A stretch of DNA of 64,000 nt, taken from Kondoa subrosea (lineage: Eukaryota). Under the pieces are notes generated by a model. It made no database searches. It saw only the letters and a list, made by a program, of their open reading frames with translations, and had not been told where the DNA came from. Every line of letters starts with the position of its first letter. Positions within the stretch are counted from its first letter, which is position 1. Shown here in pieces: positions 1-64,000 of the stretch. The translations under genes were made by a program, and so were the position numbers. Where the stretch lies: the NCBI GenBank assembly GCA_039545335.1, contig BCIN01000007.1, positions 62,001 to 126,000 of the forward strand. The letters are read 5' to 3'.

Positions 1-1112
1 TTTCACTGCTTGAATCCGATCTGAGCAGTATTCGAGCAGAATCTTCGAGATGCAATGCCGATGGATATCGATGGTAACGACGAAGGCACACAGCAAGTCG
101 CTAATGTCAACGACTATGGTCTGGAAGTAGATTTCGCTGAGCTCGAAGAAGAAGAGCAAGAGGTAAGCGTCTACCATTGCTTCCGCAGCGTAGGAATTTA
201 TCAGTTGAACAGGATGATTCGCCTGATATGGATGAACGTCTGAGCAAAGAGATCAGTCGGCTGATTGATGAGATCCAGAAGATGTCTCCTAACATGAAAG
301 CGATCGAGAAGTGAGTCGCGCTTGTGCATCAATCGTATCGAAATTGAGCGGCATTTGCTTCATTACAGACTTGATGATGTCGAAGCTAAGCTCGCAGCCA
401 CGGATAAAGACTTTGATGCGATTCGCCGAACAACAAAGAAAGCCAAAGACACTTTTAACGATCTGCGGAAACGAAGATGCGATATGTTCAACAAAGCTTA
501 TGCTCACATTTCTGAGCGCATTGACGAAGTATACAAAGATCTTACAAAGGGTAAAGCAAGTCCAATGGGTGGTGTAGCTTATCTCAGTCTGGAGGATTCG
601 GAAGTATGTCAAAACTCGCACAGTTCATTTGCGTTGTTTGATGTTATTTGACAGGAACCTTATCTTCATGGAATCAAGTACCATGCCATGCCTCCTATGA
701 AGCGGTTTCGAGATATGGATCAGCTGTCCGGAGGAGAAAAGACTATGGCTGCTCTCGCTCTGCTGTTTGCTATCCACAGCTATCATCCTTCTCCTTTTTT
801 CGTTCTTGATGAAGTCGATGCTGCACTGGATAACACTAATGTTGGACGTATTGCCAATTAGTAGGTCTCCTGATGCTACAGAAATCATAAGCTGATCCTG
901 TCTGTTCAGTGTTCGTCGACGAGCCAGCCCTTCCTTCCAATTCGTGGTTATCTCGCTCAAAGGTGCCTTCTACGAGAAAGCTAGAGGGCTTGTGGGTATC
1001 TGGCGAGATGTACCAGCTGGTAGCTCGAAGACTTTGACTCTAGATGTGAGTGCTTCTTCGCACAAAGAAGCCTGAAGCTGAATCTTCTTCCCAGCTGGAC
1101 AAGTATGAGTAG
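1..1112 (+). CDS. SMC1: Cohesin SMC1, C-terminal ATPase head (5'-partial, spliced)
   Basis: Spliced translation [84 protein letters not shown]. Contains the signature and Walker B motifs typical of SMC1. Confidence 0.95.
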
Positions 1113-1233
1113 ATCTATTCTCGTTTGTTGTAACATTAAGTCTTGTAACTGTAAACACTTGCGAATCGCCTCGGCAACTCTTGATCTTGAAAGTGCCACA
1201 GTTTGCTTGACTTCGAACATCCATCAGATAAAT

Positions 1234-1980
1234 ATGCCTGTACGCTACAGCGGGATGCGCTTCGTAATACAGCTGACTTTCTCCACTGTAGCGCTCGTCC
1301 AGGTCATCAGGCGGTAGATCTGCTCCAGCTCCTCAACGGAAATCATCAGTACCTGCTCAACCTCAGCAACAACAGCGTGGTAACAGCAATGTACCAGCCA
1401 TGCAGACTCAACAACAGCAGCCATCGATGCTAGGTGGAATCATGCAGGTAAGCTTTTATTGCATTGATCTGCGAAAATGGTTATTGACAATTCTTATTCT
1501 GCCAGACTGCTGCAGGTGTTGGCATGGGCTCAGGTATGCTTTGTTGCATTGGTCTGCGAATTATGGAGATTTACAATTCTGGCATGAGCACAGTTATCGG
1601 TCACGGTGTTTCATCCATGCTGTATGGCTTGATTGTGCCCATCTCTGAGTGCGACCTGATGTTCTGGAATAGATTTGGTGGCTCTTCTGCACCTCAAACA
1701 GTCCAAGAACCCATAGCGCCTGTCAATAACAATGGATCGGAACAAGCTGCTTGCAGTATTCAGGCAAAGGAGTTTACACAGTGTTTGAGTGCGTCACGGG
1801 GTAGAGAATGCTGTGCTGCTTGTGCTGAATCCAGATATTTAGACGCGACCAACAACGACTTCTCAGCTTGTTCATTCTATTTGGACAGGTATGGGTTTTC
1901 AGCGAGAGCTAGGGAGAGTTATGCTAAATCTTCCACTGGACAGCCTTAAAGCTTGCCAGCAAGCTGCATCTCAGTACTAG
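1234..1980 (+). CDS. MIX17: CHCHD2/Mix17 mitochondrial intermembrane-space CHCH protein (7 exons)
   Basis: MPRSSRSSGGRSAPAP..QQPSMLGGIMQTAAGVGMGSVIGHGVSSMLFGG..CSIQAKEFTQCL..CSFYLDSLKACQ. Twin CX9C motif and the conserved hydrophobic GxxIGH segment. Confidence 0.9.
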
Positions 1981-2090
1981 ATCTGGCGTAATTGACAGTT
2001 TGTAGAAGTTTGGCTAGAAGGCTACTCATAATCACAATGATCGAAAGTAGCTCTGTTACAATCAATCGCACAGTCCTTTTCCTTGACTTG

Positions 2091-3873
2091 CTATCTCATT
2101 CCTAGTACCTTTGGTACTAATTCTGTGAAAAAGCCCTTCGCGAAGCTCATTTGTAAATCGGGCTCTTCTTTTCTGGCAATTCTAAACAATTGAAACCAAT
2201 AGCCAACTTGATTGCATTTCAGCTTCGAGAGCAACGAAGACGTAGCTCAAACGTACTCGTAGTAAATCCAGCTCCAACAACTTTGACTGGAGATATCGCT
2301 TGCAGCAACTTGATCCCCTTCAGCCTATACTTGAGACAAACTGCTTCACCATCAGGGATATTGCTATCGAGAAGCTTGGTAGGAAGAGTAAGCGGTTCGA
2401 TACAAGCAGGTCGAGCTATTCCAATCAAATCTGCTGAATTTTCCTCTATAGCCAAGTTCATTCCTTTTCGAGTACGGAAACCGCCAGTGACCATGATTAG
2501 TGGTTTGATAGGTATCGAAGAATTTGCTAGCTCTTCTTTGCATCGACGCGAGAAAGTCGTAAAGAAGGCTTCTCGTTTGCTACTCGATTGATCTTCTTGT
2601 GTGAAAACTGTTCAGAAAGTCAGCAAGTGACTTCTTTTAGCTGAGACTAGGCCAACCTGGCTGCTCGTAGCTTCCTCCGCTTATTTCTATGATGTCGACA
2701 CCTCCATGCTCAGCGATCCATAACACTTGCTGCATGGCATCGTCTTCCTGTGCTCATTTGAGATCAGATCTCAGAACTTAGTAGAAGCAGTAAACTCACT
2801 GTTAGTCCGCCTTTCTGTGCGATGATTGAGCCAAAGTTACAGACATATTTAGCGCGGCTTACCACGAAATCGGAACAATTGAGTTTGACGGATAGACAAA
2901 AGGAAGCAGGACATGTTTGTCTTATGTTGGAAATGATCTGGAAGAGCAATCGAAGTCGATCTTTAGGTGTCTTTCCGTATTCATCGGTCCGGTGATTTGT
3001 CTATTGGAGTCTTCAGATGCTGAACCTATATCGAACTCGACAGAATTGACTCACAGCGGGCGACATCATACTTGCTAGCAAATATCCGTGGCTGTTGTAT
3101 CATCAGCACGGTCATATGGAGGCAATTGTCAGACCGACCTGCAATGCAACTGAACTCCATCGAAGCCAGCTCTATACATCGTTTGAGCCGCCGTGCCAAA
3201 TTGGACAACTACACGATCAAAGTCTTCGCGAGTCATTTCCCTAGGTGTCCCAAAGAGGATTCTTGAGAAAATTCGACCAAAAAAAGAATCGCCTGCATTC
3301 AATGCGATAGGTGAAGGAGAAATAGCTGATTTCCAAGGAGCTCGACCATTGCCTCGAGGTGACTGTCTGCCTGTGTGACAGAGCTGAACTAGGCATTTGC
3401 TCGATCCATTGACACCTTTCGCTGCCGATGCCCAGCGGGACCATGCTTTGGACTGAGTATTGGTGGAGCTGATATAGACGTCCCAAGGTGTACCAAGGAA
3501 AGAGCTATCGACCTACTCAAATAGTTCGGATAGATCCAACACTGGTAGAGTCGAAAGCATCTTACCTGAACATTGCCTGTTGATGTATCAGCTTCCGCTC
3601 AATCAGGAAAAGGGAAGGAACTCACCAGTGATCATCAACCCATATCCAGCTTCAGCCCATTGGCTGTAAAGCGTCTCATGAAGCTCGTTTGGCAATCCAG
3701 TCGAGTATCTCGCCAAACTTTCTGCCATGGCTGACTACAAATCTTCAGCATTGGCTAAAGGCTTCTTGAATCTAGCGACGAACTTTCACGAGCCTATTCG
3801 ACAGCTTGAGACCGCATGCGAGTTCGACAGGTGAAGCAATAGGATTGATAGAAATCACGTCTTGCCCACTCAT
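2091..3873 (-). CDS. NADH:flavin oxidoreductase (old yellow enzyme family), multi-exon
   Basis: LKLSNRLVK, AMAE, VQLHC/HGYLL, NHRTDEYG..RLRLLFQII, VKLNCSDF, IEISGGSYE, MVTGGFRTR, DLIGIARP. Confidence 0.88.
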
Positions 3874-4052
3874 TTGACTACTCTTGAGAGCTGCAGAATG
3901 GGTATTCCACTTTGAACCCGATGAGCAGACAAGAAGTCACAGCAAGATTGAACGGAGTAACGCGATTTGAGAGGAAAACTTGACAAATTACATTGCGATT
4001 TATTACGAGTCTGTATTACAAAGTATTAATACTGCAGCTACTGAAGTGTTCT

Positions 4053-4712
4053 TCATTCAATATTGATAGTCTGCGACTTCCCGCCAAGTAATTTTGGGAT
4101 AATCGCGCTGAGAATACCATTTGCGTACCTATAATGCAGTATTAGTAAGCACATGTAGTAAAGAAGAAAGAGACACTCACGATGCCTTGACTGCTTGAGC
4201 ATCAACGGGAGTAGGTAGCTTGACAGTTCGCATGAAATTGCCTTCGAAACGTTCTTGCACCCAAGGAGTTTTCGAAGGTACTGCTTGGACGGCAGAAGTG
4301 GAAGCTTCATTTGACTCATTCGATGTAGCAGAGGCTTCTGTTACAGCTTGACGAGTGACAGAACCGGTCAGAGTAAGAGTTTGACCATCTTCGCCGAATC
4401 TGAGCGAAATGTAAGCTGGACTCACGAAACCGTTACGCGAGACTTACGACAGCTTCAAGTCCTCTTTTCGAGCGCCTGGTACTTCAGCACTGAAGTGGTA
4501 CGATCCGTTATCCTCCTCCACTGTAAGACGTATTAGTTACCGGAGACAAAGCCAAAAATCGAGTACTCACCATCTATAGCTGGTCCCCTTGTGCGAGCTG
4601 CGTTGACAGTATTGAGCGATGAAGATAAGATAGGATGTACTTCATCCAGGACACGGAATGCGGTACGCAATTCGGGAAAGAGTGATCGAGCTTGAGGAAA
4701 AAGTAAGGACAT
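4053..4712 (-). CDS. Small heat-shock protein (HSP20/alpha-crystallin), 4 exons
   Basis: EEDNGSYHFSAEVPGARKEDL, LTLTG, ERFEGNFMRTVKLPTPVDAQAVKAS|YANGILSAIIPK. Confidence 0.9.
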
Positions 4713-4770
4713 GTTTAGGATAGATCGACGTAGTTGACGAGGAAGGAGAGCGAAGGAAGGAAAAGAGCGC

Positions 4771-4845
4771 TTTATATGCACGCAAGAGAGCTGACGACGC
4801 CTCGGCACAGAAAAATGGAAAGTTGTGGCAAGTTCGAGAAGTATC
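4771..4845 (-). promoter_or_regulatory. HSP20 promoter: TATA box and heat-shock-element-like array
   Basis: ATATAAA on the minus strand at 4771-4777. TTCgaGAAgtATC at 4833-4845 gives two perfect nGAAn units and one imperfect unit upstream of a sHSP gene. Confidence 0.55.
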
Positions 4846-5073
4846 TGGCAAAGTCGATAAGAATATCGAACAAGACAGATGCCCTTCCGGAGAGCAAGAG
4901 ATAGAAACTATTCGTCGCTTGCAAATGAGTTTGACTGCCAGGGTTGGCCATTGAACGACAATAAAACCTGATTGAAGCAGAAGAAAGATCGATGTTAGCT
5001 CCCGATGCAGCTGGACTTCAAGCAGCCTTCGCTTCAATAGCACAAGCAGCCGCTGTGCTTGGCCTTCTGCTAT

Positions 5074-6633
5074 TCATTCCCACTCGGCATCGACTTCAAT
5101 TTCGTGCACATTCTCTTCATCCGATGTCCACAGCTCATCGCGCTGGTAAGCAGCTTCGCACAGCGCGATCATACGTTCTTCCTCGTCTTCATCCCAAAGG
5201 GGGTAGTCTTCTTCGTCAGTAGTATGCAGAGAAGCAAGAGGAGAACTTTCTGGAGTTCGCCCTGTGCAGACATTTTTTTCAGCCTACAGAGTCGTTATAA
5301 AGGAAGACTTACTCTGCTCGACTTGTTTAGCTTTTTCTGCTACCCATTCACCACCAATAATAGTATCAATCCACAATTCCCCATCAATACCACGTACAAT
5401 CACCGTATCGAAAACATCGCACCGATAAATGACTTTTGTCTGAAACAAGCCAATACCAAAGACGGACCAACTCTTGATTTCTGATTGAGTGTGCATGTTG
5501 GTGAAGTAAGGTACAGCTCTAGTATCCACTACACAATACGCCAAAGAGGGAAAACATGATCTGTCAAAGATAGCTACCACACTGTCCAGTATCTGGAACA
5601 TCGACCAAAAGGTTTTCCAGGATTGCCACGGTAGGATGAAAGTGATTGTTTGGAGGTGCTTTAAAGGAGATGAAACGAGCAAAGGGAGTCCTGATAGAAT
5701 TGGCCACCCTAGCGAGAGGTGTTGAAGATGAGGACAAACTTGAGCCAGGTAATGAAGATCATCGTCATCAAATTGAGATAAGTCCAGAATGAGACATGTA
5801 ATGCTTCCCAAAGGCAGGTACTCTTTCGCTTGGAATATCCCCAGATCGATATTTGACCAGATAGCCTTGAGCCAATCTACTTTCGGTAGGCAGGTAAGGG
5901 TATGAAGCAATGATTCCATCTGTCCAGCCAATTCCTCTACGCCCAAATTATTTTCATTCCAAACCAATCGCTTTATCGGTAAGACGAAAGTCGGATCACC
6001 AGCAAGCTTCTTCTCCAAAGGTTCGAATAACGATTCTGTATCAATCAGGTGTAGCGAGAGTGTTTCTAGCCTTTCTGCAACCAAAAGAAACGACCCAAAT
6101 GCAGTGTAATCTGAACAACTCCAGCAAGGCGAAGCGATACAAAGATGAGAAAGTGAATTGATGAATGGCAAGCGCATTAGATCTGGGAGTTGAGGGACTG
6201 CCAATTTGTGCACAATGTAGGTGTTGTTCTGGTCTACTGCTGGTGGTCGGTTACAGTCAATGGCAAATGTGAGACGTTGCACATTCGAGCATGGCGCTAA
6301 AGTATCCATTTGCAGCTTAAGTAGACAATCATATTCTTCAGAAGCCTTGACTACTGCTTTTTGAGACCAATAATCGCATTGATCCGCTGCTTGCAAATGC
6401 AAACAGCTGTAGATCAAAGCTTCCTTGACTGAAAGAGCATGTTCTGGCTTGCTGCTGAGAATTGTAGCCGTTCTGTCATCTTGCAGATGGAAGAATTGTA
6501 GACTCTCGTAAAGAAGCGGTGAAGTGATTGCTCGGAAGCGAGTTGAGACAGAACAAATAGAAGCCAGGAAGGAGAGATTGCCAGAGTGATAAGAGAAGAT
6601 CCTCGAGAGCATCTCGTCCGATAGCCTGTCCAT
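5074..6633 (-). CDS. F-box protein with LRR-like region and acidic tail (family member 1)
   Basis: N-terminal F-box MDRLSDEMLSRIFSY..LASICSVSTRFRAITSPLLY. A terminal GTAAGT..CACAG intron joins an in-frame acidic exon ending EVDAEWE*. Confidence 0.75.
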
Positions 6634-6923
6634 ACTTGCTGCACCGCTTTGGATCTTTACCTGACAATGCTCCTACTGTCCTCTCGCGTCCGCTCTGCAC
6701 ACAAAGCTTTGCGTATCGCCTCTATTGCCCGCCTTGCCTATAGCTGATGGCTACTTTATGAGAGAAGAGCTCGACTTTCTGTTACGTGATGAGATCCAGT
6801 TTGCCGGGCAATGCTGTGCTCTTGCGTACTCTAATACGCCTCAGACACTCTCAGAACTTGTCGACACGCCGGCCCTCCGAATCAAAAATGCTTGTTCATG
6901 TCCAACCTTGCTCTTCAACGCTT

Positions 6924-8224
6924 ATGTCGAGCTCAATACGGAATACCCTGGCTCGCACATTACCTAGAGGATCTCTGGCTCGGTCTACGTCTATACCCAG
7001 GACTCGGGTCTGCCCAACAACACGAGCGTTTGCAACTGTAGCTGCACCTCGCAAAGGAATCAAGATCGGACATCTTTTTACAGGCTTAGCTGTTCTTGGT
7101 CCGCTCTCGCTAGTACTTTGTTCCTCTTCATGATCTCATTCTCTTGCTTGTTGATTAAAGGCGTTGGAGCTACTTCTTACGGACTTTACCTGTTCTACAA
7201 TACTTTTCAAACTTGGCCTTCACCTCTTCGGGGAACGCTTCGTAGTGCTGTCAGAGCGAAACAAACTGGAGATCTTCGCAACTCTGAGAAATTCTTTCGC
7301 AAAGCTTGGTCAGATGCGAAAGCTTTACCTGAAGATGTACTTGGAAGCGATCGAATTCTCAAAGTCTCTGGAATTGCTATAGCTCTAGGTGGATTTCTAG
7401 AAGAACAAGGGAATGTAGGAGCTGCGTATGAGGTTTACGAAGAAGCGTTTGGTGATGTTCGAAATGCAAAGAACTACAGCAATTTCTCGGGACCAGAAAA
7501 GATGCGTGCCATTGCTCTAGCACAGAAATCAGCAGAGATGGCTGAAATGATAGAAGAACGATCTCTGAGCTCGCAAGCGGAAGAGAGACTTGGCTGGGCC
7601 GTCGCTGAATTGCTTCGAATAGCTTCGAATACAGATCAAACAAAACAAAGTGATTCTGCAATAGCCGATAAAGATCTTGAGCTACCTTCTTGGATCTCCC
7701 AAGTAGACTTAGGTGCAAGTATGGAAAATCTCGGTCTTCTTTACCTCAAACAAGGCAATTCAGAGTGAGCCTTTTCATTATCCGGTTCAGATTGGAGTAA
7801 TCAATATACATTCAGATACGCCAATTCACTTTTCAACCAAGCTTTGAAGCTCTTGCTGAAAGCGCCTTCATTATCAGATCGCTGTCATGCCGGAACGATC
7901 GCCAACAACCTTTCTTCCTCCTTTGCTTTACATCCTACTCCCGATAATCTCGAAACTGCATCTCAATGGGCTTCGAATGCTTTACACGTAACAACACATG
8001 CGATCAAAGAAGCAGAAGAAAAAGGCAAGCAAGAAGAAGTTCTGGAATGTAGATCATGTCAAGCGGTAGCTGATCTCAACCTGGGCTTGATTATGGAGAT
8101 GCGCGGTGACAAGGAAAGCGCGAAAGAAAGATTCAAGAGCGCTTTAAGCAAAAGTCAAAAGATTCGATTTGCTGAAGGTGCTAGACAAGCTTTGGCTGCT
8201 CTCCAGAGATCTAGCGAAATTTGA
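6924..8224 (+). CDS. Mitochondrial inner-membrane TPR-like protein, Mgr3-like
   Basis: Arg/Ser-rich presequence, one TM (LFTGLAVLGVGATSYGLY), WPxPLRxxLRxA motif, helical TPR-like repeats, 2 introns. The Mgr3 similarity is recalled, not searched. Confidence 0.55.
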
Positions 8225-8774
8225 GCCTCAGATGTTTGCACAACCACAATGTGAAGGGGTCTGCTCCTGGACACTTTCCTCAATTTTGTTCTGCAACGGC
8301 TCCACCGTGTGATTCATCAGCTTCGTCGTTGTCAGATATTCAATTGGCCTAGAAATCACACCAGTATTGACTCCTGTGCTGCAACACAGCTCCCGGTGAT
8401 ATTACGTCAGCGTCTTTGGAATTATAGTTAATTTTCCAAATGCGGGACCAATTCAAACTACAAACACCCCAAACACCTCAGAAGCACGCGCAATCCTGTC
8501 ATACTATCAGCTTCAAACATACACCTACCAAATTCTTGAAGACTGGTAATCAAGGCAATGATACATAGCATTTACAAATCGCCATGTTTGGCTAAATTTC
8601 CGCCCTTTTCCGCCCGCGAAATTAAGGTTTTGAAAGCTACCCGAATGTCGGTACTCCGCCCATGGGTGCAGTCGCGGTCTGTCTTGAGCTGACACTGTTG
8701 TTCCCTTCTGGACTTTTCTTATCACTGTTTCTCTCTGTCTCCACCACAATACTTTCTCTGTACATATTCGATGA

Positions 8775-10313
8775 ATGGCAACATTTGGTGAATTGATCGA
8801 AGCCAGAATACGCGAAATTCTGCCAGCCTTAGAATCAGTGACCCAAGATCCTTTGGCTATCTTTCCACATGGTAGAATATCTACATCTATCTTCATCGGC
8901 TTCTTCGCATTCTTATGCCTGCTGCAATTGGGATTACTGACCATCAGTATGAGCAATCCGGCAAGACGATGGATCATCAAACGAGTTCGCCGGCCAAAGG
9001 GTTACAGTCTCTTCATCTTTAACCCTCTTGTCACATCGACTGTACTTTCTCTCCTAGCAATGTCTTTGTGGATGGTTCATATGATTGGAGAATTGATGGT
9101 TCCTGTTGGATCGACCAAGCTCTTTTCTGGCATCTCCGTAATTATAGCTATCATGGCTTCTAGTTTAAGCAGAATTGGTTTACTATTTGGAGTAAGTGCC
9201 AGAACCCATGTGCTTCGTGATATGGTCCTGACTATCTTGAGTAGCTCTTAGAAACTTGGAGGGCATACTCTGCTACAGATTCAGCCGCCAAACCATTCAT
9301 CTTGCACCGATATGACTTGCTTCTCAATATATGCTGCTATTTTCCTATTATCTTAGCTCTTCCGAGCTGCATTCTTGGAATGTATGTCAGAGTTGACTAC
9401 TTGCGCATGCATATACTGAGCTTGTGAATGTAGAATCAAAATCTCGAATGCCACGAATAGGCTCGAAACGAAAGTGGCTCCCCTAAAAGACATTGCCCAA
9501 AATGGACTGTCAAAGACTGATCCAGAAGCAGCAGCAAAAGCCGTCCAGCTCTTGCAACAACTGCAGATCGACGGTGATTACATCACAAAATGGGTTAATA
9601 TTCAGTCAACTATCTATTTCACTTGGCACTTGACTGTCAGTGTGATTACTATGCCTTTATTGTGGTTCACCATCTACAAACTTCGTAAACTTCTTTCGCA
9701 AACTGAAACGGAACGCGACACTGTCAATACACTTCGAAAAGTTACCCAAGATCAAATGGCAGGCAAAGGTCCTCGAGCATCCATTGTTCGGCAGTTGAAT
9801 GTATACGTGCGTATTGTCCCGCTATTCTATTGATATGTCGGCTGAAATCCTGCCTGATTCTTACAGTTGCGCGCTTCTATCTTCAATCTCGCATTCGCTA
9901 TCGGACTTCTCGTCTTACTTGGTCTCTCTTTCAATGGTCACCTCACACGCCAAGCTATTCACTATGGCTATCCTATTCTAATCATTTGCACCCTCTCTCC
10001 TCTTCTAATCTTCCAAATCTATACCAACCTTTACCCTCCCTCACAAGAAGAACAGAAACCTTTAGCGATTCCCTTTTCCGTAGTACTTACTACAACGGAG
10101 GAAGTAAGAGAAGATGTGGATGAAGATTATTTCGAAGAAGGGGAAGAAGATAAACGATGTGGGAAGCGCTCATCGATTGACTTTGGAGCAGAAGGATATT
10201 GGAAAGGGTTTCCGTCATCTTCTCCTACTCTACCTCCGCCCATCGCTACGAGGCCGAGTGCAATATGCATTCCAGCGAACAGAAGAGATGTGGTTGCCGG
10301 GTTGGATCTGTGA
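8775..10313 (+). CDS. Orphan polytopic membrane protein, about 7 TM helices
   Basis: ORFs at 8775, 9474 and 9867 join through GT-AG introns. Seven hydrophobic stretches and an acidic, Pro-rich C-tail. Confidence 0.6.
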
Positions 10314-10489
10314 TTAAGAGAGGTGTTGTTGTAGTATATGTATATAAGACTTTGTATGATAGATGTGCATAAAATCTAACTTATTGACTAAGCAAGGAAC
10401 CAACTCAATCTATCTCCTTCTCAAAGTGCTTATGATGAAATTCCGCTGATCAAGCTCAAACAACGACACTTAGCCAGATTTGTACCGTC

Positions 10490-11017
10490 ATGTCTGGCAG
10501 ATTACAATATCAACCACCTGCAACAGTGTCACATGAAGAATATGCTGCTCAGATAGAGGAAACCCCAAAATCTCGAGCTTTCCGTTCGTTCTCACTTCTC
10601 TATTACTCGCTCAAGCTCGACATTGACTAGGTGATTGCAGAGAAATTCTATGAAGAACCATTCGTACCTATTGGAATAGCAGCAACAGTGTTTGCATTAG
10701 GAGCAGCAAGTAATTCCATGCGTAAAGGCGATCGGCGGAATTTCAATCGATTTCTACGTTGGAGAGTAGCAGCACAAGGGTTGACTGTAGTTGCTGCTTT
10801 AGCTGGAAGTGCTTATTATGCGGAAGAAAGAGCGAACAAGAAACGAACGGAAGAGTTGGCTAACGCTCAAGCTGCTAGAGAGAAAAGGGAGTTTTATGCT
10901 AATATGGAAGGTGGGAAGAAAGAAGTGTTGACTACAAGTAAAGCTAGTCAAGTGCCGGACAAGGTCGCTTCATCGCCCATATTGGATGCTGTCAAATCTG
11001 TTAGGAAGGAGGTTTAA
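10490..11017 (+). CDS. RCF1: Respiratory supercomplex factor 1 (HIG1 domain)
   Basis: KFYEEPFVPIG..SMRKGDRRNFNRFLRWRVAAQGLTVVAAL; one intron. Confidence 0.88.
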
Positions 11018-11630
11018 CGGAATCGGCTCCATGAAAGCTTGCAAGGCAAGAGCTCCGCTAATACTGCTTGAAGAGTGAGCGAACCGATTACTGCTGTCGG
11101 GCTTCTGATGGATATTCATGGTCCAGGCTGGCGATTCAAGCAATTCCGAGCATGAAGAGCAAGCTCCTGTGTTCTACAATACTAAAGTGCTGCACGTTGT
11201 CGCGGAGACATAGAGGAAAGAAGCATGGTCCAAAGTGTATGATACCGAAATGTAGATGTTTCCCAAATGTGCATGAATACCATTGCTATGCGCTGCAAGG
11301 CGAAAGATGATCATGCGACCTTGCAACTTGTGCACGAAAGGTTCCACGATGATCTGATCATGTACATCAAATCTTGTAATGGTCCTTGATCCCGTAGTTG
11401 ACGGGAGAGCGCCAATGAGCGAACAGGCGGCAGTTTCAGGATAAGATTGAGAAATACAGGCAGACGGACACGAAATGCTCATGAGCCAGATTGTGCTCAA
11501 AGAAAATCGATAGTCCGAGCAGAAACACGAGAGAAGAGGAAGAAAAAGGCAAACGCAAGAAGAAAACTTTGAAATCACAGCTATTGACATCAACATTGAC
11601 TGTTCTTACTTTCCCGCCTTAGGATCTACT

Positions 11631-12755
11631 CTACGACCAAACAGCAGGTTGAGTCGCCTCTTCTTGAGCAGGAACAGCAGGTCCCTTTTCGGTAGCTCTT
11701 TCGAACGCATCTTTGCCATCGCTTCCCTTTTGGAGTGGGTCTGATCTCTTCTCTTGATCTTCTTCTATGATCTCTGACTCTTCTTGTTCTGCTTCTGGAC
11801 CAGGTTTACTCCAACTGACAGCTGAACCATCGCCTTGTTCATTCATAGCCAAAGCATAAATGACCGCTTCATCCGAAAGATTATCCAACCTGAACGTTTC
11901 CTTTCTGAACCAAAGTACCATTTGTTCCAAATTCTTAGCGAAATTCGCTTCCCTTTCAATTTCTTGTTGAGGTGATAAAGAAGTTTCATCTTCTACTGCA
12001 GCAGCAATTAAAGGGTTTGAAGGTTCTGGCGCTTTTGAACCAGTTACACCACCCATTCCTTTTCCCCAAGCAGCACCAAACAAATTTCTCCACAAAGCAG
12101 AAGCTAAAACCGTATCGTTGTTAATTAGAGCTTCATCAAAAGCCATGATTGAACCATGATGTTGACTTAGAAGATCTTGCATATGACCTTTTACTGCTCT
12201 TTGTTGTTTGACATTATAGTAATTTGGTGATTGCATTCTATATTCTGAATCGATAAAGAAATGGTTGATGAGTTCTTGAGTGAAATTTCTACCAATTGGT
12301 GAAGGTAAACCTCTGAATCTGACTGTCAAGAGGTAGATATGTAGGTTTGTGATTTGGAACCAAGCTTGAAAAGATTTAGGTAAACCACATTCTGTCAGTC
12401 ATTACCACTCAATACATCTGATTACAGAACTAGTACGAATGAGAGGGAACTGACGATTGTACCAGAAATCAGCATGTCGATCATGGATTTCGCTAGTGAC
12501 ATTGTAATAATGGTTCGTAGACCTAACAGCTGCAGTTCTTCTTGGAGAATAACCCAAAAGAGAAGCCACATTAATCAAAGCATCCCTTTTCCAACCTGTA
12601 AGTTTTGGTCCTGCTACAGGTGAGGAAACGGGTGGTGTAGCTGTTGGATCGACTGAGATTTCAGAAGCATAGAATCTTCGACCATTGAGCAATGGAAGAG
12701 CGTTGGAGCTTAAGAGTCGTGGTGTGCTTCTTTTGGCTGTTCTTAAGAGTGACAT
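11631..12755 (-). CDS. CBP3: Ubiquinol-cytochrome c reductase assembly chaperone
   Basis: Mitochondrial presequence; CGLPKSFQAWFQITNLHIYLLTVRFR; AFDEALINNDTVLASALWRN. Confidence 0.9.
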
Positions 12756-12938
12756 GCTTGCCAGGAATGGAAGAAGAGAAGAGAAGAAGAGTTGAGCTGA
12801 GCTGAGCGGAGTGATATCATGTTGTAAATCTTACAAAAAAAGCGGAAATCATGGAAGCGAATCCAAGTTCATCAGGTTCTCCATCATTCGTGTCCGTGAC
12901 TGTGTCGACGCGCTGCAGCTGCACTGAGTAGGTAGAAG

Positions 12939-15900
12939 ATGCCAAGAATCGACCCTGGAAATCCAGAATATGGTGCATGTCCCTTCATTTAAAAATCAAC
13001 AAACACAGATCTTGATGCTTGTGTGTTGGCAGTGGAATACCTACAAGAGGAATTAGACAAGATCTTAGCCAAAGACGTCGACAACAAATCACGTTACTCT
13101 TACCAGAAGGTCTGTGCTATATACCTTCGCGTGAACTGTGTACATACATGCTGAAGCTATACTACAGGCTATTCAAGGTCTCAAAACCTGTCGTATGAGG
13201 TGTTCTAGTCACTTTTTCTTCTCTTCTGACTGCGATATTCACGTGGCAGCGGTCAGGTGCAACAGTCCTAGCGATGCTCTAGAGATTAAAGGCATTGGTC
13301 CGAATATGGTCAAAATCCTACGCAAGTACATCAAGAAGAACGAAGAGGGTATGTCCGCATTATACCCTGTTCAATGATCAAGTTGATAGAGAACAGAAGG
13401 TTCCGATGCGGAAGAAAGACCGGAGAAGAAAGCTGCACCTAAAGGAAAGGCGAAAAAGAAAGCTGATGTAGATGTGTCGGTACGTCTGACCTGCTCTTGA
13501 CTAGAATGATGGCTAATTCCGGTACAGGACGATTCGGACGAGGATTCTCGCAAAAAGAAGACTACCAAGAAACCTGTTTCAAAGAAGCGAAAAGCAGCAG
13601 CTTCATCTGTATGGACTACTTGACATATACCAGAACTACGCTGATATAAAAGTCACAGGACGAAGAAGTTCAATTGGATGATGATTTCGATATTCTTGAT
13701 CCGAAAGCAACTCGAAAAGCAATCAAAGGCAAAGCCGATAAACCAAAGAAAGTCAAACGTTCTTCTGCAGCCAATGCTCGTGCTTTTGCTTTGTCAGAAG
13801 ATGAAACCGATACACCTTTATCGCCTGGAAAGAAAAAGACTACTAAGAAAGCTTCTCCTACAAAGACTAAAAAGAAGAAACGTTATGTACCTAAACTCAA
13901 TTCTGTTCCTTTTGGTGTTTTGGTTGCCATGTATAAAGAATGTGGGAAAGATCAAGACAATTGGAGAAAAGTTGGGTTTGATAAAGAGGATTTAGCTAAA
14001 AAAGCTCAGAAATTCACTACTACTGATATGATGGATAAAGTAGCACCAAAAGGAGCTGCTTCAGGTTGGGCTTATACTGGAATTTCTTGCATCAAGACTT
14101 TGGTTGAGAAAGGTTGTATTGTCAAAAAGGGTAGATCACCGGTCATGCATTACCTTACCGATCGAGGATTGACTACGGCTGCTAAATGTGCGGAATCGGC
14201 GGAAGTCACTAAATGGGATTTACCTGATGATTTGGATGATGCAAGCTTTGATGAAGGGGGAAAGAAGGATGATGATGATGACGATGATGATGAAAGACCA
14301 AAGAAGAAAGCAAAGACTACTGCAATCAAGGAGAAGAGCAAAAGCAGCAAAAAGAAGAAAGATGCTACTTCTGAAGAGGAAAGTGAAGAGGAAAGACCGG
14401 CGAAGAAAAAGCCTAGAGTTTCCACCAGTCGTCTGCCTTCTGGTATCGAACAGGATAGCAATGATGAAGAGGGTCAGTCGAACTGTTACGTCTGCGCTCG
14501 AACGATGCTGATTCGACGATACAGGTCCTTTCCATTTCATGTTCATTGATGATGGTACGTTGTGTTCAAATCAGCTTAATTCGCGCTAATTTTGTACTTA
14601 CACAGGAGGAGATCGCACCATGACGAAAGCGGACGCTGAATGTATGATGTCTCCTGTCTATGGTGCGACCTTATGCAAGATCGAATTCCGCTCTGCCCAA
14701 AGTCGGCATACTATGGCTAAATACATTGAAAAGAAGCAACGCAACAACGTCGCTGAACCTGGTCCCGAAGGTTCTACTGAGTTTGGCTTTATTCCTCGTT
14801 CCAAGACTGGTCCAGAAGCAACTGGTTTCCCAAAGAAGAAAGCGCCTCGTGAATCTGCTGCTGTCAAAGAGAAAGCTGTCGATTCTCTTATGGGTGGTCA
14901 GAAGAAGAAAAAACCTGTCGATAAAGCAGCAATGTACAAGATGCCTTCTCAAACCAAATCAGATGATGCTCCTGGACCTTCTTCAAATGCTTTTTCTTAC
15001 GCAAACAACAGCGACGAAGAGGCAGAACAGCTTGAAAGAGTCAAACGTGCATCTGCTGCTGAAGCTCGTCGTCAAGCTGAAGCTGCAAGTCGTCCGCCAA
15101 AAGAAGATGATGATTCAGGACCTGTTCCAAAACCTAAGCGAGCTTCCACTTCTAATGCTCCTGAACCGAGAGCTTCCACGTCTTCTCTTAACAATGCTAC
15201 TCGACCAATGTTTCAACGCAACATTTCTACTATTACCAAAGAATTTACTCCTTTCGATACTCGTCAAGCTGTGGTGATGCGATCTGGCGAATTTAAAGTG
15301 AAGATCTGTCTCGACAATAGAGAGAGGGGCTACGAGAAGAAGTTCAAAGATGATTCGAATGCAATTGTCACGCAATTGGCGACTGGAGATGTTGTTTGGG
15401 TCGCGGAAAGAAAGGTCCCATCTGGTAATCCTGAAAACGATAGGATTGTTTTGGATGGCGTAGTTGAGAGAAAGACTTTGGCTGATTTGGTCGGTTCGGT
15501 CAAATCGCGCCGGTATGAAGATCAGAAGGTGAGGTCTAGCATTACATGCAGCGGCATATCCCTTATCATGTGACGCAGAGGCGCATGAAGCAATCCGGCA
15601 TGACTCGTTTGTACTATTTGATCGAGAACGATGACAAGGCAGCTGTAAAAGGCTTTGAGCAAATGGTCAAAACGGTCAAGAGTCAAACTCAGGTTTTGGA
15701 TGGCTTCATTTGTCATAATTTCAAGGGAAAGGTTGATGCCGTCAAGCATCTCAAGCGAATGACAAGGGTGATGTCCGAGATCTACGAGGTCAGTTGATTG
15801 CTGGCACATATTCTAGTTTTTGACTAAATTTTGCCAAACAGCACAAAACACTTTATGGTATTCCTTCGCATTCAACCTCTCGAGCGAGCTATCTAAAGCA

Positions 15901-16273
15901 GCTCGACGTTCTCAGAAAGGAAAAACCCGGCTCAGACTATCTACCAACCCTCGGAACCTGGAACAAGCTTAACGGCAAAGAGCATACTATTGGCAGTAAT
16001 TGGCACACCATGCTGGCCTCCATCAACGGTGTCAGTGCAGAAAAGGCTTGCGCTATCGTTGAACGCTGGCCGACGACTCAAGCTTTCATTGCCGACCTAT
16101 CGAAACGCAAGCGACAAGAAGAAGCCGAAGGAGGACCAGCTAACAAGAAAGCGAAGACTGGAACTGGACCAATGTACATCAAAGACCAGCTCGCTAGAGG
16201 TGGGAAACGAGATATTGGTCCGGCTTTATCGCTACAACTTTATGATATTTTCACCCAGCTTGAATATGCGTGA
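12939..16273 (+). CDS. MUS81: Crossover-junction endonuclease Mus81, multi-exon
   Basis: N-terminal HhH (IKGIGPNMVKIL), winged-helix segment (YVPKLNSVPFGVLVAM), ERCC4 domain (LDNRE, GDVVW, VERKTLADLVGSVKSRRYEDQK, YLIE), C-terminal HhH2 (INGVSAEKA, IGPALS). Confidence 0.9.
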
Positions 16274-16660
16274 AGAGAAGTCAGTTGCTTTGGCCAGTAT
16301 CGTAGCATTCAATTGGGTCAGGGAAAGAAGTTGCGGAACTGTTCTTGGATTCTTGGGTACGCTTGCTTGACTCTGTCCAGATAATCGCGCTTTGCATTGA
16401 ATGGCAACTTCCTAGCCATTGCCCGGCACGAGATCGACGCACGCGCGCAATGTCCACTACTGAGTGTTGCATGGGAAAGTCGCGACGCCGGTACTTTCGC
16501 CGATTTCTCTATCCGCTTGAATGGTTTCCGTTGCCGACAAAGATTGAGGGGTAAGTATACTTAGCTTGTCCTCTCCACGGGTCCCAACCGCCTTCTTCTG
16601 TTCCGTCGTCTTCTCCTTCAACATATATTGCAGTAACTCTGCAAGCGACATATACAAGCG

Positions 16661-19600
16661 ATGACTTTCGGTATCCTAAATGACAAACACCTGGAAACAG
16701 TACCAGGTGCGCTGCAGAACTTATACCGGGCTTGAGCAGTCTGATCTTCTCGTGCAGGCACGGCGCTTCTTGATGACTTGAAGAAGAGTCAGTTTGACGG
16801 CATCGACACAAGTCACCTGAAGAAGTCGAGGGATGGAAAACATATTCTGGGTGAGCATTACTGCACTGTTCTGCTTGGCCTTTATTAATACCTTTCTCTG
16901 CAGTTCCGCAACCTTCTGATGATCCAAGGGATCCGCTGTGAGCACATATAAAGTGACTCAGCGCTGATTGCTGATGGGTTTGGCTTGTTAGAAATTGGCC
17001 AATGATGAAGAGTAGGTCAAAACCTATGTCAAATCGTATTATAACTAACTTCTGTTTCAGAACAACTCTGCTTCTGGACACTGCTTCTGATGGTTCGTGT
17101 TGCGTCTTAGTCTGCTTGCGTATGTAACTGAGATCCCATCAGGCTGGGATAGTTTGTTCTACATCTTAGTTTCAGTGGCATTTGTGACTGAGATCCCATC
17201 AGGCTGGTGCTTGCGGTCCTCTTGTCTCATCGGGCTGTAAGTTTCGTCCTTTAGTGTGTTATCTCCAGCTCATGACTCTCCTGCCTAGACGTACAAATCG
17301 CGGTCGACACGGGCTCTTCAGTCAACTCAGTAGCAGGTATGCCAAGAACCTCATCAGTAGCAACAGCGTTCACTCATGTCTTTGCTTAGCCAGCAATGGA
17401 TGGCTTCTCATCGGTCTCGGTGTTGCTATGTTCTTCCAAAGGTTTGGCTTCTTTTCGGATCCGTAGATGAGCTCACATTTGTCCATAGCGCTCTTGCTGT
17501 CAAGTTCGGTCGCCGACCAGTATTCATTGTTTCTGCCATCATCCTCTTCACTGGCTTCTTGTGGTATGTCGCTTGCGGTGTAATTCATCAAGTGCTCATA
17601 TCACATTGAAGGTCTGGTGCGGCGAAAAGTGACACTTCTTTCACTGTCTCGCGAGTGTATCAAGGTGTTGGAATGGCATCATACGAAGCTTTGGTCACTG
17701 CAACTATCGGAGATCTTTGTGTGTTTAGTTTTTCCATCAGAAGGCAAAAACTTAGCCTTCTATAGTCTTTGTTCACCAAAGAGGCAAAGCAATCGTCGCA
17801 TGGGGATTCGCTGTGAGTATTATCGCTTGACGACTTTCCCTTCATACTTATGGTTGCTGTTTTGCTCAGATCATTTCTGGAATTTCGGTTGCACCTTTGG
17901 TGAACGGCTACATCATTGAATCACCTCTGAGATGGAAGTGGTGTTTTTGGCTAGCTAGTTCTATCACAAAAACGAAGCCAGATTTAGGGCTCATTCCCCT
18001 TGACTTTTAGGTTGGCATTGTCACAGGAGTTTTCACTATGTAAGCTTATTTGCTTGCCTGCTTGCCTATGCTAATATATTTCTCTTAGCATGGTGATCCT
18101 CTTTGTCCCGGAAACGTAAGGCTGTTCTTGTCAACGTGTTATTGTCCGCTCACTTTTGAACTCCGGTGCAGCGTTTACGACCGTGATGCCGCCTACGAAA
18201 CTGATGCTGGCGCCTCAGCTGCCGGTGTCGCCAAAGTCAACGCAGCTGCCGATATCGTAGACCACAAACAATCTGGCGATGATGAAAAGGGCGAAATTGA
18301 TCAAGCGGAACATGTACTCGAAGCGGCTCATATCAGACACAATTACCTACCTGCCAAGACCTTTGTGCAAGAGCTGGCTCCTTGGTCTGGTTATGTCTCA
18401 CCGGTCTCATTCTGGAAGCTCTTCCTAAGGCCATTCCCTATTGCCCTTTCTCCGTGCGTTATATGTAACAGTGTCGTAGTCTTGAGCTCACGATCAAGCT
18501 AGCGTGGTCTTCTGTGGTTTCTGGATCTATGTTTGTCAACTTCATCCGTAGCGCCTTTCGTGTTCGCTTATGTCTATGCTCTTTTGAATTACACAGGGTG
18601 TTACTACCGCCTGGATTGTCACTTTATCCGTCTCATCGTCCATCATTTTCGGAGGGTGAGTGGTTGCCGTTCGAACTTCTTACTTTTGCTGACTTCCGTA
18701 ATAGACCACCGCTTCTGTTCAACGCCAAACAAGTCGGTTTGATGTCTGTTGGTCCTTTCATTGCCTCTATTCTTGGCGCGATGGTTGCCGGTCCTTTCCT
18801 GGATTGGTGCTCCGTTAGTTTGGCAAGGCGCAACAGAGGTGAAGTTCAAGTAATTTATCATATACGCCATTCTGAAAATATCTTGCAGGTGTCTTCGAAC
18901 CCGAATTCCGCTTGGTCTTACTCATCCCAATGTTCATAATCTGCGGTGCTGGCTTCCTGGGCTGGTATGGAATTCTCAAGAATGAAGTTGCAGGATGGAT
19001 TGGTCCAGAAGGTATGTTGCGGCCATTGCATAAAGATCATGTGCTGATGTTCCTTCAGTCATGTACAGGTACGCTGAACTGGTAGTGCGATATCGTCAGC
19101 GCTTATCCAACTTTCGTCTGATTCAGCTTGATCGTAAGTTGGCTTTCCTTGGCGATGTCGGCTATGCTCATGGCTGTTATTCATCATAGTACTTTGGAAA
19201 CGGTCTAGGCTCTTCCGCTGTGTGTACCGTGGTGTTTAGCCCCGCCGCGCAAGACTCATGCCTTTACTAACACAGATTGTTTCATACGTGGTCGATGTGC
19301 ATCGCAAGACGAGCGCGTGAGTTGTCCACTGTCCTCCTCCGTCCGACGCATGTATTGATCTCTTAAGTTCACAGTGAGGCATTCACTATCATCAATTGTC
19401 AGTACTCAGATAAGGGGAAAAGCCACAGAGCTTTGCTGACTGTGCTGCGCGATCAATAGTCACTAAAAACATGCTGATCTATGGCATCACTCAATTCGTG
19501 GTCAACTGGTATGCATTGCTGTCTTCCTTTCTTTAGCCTGTACCAATTTCGCACACAGGATCCTTGACTGGACAATCCCAACCATTATGCTTACACTCAC

Positions 19601-19811
19601 ATTCTTCAGTGCGTCCCATCGTATTCTGTTGTGGGTCTCACTAACGCCTGCTCTCTCAGTGTGCGGAAGTATTCTTTTCGGCGTTCCTCTTTGGGTATTC
19701 GGGAAACGATTCCGCTCATTCATTGCTCGCGTCAGTCTTCCCTATCTTTCTGTCAAAGCCGAGACTGACACAACTACACAGCATCCAAAACTGTATTTGG
19801 ATCAGCATTGA
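16661..19811 (+). CDS. MFS transporter, HOL1-like, more than 20 introns including microexons
   Basis: MTFGILNDKHLETVPGT, LVPQPSDDPRDPLNWP, AVKFGRRPVFI, SRVYQGVGMASYEAL..TIGDL, WKWCF, FVPET, FEPEFRL, SYVVD, PLWVFGKRFR. Confidence 0.85.
17093..17207 (+). repeat. Tandem approx. 60-nt duplication comprising two sister introns
   Basis: ACTGAGATCCCATCAGGCTGG is repeated exactly at 17127 and 17187. The 5' parts are also similar (GTTYGT..TCTTAGT). Confidence 0.9.
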
Positions 19812-20274
19812 GCAACTCTCTTGAAGCAGCATCCACGTGTTACGGAGTAACATTGTGGCCTGCTCATCTAAGGTTGTGGAGGGACTTTATGTGTTTAAGG
19901 GCTCGATAGGCGGGACGTCTAGCGCGGTCTTGCACAATTGTACAGTGTAACAACATACGAATGAAGAATAAACGTCATTGACTTGCATCTGACCATTGAC
20001 GCATACCAGCAGCGTGCAGGCTTACTAGTGTTGACAATAGCCTACAGCGTATGAGCATAAGGGTTGCCTTCCCACCTATTGTAAACTTCAAACTTGTTCA
20101 GCTAAATTGAGCTCTTGGATTCCGACAGGCATCACGAGCTATTCGCTGGCGTCCAGAACGGAAAGCGATTCAAACGCAAGACTACCCAGAGCTTTGAGGC
20201 CAGATACAATCAACGTGATTGGATTCGTCTTGGCAAGACAATTTCCCATATTCCCCTCTGGACAACTTGAAGCC

Positions 20275-21667
20275 ATGAGATCTCTACCCGCTGAGCTAGT
20301 ACTCGCTGTCTTATCTCATCTTCGCGATGAACCCTCTCAATCTTTGGCTCGGGCTGCTCGCGTCTCCAAGTTCTTCTATGAAACCTTGAGGCCAATATTA
20401 TGGTCAAATATAACCCAACATCAATGTGAACATGATAGCTTCTACAATACGATTACGCAAAGCAAGTCTTTGGGAAAGTTGGTCCAATCAATTGAGATCA
20501 GATGCTATCTGGAAGTTGTTTACATGGGCGAAGAAATGTCTGAAGACAGTGAAGAGGAGTATCACTCTGCGGCTGACGTTGCGTCGATGCGGCAAATATC
20601 AAAAGCTCGGCTGTATAGGAATTTGGCCTGCTTGCAATTCTGCGAGCGTCTTGAATCATTAACCTTCTTCATTGCTGCTTCAGACTACCAAGAAGTCGAT
20701 GTATATGACGAATTGTTAGCTCACTATGTGGCCGTACCCGCAATGGAAGATCTGCGCCATCTACCGTGCTTGCCTCGTCTCAAGCAATTGGTCATTTCTT
20801 CTGAATTCGCTTCTAATTCGGTCGATTACTCGGCTTTCGGTTACTTGGCGGCTTCAGCACCTCAGCTCACTTATTTATCGGTGACATCTGTTCATTCTCA
20901 TGCTTTCTTCGATCAAATTTATGCAACACAGCTGAGGCACCCAAACTCACTTGCCAATTTGAGTACCTTTGTATGGGTAGTTGAAGGGTACGAAGGGAAC
21001 GATATGGAATTCGGGACTGCCGATATGCTCATGTGCGTTAGATGTCTCGTCGGCAGCAGTGTTCTTGTTCGCTCATGCGCGGGTTCCTGGAGTAGGCATC
21101 TCAATTACATGCAGTCTGTCAACAATCTGAAACTGAATAATGGCGAAGCAGGACCTATTCCCTTCTCCCTTCGATCTTCCAGATACTCCGAATTTCAATG
21201 TTACAAGCTTGGTATTAGAGGGAACTGCTGCCAATGTTTTGCACCTAGAGGCCATGAATCAACATTTCCCGTCTTTGAATCATCTGGAACTCCCCCTAGA
21301 CCTTGAATTTTACGGGGACGAGAACTCATCAGCTATTCTTTTGGAAAATGTGACATACAAGCAACTTACGAGTCTCAAGATTTCCGGCCGATATAGCCGT
21401 TTTCTTCACGTTCTCCATCGCATGCTAATATACAATACCACAATCTTTCCGAAGCTGGCGGTAGTTCGCATCATGCTTAGTGCAGTTCAAACACCAAAAC
21501 AGAATCTGGTAATGGAGCAATTGGTGGCAGACTGGTCGAGAGATGGCATAGGTAGAATAGAGACGTATTTTCAGGCCGGCGCGAGCAAGATGCACAGGTC
21601 AAGAGATGGAGTATGGTTCTCAGAAATGAAAGTCGGCGTGGGGATTGAGCTAGCGTTGGAAGCGTAA
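20275..21667 (+). CDS. F-box protein (family member 2), one intron near 21033-21095
   Basis: MRSLPAELVLAVLSHL..LARAARVSKFFYETLRPILW. Family motif DLRHLPCLPRLKQLVI..DYSAFG. Confidence 0.7.
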
Positions 21668-21882
21668 TTCGATGAGCTTCGATTGCATGGATATCCTGGA
21701 TGAAGTAACTATCTTCTATCTGCTGCAAATTCAGATTTGCTTTGTCACAACAGAAGAGGAATAATGGCAAAATGCAAAGGAAAAACAGTACTCTCTTGAG
21801 TGATGGGAGTGAAAGCCTTTGAAGGAACCCGAAGGACGATGTAACAAGCAATTCGAGAAGTGAACGAAAGCTTCGCATTTGG

Positions 21883-24800
21883 CTACAATGTGACCTTCCT
21901 CAAGGGAGGTTTGGAATACCCCAATTTAGCTCGTTCCCTCTTCTTGCCGCGGTCCTTTGCATATCTCATCAGCTGAGGAAGTGGGTTGATGACGCTACTC
22001 ACGAAAGCAGCTGCGCTCTGTAAAGTTCGACCGAACGGATCAGGCTTCTTCACTTGATATATGCGTACAAGCCAATTTTCGCTAGTGAATGCTTCGTCTG
22101 CGAGCACAGTCAGCAAATGTAAGGCCGAAGAGATTGAGCGCATACCTAGCGTATCTAGTGTCGGTCCAGGTTGAGGGATCTTTTGATTTCTCACTCGATC
22201 GACTCCTTGACCTTGAAACAGTTCGTTGAAGCTATCGAGGCATCAATTAAGAGGTTTGTTGGCTGATCAAGTCACTGAGGTGAGTCTTACCGATGGTAGC
22301 TAGCGAGACGACATCAGCCAAGCAATGTGAAATACTATGAAAGGCTTACCTCATCTTATACATCAAACTGTTCTTCATTGTAGCAGTCGCTCCTTCATCT
22401 ACTCTATACTCTCCCCTGCTGAAATAGTTGGCTTCTTTCACTTCGTCTGGCCAAAGTCCTTCTGCAATTCGAATCATCCTAGAATACATGTCAGGCAAGC
22501 TGAGGGAAACAACATTGTAACATACCATAAGAATTTGTTGATGTCATCTCCACTATAGCCTATCAATCCACCGAAAACGACCATAACGTAATCCACATCG
22601 TGTGCCCGCAAAATAGGATAAGAGACTTCTTCTCTAGATGACATGGCTTTTCCAACAGTAGCAATACTGATTATGCCTGAATCAGCGTCTCTGTGATCTC
22701 TTACTATACGAAGACCTCACTGTGTATTGTTCCATGTTGCATTCTATTGCGTCCATCAGTCCATTGAATCCTTAGACAAAAGATCGAGCTCACATCAACC
22801 AAAGTGGTCCGATCTGCAAATCCAGCCAATTGATAACCGTAATCCCACCAACTCATAACTTTAGCATCTTTCTCTGTGTTCTGTCTGATCCAGTAGTACG
22901 CTTCTCTGAAATCATCGATAATGTTTTGAGTTCCATCTTGATTTCTGCTTGCCAGTACGACAGAGGGGGAAGAGTAAGCTGTGGAAGTAACATAGGTGCA
23001 GTGAAGGCAGAAAGTGACTAGGAAGAAAAGCATGACGAGGATAGAAAAGATTCGAGTGTCGAGACCGTATATTCCACTTGCAGAAGAAGAAGAGTATTTT
23101 TCAGCTGGAAAGAGAGTCGATGATTTAGTTGTGGGTTGTTCTGTTGATGTGGTCTTTTTCTTCTGTTTCGTTGGTGTATTGAGCGACTCTTCGACTTCTT
23201 CTATTGGTTCTACTTGTTTTGAAGCTTCGTCTGAAGGTGCGAAAGGATCGATAAAGGTATCGAAATAGCGAGCGACCACTACTGCAGCTGAGATACAGAC
23301 TACAGGAGTGAGTGTAAGCATAAGTCGGACCATAACGCCAGCGAAATAAGATCCAACAATAGCATAGACAATGACAAAGACATGTTCATCTCGAAGCTCT
23401 CGGAAACAAAGGTATACACCCGCTGGGAAGAGATAGATGAGAAGATTAAGGTCGAAAAAGAAGGATGGCCAGGCTGTAGGTTGATGTTCTGATACACTTG
23501 CGATGATCTGTGTTTCCAGCATACAACCAAATCAATCAATGTGCTTTAAGTTGTAGCAGAACGCACAGGAATATGAATCTTAGCATAGCCGGTGTCCCAA
23601 AGTGAATAAAATCGACCAGTCCAAGGTGAGATATAGCCTTTGTTGGTGAGGAATACGATAGCTCCAGTACCTAGGACAATTGCTGAAATCAGAGCAACTG
23701 ATAAGACGTATCGGAATTGCTTCTTGGGTAGATGTGATCGTGCCAAATCAACGAATGCGACCAATTGTAACAGGCCGAATACGCCTAAGGCAGCCATATG
23801 TTCCGAATTACGTACAGGTTGAAACCCGACGAAAGGTACGTTCATAGCCGCTATTGTGCCAATAGCGTAATAGGTTGAATAAGCCACATAGATCTTAGAG
23901 GTGTAGCGACCCATCAAAAGTAGAGCAAAGACGTGTAGAGGAAGCATGTTTGTGATAAAAGCGTATCCACCTGCGCCAAATCAGTCGAGATTTTGAGACT
24001 GTAGCAAATCAACTTACCCCACGCGCCGACCATGTAGAAGTAGAATAAAGCAGTGAATGCACCCCAAAGTGCTGAACCACGCTTCATTGCCTTGAGCCAA
24101 AGATAGAAAGTGAAGCAGAGGATGAAGATAGCAATGGCTTCGTTATCGTATGAACCAGCCACAGATCTCGAGATATAGCCTTTAAGATACATATAAGATT
24201 TGATACACATATTATATAGCTTGCAACCCACCTGGAGCCACACCCATGAACAGAGCAGCCCAAAGACCAGCACCATCACCTCCAGAACCATCTGACTTTC
24301 TACCAATCTCTCTCGCCAATAAATAAGCAGCCATACTTGTCAAACCAGAGAAAGCAGGTGCAAGCATGACGCAAATCTCTCTAATATCTACTGGAATGTT
24401 GATGTAGTGCAAGATGTTGTGAATGAGACCGGAAGTGATCATAAGACCTGGGTAGAGGGTTCCACCTGCTACTCGACCTAAAGGATACCATGCTGTTGCG
24501 TCGAACCAATTCCAGAATTCCATGAATCCTCGTTCTGTGAGCACTTTGGTTGCTCGACTGTTCATCACACGCTCAGCTGAGCTGAATAAGTCAGCGGAAG
24601 CCATGCATTGTGACGAACTAATTGAACCAAGGATCACTTTAATAGCAATGCAGCATGTCAGCCTATGAACGACTTCCAGGAAGCGAAACATAGACATACA
24701 ATTCATGAATGATGCTCTCAAAGCGAATGACAGCAAACAACCTTGAAGCGACCGCTGACAAGCCAATGCTAGCGAGAATAGTCCATTTCAGAGCCGTCAA

Positions 24801-24947
24801 AGTGTTCTGCACTCTCGGTGTCCTGCTTGAGAAGCTCTCAGGCGCAGGATAGAGCGCTGCTGTTGAACCAGTCATCCGATGGGAGCCTTGACTTGACTTG
24901 GTTTGAGCTCGACCTGCATCCGAAATAACTCTTCCGCGAACCATCAT
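21883..24947 (-). CDS. STT3: Oligosaccharyltransferase catalytic subunit
   Basis: [56 protein letters not shown]. The start may instead be the ATG at 24875. Confidence 0.97.
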
Positions 24948-25069
24948 CTCGTGCTACTATACCTGTGATTCTGTGATATCAGCAGCAGTCAGTCATCTAA
25001 CACAGCTGACCTTGGATACCCTGGCCGGAAAGAAAGCAGCCTAGTCGGAGGCTTTGAGTCGACTCCAAT

Positions 25070-26533
25070 ATGGCTTCGACAGATCTGTCTGCTGTTCATT
25101 CGCTGGTCCAGCATGTAGCTCGAGCATTCTTTGACACAAAAGTCATTGTGCTCTACGATTTATTGCTCGCTTCCAATGATCTGGCGTAAGCCTCTTTGCA
25201 GTATTAATGTCAAATGGAACACTTTGTTCATACTGTTTTCTATCTCTTTCCCTTTCTTCCTTCCTTCTTCGCCTCCTGATACAATGGCTTCAGTCAAAAG
25301 GATGAACTGCTCTGTAGCAAAGTACAAATGTCAATCAAAGATCTTGCCAAACTAGCCCAACCTCTAGTGAAACAAAGATTATTAGCAGTGTGCGTTAGCA
25401 GAGCTCACCTTCAGCTGAGGCTGATTCTGAGCCTTGCATTGCGTACAGTTTCCGAAGAAACGAGGTCAAAGAAGGGTCCATCAAAGCTACTTCTAGATCT
25501 TACTACTATATCGACTACAAAACTTTCATTGATGTGACTAAATGGAAGATGTTCAAGATTCGTAAAACAATAGAAGATAAGCTTAGAGATGTTCGTCTTC
25601 CGTCTCTCTTCTTCCCCGTGAGGATTAATGAGTCTGATACGAACAGGAAATTAAAACTCAAGGCTACCTTTGTCCGCTATGCAAGAAAGCTTACTCTACT
25701 CTCGACATCAACGGTCTGGTAGTCGATCCTTTCGAAGGTGGTTTCCGTTGTGATATTTGTTCTACCATCTTGCAAGACAATGATTCAGCCGATCAAGTAG
25801 AACAAGGGAAAACCAAAATCCGTCGCTTGAATGAACAATGTAGATATGTCAGCGAAGGATTGAAAAAGACTGAAAATATCGTTATCCCTCCTTTGGATAT
25901 CAAACAATGGTTAGATATCAATCATCCTGTTTTGGAATCTGTTACTTTAAAGAAAGATCCAAATGATGGACTGAAGATTGCTCAAGGTGGTGGATTAGCA
26001 ACTGAAGTATCTATTCAAATAGCCGACGAACAAGATTTGAAAGAAGAGGCTGCGAGAAAGAAGGAGGAAAGTGAAGCTAGAAGAGTTCAGAACGCTTTAC
26101 CTTCTTGGATAGCTAAATCAACAGTGGATGGTGGTTTGACGGCAGCTGGGCATAGGGATGTGATTGGCGGACAGAAAGCAATGCAGGATGTTCCGAGTAG
26201 TCCAACGAGATCTCCTGGAAAAGATAAAGAAGGTGAAGGTCATTTGCTCGTGGGCTGCGATTCTTGTCTGACTGGAACACGTGACAAGGAATGGGTCTGG
26301 AAGAATATTATGCTTCTTTGGCGGCGGCAGCAGCTCAACAACCTGCTGCTGATGCACCTTCACCAACTTCTTCGAATGAAGATTTCGAAGCTGTTTCAGT
26401 AGCTCCTATCAACGCCCATGGGAAGAGGAGTCGTTCACCTACTACGATAGTGGAAGACAAGAGCAAAAAAGTAAAAGTGGAAGCTGCAGTCGTCCTGGAT
26501 TCGGATGAAGAAGAGTTCGATGAAGTTGCATAG
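25070..26533 (+). CDS. TFA1: Transcription initiation factor TFIIE alpha subunit
   Basis: LVQHVARAFFD, YYYIDYKTFIDVTKWKM, zinc ribbon CPLC..FRCDIC, QNALPSWI.KSTV, acidic end EEEFDEVA*. Confidence 0.9.
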
Positions 26534-26857
26534 AGTTGAATTTAAGACATTTTGCATTGCATAGTTGTGAATAGATGCTTTCAGGTACTCTAAAATTTTG
26601 CTCTGCGCATGCCTGGCCTAAACTACGTGTATGATCGATTTTCTTCAGACGATGAATGTTGTTTTCTGATGTTCACCATGCGGCACATGTTCTGTTCGCT
26701 AGGCAATGTTCCCGCGTAATAGGCTATCTGTCTTCTCTTTCAGGCTATTTTCTTCTTCTGGTCTTTGCTTTCCAGCTACCTACATTTTCGAGTCATGCTT
26801 TCACCGCTTTTGCGTTGCGCTTGTTTAATCTTGTCTTGAACGCTCTTCTCATCCAGA

Positions 26858-28993
26858 ATGAGTTGTACTACTCCTTCGCCAGATCCAGAAGCAGATCCGC
26901 TATTGCCTCCCATAAGGCTATCGGAAGATGTCAAGCAGTCCGAGTTCCCAAGTATCGAGTTATCGGAATGGAAGCGCAGAACTATCTTTAGTCTGCTGCT
27001 ATTAGGCGCCTTTCTCGGTGTGTCGCATCCTCTCTAAAGACATAATGAATATACAAATTTGTGTCTCAAGCATCTCTTGACCAATCTATTATGGCTACGC
27101 TACTCGCACCCATAAGCGCTGAATTGCACGCTTCCAATCAATCTTCTTGGCTAACTACAAGCTTCATGATGGCCCTAGCCATTTTCAGCCCTGTCTACGG
27201 GGTCAGCATCCCGTTTTAGAGTCTTTCCTACGCTCATCGTGATGTGATTATAGCGCTTGAATGGTATTCTTGGGAGACGTTTCACCTATATGCTTGGTCT
27301 TTCGCTCTTCCTTGTTGGCACTTTCGGCTGCGGCTTTGCGACAGATCTCAAAATGCTGATTGTGTAAGTCTGCCACGAAAAGCTGCTATGAAAGGTCCAA
27401 TACGGTTCACAGGTCTCGTTTCATCTGTGGAGCTGGAGCTTGTGATTTGCAACCTTCCTCGTGCTGCCTATGTTTCGATGCTAACAAAGACTTAATAGCT
27501 GCTGTGAACTCCACTGCCACTACAATCATTAGCGATCTTGCTAGTCTTCGTTCAAGAGGTGTCTATCAATCACTTCTCAACCTCGCGTATAGTCTCGGAT
27601 CCAGTCTAGGTGGAACATTAGGGGGCGTCATCCACGAATCCATTGGCTGGCGATACTCTTTCATAGGCCAATTGCCTATTCTTTTGGGCGCGGCTATACT
27701 GTCTTGGACATTGATTCGTTATGAAGATCCAAAACTGCTGAGCGGACCTCTTGGCCCAAGGTTGAGAAGAATTGACTACCTTGGCGGTTTGAGTTTCGCT
27801 ATTGCTGTAGGTCCCACGGGTCTCATAATAGTCAAGCTGAAGGCCTTTGATAGCTTGGAACCTTCTTGCTAGCTCTGTCGTACAAAGTAAACGAGCAGCG
27901 ACCATGGGCGAATTCTGCTGTATGGATGAACGCTCTGCTTTCACCGCTCTTCTTCGGCATCTTCAGCTACATAGAAACTCATATTGCACAGGAACCTGTT
28001 CTTCCATTCCGTGTGCTTACTCACAATGACGTTGGCGGTGAGCTCCTGCCTTCTCTTTGTTTTCCTTGCTCAATATGGTCAAGTTATATACATTGTCACG
28101 CTAATTCAGCCGTTGTTCGGCTTTGCCTGTATCTACTTCTATCCGCAGGTATGAGCACCTATCACTTCTTCGGCTGGGTCAAGCCAAATGCTTACTCTGC
28201 TTTACAGTGGTTTCAAGACGTACTGCTATCCTCAGCGACCGTAGCTGGACTTCACCTTATACCAAAGTACGCTATCAATTTCTCATTTATTAGAAAAAGA
28301 GCTTACATTAGGACAAGTTCGATTGCCATCGGTGTTGGTTCAGTCACTGCTGGACTGTATATGAGAAGCTATGGTCGCTACAAAACAGCTACTATCGCTT
28401 CAGCTCTATCTATCGCTCTTGCATTCTGCCTCATGCTCATCCAGACTCGGCATTCTTCTTCCTTCTTACAATGGATTGCTGTCATCCCGTCTGGACTAGG
28501 AGGATCCTCTTTACTCACTTTAATCCAGACTGCAATTGTTGCTTTAGTGGCTAAAGAAGATATGGCAATGGTTATTTCTACTGCTTATCTGATGAGATAC
28601 ACTGGAGCGCTGCTAGGTCTGGCTGCTTCTTCGTATGCTTCTTTCTTAGCTTTACCTCTGCAACGAGATTCATTTGAATTCAACGCAGGGCTATCATGCA
28701 ATCCACTCTCGATACAGAATTGCACAAACGCATCATGTCTCCAGAAGTAAGCCCTCTTATAATTCCTGATCAAAGACAAATCCATTCTGACTTGACGAAA
28801 CCGGAGGAAGATTATAGATCAAATCAGACATTCATCAGAATATGTTCGACAACTTCCACTCGATTTACAACAACAAGCTATAGCGAGTTATGAGAGTGCT
28901 TTGCATGCTGTGTTTGGATCAAATTTCATCATGGCTTTGATTTTGATTGGTTTGTGTTGCTTCATTAAGGAAGTGACATTAGGTAAGAAGTAG
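26858..28993 (+). CDS. 14-TM MFS transporter, Vba/DHA2-like
   Basis: ASLDQSIMATL, SWLTTSF, PVYGRL..ILGRR, IISDLASLRSRGVYQ, IGWRYSF, LRRIDYLG, AQEPVLP. Confidence 0.85.
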
Positions 28994-29594
28994 CGAGTGA
29001 AGAGGGAGACAGAATATCAAGATTAGAGCGTAGAAAGATCATCAAGGGCAATAGATCAGGGACGGAACATTGCATTTATAATACCACTACATGTCATCTG
29101 TTATTATCTGCTGTTCTTGTGTTTACCAGTCATCTGTCCTCAGTAAATTAATTAGTGAACCGATCTCCACGCAAACAACAAGATCATGAGGTATGGAATG
29201 GGAGAAAGTCAGACGCTTAAAAGGTAATATCAAAGGTTGAAGAACCTCATCCGCAAATTATCCGTGGCTCGAAAGCCGTTTTATATGTTGATCATCAGGA
29301 GAAGGAAACAGGAAGTAGACAAGGCATACAATGTGAAATTGACTTACGGGATATCAACAAGTGCGCAGAGTCTAGCATTAAGTATATTACTTTGCATGAA
29401 TCCTCAAAGCAAGATTTGCAAAAATTGGACGTCGTGCTAGCAGATCTGAAGTTCAAAAGACATCGGAGGGAATAGACCGCTTGTCAGTGTGTCCCATGCG
29501 AGTGTGATCAGGGCAAAGAAGATTGAGATGACGGTGCAAGAAGAAGAGGAAGATTTTCTATTTTTCTTGAGTTGCACCTTGACCAAGTTCAAGC

Positions 29595-32260
29595 ATGTCG
29601 AAGCTCTCTAGCAAAGCCAAAGGCAAGCAGCCTATGCGGAATAAAGGGAAACCAACCAAGTCCAAGAGAGAAGAAGGAGCTGAAGTGATTGAACGATTGC
29701 AAGAATCTGTGGACATCTTGGATGCTCGAGGATCTTACAAGTCTTTTACTGAGCTACCTCTTTGTACCCCAACTCAACAAGGTCTCGAGAATGCAAAGTT
29801 TTCTTCCTTGACTCCCATTCAAGCTAAAGCGTTACCTCTGGCTTTGAAAGGTTGGTTGCAGATCTTCTTCATTTCGCTCTGAAATGTTGAAGGACGGTCC
29901 AAATCAACAGGTCACGACGTACTTGGAGCAGCTCGGACTGGCTCAGGCAAAACTCTAGCTTTCTTGATCCCAGTATTAGAATGTCTCTTCCGAAAGAAAT
30001 GGGGGCCTATGGATGGACTAGGCGCTTTGATCATTAGTCCAACGAGAGAACTTGCTGTGCAGATCTTTGAAGTGCTCAAGAAAATTGGAGGACAGCATAC
30101 TTTCTCGGCTGGATTGATCATTGGAGGCAAGAACCTCAAAGATGAGAAAGAGAGACTGCAGGGCATGAATATTCTAGTTGCTACTCCTGGTCGATTACTA
30201 CAGCATATGGACCAGACTGTGGGATTCGAAGCAGATAACTTGCAAATGCTGGGTACGATGCATTCGCACAACGAAGATTACATGCTCATTATGCGACACC
30301 AGTTCTGGATGAAGCTGATCGTATTCTCGATCTTGGATTTGCTTCTGCTCTGAATGCTATAGTAGCCAATCTACCAGAAGAACGTCAAACTTTGCTCTTT
30401 TCAGCAACTCAAACCAAATCCATCAAAGATCTTGCTCGCTTGTCTCTTCACTCACCAGAATATGTCTCAGTTCGAGATGCTCAAGCACCTGCTTCCACTT
30501 CTACTTCTACAGCAACAGAAGAAGCATCAACAAACCTCGACGTTCCTTCTTCCCTCACTCAACATTACTTAGTAGTCAATCTAGATGACAAGCTTAACCG
30601 ATTATGGTCTTTTATCAAAACTCATTTATACCAAAAAACAATTGTCTTCCTTTCTTCCTGCAAACAAGTTCGATTCGTATATGAATGTTTCAGACAACTT
30701 CGACCTGGTGTACCATTAATGCATTTGCATGGGAAACAAAAACAAATGCAACGCTTAGAAATTTACAATCGTTTTTCAGGAATGGAACAAGCTTGTTTGT
30801 TTGCTACAGATGTTGCTGCAAGAGGATTAGATTTCCCTGGAGTGAATTGGGTCGTTCAATTGGATTGTCCGGAAGATGTGGATACTTATGTTCATAGAGT
30901 TGGTAGAACTGCTAGGTATACAGCTAAAGGAAAAGCACTCTTGTTTTTGTTACCTAGTGAAGAAGAAGGAATGGTTAAAAGGTTGGATGCAAAAGGTGTT
31001 AAAGTTGAAGCTATCAAAGCTAGAGATAGCAAACAGGTTCAAGTTCAAAAACAATTGCAATCTCTTGCTTTTAGGAATACGGATGTCAAATTCTTAGCTC
31101 AAAGGGTCAGTGAATACTCTGGGTTTAGCAATATGAAATTGCTTACTCCTTGGGTTTATCTGACAGGCTTTCATCTCATACGTTCGATCAATCTATTTGC
31201 AGAAAGATAAAAGAGTCTTCAAATTTGATGAACTACCTTTAGAAGCTTTCGCGTTATCATTAGGTTTAGCAGGTGCACCTCAACTCAAGTTCCATAGTAA
31301 AGCGGATGCATCAACAAAAAAGAATGCAGTTCGATCTGTTCAAGCGTTGAAAGATAGTTCGATTGTTGCGGATTTGGAAGAAGAGACTAGTGAGGATGAG
31401 GAAGAGGAAGTAGAGACGGGCAAGAACGTTTTCGGTGGTGCTTCGGGTGGTGATCTAAATCAGGTCGAAAGCGAGAAGGTCAGGAAAGATACGTGATTCA
31501 TTGGCTTTATGCTAATGTTGCGGAGTTCCTTTCTGACAGACTGCCAAAACAAAATACGATCGGATGTTTCAACGCAAGAATCAGAACATTCTTTCTGAAC
31601 ACTACAACAAGCTTGTGGATCGAGAAGATGATGACAAAGAAGATGCAGACGATTTCATTACTCTCAAGCGAGCGGATCATGATCTCGAGAAAGACGAAGA
31701 AGCGGACAATCATGTTTCTAATCGCAAACTTCGAGCAGGAACGAGCAAGAAGAAGATGTTGGCTGTGAAAGGACTAGGCAACAAACTCGTCTTCGATCAA
31801 GAAGGTGGCGCGCATCCTTTGTATGAGATGGAGAACGAGGAAGATTTCGTCGCTGCTGGCGGTGCCAAAGAATTGGGCAAGAAGTTTGTTGAAACTGAAA
31901 GGAAGGCCATGAAAGTCCGAGATTTGGTAGACAAGGAGAGGTTGAAGGAGAAGAAGCGAGAGAAGAAGAGAAAGAGGAAGGAAACGGATGCTGTGAGCTT
32001 TGACTATCTAAAGTTGCAGCCTCAAAGCTGATTGCTTCGCGTATTAGAATGAAGCCGCTGCTCCAGCTCTGGGTAGTGAAGATGGAGGAGAAGATGGCTA
32101 TCAATCTCCTGTGTTTGACTTGCCAACAGATGAAGAGGCAGATCGAGCAGCAGAAGCAGAAGTTGCTTCGCAGCGAAAGCCGAAGAAGGCGAAACGAGCT
32201 GCTTATGCCGAGCAAGATCTGGAAGCTCTGGCGCTTAAAGCGCTGGGCAAGAAGCGTTAA
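29595..32260 (+). CDS. DBP4: DEAD-box RNA helicase Dbp4/DDX10
   Basis: [66 protein letters not shown]. Confidence 0.95.
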
Positions 32261-32548
32261 ACTCTTTGTGCATCATTATCGCATATCTAGCATTTTCATG
32301 ATTTATTCGGTTGACCAGGAACCATTTCTGAAGCTTTGATACCTGCATGAGCCATATACCCTAGTACGGACGCGTCAAATTAGCGCATTGTCATGGGCAA
32401 AATGGAGCCAGAGTCTATAGCACAGCTTCATTTGCATTGCCTTGGAGATATACCTTGGCGATGCTCTCTTCTTTTCCTTCTCCAAGCTCGCTTCTCGACG
32501 ATCTGGTTATCGTTTGATCCTCTCTTTCCTTCTTACAATCATTCCAAG

Positions 32549-33141
32549 ATGCTGGCATCAACTTCTTCATATGTTCATAACATCGTTTCGCTGGTCGAAC
32601 GCCAACAGCAAGGTCAAGATGCTGCGAATGCGAAAGCTGCATTGGAGTCATATTACGGTACTACTAAGCCTTGGATCTTTGCAGGTAAATCCAGCCTGCA
32701 TTGGTCTGCCCCAAGCTAAACTCTTGTTTAGTTGCAGTGCTCGGCGGTGCATTGCTAATAGAGACCGCGATTGTGCTCTTCGTCTGGCGCCGCTCATGTA
32801 ACAAGAGAAAGAAGAGCAAGGATGCTGAGAAGTAAGCGCTTCAATTATGCAGCAATGTAACGACTGACAATTATATCAGAGCGTTTGCTGCTCAACCTGC
32901 AGAGAAAGATCAAATCTTCGTAGCCCCTCTGCCTGTCAAACCTAAACTACGCAAGATCAAGTCTAATACTGACGGGCGTGACTTCCAGCTCGCTGCAGCT
33001 CCGAAAAAAGCGGGACGCTTGTCTACTTATGCTACAAACCCTCGTAATCCTCTTGGTCGTTCTGACTCTGAATCAGATGCTGAGACGCTCTATGACGTCA
33101 ATGCTGAAGATCCATCAAAGGATGCTCGTATGCAAGCTTGA
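32549..33141 (+). CDS. Small single-pass membrane protein, unknown function (3 exons)
   Basis: Spliced ORF with TM (PWIFAVAVLGGALLIETAIVLFVW) followed by basic RRSCNKRKK. Confidence 0.55.
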
Positions 33142-33543
33142 GATCATGATATGATGCATAAAATATACCTTGTTTCCCATTCTATCATTATACCATGCTT
33201 GCTATTCAACCCTTAATGTGGACACGTCGCGCTGTCTCTTTGACCTATACAGCTGGTGGACTTTCGAATCTCTGCTAAAATGACAAATACTCTTTCAACC
33301 TATATGTCAAGATGGCTTCTGACCCGATTTTGTCCAAGCTGAACACACATGCCTATCCAGCGTAGTAGTCTAACTGTCCTTGAGAGTATGGCGCTCGCGT
33401 CGTCAGATGCCCCATCTTTCCCTTTGTTCTTTCAAATTTGCCTACCAATACCGTCACTGCCGCAACTTTATTCTATACAATCTAAGCTCTCTTTTTCTTA
33501 CCCTAATCCATCTGGCTGGTCCCCTTTGCTTCATGTCTGGAAC

Positions 33544-35080
33544 ATGAACCTACTTTCTTTCTATGTCTCCATCTTGCTGGCAAGTCAAACAATCGCAATG
33601 CCCATCAAGCGGCAACAAGTAGATGTAGCGTCTTCTGCTGACAATCCTTTCGCCGCTGCTTTGGCAACATGGCTGGCTCCTGTCCCTAATGCTCAACCGG
33701 AAGATTCAAACGTAGGCAATGGTAATCAGAATACGAATCCATCTTCAATACAAGGCGGTGCTCAAGCAAATCCTAGTCAACTTGTAGCTAGCCCCCAGAA
33801 CTCTGTACCTGCTAATCTCCCTGCCAACAATTCGACGGGTCAAGTTTCTCAAGCTGTATACGGGCAACAGAATCAGCAGACGATCGAGAATTCCGGACAA
33901 GCGAGCCCTACTACCGTAGCTCAAGCAGGTCAACCTCAAGGCCAATCTCAAGGCGGAAACCAGCCAGCTCAACCTACCCCTTCGCCTTCGCCAGAGAATA
34001 AAGGTCCAATCACGTATGGCGCCGCTCAGACGCAAGATGGAGCACAGCCTGCTGGCAATGGTGGAGGTGGAGGTGAAGCTGTATATGTTCAGACAACTAC
34101 AGATGCCAACGGGTTGCCAACTACGCAAACCGTTCGAGCACCAGTCAATGTAATCACTTCAAATGGTCAAGTCATTACTCAAACGAGATCAGCAGATGCA
34201 GTGGTCGCTACGGATCTTTCTCCAGCTGAACAAGATTCTCTGAAATCAAAAATTGGAGACTATATCTTTGGTGATGGAACTCATGTTCAAGTTTCGGAGC
34301 AAGATGGTGACTCTGGCAATAACAATAATGGCTCACCAGATGAGAATGATCCTGCTTATTGGGGAGAATCCGGTTCGCCTACTACTACCAAGAAACCCAG
34401 ACCAACTCAAGGCGAAAGCGGCGGTTATTGGTCAGGAGGACAAGATGATCCTGATCTGATTTCAGTCAATTGGATTCAGATTGCTTTACCTGAACCTACT
34501 GATCCAAAGACTGCTGGTTTGCAAGCTCTTATAGCACAGAGTGAGTTACTCATCTCCAAAGCTGGACAATTACCTAAATCATGTTTCCGTAGATCGGAAG
34601 AAAGTCGCTCTCGGGGTTGGACTGACTCTAGGAGCTATATCTCTCATTGTTATCCTCTTCTTCCTCTTGCGATGTCTGCGAAACAGACGAAAGCTACATC
34701 CGAAAGAACCTAAAGTCAAGAAGAATCGCAACAAAGGCGTCAAGCCCAGACACGGTCTCAATCACGATCTGGAGCGAGGTCACGATGAAGATTGGTCTAA
34801 AGGCCTGACATCCCCTGGTGTAGGCAGCTCGGTCACCCAACATGGTCCAAAACCTCTTCCCTCGGAAAACTCTCTTCATGCTCGTTCTCATGCAACAGAT
34901 CACTCTCACAATACCCCTGGTCCAAAGAAGGAAAACACTTCTATCTTCAGCAACTTTTTCAAGAGAAACGGAAAGAAGAGCAATGCGTCCTCTGTGTCCA
35001 AACGAAGGGCTGCGATTAAAACAGTGAAAACTGCTGCTGGAACGGCATCAGCGTACAGACGTGGTGGTGCTCCGGCGTGA
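33544..35080 (+). CDS. Signal-peptide, Gln/Pro/Thr-rich type I membrane protein
   Basis: MNLLSFYVSILLASQTIAMPIKRQ (signal peptide plus KR), low-complexity ectodomain, a probable intron near 34517-34561, TM VALGVGLTLGAISLIVILFFLL, basic tail. Confidence 0.6.
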
Positions 35081-35443
35081 GCTCAGTATTATGAGCATCG
35101 ACATTGCGAGACTGACTTGAGATAATAGATTCAAGAATGCAGCCGCGAATGCACTTTATGGAAAGCATGGACCTGCGCGGTATGCGATTCTCTTCTCCAC
35201 CTGTTATGGACACAGCTGATGCCAGTCTGCGAAGGTCTCGCAACGCACCGGCGCGTAATGGCAGTCGATCTAGAGTTGGCAAGCATAGGTACAAATAGGG
35301 CAGAAGCTAGTTGTTGGGCAGGATCTATGTACTGTACACGCTAGAGCCTTTCCCGAGCTCTTGACTATCGCATGCGACGCGCTTCAGAAATCTCGAGAAC
35401 TCGCTCGCTTGTTTTCTAGCAGCCATTGCGAGTGATACCAAAC

Positions 35444-36278
35444 ATGAGTGAGAAGATAGACGGAGGCAACGAAGCGCCAAAGGTGAAGCTCTCGCGCTGT
35501 CCTCTCTATTTGCTACTGTTCACAATGCTTATTGTAATCCGTGCTTTCTCTCCATTTCCATTCCTTCAATCTCCTTCTGCTCTGCCTACTCGCACCAATG
35601 ACTGTTCATTAGGCGGTGATCAAGTCTACTGATATGGAGGAAGATATGCAGCAAGCTGCTGTGGACATCTCAATTGAAGCAATGGACAAATACGTTTGTC
35701 TTTACACTCTCTTACAAGATCACGCAAGCCCTGATGCTGTTTCCTTTATGTGATCAGAGCGTGGAGAAGGACATTGCTAGTCACATCAAGAAGGAATTCG
35801 ATAAGAAATACCAACCAGTTAGTTTACTCTAACTGCCTATGCGTCCTTTTATGCTTATGACTGCGCGCTTCCTCTTTCAGGTATGGCATGTCGTTGTTGG
35901 AAAGAACGTGAATGCTTCCTAGGCGCTATACTATCGATATACTGACGAGATCTGGAACGTACTGTTCAGTTTGGAAGCTTTGTTACACATGTACGTTCAC
36001 CGTGCAAAGTATCGGCATGTCGCTGATGCCAGTGCCTGATCGTACAGGAGACAAAGTGAGTTTGTATTCGACCAACTTTTCTGATACGCGCTGATTGTGT
36101 TTCGCCTTGAAGACACTTTTTCTATGGCTATGTTGGACCTATCGCTGTGGTTTGTTGTCGCTAGAGCGCTTCAGATTTATCTGATGAGCTCGCGTGATGA
36201 TCGAACAGCTGATATTCAAGGCGTGTACTTTTCGAATTTATTATGCTTTGGATCTGATCATCTCTCTAGTCTGGTTGA
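35444..36278 (+). CDS. DYN2: Dynein light chain LC8, 9 coding exons
   Basis: [58 protein letters not shown]. Confidence 0.93.
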
Positions 36279-36457
36279 TTCGTTCGCAATAAGAGACATC
36301 AGGAAAAGGGAGTAAGAGAGAACAAGCATAGCATGAGTTATTATCAGAGCAATATACGGGGGACAAAGCACCGAGCGTATGAGCGAGATTAACGAGACTA
36401 TATAGAATACATTTGACCACGAAGACTACTTTTATACTTCTTTGATCTCCCCTCAAT

Positions 36458-37241
36458 CTAATCAATTCGATCCCTGAGATTTGCTGGGCGTCCCGGAGAT
36501 ACTGAACGCCTTCGTGCGGGCGCAGCAGCCGCAGCAGGTGCACTTTTCGTCCTGTGAACGAGCCATAAAGGGTTAGACATGATCATGTCAGACTTTGAAA
36601 GCTCCACTCACGTAGCAGACTGAGGTCTGATGAAAGCGAAATCGCAGTGAATCTTTTGTTCGAGGAGCATAGAATCGCTAGCTCCAGCAATAGCAGCTTC
36701 TGCTTCCCTTCTCGTTTCATATTCAACCAAAGCGTACCCTTTGACGTAACCCGTCCTTCGATCTAAATTGAGGTGTAAGTTTTTGATATCACCAAATTCC
36801 CCAAATTTATCTTGAACGTCTTCTTCTGTCGCTTCTTCGTGTACGTTTGTAGCTAATACAATCCATCCTTCTACGGCTATATCCACACTCATGTGAGTAC
36901 GGTTCATGAGGAAAGAGAAAGGAGCAAGGGAGAGGGACTTACAGCGAGCTGCTTTGCCTGCTGTAGCTTCATGTGTATCGTCTAATCTATCAAAATTGGC
37001 ATTCTTGCCAAGAAGATCTCTATCTGTCAGTCACGCAGTCTAAGCCCTGAGAAAGAGCATAGGTTGAAGCGTAAGAATGACCTGCTGATGGTACATCTGC
37101 TCCAGCTTTAAAGCCACGGCCTTTCCTCTTGACTCCAGCGTCTGTTCGCAGAAGCAACTAGAATCAGATATACTCTGATATCCAGTGTCTGCAGTGCGAA
37201 CCGTCAATGTCCATTGTTTGAGCAGGTTTATCAATTTCCAT
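36458..37241 (-). CDS. RBM8A: Exon-junction complex RRM protein Y14
   Basis: [60 protein letters not shown]. Confidence 0.95.
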
Positions 37242-37420
37242 AATTGCAGAGTGGGAGAATGAGATCTATGAGGATGTCGAGGAGCAGGATCAGTACAAGA
37301 CTGATTTGCTACGCCTGAGACCCTCACATAAGTCGAAGAGTCGTGAACACAGAACAACCCTTTTACGATTTTGCGCTCGAATTAGGGATCTCTTCCCCTA
37401 ACAATCACATTCTTGGGACT

Positions 37421-39203
37421 ATGTCACGCACTATAGGAGGATTCACTCGAACTAGAACCTCAACTCAGCAACAAACTCAATCCACTGAATGCCCTAAACC
37501 GGATGATAACTTTCCACCTTTGAGAGTGTTGGTTTTCGTTGGTGTAGTGTAGGTCGTCTTCCTTTTCTTGTTCTATCTCTGTGTTGGGCCATGTTTGCTT
37601 CTATGCTGGATTTGAGGCTTTCAACTCGCTGGAGATCGATCAGAACTTTGTGCTTCGGTGCCATTGGGCTCGAATCGTATATTTGTGCTGCGGTTCTTCG
37701 ATACTTTGCTCTATCTCTCTATCTTTCATCTCTATACGAGTGCTTTAACGATGCCATGTTCTTACTTTGAAATGATGTCAAACATATGGTTCTGCAATTC
37801 TGATAAGTTCATGATTGATTAACCTTCAATTACACATTACATTACATTACATTATTTACTGATCAAAGTAATCTCTTCATCGTTGATGAGCTCGTCATCT
37901 TTCCTCTTTTTACCCTTCTTGAATTGCGATTCGGCTGTCTTTCGGAAAAAGGAAAGCTGATGCGTTTTGATTATGACAGCGGATCGGGAAAATCGACATT
38001 ATCTAAAGCGATAGTGGATCAACTAGACGTACGTATTGACTTCGGTAGTATCAAAATTTTGATGACTCGGAAGCCAATCGTACAGAACTGGTCAAGAGTT
38101 TGTCAAGATGTCAGTCACTTGTCCAAATCAGGAATTAGGGGCGTATGCTGACTTCGAGAAGGAAAGGAACTAGGCAATAGACAAGCTTGTGAATCTATGG
38201 CTCGAAGCTACTTGACCCAGGTATGCACGACGGAAATAGTTTTAGCTTGCGCTGATGGAAACTTTTCCTTCGTTGCTACAGGTACTTTTGTCTTGCAGTG
38301 AATCATATGTCTAGGCTAATTGACCCGGACTTTGCAAATGTCAGGTAAGTCGAGAAGTATCAGTCACATTTGCGTGATTCAGGAGTTCCGATATTACAGG
38401 GTCGTCACCTCATTATTGATCGCCAAAACTTCAATGCAGCACAAAGGCATCATTTCGTTCAACTTGCACGAGCTTTTACGGTAGAATTGACGGCCGTAGT
38501 ATTTGATGTTTCACCCGACGTGCGTCAGTGTTCCCTGCATATCAGTTCACAACTGATGCGTAGGACGGATGGTGTACAGGAATGCGCACGGCGACTTAGG
38601 AGGAGAACTAATCATCCTACTATCGAATCGCCTGAGAAAGCTTTGGAGCTGCTGGACAGTTTTCTAGATATTTTCGAAGACGTTTCCGAATCAGAGGTAC
38701 GGCACTCCGAGGTCTTTTCCATTAGTGGAATGAACCGTGGGCTTGTTGTACAGGGATTTGATCGGATCTTTACTCTACCCAATAATCTACCTCTTGCACC
38801 TACTCGAGCAGATCTAACCAGTCTCATTTCTTCAATTGATGCAACACCTAAAATCTCTCCTTCGCGTTCAACATCAACAAGAGGTAGAGGTCGAGGTTCA
38901 CGAGGCAATAATACTTCAACACGAGGGAACGCTAGAGGTAGAGGAGCAGGAAGTGGGACTTTACCACCTCGAACCAATCCTTGGACAACTGCAGCAAGAG
39001 GTAGAGGGAACAATCGAACTACCAATGCTTCGGAAGGTGGGAATAGGTTAGGTGGATCTTCGACTTCCAATTCAAATACGATGACAAGCGATTCAAGTAT
39101 TGATGCTGCGGATTTGAGAGCTAGGAGGGAAGCTGCTTTGAGAGCTATTGAAGCAAGGTCACAGTCAAATACAAGTACATCAAGGCATGATGAAATTCTG
39201 TAA
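37421..39203 (+). CDS. P-loop nucleotide/polynucleotide-kinase-like protein (AAA_33-type) with RG-rich tail; snoRNA host gene
   Basis: Walker A GVVGSGKST (split by a 431-nt intron), WSRVCQDELG, QGRHLIIDRQNF..QR, ECARRLRRRTNHPTI, RGRG repeats. Confidence 0.8.
37762..37871 (+). ncRNA. Intronic box C/D snoRNA, predicted guide for 2'-O-methylation of the 5.8S rRNA Gm75-equivalent (SNORD96-like target)
   Basis: Perfect 9-bp terminal stem TTACTTTGA (37762-70) / TCAAAGTAA (37863-71). Box C ATGATGT at 37772, D' CTGA at 37800, C' ATGATTG at 37811, D CTGA at 37859. Guide TTCTGCAATT is complementary to 5.8S AAUUGCAGAA. Confidence 0.85.
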
Positions 39204-39241
39204 TGTATTACTTTGAACTTGTACTACCACGCTATCATCAT

Positions 39242-40728
39242 ATGGATCAAGAAGCTTTTCGTGCTTTGTTAGCTACTCCTCGTGATTCTGCTACTCCAGC
39301 CCGTGCATTCGGCAGTCGTCTGCCTAAGCGAAACCATGATCTTTCCTCTGCACCGAAAGAGACTGCTTTGAATTTGAAACCTAGGCCTAGTAAACCAGCT
39401 GCAGGTATAAAGGGGAAAGGGAAAGGGAAAGTACAGGATACAGAAGAGGAAGGATCAGCTGGGAATGGATATGTAGATAGAGCTAAACTTCGTCGACTGG
39501 GCAAGGCGAACGAATACTCTGATGTGGATTCTATCAAAGCTGCTTTTGATGCTCGATTAGCTGCTAGTGACGGCGATGGACCAGTAGAAGATCAATCGCA
39601 ATACCTGGTTAGTCTCGCTGTCCCTTTCAATGGAGTATGCTGATTTGTTATATGCTCATAGGGAGGAGATGCTAAACATTCTGTACTCGTTAAAGGACTC
39701 GATCATTCCCTTTTAGCTCAGACTAAAGCCAAACAAGAACTTGAAGCTGCTAATCAAGCAGAAGAAGAACTCGATTCCCTTTTATCCATACCTACAACTA
39801 CTACTTCTACCACTTCAGTCACGACATCAAAGAAAAGATCAAGGCAAGATCGAATTGATGAATTGAAAGAGAAATTAGCAAGGAAGATTGCGGAACCGAA
39901 AGTAAATGATGAAGAAGAACAATTTCGATCAAAGTTTAGAAAAGTCGGTCAACAACAGCAGCAACAGGAGACTAAAAGTGTTACCACTGTTTATGGGAAA
40001 GTCAAGAAGTTGCGTAAGAAGAAGAAGATCGCTCCTGTTTCGGATACTGTACCTCAAGCAATAACAGCAAAAGTAGAAGAGTCTACAGACATAGCGCCTG
40101 CTTCTCTGTCTGAACCTATACCAGAGCCGAAGATGGCAGAAGACGACCCGCTAGACGATGTCGATCCTGATATGGACATATTTGGCGGTGTAGCAGAATA
40201 TGGTGCATCTGGATCTTCATCGGATGAAGAAGTCGAAGAAGGCGAAACCAAACCTTCACTTCCTTCCACTTCTCTTGCTCCAACAAAAGCCAATTGGTTC
40301 GATGATGATCAAGAAGAAATTCATGCCGATCCAATAGCTGCACCAGTTTTACCTAAAAGACAAGTTGTTCTAGTAGAAGAAGAAAACCCTACTTCAACTC
40401 GTTTGAAAGGTCTTGAAGGATCTAGTGTGGATGTGAAAAGTTTGTTGGAAGCGGATAAAGCTGCTGAAAAGGAAGAAAAGAGGAAAGAAAGGAAAGCGAA
40501 ATATGCGAAACCGGTCGCTGAAGGTGGTGGTACTGGAGAGGTCGCGGAAAAGAAGAAGAAGAAACTGACTGATGTGAGTCTTCCTATACCCTTTGTATTC
40601 TCAGATGGGACGAGATGCTGATGCAAAAGCGACAGGCCGATAAGTTAAATCGAGATCATCAGGAATTGGAAGCTTATTGGAAGAAGAAGAAAGGTGGTGC
40701 AGATGCTCAACAAGAGGATGATGAGTAG
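39242..40728 (+). CDS. RED/IK-like splicing-associated protein (RED_N region)
   Basis: MDQEAFRALLATPR, YVDRAKLRR, YLGGDAKHSVLVKGLD, DIFGGVAEY, KLNRD. Confidence 0.8.
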
Positions 40729-41081
40729 GAGATCAAGCGAGGATTGAGAGCTGCTACTATCGCCTTTTGAGCTAATCTAGTACTTCATGCGTTCATCGCA
40801 AACACGTTCTTCTGGTCTGTCTCCCTTTTTGTTTTCATCAGTTTCATACTGCCGTGCGATATCATGAGTACTGCGACTGCTCTGACTTAGATGCGCGCTT
40901 ATTACGCTTTCGACCTCTTTTCGATTTCTTGCTTCGAATGACCGACTTGTTGTTTGCCGTCAACACGCAGCAACATCGATAGACCTTGCTCAAGACTGAA
41001 CTAGTACAGAAGAGCTCAACTGGCCGCGCTCAATGTGCAGCAGAGCAAGAACATCTATAGCTAGGACGACTCTCGTCAGTT

Positions 41082-42684
41082 ATGCCCTCAAATCATAGTC
41101 AAACCAATGGCCACAGCTCTGACAACGTGGCGAGCAGCTGCACAATGGTGACCTTGCCCAAAGAAGTCCTCATCTTGATCATCTCATTCTTGCCTGTCGA
41201 GCGGTCTCATTCTAACTTGGCTTCACTCTGCCGCGTATCTACTCTATTCCGTAGCCTGGCACAACCTCTACTCTATCAATCTCCAAGTCTGAACCACCTC
41301 TTCGACAAGAAGTTCACCAGCTGCATCAATGCTCGGCCAGATTTCGCTTCCTTAGTCAAGGAAGTTCAAGTCACAAGTTATCTTCGATTGGAGCAAATGG
41401 ACGCCCAGCAATACTGGACAACTCGTGAACGAAGGGCTGCCGTGAACAGGGCACTTTCTGGCATGAAATCGCAATTCGATTGCTTGAAGACTTGCAGCAA
41501 TGTTACTGATTTCTCTTTTACTGCTTGGTGCTCACCGCCTGGCGGAGTGGATGAACAGCAACATCCAATAGCAGACGATGTTCCCTTTCCGACTTCTCTT
41601 CAAATACAAAGTCTGCCTTTCATCGCTGGCTTAACTAATCTCTGCATCGCTTGTCCTTTCTGGAGCCAAGCTGATTTCACCGATTTTGGCGAAGTTCTTC
41701 TCCGAACACCTCTTCTTGATACTCTTACTCTCCAACTTGTCGACATCGTCAGCCTCTTTGCGCCTTACCTCAAACGGAAAGCAACAGATTCAACTTTCAC
41801 TCTTTCGCCTCGATACCTGATATGGATCGAAACGTGTTATGAGGACGACGCAGTAGAAAATGGGCTGACAGAACAGACCCAAGAACTCTTTCAAACAATG
41901 GGATGTTTGCCTCGGGTCGAGAAATTGAAGGTCGTCAACGGCTATTTTCATGACCAGTATCGAGCCCATGGACAAACATCATCACCTTTAGCCAATATCA
42001 TAGATTTTATTGTTGAGCAAACCGATTTTGAGGGCGACGATGTCGGTTACATAGCCAATCAAGCACCTGAACTTCAACACCTTACTCTTTGTTGGCCAAC
42101 ACCTTATAGCGTCGATATCACCACAAAAGCCATCTTCTCCAAACTCACTACTCTCACTCTTAAAATCCCAAGAAATTTCGATCCAAGAAGACAATCTTTA
42201 ATGTACGCCATGGACAAACTTACTTTTGTTTTCAACCGAGATTTCTTCCCTAAATTGGAATTCGTCTTACTCGATCTCACTCAAGCTTGGCATTTAACAA
42301 CAAAACAAACTCAACATTTAGCCAAACAATGGACAGGCTTTGCTGAAAGTTCGAAAATTAGATCAAGAGTAGCTTATAGAGCAGATGTTTTCAATACTGT
42401 CGTTACTAGGGAAATTGATGGGACTTGTTGGATTGAAACTCTGGTTGGTGGAGAAAAGACTGTTTATAAACCTACTGCTAGATGTGAGATACTTTCCTTC
42501 TACGGTGATGTGTAAGAATGTACAGAGCTGATTCTTTATGGATTCGACAGTGCATGAAGTAGCTGATGATGATGAAGATCAAGAGGAAGAAGATGAGCTG
42601 CTAGATTACGATAGCGATCTATCTGGATTTGATGATGCGGATTACGATACTGACGAGGGTTATGATGACCGAAGAGGAAGATAA
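41082..42684 (+). CDS. F-box protein (family member 3), closest paralog of 5074-6633
   Basis: LPKEVLILII..LASLCRVSTLFRSLAQPLLY; LCIACPFWSQADFTDFG; YRADVFNTVVTREIDG..WIETLVGGE. Same terminal intron and acidic exon as member 1. Confidence 0.75.
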
Positions 42685-43135
42685 TGGAGACACTGAAGTG
42701 TCTGGGAAAGGAGAAAGGGATGCAATAGAAAGCATTTGGTAAAGGTCACTTGAGTGCCAGAATCTGTAAATAGATGGGAGTTGATTTAAATGCTGCGGAA
42801 GCGTCATGGTCAAGTATGGTCGATCTTGTGTCTCCTTGCCCCATACAAAACATTCATGCTTCATTGGCTTCAGCCTGGAAGTTCAGGCTCGCAAAACTTA
42901 TAAACATCATGGCACTTCTTTCCCATACGATTACCTGATCGCGACTGTTTGGCTTGATCAGAATTGGGCTCTGCGCAATCCAGTTGAAGAAGAGGAAGTC
43001 TCCGGTGCGAGAGTATACCGTTGAAAGCACAGCGAGTGAGGCTGGCAACTTTCGAGCTTCAGAGTATTGTTGTCTCTTGCTTGTCTCTACCTGCACTGAT
43101 TGAAAATACCAGGCTCTAGCAAGCTTTGCCCAAGC

Positions 43136-44436
43136 ATGGACTCGCTCCCTACAGAACTTCTAGCTCACATCTTCTCACTCTTAAGTCCAATTAGCAAGAA
43201 ACAGCTAGCGCAATTATGTCTGGTCTGCAACATTTTCGTGATCATGCCCCCCCTCTTCTGTATGAGCAGCTTTCTCTGCCCAGTCCTGGTCTTTTTGAAT
43301 CCCTATGCACGGAATTCGGTGTGCACCGCGGCGGCCTGGTAAAAAAGGTTCTTATCGAGAGCATATTCACATATCTTCTCCTGGACGAATACGACTGGAT
43401 TCATTTAGAGTTGGATATTGCAATACAACAAAGCCAAATTTTTCACAAAACCCAACTTATGCTGCTCCGCTTCTGTGATAATGTACGCGAATTATCATTT
43501 AGTTTTGACTGCGAAAATGTCAATGCAGGCGAATATGGGAGCTGGTACGATGATATGCCAATACCCGACAGGCAAGATCTGCTCGCGCTGCCATTTTTGG
43601 ACAAGCTCACCTGTCTTTCTTTGTGTTCTTTTCCTGGCGCTGACTGTGATTACACCTCTTTTGGGCTTTTCATTTTGGCATGTCCCAACCTGTTCAAGCT
43701 ATCGCTGGTATCGATCGAATGTATCTCTCTGTTCCAACCACTTATCGATGCCTTACTTACTGGACGGCCCCTACCCCTCAAACACCTCGTATGGGATCAA
43801 ACCGGACACTATGACAGTCACGATTCCATGCCTTACACAGATCTCCATGGAATCCTTCCCCTTCTGACATGCATCAACGCTCTGGATATAAACAATGGCT
43901 CTCCTCATCTTTTGAACCTCAAACGGCCACTAGCCGTAGCGAACTGTATCCAATCTCTAAGATGGGGGGAGGCAATCCCGGCCATCGCCTACTCTGAAAT
44001 CTTACCCTGCTTGCCTACTCTAACAGGACTCAAGGCAGTCTTGGACATCCGCGATGCAGACTATATCAATCAAATGGCTACCGTGAAGCTTGAACATTTC
44101 CAATTACAAGACCTGTCTCTATCTATCAACCGCCAACATGGCAGTATCGAGGAATTGCTCCAAACCTGTCAGAAATCTTTCTCGTTCCTATACAGAGCCA
44201 GTCTTCCTGCTCTGCTTAAGTTGAAGATCGAGATTCACGGCTGTTCCAGCACCTCAGTGAGCGCGGATGAACTTCAAGGATTCAGGAGGGCTCTGAAATC
44301 CGATGGATTTGAGCAATGTGATGTACAGTTGAAGATCGTTTGGGGGGAAGGAGAAGGATTAGAGGGAGAAGAACAGCAGAAATACATTTTTCATCGCCAG
44401 GCAGACAAATCTTTTGTGCGAGTGGAGCGTATCTAA
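43136..44436 (+). pseudogene. F-box protein (family member 4) with an apparent 1-nt frameshift in the F-box
   Basis: MDSLPTELLAHIFSLL..LAQLCLVC continues as HFRDHAPPLLYE only after a frame change at about 43229. Family motif LPFLDKLTCLSL..DYTSFG. Confidence 0.65.
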
Positions 44437-44597
44437 GAGGGAAGAACATGTAAGCAGCCTGCTTTGTTCGTCACAAACGCTTATGGTTTTACCTCAGATG
44501 TGCGATCTATAATGTATATCTCATGTTCCAACCGATGTGTCAACAATTCTCAAACATACAAAGACTTTCTATATCCTTTCTCGGCTAAAGAACGTAG

Positions 44598-45012
44598 TCA
44601 GCTCTCCTGCGTGTATATAAAGCGCTTCAGTTTCTTTCTTTCTCGTCAACTCCAACAATCCAAATTCAGCATGTCTTTACTAGCTCGATCTTACCTGAAT
44701 TGTGCACAGCCTTCCGAGTCCTGGATGAAATGCACCCTATCTTATCTTCGCCCTCAACACCGCCATGGCAGCTCACACAAGACGTCCAGCTATAGATGGC
44801 GAGTAATCGATCTCCAACCTTGTCTCCAGTAACGAATACGTGCTACAGCCGAGGAAGATAACGGATCGTATCATTTCAGCGCCGAAGTACCAGGTGCTCG
44901 AAAAGAGCACCTGAGGGCGGGTGTAAGTGTCGAGTAATGGTTTCGCGAGTCCAGCTTACATTTTGCTCAGATTTGGCGAAGATGGTCGAACTCTTACTCT
45001 GACGGGCTCTGT
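44598..45012 (+). pseudogene. Truncated, frameshifted duplicate of the HSP20 gene at 4053-4790
   Basis: Collinear similarity over the TATA box, ATG (44671), exon 1, intron 1, GAGGA.GATAACGGATCGTA..GAAGTACCAGG.GCTCGAAAAGAG, intron 2 and GGCGAAGATGGTC.AACTCTTACTCTGAC. Indels in exon 1, GT>GC donor change, 3' half missing. Confidence 0.9.
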
Positions 45013-45188
45013 ATTTCTATGGTCTCGACGCCGAATTCTCTTATCGCAAGGATTTCGGACGGAGGAAGATGACGTGCGTTTGCAGCTGCGTGGCATGCAA
45101 ATTGCGGTGAAGCAATAATCGGAATGCCTCGAGGCGGAGTATTTTTCTCCTGCTGCTTTGCTTTGTCCTCTCTTCACCTACATATATC

Positions 45189-45929
45189 ATGAGGAGTTTT
45201 TGGCTACTGCTCTCTTTTGCGATTGGCTTTGTCAGTGCAGCGATTGCTCGGACGTTAGGTGAAATCTTTTTCAATCAAACCCGGACAGGACAGCACTGAC
45301 CGCTCATACAGGTACTACTGCTGCCAAATTGGAATGGATAATGACTCGAGGACGTCAAAGGGATATGACGCCTGGAGTTTACCTCGATTATGGTTTCGCA
45401 AAGTAGGTTTGTTGACAGCGACGAAATCCTATGCTGAATATGATTATCCAGTTGCAAAGATAGAGAAGATTACAATCGTCTCTTCAGCATTTACACATCA
45501 CTGGTTGATGCCGAGCCACCAATGGAAATCATCGCCATCGATCGATTACATGCTGCTTGTATTTCTGGTCGTTTGGCGGAACTCATACTAGAGCAGTGCG
45601 ATTTACAGGCTCAACACTATGCACGAAGCGGCGGTTACGCACCACTGTTCCATCTGACCTGTGACTGGTTCCGAAGAAACACGCATATAGTCATAAATCC
45701 TTACCCATTCGAACGAAATCCAGAAGAGGAGGAATGGCGTGATCCGGCGGATAAGACTCATCCTTACTACATTCAAGATGAATACGAAGCTAAAATGTTG
45801 GAACCTCGTATCAACAACCCTTCAGATTGGACTTTTTCTAGCACCTTTATGCAGGATATCGGGAGGATCAGGAGAGGAGAGCTTCCGGAACATTTACAAC
45901 ACAAAGTGGCTTGGATGAGGGACCTTTGA
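45189..45929 (+). CDS. Small secreted protein of unknown function (3 exons)
   Basis: Signal peptide MRSFWLLLSFAIGFVSAAIA; spliced DYGFANC..RLFSIY..RLHAACISGRL..GGY..WFRRNTHI. Confidence 0.6.
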
Positions 45930-46311
45930 GTCGTCGCAAGAACTAGTTCTGAAGCGCAACATAGGCAAGGCTATTTCTTTGTAAGATGTAGTCGTGATTC
46001 ATACATGCAAAGTTTCTTCGGTATCATGATACATGCTTTCGTTTCCAACTTCATGCGATAGCTTCGTAACCGAGACTGAGAAGTGCTCCACTCCAGCTGC
46101 GTTAAGGCCTTAAGGTGACCAAGCTTCTCTGTTAACATCCATACTGACTAGACCTCTCTGCTTCTGTCCGAACTCGACCTGCCACAGCGCTTCTTACTAC
46201 ATCCAGTGCTTGCTCTTGGCTCTTGGCTTGTCAGCTAGAGTTATTGCATTCGTATCCTACTATCGAACGATATCGAATCGCTACCGACTCTTCTAGATCA
46301 GCAAGACCATC

Positions 46312-47064
46312 ATGACTACACAGCTGCCTCCGTATCCTCAGCCTCTAGGCCTATTTCCGCAATTCCTAGCTAAACAGACCGAGAGTCTTGTGCTGAAAGA
46401 GAAGGTGAGCTCTAACACGGATTTACATTTGTCTCAGCTTAATTCTCAAGCGTAGGTTCTCAGCCTGAGTGGTGATCAGTTCGATATTAAGCTCCTCTCC
46501 GGTCAACCTATCTTTCAGGTTGAAGGCAAAGTTGTTTCGTATGTTTTTCGATTGTTTGAATTATCCATGCTGAGCTTGACATTGCAGGCTATCGGGCCGC
46601 AAAGCTTTCTCGGATATGAACGGCAATACACTCTTCACCTCAGAAAGGAGCCAATAGGCATTAGAACTACTTTTTATGGCCAAGATGTAGACAAGAAGAG
46701 ATTGTTTGAAGTCAAGAGCAAATTCAGTCGTACATTCTTCCTCTGCAGTCAGTCGTTTTAGCTCATAGCTTGCATAGTTGGCTCCAGCAAGGCTATTTGC
46801 ACTTTCATTTCGACAGCATCGGGTCAAGAAGAAAGTCTTCTGATGAAAGGCGATCTGATGAAAGGCGATTTCTTCGATTCTACTGCCAGCATTACTTGCG
46901 AACGTACTGGTCAAGTAGTCGCTACCATTGATCGCAAGTTCCTCAAAGCGAGCGAGATCTTCACCAGCAAGCAAACTTATGCGGTGTCGATTGCGCCCAA
47001 CGTGGATATGGCATTGATTGCTGCCATGTGTATCTGTCTTGATGAGAAGAGGAACGAAAACTAG
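46312..47064 (+). CDS. LURP-one/Tubby-C-like (LOR) protein with an apparent frameshift
   Basis: LVLKEKVLSLSGDQFDI, SLSGRK, MKGDFFD, TYAVSIAPNVDMALIAAMCICLDEK. The frame breaks near 46636. Confidence 0.8.
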
Positions 47065-47393
47065 CGGACCAGAATGGTGCGATGTTACATATGTACCGTT
47101 TGTACGAATCGAAATTGTTGACCTTGGACTCTCATTCATCCTGCGAATATAGTGGACGCCTCACCTATCCATGCTAAGGTCGAATATACGCTTTTCGGCG
47201 GACTTGTACTGGTCCACGCGGACTCTACGGATTTTTACATCGGATTAGAAATTTTCTTCGCTTCTTTCATCGAAATCTCTATTTAAACACCCTCGCGCTT
47301 TCTTTCTCTCTTTCTCATCCCCATCTTACTCTACCTGTCATTTCTGTCACAGCGGCAAGGATCTCATCAAGCTCAATCACTTCTTTCACGGCC

Positions 47394-48177
47394 ATGTCTT
47401 CTTCAGCTACATCTTCTGACTTCAGTTTGCATGTCTATTCAAATGACCACGACTATATCGGTCAGTTTTTGGACCACATGTGGTTCGTTCTACAGAAGCT
47501 CGTAAGCTCTCATTGTCTTGTCGACTGTTCTGTACTGATATGAGTTCAGTCCAAGGAAGACCCTTCTAAAGTCGCATTAAAGCTAAACCAATTGGCTGTA
47601 GCCTATGGTATTGTGCTAAGACCGGGCGAATCCGTCCAATTCGCGGCCAACGATGTTGCTGTGAGTGCACGGACGTCTCTTGGTCGAACGCAAGCTGATC
47701 AAGATAGGGTTTCACGCGGGCATCTGGCAATTTCTCGCTGGTCAGAGAGACCTTTCTGGAGCAGAAGTACTGCAAGATTCTTCAGCGAGGCGGAAGTCGC
47801 GAACATATCGTTGCCGGCGGCCTTCCTAGTCTCTTGCGCTTATCAAGCTTTTATCACAAAGCAAGGATTCATCTCAACGCAACTCACGAAACGCTAGTTC
47901 AAAACGGTACTCCTGTTTGTGTATTGAGCTAAAATTCTCTTCCTTCTATTTACTTCCTATTGCGCAGTGGAAAGTTGTTGGAGATCATGAGGCCTATCGA
48001 GAAGCTCGGGTGCATGTCGGTGCAGTCATCGCAGCTAACCATATGATCACCAACAATATCAGCGATGAGGGCCAATTTTCCTTCCAACACCCAGCTCTTC
48101 GCGATCGCCCTAAATATCGTTTCCCGGCTCCAGAAAAAGCAACTACTCAAGAGCAGCTCTTCTCACTGGTGTACTAG
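47394..48177 (+). CDS. Hypothetical protein, about 200 aa, 4 exons
   Basis: Continuous open frame across three canonical GT-AG introns; no recognised motif. Confidence 0.5.
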
Positions 48178-48348
48178 TATAATAAGCTCGTATGTATATT
48201 GTACTTGCGGATGCCAGAGTCTCTGCCTATGTTTCACACCTTCTGTATTGTTATCGCGAGCGATTCGAATGCTATACTAGATGTCTTTGATCGGTGACTG
48301 TCCCAGTATTCCTCTGACTAATCCTTCGCGACTCTTAGAAGAAACGAA

Positions 48349-49537
48349 ATGAAGGGCCGCTTGACCAAAACAACGACTCTTGATCACCAAGTCATGTAGA
48401 CTTCAGCCCTCTTCAAGCTCTCAAAAGAGCTCTGGACTGCTTCTATCGAGCCTTTGCTGGATCTTGCTGATCTTGTTCACCTGTCGCAAACTTGCAGAGA
48501 TCTGAGACAAAATGCAGGTGAGCTTGGTGATGTTCAGGCAGATTGTCATAGAGCTCACTATTAGCTTTAAGGAGGTCGACTAGAATGGCAACAGAGAGCA
48601 TATCGATTTGGTTTTACGCGTTCTGTTATTCATTATGCTCGACCTTGGAAAGCTCTTTTTGCTGCTCTGCTTCATCACGCAGGCAAATGCGATGCTTGTA
48701 AACCTCATTTCGTGAGTCCATAGCCACAATTGACTCGACAGACTGATCTTTTGCTAGGTCGAGCAAATGCAGACCGGACTACAAGGTAAGGCTTTTACAT
48801 GGTCGCAGTGCTCATATTGATGGCTTTAATAGTCCGAATGACTGGTCATCAAGTCTACGAGCTCAGCGACGCATTGATCAAGTACCCAAACTTTGATGTT
48901 ATCGCAAAATTCGGTTGCAATATCAGCAGTCCAAAAGAGGATGAAGAGGACGAAGAAGGCGATCTCTTGCCTCTTCGCTCCCCAGTCTACTTCTATTTTG
49001 TTAACAACGTTATCGATCGTCCTCAAATCGGTCACAAGGAAGCTTCAGCTCTGGAAATCATGCATGATCCTCAGAACCCTTTGCATTTCTTGCGTAATCA
49101 TGTCGTTCTTGCAAGTCTTGTTCCAACCACTGTACTATTGAAGAAGATCAAATGCCTTGTTGAAGAACCTGACGAGTGTTATTCCGAGCAGCCTTGTGTT
49201 GTGCGACCCAACTTTGCCGAAAACAAAGATGGTTTATCTATTTTGGATGTGATGAATGTTGGCTCTAAGTGTATGTCATATGTTTATTGTCTATTCGATC
49301 GCTTAGCAAAGTCCAGGGAATGTTAAACCTGGTGGTCAGATGTCCGGCATGGTCACGTATGGCGGCCTGAGCTTCGACGCGAACACCAAGGTCAGCTGCT
49401 GCCGTCCTCGATGCCTCATCGTTTATTCGTTCGCACGCAGAGCATCAAGTTTGTATACTGTACGGAAGGCGATCTTTACTGACCTGAAAGCGCCATGCAC
49501 AAAAAGCCTTGCAACAAAGTCATTCTTCAGCCTTTAG
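48349..49537 (+). pseudogene. F-box-like gene with an in-frame stop near the N-terminus (3' end uncertain)
   Basis: M..VM*TSALFKLSKELWTASIEPLLDLADLVHLSQTCRDLR, with TAG at 48397-99. Downstream spliced exons are present. Confidence 0.5.
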
Positions 49538-50136
49538 TCAATCCTCTACTATGTAACCATAAGCTGACGATATGCATAGCGTCTGCTTTGACAAGGCTCA
49601 TATCTCGGCTTTTTCGATGCTGATGATTTTGATTTCCTTCTACTGCCTTTTTCTTTTGGCGCTTGCTTGACTCTGATCTCTTGATGAATTGATGAAGTGC
49701 CTCTTGAACCGCGATGCATCCCCAGCGAGAGAGGGATGCTGCTGCATTCTCGTTCTCTTATTTCGGTCGAGCATCTTCGATGCTTGCTATACTTTGATCT
49801 TTCATCGAACATGATCTGTGCTATGGAATAATTCGTCTTGGCCTGCCTGGAAGATTGTCCGCAATGTTGAACCGAAGATCACGCGAGCAAGCAATTTGCA
49901 TCTGAGGTCATGTATATGTGCCGAAACTTCGTCAGCCGAAGTGCGGTACTACGACTGTCTACGCTTACAGTGCTGTAGGTGTGTCCACCGACGTCCACTG
50001 CTCTCATTGGTATGTCGGCCAGGCAGATCGGCTTAGGCGAAACCTGCGCGGCACGCGTTTTGAGAATGCGGGGAAACCCATCTCAGAGCATCTCAGTCCG
50101 CCCGTCTTCTCCTTTGATAACGCCAAACAAGTCAAG

Positions 50137-52524
50137 ATGACTGGTGCTCTGAATCAAACACATGCTGTGTTACCTGCTCCTCATGCTTCTGTATCAAATC
50201 TGCTATCTCCTGCGCTCATTACAATAGTTGGTATTGCTTGCGCTGGTCTCTACTTCTTAATCAGCTCGAGTGGTCGCGATGGCAAACCTTTACCGCCTTC
50301 ACCTCGAGCTCTTCCTATCATTGGTCACACACATCTGCTCTCAGGCGTGAAATACACTTGGAAGACGTTACACGAAATTTCCCAATCGCTGGGCGTTCCG
50401 CCAATCATGTACTTGAAGCTGGGTACAAGCGATGTGATCGTTGTCAATACTGCTCAGGCACAGACGGATCTCTTAGAAAAGAAGGTATAACTGGGTCCCA
50501 CTATGCTGACAGTCGTCTGATGAGTTCATCGTAGGGTGGTATATATAGCGATCGTCCTCGAATGGTCGTACCTACAGAGCTCATATCGAACAAGTCAGTT
50601 TTTTTTGCGCAAGAGCGGAACTGTATAGCTGAAATCTGAACATTTAGTCGACGCACTGTACTTATGTACTATGGCGAGAAATGGAGTACGTCCAGATTTT
50701 CTCCAGATCAAGTCTCAGATTCGCTCATGTCTACACTTTTTGACTGTCTTAGGGAAAATGCGGAAGTTCCTGCAGTCAGTATACAATGTTATCTTGGTCC
50801 TGTTAACTGAGCTTAATATACAGCTCTGTTCTGTTCGACAAAGCCGCTGCCCAATACGAACCAGTCCAAGAAAGAGAGGCCAAAGCTTACATGTTGAACC
50901 TTTTAGAAGATCCGAAGGACTTTGATGGTCATTCTCAACTGTTCTCTTCGAACATCATTCTTCAAGTAAGTGGAACTGATACTTCCTTGTAACATTTGCT
51001 GACGGCCTCTTAGACGACGTTCAATCGCAGAGCTACGTCAGTCAAGGATCAAAACATACAAGATCTTCTTTATGTAAATGTACAATTAGTGACACATCAC
51101 TTTTGCTCATATACGGCGCAGGACGTTGGCACATGGATGCTTTCCGCAAATCCGTTCGTGCAGTACCTACTCACGCACCGATGCATGCTCATTCCTATGT
51201 CTATCCAGAGGGTATCGTGCGCGGACACTCATTTACCGCTGTATTCTGCTAATTCATTAAGCAGATCCGGTGCATGACTTTCCTTTCCTTGACAAATTAC
51301 CCGACATCCTTGCTCCTTGGCGCAAGCATGGAAGACATTTGCACGATTTTGAGCTGAAGTTATACAATTCTTTGGCTTCAAAAGTCAAGGCAGAAATGGC
51401 TCGTGGTGAAAGTCCTGATGTCATAATGAGGTACTGCTTTGAAAGAGCAAAAGAGTATTCCATGGATGAAGAAGACTGTCTTTACCTGGCTGGAACCCTG
51501 TTTGAAGCTGGCTCAGACACTACAACCTCCCTTTTGATCTCTCTTTTTCTCGCTTGCGCAGCTGATCCGATGATCTGTAAAACTGCCCAAGAAGAGATAG
51601 ATCGAGTTGTTGGCAACGATAGGATGCCCAGTTTTGCGGACTATGGTCAATTGCCTTGTATGTCCGTCCCAATTTCACACTCACTTGGCTCACCTCAGAC
51701 ATAGACATTGAAGCCCTTGGCTCCGAATTACAGCGATGGAGACCAGCTGTACCATCGGCTGTTCCGCACTGCACTACCGAAGATGATGTATAGTCAGTTC
51801 TGCTATTCGTAACAAAATTATGGCTGAATCTTAACAGTCAAGGCTATTTCATACCGAAAGGTAGGATTACTCTATGAGCGTCCTCCTTATCTGATAGTTT
51901 TACCGCAGGAGCTACTGTCATAGGAAACACTTGGGCTATAGGAAGAGATCCAGCAATTTTTGCAGATGGCGACCGCTTCAGACCAGAGTGCGTTCTCAGT
52001 GCTTTGTACCATTTCTTGATATTCTGAAGTTTTTCTCATCAGTCGATATATGCCTGGGCCGGAACATGATAAAATCATGGATGCTCTGTCTCGAGGCCAT
52101 ACTGGTGAGCTGCAGTTCGCTTTCTGCCTTTGTCAAAGCTCATTGAGGCTTCAGGATTCGGGCACGGAAGACGAATTTGCGCCGGACTCCATCAGGCTCA
52201 ACGCAGCCTACATATTTCGTAAGTTCTCATTGGGTGCTGAAGCTTGCCTCGTTTGAGCTATTCGCCGCAGTCTGGCTTGTCTGTTCTGGTCTTTCGATAT
52301 TCTCCCAGTGCCCAATCAGCCCACTCCAGATCAAGACAATTTTACATCAGGTTTTGTCTCGTCAGGCGTCACTTTACTTTCAGATTCTCGTTTATGCTCA
52401 TCTTCCGTACAGACACTCGAGACCCTTCAACGTCTTGATTAGACCTCGCTCTGAAGCTAAAGCTGCCATGATCAAAAGCGAGGGTGCCGCTGCCTTAGCC
52501 GAGATGAATTCGCTTTATGGTTGA
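50137..52524 (+). CDS. Cytochrome P450, multi-exon
   Basis: N-terminal TM and PPSP, AGTLFEAGSDTT, ELQRWRP (ExxR), FRPE, heme motif FGHGRRICAG. Confidence 0.95.
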
Positions 52525-52669
52525 TTGCTTGGGTTGAAGCAGAGTTGAAGCAATGATAGTGAGCACGGTCACTTGCACGGAAGATGCGTTCCGGCTTTTG
52601 TGCATAGAATGAATGTGTACACAGTTTGCATTGTATATTCAATTATTAAAACAACTTTGGCTTCTTGCA

Positions 52670-53969
52670 TTACTTTGAGCCTTTGCCCAAGATGTATCCT
52701 TCTAGCGAAGCTGTTGTACGAGCTCCTACATTGTGATGCATGTTCTCTTCCCATTTCTTTCCACCTTCACCGTACTGTGTATGGATCATTAGCCTCAAGT
52801 ATACAAAAGGATGAAAAGGATGCCGTGACTTACTTTGTTTGACACCATACCCAAGAAGAAGTCGTGGCTAAAAAGAACCAAATCAGTCAACGTCGTCATC
52901 GTATAACAAGACCTTACTTCTTAGTGGCATCAGGGAATTCTTGCTTGAACGAATCGTAAATCTCTTGAACTTTTGGTTGAGATTGTGCATGTGTGATCTT
53001 CTCGCCGAACAAATCCAAATACTTTCTGCAGTATGCCATATCTGCTTTAGCATCGAGAGTCCATCCTTCTTCCGTATGACCAGGACTGCAACAAGAGATA
53101 TCAGTCTCAAGTAGTATTGAGTATTTGGAAGAAAGAGACTGACATGATCATCTTTGGTTCGAGAGCCTCAATCAAATCCAGAGTAGATTTCCAGGCTGAC
53201 AAGATTTCCTTCGTTTCGATTTCTTCGACCCAGCAATGCACTGATCGACCCTATTTAAAAGGCGTGAGTAAAGAGTGAAGCTGCTACTAGGGAGAAGGAA
53301 GATCATCAACGTACATACATGGCATCTCCGGTAATGAGAATCTTCTCGACAGGTAGCCAGAAGAGAGTATGATCGATCGAATCTCCTTGAACTGGTCCGA
53401 GGAGCAAGATGGGTGAAGAAGCGTTATCGGCAAGCGTAATGAATGAGTAAGGATAGACATCGGCTGTGACAGATCGACTTTTAGTTTAGGTGAAGAAGAG
53501 AGAAACAGCTATAAACTAACGTTTCCGAGGTGTTTTAGGTACTTTGTCACCATACAAAGTAGGCCAGAAGACGATCTTCTCATCGTATTCTCGATCAATA
53601 CCATCCCTTACATACTTGGCAGCATAGAACAGCGCATTAGGGAAAGCTTCAAGAATAGGGTTGGCGGAGAAGTAATGATCTTTTTGATCCTCATGAGCCT
53701 CGCCCTCCGTGACTGTGGTAATGATGCATACCTGGATGATGATGCGTGACAAAGACAGCAGTCAAAGTCTTTGTATCCAAGATCTTCTTTGCCCAACCAA
53801 TGACTCGCTCAGCATCAGGAATCAAGAAAGGAGGATCAATAAGGATCGCTTCCTTCTTGCCGACTAAGAGCGAAGTGTTTGATTGTAAACCTTCGACACT
53901 TGATGAGATGTAGTGAGCTTGAATGGATTCATTTGAGGTCTTTAAGTTTGGCTGAATTTCGTGCGACAT
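52670..53969 (-). CDS. Metallo-beta-lactamase-fold hydrolase
   Basis: AILIDPPF, VFVTHHHPDHYF (HxHxDH across an intron), QGDSIDH, ITGDA, VHCW, LIALEP. Confidence 0.88.
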
Positions 53970-54162
53970 GACTGACAGACTGTGTACTTGGTTGCTGACC
54001 AAGAAGAGGAAGGACTAAGATGGAGCGGCAAGAGGGGCTCCGGAGAAACAGGTTTGCCAATACTTTAAAGTCGCTTTCGGCTATTCTTCGCTCTTCCTGT
54101 CCACTTTGCTCGACTGCACCCTTCTGCACCTGCCTCTGTCTCTGTACAATTGATCTTGCGAT

Positions 54163-55320
54163 ATGGCTGCATCTAGTATGTTGAAAGCGGGCAGGCTAGG
54201 TGAGTTGCAGAATAGCGAAATCACCAAGAAAGCAGGAATGATCTCTCATGAATCTACAGGTGGAAAGTACTGTCTAGTCACTGGTGGATCACGTGGAATT
54301 GGTTTGCAAACAGGCCGTAGGTTATTCGCTTCGAATATTATTGCTGTGTTACCAACGCGTGAATACTATACAGTGAAGTTTCTCCGCGAAGGGGCTGCCG
54401 GACTCTCTATCATTGACACGAATCAAGAAGCTCTCGACTCAGCTCGAAAGATCATGCAACCTTTTGCCGATGCTTCGGAAGCCAAGCTCACTTTCATCAA
54501 AGCTGATGTCTCCAAAGAAGCAGAAACAAAGTCATATATTGATCAAACTCTGGAAGCTTTTGATGGAAGATTGGATGTCAGCATACAAAATGCTGGAGTT
54601 TCAGCTAAAATGCAAAGATGGGATGAGACAGAATTATCAGAATACCATCGTCAGATGGATGTGAATACACAAGGTNTGCTNTATNNCTCTTTCNTNCNAN
54701 NNAAGGCTCATCNNTNGNNAGGCGTTTGGCTGGGCATCAAGTATTCCGCTCCTGCTCTACTCAAAACTCCCGCAAGACGATCTTCGAATTTACCTGAAGC
54801 TAGTTATCCGCCTACGAAAGCAATGGTCGTAATCAGCAGTGTTGCAGCTCTTTATGGACAATTTCAAGCTAGTTCTTACAATGCGAGTAAATGGGCTGCG
54901 AGAGGTCTCTCTCTGACAGCGGTAAGCTTGTCCATGTACGTCTTATGCCATATCTAATATAATACAAAGGCACACGAGTATGGGCCACAAGGAATAAGAT
55001 GCAACAGCGTTCATCCCGGACGTGAGTTTCGTCACTTTGCTATCTATTTCGTATGTCTGACGAGAATTGCAAAAGCGGTCGACACTCCAATGTTGAAGAC
55101 ACTCTTTGTACAACCTGAAGCACTCAAAGCAGTTCTAGAACCAATCCCGTTGAAACGAATAGCACAACCTGAAGAAATTGCCAACGTAGTCTGCTTCCTA
55201 GCGTCCGATGAAGCTTCTTATGTAAATGGATCCTTGATTGCTGTGCACGGTGGACAGATTCCTCGTACGTATCGTTCGTCTCTGTAATCGAAGTTCAGCT
55301 GATCCTGCTTGCTAGTCTAA
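54163..55320 (+). CDS. Short-chain dehydrogenase/reductase
   Basis: VTGGSRGIG, NAG, ISSVA, YNASK, IRCNSVHPG, PEEIANVVCFLASDEASYVNG. Confidence 0.93.
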
Positions 55321-55517
55321 TCCCATGTTGTGAAACATGTCAACTGCTATCAACTGATCTAGCTCCTCAGCCACTGGGATACCAAGATGACAGCCACGTG
55401 TCAGATGAATTAATAGAGGAATAAAGCGAAGAATGTATAATCTGATGTATTTCAGTGCATGACCTTGATCACGTAATCAACTTGCTTGTTGTTTCCGTTC
55501 CGCGACCTTCACTAGAT

Positions 55518-56495
55518 ATGGCATGGAGATGCTCTGGAGCTACTAATTTAGAAGTAAGAGCATCATCGCAGCCCTTGGCCCGCCTGTTCACCACTTTGCT
55601 GTCCAGCTCATCGACAACTTATGCAATGCCAGAATTATTACTTCGGAGCGGGTCGCCAATGCCATGAAGGTGCGTCATTACGCAGGTCCAGACAGAGCTG
55701 ACATGCTGCGCAATCGAAACAGCATGTAGACAGAGCAAACTATTGCAAGAGGAAGAATGAAGCATACACAGACGCACCTCAATCTATTGGCTATGCTGCT
55801 ACTATCAGCGCTCCCCAGTGCGACGAGTCATTCTTTGCAAGGTCCAGGCTAATAGCGTTGCAGCATGCAGTCAGCCCGTTCTCAACTGCAGCATCTGGGA
55901 CTGACAAATAATGTCATAGCGCTCACGCATGTGAGAACCTTCTGCCTTTTCTCAAACCAGACAGTGCAGTACTAGATGTTGGTTCTGGTTCTGGCTACCT
56001 GCTAGGCATCTTTCATCAGCTTGTTTCTCCGAAAGGTCGCATAGTCGGAATCGATCATATCCCAGAGTTGACCGCAATGTCGTTGGACAATCTGAAAGAA
56101 GATGGGCTTGGTTCTCAATTAGAAGAAGGGGAGATCAAAGTCGTTACCGGTGATGGAAGAAAAGGTTGGCCTGAAGGAGCACCCTATGCGGCTATACATG
56201 TCGGCGCTGCCAGTCCCACTATGCCTCAATCCTTGCTTGATCAACTTGCTTCACCNGGAAGAATGTTCATAGTCGGTCGTTCGAAGTTCTTGGCTTAGAG
56301 TTTGCTGACTAGAAGGTCTTTACAGCCTGTAGGAACTTCAGATCAAAGTATCTTTCAGGTAGACAAGAACGCGAGCGGCGAAATCACGCAGACACGCTTG
56401 TTTGGTGTGCGCTATGTGCCTTTATGTGATCGTCAAACGTTTCGTACGTTTCATTGCTGCAATCAGAGTNCCACTGATCCTGCTTTCCAGACTGA
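55518..56495 (+). CDS. PCMT1: Protein-L-isoaspartate O-methyltransferase
   Basis: MAWRCSGATN, PQSIGYAATISAPHMHAHA, LDVGSGSGYL, GDGRKG..APYAAIHVGAA, GVRYVPL. Confidence 0.95.
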
Positions 56496-56902
56496 TTCAA
56501 TGACTTTCGCATTAGCCAACTGCTTTNAACTAATGTTGGCTCTTCCAGCTCTTCCAATGGCCAGATCAATGCCAGTTGTCGAATGTAACAGTATTCTTGC
56601 CTTACTTTCGATCTATATCCCCCTTCCCATATATTGTGGCTCTCTTTCTGTTGTCTGAAAGCTCGATTTAACGTCTTGCGTTTTGTAGTTATCCCTACTC
56701 CTGCGAGACTAACATGCTTAGCCTTTGCGCCGTTCGCGCTCACAATTTCGCTCTGCAACTTCGTGCTCATTGTCTATAGGCCAATCAGACACTTTGCCAG
56801 CTAAGCTTGACGCGACAGTAAGGAAGACTTAGACCAAACAGGCTGTCAAAATTGAGACGTAATGCATTGAAGGCTACGGTGCTCGCTCTCATACCAGAAC
56901 CT

Positions 56903-59211
56903 TTACTGCGCCTCACTAACATCACTAGCAACAGATCCCGCTCGTTTGCCTCTTCCACCACCTTTCTTAGCCCTAGTAGCTTTCTTCACAGTGCTAGGTG
57001 GAGGGCTGATCGGTTCTCTTGAAACCTCCCTACTGGCAGCTGAAATTCGTTTTGATCTTCTTACAGGCACAGCCTGGGTACCAGGTGTGGGTGGCTCAGG
57101 AGCTGATGCTCTTACATTTCTAGGTTTTCGGCTACTGGTCGATACTCTAGAAACAGGCGAGGAATTCTTGACTTGTCTCATTTCAGGTACATCATCTTCC
57201 TCTTCTGCTTCAGTAGCTGATTCTTGGGGTCTGCTAACAGCTTCAGCTTTAGAGCGAGCAGGAACTTCGTCTTCTTGATCCGAGGTAGAACCAAAAGCGC
57301 CAGGCAAGACTTTCCGTTTTGGTGTTTTCTGCTTCTCCTCCTCCGTTCGCTCTTGCTGTACTGGTTGTTCTTGTTCAGGTTGATCTTCATCCATCTTTTC
57401 TCCATCTTCTGTATCTGATTTACTTTGTTCTCTTTCTACAGCTCTCTTCTTTTCCCTTCCTGCTTTTTCTTTCGGTTCTGGTACACTACGTTTCCCTTGC
57501 TTTTCACTAACGACAGGCGAAACTTGTCTTGATCTGTTTTCAGGTTGTTGTTGAGGTGAATAGAGCGCTCGAGGGGATTGTTGACCTTCTCTTTGTAATC
57601 TGAGTTGAGCAGGTAAACTCTTCAATTGAGCAGGAGCATTATACTTTGGTTGATTAGAAGAAGAAGAAGGAGGAGCAGGTGATTTAGAAACAATCTTTTC
57701 TTCTTCTTGAACTCGAGTAAAAGGTGATCCACTTGTTATTATTGAATAGGAAGTAGAAGGTCTTGGTGAAGCTTTAGGTGAATTCGTGTTTGATGAGAAA
57801 GAAGGTTTCCGTAAAGGTGAATTGAGACGTAGCGCTTCTATCACATTCTTCATTCCTCCTGTTGAACTTGCGGAACGGAAAGCAGGTGAAGCCGATAATG
57901 GGATATTCTGGGCAGAGATTTTATCCCTTGAGGAGGAAGACGAAGGTGGTGCCCAAGGTAATTGAGCTACTGTTGAATCTACTTCCATTGCTACATCTCC
58001 ATTTGGTTGCGGTTGTTGTTCCTCAGTTTTCGAGATCGAAGAGTCTAATTCAGACATGACGCTTAATAAACCTTTCTTTAGTAAAGCCCGTTTGCGAGCC
58101 GCTTCATTGTCTGAGGCTTTCAAAGCAGGACAATCAACTATTCGAGTTGCTTCAACATATCGACCTTGAGCTATCAGGCGAGTGAGGATCCAATCGGCGA
58201 GGAGATCGCGATTCGCAGGTTTGAGGGAGGAAGGTGGATTGGTAGCATAAGCGAGAGCTATCGAATCTTCTATAGCGTCAAAGGGAACATTGAGGAGCGC
58301 TTTCATCGATGGTTTGATGACTAGACCGGATTCGTTTGCTGATTGGCAAAGTGTCAGTCTTGATCCAAGCCAACACAAATGTATTCACCTCCTAGTGCAG
58401 TCGAAAAGACTGCGCGCACTAATTCTGCATGCTGGGAATCCATAGATCTAGCCCAACGAAGCGCTTCTGCTGGATCACCACTCTTGACGAAAGCTTCAAC
58501 CACGCTTCGAATTGCTTCAGGTGTTTCAATGCTAACTCGAGCTTGGCGTACGAAAGTGATCAGGTATTTCGGTGAAGCAGAGAGAAGATGTAGAATAGAG
58601 GGGAGAAACTGCGAGTACGGATCAAACGAGAGCTGCGTAACTTGAACTGAAAATCGCGTACATCTGGTACCACTCCTGGAAAAGCCAATGATCTTACACC
58701 AGCCTGTTTCAGAGATTCTATCATCTATCAATGGGCGAGAACAAGTATTGCTTACACCTATCCGATCGTGATCAAGCTGCCAGTAGCCCTCGGTCGACTT
58801 GAGGAAACTCTGAGGTATACAATGTTCTTCAGCGAAATCCATTGCAGCTTGTTTCGATTGATCCAAATGCAAGTAGTACCTGGGCTAGACATGAAAATGT
58901 GCAAGAGAAGCTTGCGAGGATGAGCTTTACTGTATACATTGTTTCTCAAGTGTCGCGAAGACTGTAGATTCCTGGACCATTCTGAGCAGACTTGAGGCTT
59001 GCATATCGGTTTGCGGTGGATAGAGCCACGATTCTATGCACTCTCTGTCAGCCTTGCAGTCTATGGTCTTGAGTAATATTATTCTCTCCCACTTACCATC
59101 GTTTTGGATGCCAGCCAATTCTAGCAAATGGTCTATCAGCAGTCTACCATCCAGGCATCGTGTTCTCGCAATGTGCTGTGCTTGTTCGGATGCAACTGCT
59201 TCGACTTCCAT
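56903..59211 (-). CDS. ELYS-like nuclear pore assembly protein with disordered C-terminus
   Basis: LLIDHLL, LYPP, YYLHLD, FAEEHCIP..GYWQLDH, EALRWAR (ELYS-domain pattern); long S/P/E/K-rich tail. Confidence 0.75.
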
Positions 59212-59610
59212 CGTTGTGACAGGAAGACCAGATTCATTTGGTCTGCAAGCTTACCTACCTCGGCCTAGCTATAAGAGCTACAATAAGGGATCATCACGGA
59301 AGCTCTAGAATATGCAGCATTGGGATGATTAGACAACTGGACTTCAATTGGTGTCGGCATGTATTGGTAACGAAATCGCATGATTCTTAAGAGTCAAGAC
59401 CTGGACTTCCTGGTCAACAGGCCGCTACAGGATCGTAGAGGCTACCTGTTGGTTCTATATAACTTGTTGTGCTTTCGTTTGCTTCGCTGTTCCTTTGTTC
59501 TCGCATTCATCGAACCTATTCAACGACATCAAAGGCTTTCCTCCTAACTACGATACCTCTGCCTTCACAAGAAAAGCTAGGCGGCTTGAAGACTCCTCTT
59601 CGTAGCTCCG

Positions 59611-61152
59611 ATGTCTCTACCTTTGCCTGAACTGATCCTAGAACATCAGCACTATACAAGAGCAACAGTTCCCGCCCATCTTTTCCACGAGAAGATCAGT
59701 CCTTATCCACAGGTCGACTTTGGAGGCATCTCTCACTGCCTCTTCGTCTCCATCAGCGCTTTACTCAATACCGTTACCCGCGATCTGATCGAAATCCCTC
59801 AACTTCGTGAGGTCTTGCGCAAAATCAAAATGAATCATAGACCAGAAGTTCTTGCAACTCTTCAAGATATCGACCGTATTGCTCTAGCTTACGATTCTGT
59901 AGTTCTCGAGTACCGTTCAAGACCAAAAGATGTCTTGGCTGACGTTTACGCTCAAGTTTTAGAAGTTGCAAAAACTCAATTGTCTAATGCTGGAATCGAT
60001 GCTTTCAAACATTTTGTTATTGGTATTTCAAGATGGGATGGGAAAGATGGTCATGCTTCTATCTTACGAGCTTGTCGTTGCAAAAACCCTTGCTTGAATC
60101 GTTGTTTGCATCGCCTCGTTCATGGTCGATGCGCTGCTGACTGCAAGCATAAGCCAACACATTTTGTTGAATATCAATATCATACAAAAGGCGAAATCAG
60201 AGATGTCGGAGCGGAAAATTTCGTAGGTGATGAAGAAGGTCGAAGGAAATATATTTCGCTCTGGTGGTTCAAGAATCCTGTTTTGGCCATCAGTAAAGTT
60301 AGAAAGCTAAAGCAGAGGACTCAGGATATGCGAAGGTAGCTGTAGCAACTTTCCTGATTAACGATTACTGAAGGGTTTGACAGATTAACCATTTGTATCG
60401 CTCACCTTCTATCCAGTACTCAATACAAGATTATAGCTATCCCCGAAATCAAGCATTGGCATCGCAAGCAATGTAATACGCCCACCAATGTGGAAGAAGA
60501 TCTTTCGCAACTCAAAGCAAAACTTCAAGATTGCTTTGCCTATCATTCGCTTACGATTTTCTTTGAAACCAAAAGTGAAGCGTGGACTATACATACAAAG
60601 TCTGGTGTGAAGAAAGAAAGCGACTCTTTCCGAGCTGTTGCTCAGGCGATCAAATCGAGATTCAGTTTTACGAAGCCAGATCAATACATCGTATGCGTGT
60701 TCAAAGCTGATCATGATCGACATGCTTCTTTGGTTACTTTTGAGAACGATTCATGCAAATTTTGGTACTGCGGTAGGTTTCCACTTTTGACCTCTTCACA
60801 GACTCATTTCTTTATCTTAGATCAGTCGAATGGACCCCTTCATCTTGATAACGACTACGTTCGCACACATCTCAAAGACACTTTCTATCTCTTCTGCTTA
60901 ACACCAAATGCACATCAATCAGCTCCGTCCAAAGTTGCAAGCATTTATCGTTCCATGAAGCACAAAGAAGCTTCTCTTTCGGCTTTAGAAGCAGATATTC
61001 AAGACGTGATAGAACATTCACATGGTAAACCCAAGTCTGAACATTGGCAGTCTACTTTCGGAAAGGATCATTCGGCGAAAGCTTTGCGCATTCCCGCCAA
61101 CCCGAGTCGCTCTTCTACAACTTCCCATGCTGTACGGAGAGTGAACAAGTAG
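59611..61152 (+). CDS. Orphan protein with two tandem homologous domains, probably one gene joined by a 48-nt intron
   Basis: ORFs 59611-60339 and 60490-61152 are in the same frame. A candidate intron at 60336-60383 removes the stops. Internal repeat similarity is visible. Confidence 0.5.
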
Positions 61153-61432
61153 GTCCAGAGTCGAGTCGGCCTGGACAGACTACTCGACTTCTGCTCTTAC
61201 AAGTTTTCGTATGTCCAGTCCGACTGATTTACATCACCATAAAATAGTGCAGTAGATCTGGCCTTGCTATAGACATAATCTTGCTGTCTTGGCATAATTT
61301 GAACTTTCATGCAATTCTTTCATTTCGCGACATCCATTCATCACTTTTTTATTGACGCTGGCCTTGCTATACCACAGACTGTTGAGAGTAGCACCACTTA
61401 GATTGTTCTCTACACCTGCTCTAATAGCCAGA

Positions 61433-63755
61433 ATGTCCTCTACTATGGCATCAACATCCGCTTCGAATCATCCTCTATTTTCAAATTTGACACCTCATTT
61501 ACCTACTTTAGCAGAAGCAGAACCTACGAAAATTGCTTTGGATGCTTTCAGACTAGCCGCTGCTATTCAATTAGCTAAACATTTCGATATTGAATTGTCA
61601 AAAGCATTCACAGATATTGAAACAGGCAAGAAAGGTCTGTTCCACGTCGTATCATAGAGTAAAAGAATACTTACTGGGAAAGAAACAGGTTATGATTTGA
61701 ATATTCCTATACCCAAATTGAAGATCAAGGGAGATTCGAAAAAGATGGCCCAGGAATTAGCAGCCAATGTCAGTTCATTTTCCCAATCAAGAACATGCAC
61801 TGGTCTGAATAAACCGACTCATTCTTGCGGGGTAATAGTTTGAAGCCAATGATTATTTGGAAGGAGTCGAAGTCAATGGTATCAACGTATCCTGGCGATT
61901 CAGAACATCAACATTAGCTAAACTTGTGCTTAATCAAGTGAATGAATTAACGCATTATAAACCTCAAGGTTCAGATCAAGAAGAGAAACCTTGTTACGGA
62001 TGCAATACTTCTGGTTCAGGGAAGCATGTGGTTATCGATTACTCTTCACCAAATATTGCTAAACCTTTTCATGCTGGTCATTTAAGGTCAACAATCATTG
62101 GTGCTACTTTAGCTAATTTGTACGAAGCGAATGGATGGAAAGTTACAAGATTCAATTATTTAGGTGATTGGGGAAAACAATTTGGGATCTTGGCTGTTGG
62201 ATTTGATAAATATGGAAGTGAAGAAGAATTGGAAAAAGATGCTATTACTCATTTATACCATGTTTACGTCAAAATCAATACCGATGCATCGAAAGAAGAA
62301 GCGGATTGGTTAGTTAAGAACAGAGCGGAAAGGAGGGAAAAGGGTGAAGAGAATGTTCCTGCTGATGGAGTTGATGCAACTCAAGAAGAAAGGAGGGAAG
62401 CGAATGCCAATTCTCCAACGCAAAATGCTGCCAGAAAGATCTTTGGTCGCATGGAAGCAGGTGCGATCATTGATCTGCTCGGCAGTTTACATTGCTGAGT
62501 ATAGTCCATATCGATGTGTACAGGCGATAAAGAAGCTCTAGCGATATGGACTCGATTTCGTGATCTGTCCATCGCCAAGTACAAAGAAGTTTACGCTCGT
62601 CTCAACATTTCCTTCGACATCTATTCCGGAGAATCTCAAGTTACAATGCAAGGTCAATTGGATGCGATTGCACAACTCAAAGAAGCTGGTCTAGCTTCGA
62701 TAGATAAAGGAGCTACCATTATTGATTTGGAGAAATACAAGCTTGGTAAAACTGTGCTTCAGAAAAAGGATGGAACAACCATCTATATTTCTCGAGATAT
62801 TGCTGGAGCGAAAGAGAAGTTTGAGCAATATGCGTTTGATAAAATGCTTTATGTCGTAGCTGTGAGTCACCAATGCTGCTTTTGCGAGGGATGTCCTCTA
62901 AACAGATGGAGTGTCGGCTCACAGTCACCTCAAGAACTTCATTTCGCTCAGCTATTCAAAGTCCTAAATCTCATGGGCTACGAATGGGCAGATCGATGTC
63001 AATACATTTCGTTCGGAATGATCACTGGCATGTCTACTCGAAAAGGAACTTCAGTCTTCTTGGAACAGATCTTGGACGAAGCTAAAGATACGATGCATGA
63101 ACAAATGCAGAAGACGGCAGATAAATATAGTCAGATCGAAGATCCTATGTACACGAGTGATGTATTGGGGATGTCTGCAGTGAAGATCCAGGTGCGGAGT
63201 CATGAAGTAATTAGCAAAGTCGCTTGCTTAAATTCTCTTGACTTGTACAGGATATGAGCGCCAAACGAGTCAACAACTACAACTTTGATTGGGCTCGGAT
63301 GACAAATTTCTTGGGTGATACTGGACCGTAAGTCAATTCATTCTACCCTTTAATCAACGCCGACCGTTTGATACAGATACCTTCAATACGCTCATGTTCG
63401 AGTATCGTCAATCGTCAGGAAAGCTGGACCTGATGTAGTCCTACCACCTCCGGATCAAATCATTTCCAAGATCAACACTTCTCTACTCACTGAACAAAAA
63501 GCTCGAGATGTATTACTCATCATTGCTGCGTACCCAGATGTAGTCAAGACTGCCCTGAAAGTTCAAGAACCTTCAACGATTGTGAATTGGTGTTGGAGAC
63601 TCACGCACGCTGTGAGTAGTGCGTATGAAGTGTTGATTGTTAAAGGTCAAGAGGAGGAAGTCGCTTTGGCTAGGTTGTTGCTTTACGTGTGCGCAAAGGA
63701 TGCGTTGGCGGGTGCTATGAGGTTGCTAACGCTAGTGCCTTTGGAGAGGATGTAA
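61433..63755 (+). CDS. RARS: Arginyl-tRNA synthetase
   Basis: DYSSPNIAKPFHAGHLRST, NYLGDWGKQFG, YSGES, YISRDI, GMSTRKG, GDTGPYLQYAH, LERM*. Confidence 0.97.
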
Positions 63756-64000
63756 TTGCATTACTAGATCAGAATCATTTCCAATTGCGTGCACACTTCA
63801 TAGAATTGTAGAATCTGCATGCTTGTCTCCATACCTCGATACCCTTCAACCAAACATGGAAGCTCGTCGTTCAACTTATTCACCTTCTTATCAAGTCTCA
63901 TTGAATTCCTGCTTGTCCTCATTACAATCATGCAATACTTCAGCGAGTTCTCATTTCTTGTATTTTGTTCGAACCTTGTCTTATCATTTACGCGTGCCTG

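Follow-up and report, generated by a model that had tools for sequence, protein, structure and literature searches.

A predicted intronic box C/D snoRNA of Kondoa subrosea with a guide for the Gm75-equivalent position of 5.8S rRNA

Positions 37762–37871 of the window, by which we mean the whole 64,000-nt stretch of DNA that was analyzed, probably encode an intron-borne box C/D snoRNA of about 100–110 nt that is predicted to guide methylation of the 5.8S rRNA nucleotide equivalent to human Gm75. We put the probability of this reading at roughly 0.7. The candidate lies in sense orientation within a 431-nt intron, and its elements are as follows.

37762–37871, + strand: candidate box C/D snoRNA, with terminal stem, four boxes, and D′ guide
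37762–37770, + strand: 5′ half of the terminal stem, the exact reverse complement of 37863–37871, paired in both the MFE and the centroid fold
37772–37778, + strand: C box AUGAUGU, with U instead of A as its seventh base
37788–37799, + strand: D′ guide, with 10 Watson–Crick pairs (37790–37799) and 2 G–U pairs against 5.8S AAUUGCAGAAUU
37790–37799, + strand: guide core UUCUGCAAUU, directly abutting the D′ box
37800–37803, + strand: D′ box CUGA, from the motif scan
37812–37818, + strand: C′ box UGAUUGA, with one extra U relative to UGAUGA
37833–37840, + strand: CACAUUAC, complementary without mismatch over 8 nt to 5.8S GUAAUGUG, a segment immediately 5′ of the D′ target
37834–37854, + strand: (ACAUU)×4.2 microsatellite in the C′–D spacer (Tandem Repeats Finder: period 5, 100% matches)
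37847–37858, + strand: putative D guide UUACAUUAUUUA, forming 12 bp (2 of them G–U) with 5.8S UAAGUAAUGUGA, which abuts the D′ target
37859–37862, + strand: D box CUGA, from the motif scan
37863–37871, + strand: 3′ half of the terminal stem, the exact reverse complement of the 5′ half (perfect 9 bp)

The boxes occur in the order C–D′–C′–D, with both the internal D′ box CUGA and the C′ box UGAUUGA present. An earlier note on this DNA had described the 9-bp closing stem and the four ordered boxes, and each of these elements was recovered where it had been placed. The consensus C box of this class of RNA is RUGAUGA, and the C and D boxes together form a k-turn. A base pair is possible between the U at the seventh position of the candidate's C box and A37858, which immediately precedes the D box, and this pair would retain stem II of the k-turn under the established k-turn model. 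The predicted fold of the candidate is no more stable than that of shuffled sequences (z = −1.3); a lack of extra fold stability is usual among box C/D RNAs. The C box ending in U and the additional U in the C′ box count against the snoRNA reading, and precedent for split or divergent C′ boxes has been documented (PMC3116282). A perfect pentanucleotide microsatellite is an unusual component of a constrained snoRNA.

Pairing of the guide was assessed on 5.8S sequences that were fetched from fungal rDNA present as a contaminant in prokaryote assemblies; a 5.8S primer scan of viral contigs gave no matches. No rDNA was found in the 64-kb window; the target of the candidate is thus one that we infer from the 5.8S of other fungi. 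Of 20 contaminant rDNA loci scanned, 19 gave an Rfam match to 5.8S, and AATTGCAGAA occupies positions 70–79 in 16 of the 19 fungal-type 5.8S loci (9 of 12 distinct sequences). The 10 nt preceding the D′ box are exactly complementary to 5.8S AAUUGCAGAA, just as the earlier note had claimed, and the G of AAUUG lies opposite C37795, its pairing partner and the fifth base upstream of D′. On the fetched sequences, then, an antisense element of at least 10 nt ends at the D′ box and has its target at the fifth pair (C:G), and the previous assignment of the D+5 position to this G is confirmed there. When the 5.8S segment is taken in isolation, it forms a 6-bp hairpin (UGAAUU/GCAG/AAUUCA) whose 4-nt loop begins with the target G. 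The selected G corresponds to Gm75 of human 5.8S, reported to be 92% methylated (PMC4605285), and to Gm79 of Arabidopsis (PMC8583080). Gm75 of 5.8S is methylated in animals and plants. Fungi can lack a methylated nucleotide at this site, since the 5.8S of Schizosaccharomyces pombe carries no ribose methylation, mass spectrometry having found one pseudouridine only (PMC4605285).

We infer from how intronic snoRNAs are known to be made that the candidate is expressed, assembles into a snoRNP, and directs methylation. The P-loop host gene would be transcribed and the 431-nt intron spliced out, Snu13, Nop58, Nop56, and Nop1/fibrillarin would assemble on the C/D k-turn and on the motif made up of C′ and D′, and the debranched intron would be trimmed by exonucleases back to the 9-bp terminal stem. 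Within the nucleolus, the 5.8S region of the pre-rRNA (AAUUGCAGAAUU) would be bound by the 10–12 nt before D′, and fibrillarin would methylate the 2′-OH of the G opposite the fifth guide nucleotide; this G, in AAUUG, corresponds to Gm75 in human and Gm79 in Arabidopsis. For this to happen, the guide would have to open the small hairpin that holds the target G in its loop.

The earlier note had suggested a comparison with Rfam; at gathering thresholds, no family was matched over the whole window. Judged from its sequence, the nearest known relative of the candidate is Afu_191 (AM921920, CD_35) and not SNORD96. In Afu_191 (Rfam RF01499), a box C/D snoRNA of fungi that is listed as CD_35 in “The fungal snoRNAome”, the D′ guide has the consensus AGAAUUCUGCAAUaCUGA; the candidate shares this antisense element in the same register, and the spacing between the C and D′ boxes is similar in the two. 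The D′ target predicted for Afu-191 of Aspergillus fumigatus is 5.8S Gm75 (PMC2377427). Afu_191 is classed as a double guide, and its D guide (…CUACACUUGAU) is directed at Am32 of U2 snRNA (PMC2377427, PMC5824354); the U2 guide …ACACUUGAU precedes CUGA in Afu_191, whereas the candidate has UUACAUUAUUUA there and lacks the U2 element. Afu_191 is intergenic in A. fumigatus, whereas the candidate is intronic, and the Watson–Crick core of the guide measures 13 bp in Afu_191, as in the Pezizomycotina families, compared with 10 bp in the candidate. Against the Afu_191 model, the candidate scores 15.5 bits (E = 1.4–5.9), below the gathering score of 60; this model is narrow, since a single locus among the 10 clearly related double-guide loci from metagenomes (group A) reaches that score.

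The candidate was also compared with snoRNAs from outside the fungi. Human SNORD96A is intronic and is described as a predicted Gm75 guide (PMC7812721), which agrees with the role that the earlier note had given to SNORD96 in vertebrates. The nucleotide predicted as the target of the candidate is the same, but no sequence relationship is detectable beyond the boxes and the guide, and the SNORD96 model gave no Rfam match to the candidate at E ≤ 10. The hosts differ as well, being GNB2L1/RACK1 for SNORD96A and a P-loop kinase-like gene for the candidate. Plant snoR39BY is the guide for Arabidopsis 5.8S Gm79, which corresponds to human Gm75, and this site has been mapped by RiboMeth-seq (PMC8583080). 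In the plant RNA, 5.8S is addressed by the 3′ (D) guide and 25S Gm814 by the other guide (PMC8583080), whereas the predicted 5.8S guide of the candidate is the D′ guide; snoR39BY showed no Rfam match to the candidate. The consensus of Tetrahymena TtnuCD34 (Rfam RF02308) ends with GUUCUGCAAUCCUGA, which is the candidate's antisense element beside CUGA, but the element precedes the terminal D box in TtnuCD34 and the D′ box in the candidate. Scores against the TtnuCD34 model are weak (13.7–16.8 bits vs 80), and the literature search returned no paper on this RNA.

The CD_35/Afu_191 family, and with it the fungal guide described for 5.8S Gm75, is reported from Pezizomycotina only (PMC5824354), whereas the candidate belongs to Pucciniomycotina. 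The literature search found no basidiomycete 5.8S Gm guide, and the per-species lists of PMC5824354 may already include one. A credible guide in Pucciniomycotina suggests that Gm75 is more widespread in Dikarya than the published fungal catalogue indicates, and such an occurrence fits the view that the site is ancestral and that yeasts have lost it. The candidate leaves the understanding of box C/D guides unchanged. For a lineage that has received little study, it yields a concrete prediction that RiboMeth-seq can address, and it may be a natural case in which accessory pairing is supplied by a microsatellite.

Metagenomes were scanned with a pattern composed of a C box, the candidate's guide, a D′ box, and a D box. 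The scan returned 85 loci, 39 of which fall into three recurrent snoRNA-like families (grouping by hand), and therefore the design recurs in nature. Scoring the candidate with a covariance model of these families would be circular, because their loci had been chosen by a candidate-derived pattern. Comparison of window positions 36000–40500 with the 85 metagenome loci by blastn and tblastx, aimed at the orthologous locus, matched the guide alone, with no common host gene. Two ideas about one set of loci, group C, were discarded: a neighboring WD40 gene considered as RACK1, the host of SNORD96A, proved to be dynein intermediate chain, and the loci are not those of basidiomycete relatives, their named neighbors being Sordariomycetes.

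A new observation is a second complementarity, which may represent a second guide or an accessory pairing. A run of 12 nt that ends at the D box is complementary to 5.8S immediately upstream of the first target, and an anchored helix of this length was reached by 5 of 20,000 spacer shuffles and by 1 of 664 unrelated CUGA sites. Most of the complementarity is underlain by the microsatellite, and the helix is A/U-rich, contains 2 G–U pairs, and overlaps the D′ helix by one base. It is specific to 5.8S of the “GAUAAG” type; with the “GAUACG” type, the anchored helix shrinks to 5–6 bp. With less confidence than for the D′ guide, we read the 3′ half of the candidate as pairing with the upstream single-stranded 5.8S stretch, either as accessory docking or as a guide for the U located 11 nt upstream of the G. 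Neither this complementarity nor the analogy with Afu_191 had appeared in the earlier note.

A double-acting snoRNA, with a functional D half as well, is possible, though we consider it less likely than not. UUACAUUAUUUA would then guide methylation of the U 11 nt upstream or, together with the ACAUU registers, dock the snoRNP beside the hairpin. Besides the rarity of a 12-bp helix immediately 5′ of the D box, a functional D half is favored by the separate perfect 8-mer CACAUUAC in the same spacer and by work on yeast snR70, snR75, snR76, and others, in which a second antisense element pairs beside the methylation target (van Nues et al. 2011, PMC3116282). Such extra pairing is reported there to stimulate methylation up to five-fold, especially with short guides (PMC3116282), and the double guides of Neurospora crassa include some aimed at sites 6–14 nt apart (PMC2780460). 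Compared with the yeast elements, that of the candidate is a prediction, derives from a microsatellite, and sits in the canonical D-guide position. Among Sordariomycete-type loci with the same D′ guide, 4 of 11 carry an 8–10-nt complement to the same 5.8S stretch, but none of the 15 Afu_191-like loci has such a complement, nor does any of the 13 loci of the low-GC family. The A/U-rich, microsatellite-derived makeup of the helix with its 2 G–U pairs, its dependence on the “GAUAAG” variant, and the base shared by the two helices also speak against a functional D half, and the portions of the literature examined hold no record of methylation of the U 11 nt upstream.

A more elaborate proposal, which we consider unlikely in its entirety, is that the two arms clamp a continuous 23-nt stretch of 5.8S (positions 59–81, Rfam-delimited) and that slippage-prone (ACAUU)n registers help the 10-bp guide to invade the target hairpin. 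A second, hitherto unreported 2′-O-methyl group, on the U 11 nt upstream, may be specified at the same time. Since the known fungal family that carries this guide is restricted to Pezizomycotina and has no other feature in common with the candidate, the guide would be either an independent acquisition of Pucciniomycotina or what is left of an ancestral eukaryotic guide for Gm75.

To gauge how often such an arrangement arises by chance, both strands of the 64-kb window were scanned for a C box, a D box, and a terminal stem. Two candidates with a stem of at least 5 bp were found, and only 37762–37871 exceeds 6 bp. In 300 dinucleotide-preserving shuffles of the window, the mean number of candidates was 0.54 for stems of at least 5 bp and 0.033 for stems of at least 7 bp (10 in total), and a C/D pair with a 9-bp stem was reached in 0 of 300. 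When the longest box-anchored Watson–Crick helix with fungal 5.8S was determined for the 665 CUGA sites of the window, the D′ site came first with 10 bp and the runner-up had 9 bp. These numbers bear on the idea that the element yields no stable RNA and has no function, its motifs either having come together by chance or being what remains of a decaying snoRNA within a long intron. The perfect microsatellite within the element, the non-canonical C and C′ boxes, and the absence of a gathering-level Rfam match would fit this idea, but neither chance nor decay sits easily with the shuffling result or with the intact stem, the four boxes, the compensating pair in stem II, and a 10-nt guide that matches a known methylation site exactly, and we consider the idea improbable.

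Least probable is that a real, expressed box C/D snoRNA is either an orphan or a guide for 25S/18S rRNA, an snRNA, or a tRNA via D′ or D, and that the 5.8S match is not its function. In favor of this idea, the Watson–Crick core has only 10 bp, helices of 10–13 bp with 5.8S arise by chance at 8 other CUGA sites of the window when G–U pairs are allowed, and the 5.8S of S. pombe lacks ribose methylation (PMC4605285). Against it, there is no gap between the guide and D′, the position selected is among the very few in 5.8S that are known to be methylated elsewhere, and the register is identical to that of Afu_191 and the three recurrent metagenome families.

The intron that would carry the predicted 5.8S guide RNA, together with the exons on either side of it, is delimited as follows.

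37421–37548, + strand: host exon 1, from the open frame and its translation, ending ...LVFVGVV; the ATG at 37421 is a putative start
37549–37979, + strand: host intron of 431 nt, GTAGGT...ACAG, with a CTGAT branch-like motif near 37958
37980–38028, + strand: host exon 2 (GSGKSTLSKAIVDQLD), from frame and sequence

Removal of this intron joins ...LVFVGVV to GSGKSTLSKAIVDQLD and yields a Walker A motif, GVVGSGKST, across the junction. Its length had been contrasted in the earlier note with neighboring introns of about 50–60 nt; judging by frames and splice signals, the next two introns probably measure 57 nt each (38029–38085 and 38110–38166), in keeping with that contrast, but the third downstream intron (38221–38399) may reach 179 nt. 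For the kinase-like nature of the host, also proposed there, the Walker A motif and a sub-threshold AAA_33 match (22.6 bits vs a cut-off of 27) give a hint, and the large exon of the host yielded no homologues at E ≤ 1e-3. This absence makes expression of the host gene an assumption as well. A helicase exon of the window yielded no informative taxon in the ESM Atlas. The assignment of the DNA to a basidiomycete is borne out by a Dbp4-like exon in the window, which is nearest to Microbotryomycetes and other Pucciniomycotina, at 65–70% identity.

The element at 37762–37871 (+) has the full anatomy of a box C/D snoRNA, and we regard it, with a probability of about 0.72, as a functional guide for the position of 5.8S rRNA equivalent to human Gm75. 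The observation behind the earlier note was confirmed, and the sequence evidence, as far as it reaches, bears out its reading: the C, D′, C′, and D boxes follow in order within stem halves that are exact reverse complements. The features are listed below.

Features of the candidate snoRNA and its surroundings (snoRNA parts read from the sequence, fourth intron from reading frames)
37549–37979 (+): host intron, GTAGGT...ACAG, 431 nt
37762–37770 (+): 5′ stem half, 9 nt, then one spacer base
37772–37778 (+): C box, AUGAUGU
37790–37799 (+): guide UUCUGCAAUU, final ten bases of the 21-nt C-to-D′ spacer
37800–37803 (+): D′ box, CUGA, then an 8-nt loop
37812–37818 (+): C′ box, UGAUUGA, then a spacer of about 40 nt (40 or 41) up to D
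37859–37862 (+): D box, CUGA
37863–37871 (+): 3′ stem half, directly after D, exact reverse complement of 37762–37770
38221–38399 (+): fourth host-gene intron, a single one of 179 nt or a pair of short introns flanking an out-of-frame micro-exon
36608–37030 (−): RRM-encoding exon (Pfam RRM_1, E = 6.7e-14), on the strand opposite to the host gene and upstream of it

In the C box the final base is U, not A, and the base preceding the D box, normally U, is A; the Watson–Crick pair that extends stem II in the established k-turn model is thereby preserved. The terminal stem is present in both the minimum-energy and centroid folds. The overall fold stability is unremarkable (z-score −1.3), as is normal for box C/D RNAs.

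Removal of the 431-nt intron fuses ...LVFVGVV with GSGKSTLSKAIVDQLD and restores a Walker A motif, which bears out the proposed intron boundaries. The snoRNA has the same orientation as the host gene; 213 nt separate it from the 5′ splice site and 108 nt from the 3′ splice site. Neighboring introns had been put at about 50–60 nt; judged by reading frames and splice signals, this holds for the next two (57 nt each), whereas the fourth is less clear, with 179 nt as one possible length. No box C/D signals were seen by eye in 38221–38399 (+). The description of the host as kinase-like is plausible given the Walker A motif, yet weakly founded, because the AAA_33 match of the largest exon is subthreshold (22.6 bits; cut-off 27) and no homologues of this exon were found at E ≤ 1e-3. 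We take the RRM exon to resemble the exon-junction-complex protein Y14/RBM8A.

The window holds no rDNA. The 5.8S references used here are contaminating eukaryotic rDNA in prokaryote assemblies, located with a published ITS primer (at least 43 loci, L086–L128), and are not the species' own. Many publicly available genome assemblies and MAGs of prokaryotes contain such rDNA, mostly of fungal type. Rfam confirmed 5.8S in 19 of 20 loci scanned, and in 16 of these 19 (9 of 12 distinct sequences) AATTGCAGAA occupies positions 70–79, numbered on the Rfam-delimited 5.8S; of the remaining sequences, one differs at the last base of the motif and two are aberrant. The D′ guide pairs with positions 70–81 through 10 Watson–Crick and two G–U pairs, in agreement with the complementarity first noticed. 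Counted upstream from D′, guide base five is a C that faces the G of AAUUG, so the D+5 choice of this G also holds. This G is reported as Gm75 in human 5.8S, 92% methylated, by a source that gives a single pseudouridine and no ribose methyl group for S. pombe 5.8S (PMC4605285). The Arabidopsis equivalent is given as Gm79, guided by snoR39BY (PMC8583080), and SNORD96A is described as the predicted human guide (PMC7812721); the earlier note had likened the element to SNORD96. In the isolated 5.8S segment, the GCAG loop of a 6-bp hairpin begins with the target G, and the guide would have to open this hairpin.

Rfam searches at relaxed thresholds returned weak matches only. The informative one, to RF01499 (Afu_191), reaches 15.5 bits (gathering score, 60). 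Ahead of D′ the Afu_191 consensus contains AGAAUUCUGCAAUaCUGA, an antisense element identical to the candidate's and in identical register. Afu_191 also has a U2 guide, which the candidate lacks entirely. The A. fumigatus RNA is a predicted guide for 5.8S Gm75 and U2 snRNA Am32 (PMC2377427); its family (AM921920, CD_35) is described as a double guide "found in Pezizomycotina" (PMC5824354), and in N. crassa CD29 a U2 guide is accompanied by one for another 5.8S site, Am42 (PMC2780460). The window itself is from Pucciniomycotina, as had been claimed at the level of basidiomycetes: a Dbp4-like helicase exon (30239–31210) is 65–70% identical to its best matches, the nearest proteins being from Sporobolomyces, Rhodosporidiobolus, Rhodotorula, Leucosporidium, Microbotryum, and Mixia; the database searched contains no closely related sequenced species. 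The candidate therefore lies beyond the published range of CD_35. It is predicted to act like the D′ half of Afu_191/CD_35, like SNORD96A, and like snoR39BY. None of these families can be shown to include it; for Afu_191, two defining features were tested and neither was found. The candidate would be a box C/D guide, in a basidiomycete, for the 5.8S position equivalent to Gm75; no such guide in Basidiomycota was found reported in the literature, and the supplements of PMC5824354 could contain one.

A metagenome scan for a C-box core, 9–17 nt, the guide, D′, 30–60 nt, and D returned 85 loci, 39 of which were sorted by eye into three recurrent families; among the 46 left unclassified are many that resemble coding sequence, as well as several duplicates. 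Group A (15 loci) carries a U2 guide (...ACACUUGAU before D) and is thus Afu_191-like. Only one of 10 group A loci reaches the RF01499 gathering score, so the candidate's failure there says little. In group C (11 loci), D′ is preceded by GAAUUCUGCAAUU and a U2 guide is missing; the loci occupy a conserved position, flanked by a dynein intermediate chain gene on one side and an aldo/keto reductase gene on the other (WD40 side seen in L019, L060, L062, and L006; reductase side in L024, L042, L069, L072, L073, and L013). Since the dynein gene's named relatives come from Sordariomycetes, group C belongs to Pezizomycotina as well and seems to be a single-guide branch of Afu_191-like snoRNAs. A 5S rRNA gene (Rfam, 96 bits; L052, 778–897 (−)) lies about 400 nt from one group C locus. 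Group B (13 loci: L018, L022, L023, L025, L028, L032, L040, L047, L049, L051, L055, L063, and L083; GC 0.26–0.38) is a tight box C/D snoRNA-like family in which D′ is followed by a conserved GUUUCUUCGGAAAC hairpin and the terminal stem can reach 13 bp. Its 5.8S guide is extended by AUGUG, and since this extension mismatches fungal 5.8S, group B probably originates from other eukaryotes. L046 (two matches) and L059 form a further small family of ~65-nt snoRNA-like units with the same guide, two tandem copies lying ~540 nt apart on one contig. The window's host gene is absent from all 85 loci, and no orthologue was found there.

A tentative extension, compatible with the 5.8S-guide reading, is that the D-box half also contributes. 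The 12 nt directly before D, UUACAUUAUUUA (37847–37858), pair with 5.8S 59–70 (UAAGUAAUGUGA), which abuts the D′ target, with two G–U pairs. This length was attained by only 5 of 20000 spacer shuffles and, among 664 CUGA sites, at one unrelated to the candidate, and a perfect 8-mer, CACAUUAC (37833–37840), is likewise complementary to 5.8S GUAAUGUG. However, the helix is A/U-rich and derives from a perfect (ACAUU)x4.2 microsatellite. It also needs the "GAUAAG" 5.8S variant, probably the usual type in basidiomycetes, present in 5 of 12 distinct sequences (the remainder give an anchored helix of 5–6 bp). An 8–10-nt Watson–Crick complement to the same stretch occurs in four of 11 group C loci, but in none of the 15 group A, 13 group B, or 47 unclassified rows. 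The arrangement is consistent with double guides for neighboring sites, such as N. crassa CD28 and CD32 (PMC2780460), and with the "extra base-pairing" of yeast and human snoRNAs, reported to stimulate methylation up to five-fold and to be typical for snoRNAs with short guides (PMC3116282).

That the element is a nonfunctional constellation or relic appears improbable. Scanning both strands of the whole window for a C box, a D box, and a flanking stem gave two candidates with stems of at least 5 bp, and only the candidate snoRNA exceeds 6 bp; 300 dinucleotide-preserving shuffles gave 162 such candidates in total, ten reaching 7 bp and none 8 or 9 bp. Independently, of the 665 CUGA sites that the window contains, D′ has the longest box-anchored Watson–Crick helix with a fungal 5.8S (10 bp; runner-up 9); with G–U pairs permitted, 12 bp is attained at three of 664 sites, two of them the candidate's D′ and D. 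A real snoRNA with another function is slightly less probable still.

Weak C/D-like arrangements (ATGATGA or ATGATGT, then CTGA) also occur at 16997–17095 (+) and 12148–12254 (+), with stems of 5 bp including G–U, roughly the chance level of the shuffles. Elsewhere, the window contains long open frames with F-box-like domains at 20041–21306 (+) and 41061–42515 (+), an ERCC4 domain exon at 14590–15573, and a RED-like N-terminal region at 39662–40621.

Follow-up and report, generated by a model that had tools for sequence, protein, structure and literature searches.

A 179-nt intervening sequence divisible into three abutting intron-sized units in a fungal P-loop kinase gene

The coding sequence of a putative P-loop kinase in Kondoa subrosea is interrupted by an interval of 179 nt (38221-38399) which divides, at two internal AG|GT junctions, into three abutting units that each begin with GT and end with AG. 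This three-unit pattern is real and non-random, and the locus appears to be an unusually compact case of an already known zero-nucleotide recursive architecture. The reading that we favour, with about even confidence, takes the interval for a complex intervening sequence in which three U2-type introns abut, and which would be excised stepwise via zero-length exons. All coordinates refer to the window, meaning the whole stretch of 64,000 nt that was analysed, which has a G+C content of about 45%, is fungal-looking and is rich in short introns.

Three abutting units in a conserved gene

The exon preceding the interval closes with ...ACCCAG at 38220 and the following one opens with GGTCGT at 38400. 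Within the 179 nt the tetramer AGGT occurs twice only, at 38280-38283 and 38343-38346, and these two occurrences are the exact borders of the following units:

38221..38281, + strand: unit 1, 61 nt, with a GTATGC donor, a GCTGATG branch motif at 38251-38257 and a CTACAG acceptor
38282..38344, + strand: unit 2, 63 nt, with a weak GTACTT donor, a GCTAATT branch motif at 38315-38321 and a TGTCAG acceptor
38345..38399, + strand: unit 3, 55 nt, with a consensus CAG|GTAAGT donor and a TTACAG acceptor

The original prediction, made from the sequence before the present analysis, had described abutting units of 61, 63 and 55 nt meeting at two internal AG|GT junctions, and its coordinates and unit ends proved right to the base. 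The branch A of unit 1 lies at 38255, 26 nt before the end of the unit, while unit 3 has no CTRAY branch and offers GTGAT at 38375-38379 or CCGAT nearer its end instead, which applies equally to the outer 3' end of the interval.

The gene that carries the interval is made up of seven open, conserved exons giving a product of 313 aa, colinear with homologues of 254-306 aa. Its exon borders were set by tblastn of seven homologues together with the sequence itself:

37421..37548, + strand: exon 1 of the P-loop kinase gene, from the start codon to ...VFVGV, ending in phase 2; tblastn places PLRVLVFVGVV here
37549..37979, + strand: intron 1, 431 nt, both ends fixed by homology
37980-38028, + strand: exon 2, from tblastn of homologues and the sequence
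38086-38109, + strand: exon 3, from tblastn of homologues and the sequence
38167..38220, + strand: exon 4, ELGNRQACESMARSYLTQ, with CAG at its end, from alignment to DLGDRRACEEMVRFGLAQ and similar homologue stretches
38400..38519, + strand: exon 5, GRHLIIDRQNF...VSPD, part of the AAA_33-type kinase core, from Pfam AAA_33 and from P0001 (78% identical)
38580-38696, + strand: exon 6, from homologue alignment
38697-38753, + strand: intron between exons 6 and 7, 57 nt, from homologue alignment
38754-39203, + strand: exon 7, from homologue alignment

Exon 1 is followed by the donor GTAGGT at 37549, and the P-loop is completed by the next exon, in which the Walker A motif GSGKST is encoded at 37981-37998; the other homology-verified short introns of the gene measure 57-60 nt. 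Residues 1-42 of exon 5 match positions 70-111 of the AAA_33 profile in Pfam (E = 5.3e-4), a match which stays below the curated cut-off because this single exon carries only 42 residues, and the full-length homologues P0012, P0039 and P0009 exceed the AAA_33 threshold with 49-60 bits. A HMMER search with 38400-38861 against 1.84 billion representatives returned 46 proteins at E <= 0.001, the top match being P0001, an unspliced reading frame with 78% identity in this search (75-78% overall); the homologues that carry a name come from a Microbotryomycetes species and from Puccinia graminis and are hypothetical proteins, that of Puccinia being annotated as tRNA ligase kinase domain-containing. 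By its Walker A motif and its match to the AAA_33 profile, the host protein is a putative AAA_33 / tRNA-ligase-kinase-like P-loop kinase.

For the question of how much of the interval has to be removed, the spliced product was aligned with 45 of the 46 proteins, leaving aside one of 1,538 aa. At SYLTQ|GRHLIID this alignment shows 0 gap columns in the row of the window, and extra residues were found at that point in none of the homologues spanning the junction (29 of 29), of which one, P0002, is a fragment and gappy there. Excision of the full 179 nt reads SYLTQGRHLIIDRQNF, and the earlier statement that the conserved protein SYLTQ|GRHLIIDRQNF requires the loss of all 179 nt is borne out by the homologue alignment without insertion; the mature mRNA is predicted to lack the entire interval.

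These alignments also bear on the reading in which the gene model is wrong, with part of the interval coding, or in which the gene is decaying into a pseudogene. Three mini-exons that keep the frame and are free of stops can indeed be drawn in the interval (38282-38308, 38345-38356 and 38345-38362), but they require poor sites, the homologues have no residues there to correspond to them, and they were rejected as coding candidates. The seven exons are moreover open, conserved and colinear with homologues, and the two in-frame stops inside unit 2 go beyond what one sequencing error would produce, making an erroneous model or a decaying gene very improbable.

Retention of unit 2 alone was said to give the in-frame translation VLLSCSESYV*, and this is confirmed, its TAG lying at 38312-38314. 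All other partial retentions of the interval also reach a stop, and the exon junctions 38519/38580 and 38696/38754 lie 3' of the unit 2 stop.

Splice signals of the units and of the interval as a whole

A splice model was built from the window by collecting GT..AG segments whose removal restores a long open frame, which gave 342 clusters, 51 of which pass a consensus filter; the 31 filtered introns of at most 70 nt were used to train matrices for donor, branch and acceptor. These training introns are 40-67 nt long (median 52) with branch-to-acceptor distances of 9-37 nt (median 13), and, because they were chosen by consensus motifs, the scores of the model lean to consensus. An unbiased donor set was discarded, about half of it consisting of false positives. 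When the units are scored as introns, and compared with all GT..AG pairs of 40-100 nt, the following values are obtained:

Unit 1: model score 20.1; 103 of 28,927 GT..AG pairs (40-100 nt) score as high
Unit 2: model score 7.7; 6,608 of 28,927 GT..AG pairs (40-100 nt) score as high
Unit 3: model score 19.5; 139 of 28,927 GT..AG pairs (40-100 nt) score as high
Training introns: model score 17.8-27.6

Units 1 and 3 fall inside the score range of the training set and unit 2 falls under all 31 training introns; units 1 and 3, in other words, score like real introns and unit 2 like a random GT..AG pair. The initial description of each unit as a normal intron consequently holds for the lengths, all of which lie within the 40-67 nt of the 31 training introns, but not for the score of unit 2, which is equalled by 22.8% of GT..AG pairs. 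The branch-to-acceptor distances of units 1-3 (26, 25 and 22 nt) are long by comparison with the training set (median 13), falling in its upper tail.

Considered site by site, the strongest signals are those internal to the interval. The donor at 38345 scores 9.9, a value reached at just 7 of 128,000 positions on both strands of the window and the highest of any donor in the gene, compared with 5.2 for the outer donor and 5.2-9.1 for the six homology-verified donors; the acceptor and branch at 38281 together score 14.9, reached at 63 of 128,000 positions, the outer acceptor at 38399 attaining 9.6. The GTACTT donor of unit 2 was correctly called weak, scoring 2.7 against the same 5.2-9.1 of the six verified donors, and the acceptor and branch of this unit (5.1) come near those of two verified introns of the gene (5.2 and 6.2).

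Several estimates were made of how often such an arrangement would be expected by chance. When the interior was subjected to 20,000 dinucleotide shuffles, 0 yielded an internal pair (acceptor with branch, followed by donor) as strong as the observed one, and the joint probability that an intron of this size would contain such a pair is about 2.6e-4. Any three-way tiling at AG|GT with units of 40-100 nt was obtained in 586 of 20,000 shuffles, and a tiling whose weakest unit matches the observed weakest one in 97 of 20,000 (0.5%). The verified 431-nt intron 1, taken as a control, has no internal donor scoring at least 5 and no internal acceptor with branch scoring at least 11, compared with three such donors and two such acceptors in the 179-nt interval. 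Shuffles, site scores and control intron together uphold the view that the internal junctions bear real-looking splice signals, far above chance. Abutting high-scoring pairs elsewhere in the window amount to 3 loci versus 3.6 expected by chance, and the arrangement therefore gives no sign of being a genome-wide habit.

The abutment itself was examined in the same manner. Two strong internal sites might do no more than delimit a pseudo-exon; the distinctive point here is that the stretch between them has a GT start and an AG end. A GT stands right after 511 of 9,315 AG sites, 8 of 154 strong acceptors and 3 of the 31 training introns, and an AG right before 20 of 195 strong donors and 5 of the 31 training introns; for an ordinary cassette exon, the joint chance of both a GT start and an AG end, as seen in unit 2, would be about 0.5-1.6%. 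With these two dinucleotides in place, splicing at the internal sites would not lead into a dead end.

It is against these figures that removal of the interval as a single 179-nt intron, in one reaction from 38221 to 38399, has to be weighed, the internal sites then being cryptic relics or accidents that are unused or rarely used. The gene has a 431-nt intron and so handles long introns, the outer donor, outer acceptor and reading frame are all compatible with one step, unit 2 is indistinct from a random GT..AG pair, and the tiling figure of 97 in 20,000 is not by itself overwhelming, given that the original prediction had drawn on the whole window. Yet the internal acceptor with its branch and the internal donor both outscore the outer sites with which they would compete, both are nearer to their partners, at the modal intron length, such a pair is absent from all 20,000 shuffles and from the 431-nt control intron, and selection would be expected to purge strong unused sites from a gene with short introns. 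We consider a one-step reaction unlikely on balance, though it is the foremost of the competing accounts. If the internal sites do go unused, the locus would be a clean case of ignored strong decoy sites, useful for splice-site prediction.

An Rfam search of the 179 nt gave no structured RNA or second snoRNA beyond chance (the best match was HTH-XRE, E = 4.4, on the minus strand), and the fold of the 179 nt is unremarkable (z = -1.43, with 18 of 200 shuffles equally good).

Origin and proposed stepwise removal of the interval

Relatives of the gene provide information on the age of the intron position. With a 120-aa protein query the sole match was P0001, the only close relative in protein collections; word-based protein searches gave no match with a 267-aa read-through query, short fragments being outside the length window, nor with the 49-aa frame running from exon 4 into units 1-2. 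In P0001, P0003 and P0005 the reading frame opens a few codons before the G of G..[IV][IV]DRQNF, that stretch ending in Q, which would agree with an intron at this position there as well. A metagenome scan returned five distant loci (L001-L005) with 31-34% identity. In L001 and L002 an exon ending ...YLSQ is followed by a single 64-nt intron, GTGCGT...CGCAG, and then by GLNVVVDRQNF, the intron of L001 having the same position and phase (Q|G) as the interval in the window; L003-L005 are uninterrupted there and are possibly transcripts. The shared Q|G position indicates that the position is old and is occupied in the distant relative L001 by one ordinary intron, and in the ancestor it probably carried one short intron as well. 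The sequence at this position is about three times as long in the organism of the window as in L001.

No similarity among units 1-3 above that of shuffled controls was detected (p = 0.79, 0.155 and 0.71), and the units showed no detectable similarity to the L001 intron and at most a marginal one to the other introns of the gene. A recent tandem triplication of one unit was rejected, the units being no more alike than shuffles. AG|GT is the classic proto-splice site. A bolder version of events, in which the old intron of 60 nt gained whole introns at its own junctions and is now spliced by an obligatory three-step recursive route through two zero-length exons, whose slow middle step throttles expression, appears improbable to us; were it true, the locus would be a naturally preserved instance of intron gain where an intron was already present, and a limiting case of the micro-exons found elsewhere in the window.

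Stepwise removal, the favoured reading, would proceed as follows. The spliceosome of a fungus with short introns would pair the nearest sites over short distances, so that the outer donor at 38221 would be matched with the strong branch and acceptor that lie 61 nt further on, and the GTAAGT donor at 38345 with the outer acceptor at a distance of 55 nt; in this way units 1 and 3 would be excised as ordinary introns. Loss of unit 1 would place the upstream exon against GTACTT and loss of unit 3 would place TGTCAG against the next exon, and since unit 2 opens with GT immediately behind the acceptor of unit 1 and closes with AG immediately before the donor of unit 3, both excisions would recreate a splice site at a zero-length exon. 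Unit 2, of 63 nt, could leave in a further reaction that uses its weak donor GTACTT and its branch CTAAT; another possibility is that the donor re-formed by step one reaches a downstream acceptor. A co-transcriptional order of 1, 2, 3 seems likely because it would spare the weak donor from competition with GTAAGT. Transcripts retaining unit 2 would contain the in-frame TAG, encode a truncated P-loop fragment and be a by-product, probably degraded. In this scheme we infer from the arrangement and strength of the sites that the internal ones are used, in which order they react and what becomes of the isoform retaining unit 2; among sequencing runs on record, the locus was found in two DNA runs of the probable source sample and in none recorded as RNA. 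Several observations weigh against the scheme: unit 2 scores low and its donor lies under all six verified ones, unit 3 lacks a CTRAY branch, the branch-to-acceptor distances are long, the model behind the scores leans to consensus, abutting pairs elsewhere in the window are at chance level and the units are mutually dissimilar.

The nearest precedent, and the single fungal one, is BOT1 of the basidiomycete Cryptococcus neoformans, whose intron of 375 nt is reported to be removed in pieces of 210 and 165 nt by zero-nucleotide recursive splicing (10.1101/224170); ratchet points also occur in long introns of Drosophila. The present interval resembles such ratchet-point splicing in having an internal acceptor followed at once by a donor (AG|GT), so arranged that loss of a segment would recreate a site at a zero-length exon, and in that the mature mRNA would keep no trace of the intermediate steps. 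It differs from those cases, whose segments measure 165-210 nt or kilobases, by the presence of two points within 179 nt and by segments of modal length (55-63 nt). Nor can a very long intron serve as the explanation here, and the first ratchet donor, GTACTT, is weak and not a consensus one.

A second point of comparison is the RS-exon of vertebrates and flies, which, in the available excerpts of the two papers concerned, has a 5' site right after its 3' site and a second, stronger 5' site at its end (PMC6224609, PMC8605326). As in the systems outlined there, the choice between two 5' sites would set removal versus inclusion of unit 2, and inclusion would lead to a transcript containing a stop. 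The same excerpts place RS-exons in long introns, under exon definition, whereas introns are short in the present genome, where intron definition is the most likely mode; also unlike an RS-exon of the kind they describe, an included unit 2 could still leave later as its own 63-nt intron.

Fungi with short introns are described, in the consulted sections of two reports on complex introns, as pairing splice sites across the intron and removing the smallest unit of a complex intron first, and such introns are said there to form where an intron is already present, through the appearance of new splice sites or the addition of sequence (PMC7138796, PMC6616335). The interval shares with the stwintrons and 'dual intervening sequences' of those sections the presence of several U2 units and, on the favoured reading, their consecutive excision with the smallest first (PMC6616335, PMC7138796). 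A stwintron, as defined in the same sections, has an internal intron lying within the donor, branch or acceptor of its external intron, which therefore cannot be spliced first (PMC6616335, PMC7138796). A stwintron sensu stricto was rejected for the present locus: nothing interrupts the outer donor GTATGC or the outer acceptor TTACAG, and each unit is complete and directly adjoins the next. In the open-access literature we found no report of three abutting introns of modal length in a fungus.

Recursive splicing is usually seen as a means of coping with very long animal introns. If stepwise removal is the true route, zero-length exons would arise, and may even be needed, under intron definition over about 50-60 nt. 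The locus would then offer a compact and easily mutated model for the competition between a weak recreated donor and a strong one, as well as a model for re-splicing at exon-exon junctions in fungi and for intron gain beside existing introns.

Unit 2 as a possible poison cassette and the snoRNA candidate

The remaining reading treats unit 2 as a regulated 63-nt poison cassette exon, inclusion of which would yield a degraded transcript and hence the snoRNA without the protein, productive mRNA being made either by skipping, with 38221-38399 removed, or by re-splicing from the recreated GTACTT to 38399. Like poison cassettes, those of snoRNA host genes included, unit 2 is a short, in-frame, stop-bearing segment between two good introns with exon junctions downstream. 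The flanking units score as real introns, the in-frame TAG has two exon junctions downstream of it, and the architecture is that of the animal 'recursive exon', in which a recreated 5' site competes with a downstream one, as set out in the available excerpts of PMC6224609 and PMC8605326. With scores of 2.7 and 9.9, the downstream donor should mostly win over the recreated one, leading to inclusion.

Unlike poison cassettes, however, unit 2 has intron-like GT...AG ends and a branch motif; a plain cassette needs neither a GT start nor an AG end, and having both would be a coincidence of about 1%. Dominant inclusion, unless followed by re-splicing, would leave little protein from a conserved kinase gene, and fungi with intron definition seldom skip exons (PMC6616335). 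The regulated cassette is in our estimation distinctly unlikely, somewhat more so than one-step removal. Ratchet splicing and a poison cassette nevertheless appear to be two outcomes of one architecture, which cannot be told apart by sequence alone.

What lends the cassette its possible purpose is a box C/D candidate in intron 1, the presence of which counts in its favour, and one might speculate that the cassette is an NMD-linked device uncoupling snoRNA output from protein output. Counting against it, the candidate stays under every Rfam threshold: no match at the gathering score was obtained for the whole window, and the best weak match is SNORD53_SNORD92, which scores 17.9 bits where 46 are required (E = 2.9). 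The feature in question is the following:

about 37762-37871, + strand: box C/D snoRNA candidate in the 431-nt intron 1

The gene had been called a snoRNA host gene, and this description is sustained to the extent that a candidate with stem and boxes is present in intron 1, without a match at the Rfam threshold. A box C/D snoRNA is plausible here, the candidate possessing a 9-bp terminal stem with AUGAUGU by its 5' arm and CUGA by its 3' arm, together with internal D' and C'-like boxes.

Verified introns of the kinase gene

Three introns of the AAA_33-type kinase gene have ends that are fixed by homology of the gene to related proteins:
38110-38166, + strand, intron of 57 nt ending in AAG instead of YAG
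38520-38579, + strand, intron of 60 nt, in frame and free of stops
38697-38753, + strand, intron of 57 nt, in frame and free of stops

Because the latter two are in frame and contain no stops, the reading frame 38349-39203 is open across both of them, and keeping either one would lengthen the protein (by 20 residues for 38520-38579 and by 19 for 38697-38753) rather than truncate it. The AAG end of the intron at 38110-38166 lies 15 nt downstream of a strong GCTGAC branch and provides one example of an acceptor in this genome that departs from the consensus.

The snoRNA candidate in the first intron

The first intron of the kinase gene (37549-37979) contains the following:
37762-37871, + strand, box C/D snoRNA candidate

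Its terminal stem is of 9 bp, with AUGAUGU (37772-37778) adjoining the 5' arm and CUGA (37859-37862) adjoining the 3' arm, and the interior holds a D' box (CUGA, near 37800) and a C'-like box, UGAUUGA. The only Rfam match is a weak one (SNORD53_SNORD92, E = 2.9), with which the candidate has part of the first guide in common. In L001, a locus of a distant relative, there is no intron at the position of this first intron.

Abutting and closely spaced intron-like units

High-scoring intron-like units abutting at AG|GT were found at two other loci in the window:
14473-14605, + strand
57087-57240, + strand, opposite a long reading frame on the minus strand

The first has a simpler reading as two introns flanking a 30-nt exon, and taken together the two loci are about as many as expected by chance. 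Closely spaced pairs with high model scores, picked by score as examples from the window, are:
35991-36047 and 36056-36112, + strand, 8 nt apart
16938-16991 and 17012-17060, + strand, 20 nt apart
18040-18088 and 18116-18171, + strand, 27 nt apart

These pairs of predicted introns suggest a very intron-dense genome with micro-exons.

Sequence quality and other genes

Eighteen N characters are scattered over 54676-54719, making the sequence locally ambiguous there. Other genes and reading frames in the window, with the gene next to the kinase gene first, include:
39248-40621, + strand, gene directly downstream, matching the N-terminal region of RED-like proteins
39608-39661, + strand, intron of 54 nt in that gene
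5284-6672, - strand, long reading frame with an F-box-like domain
20041-21306, + strand, likewise
41061-42515, + strand, likewise
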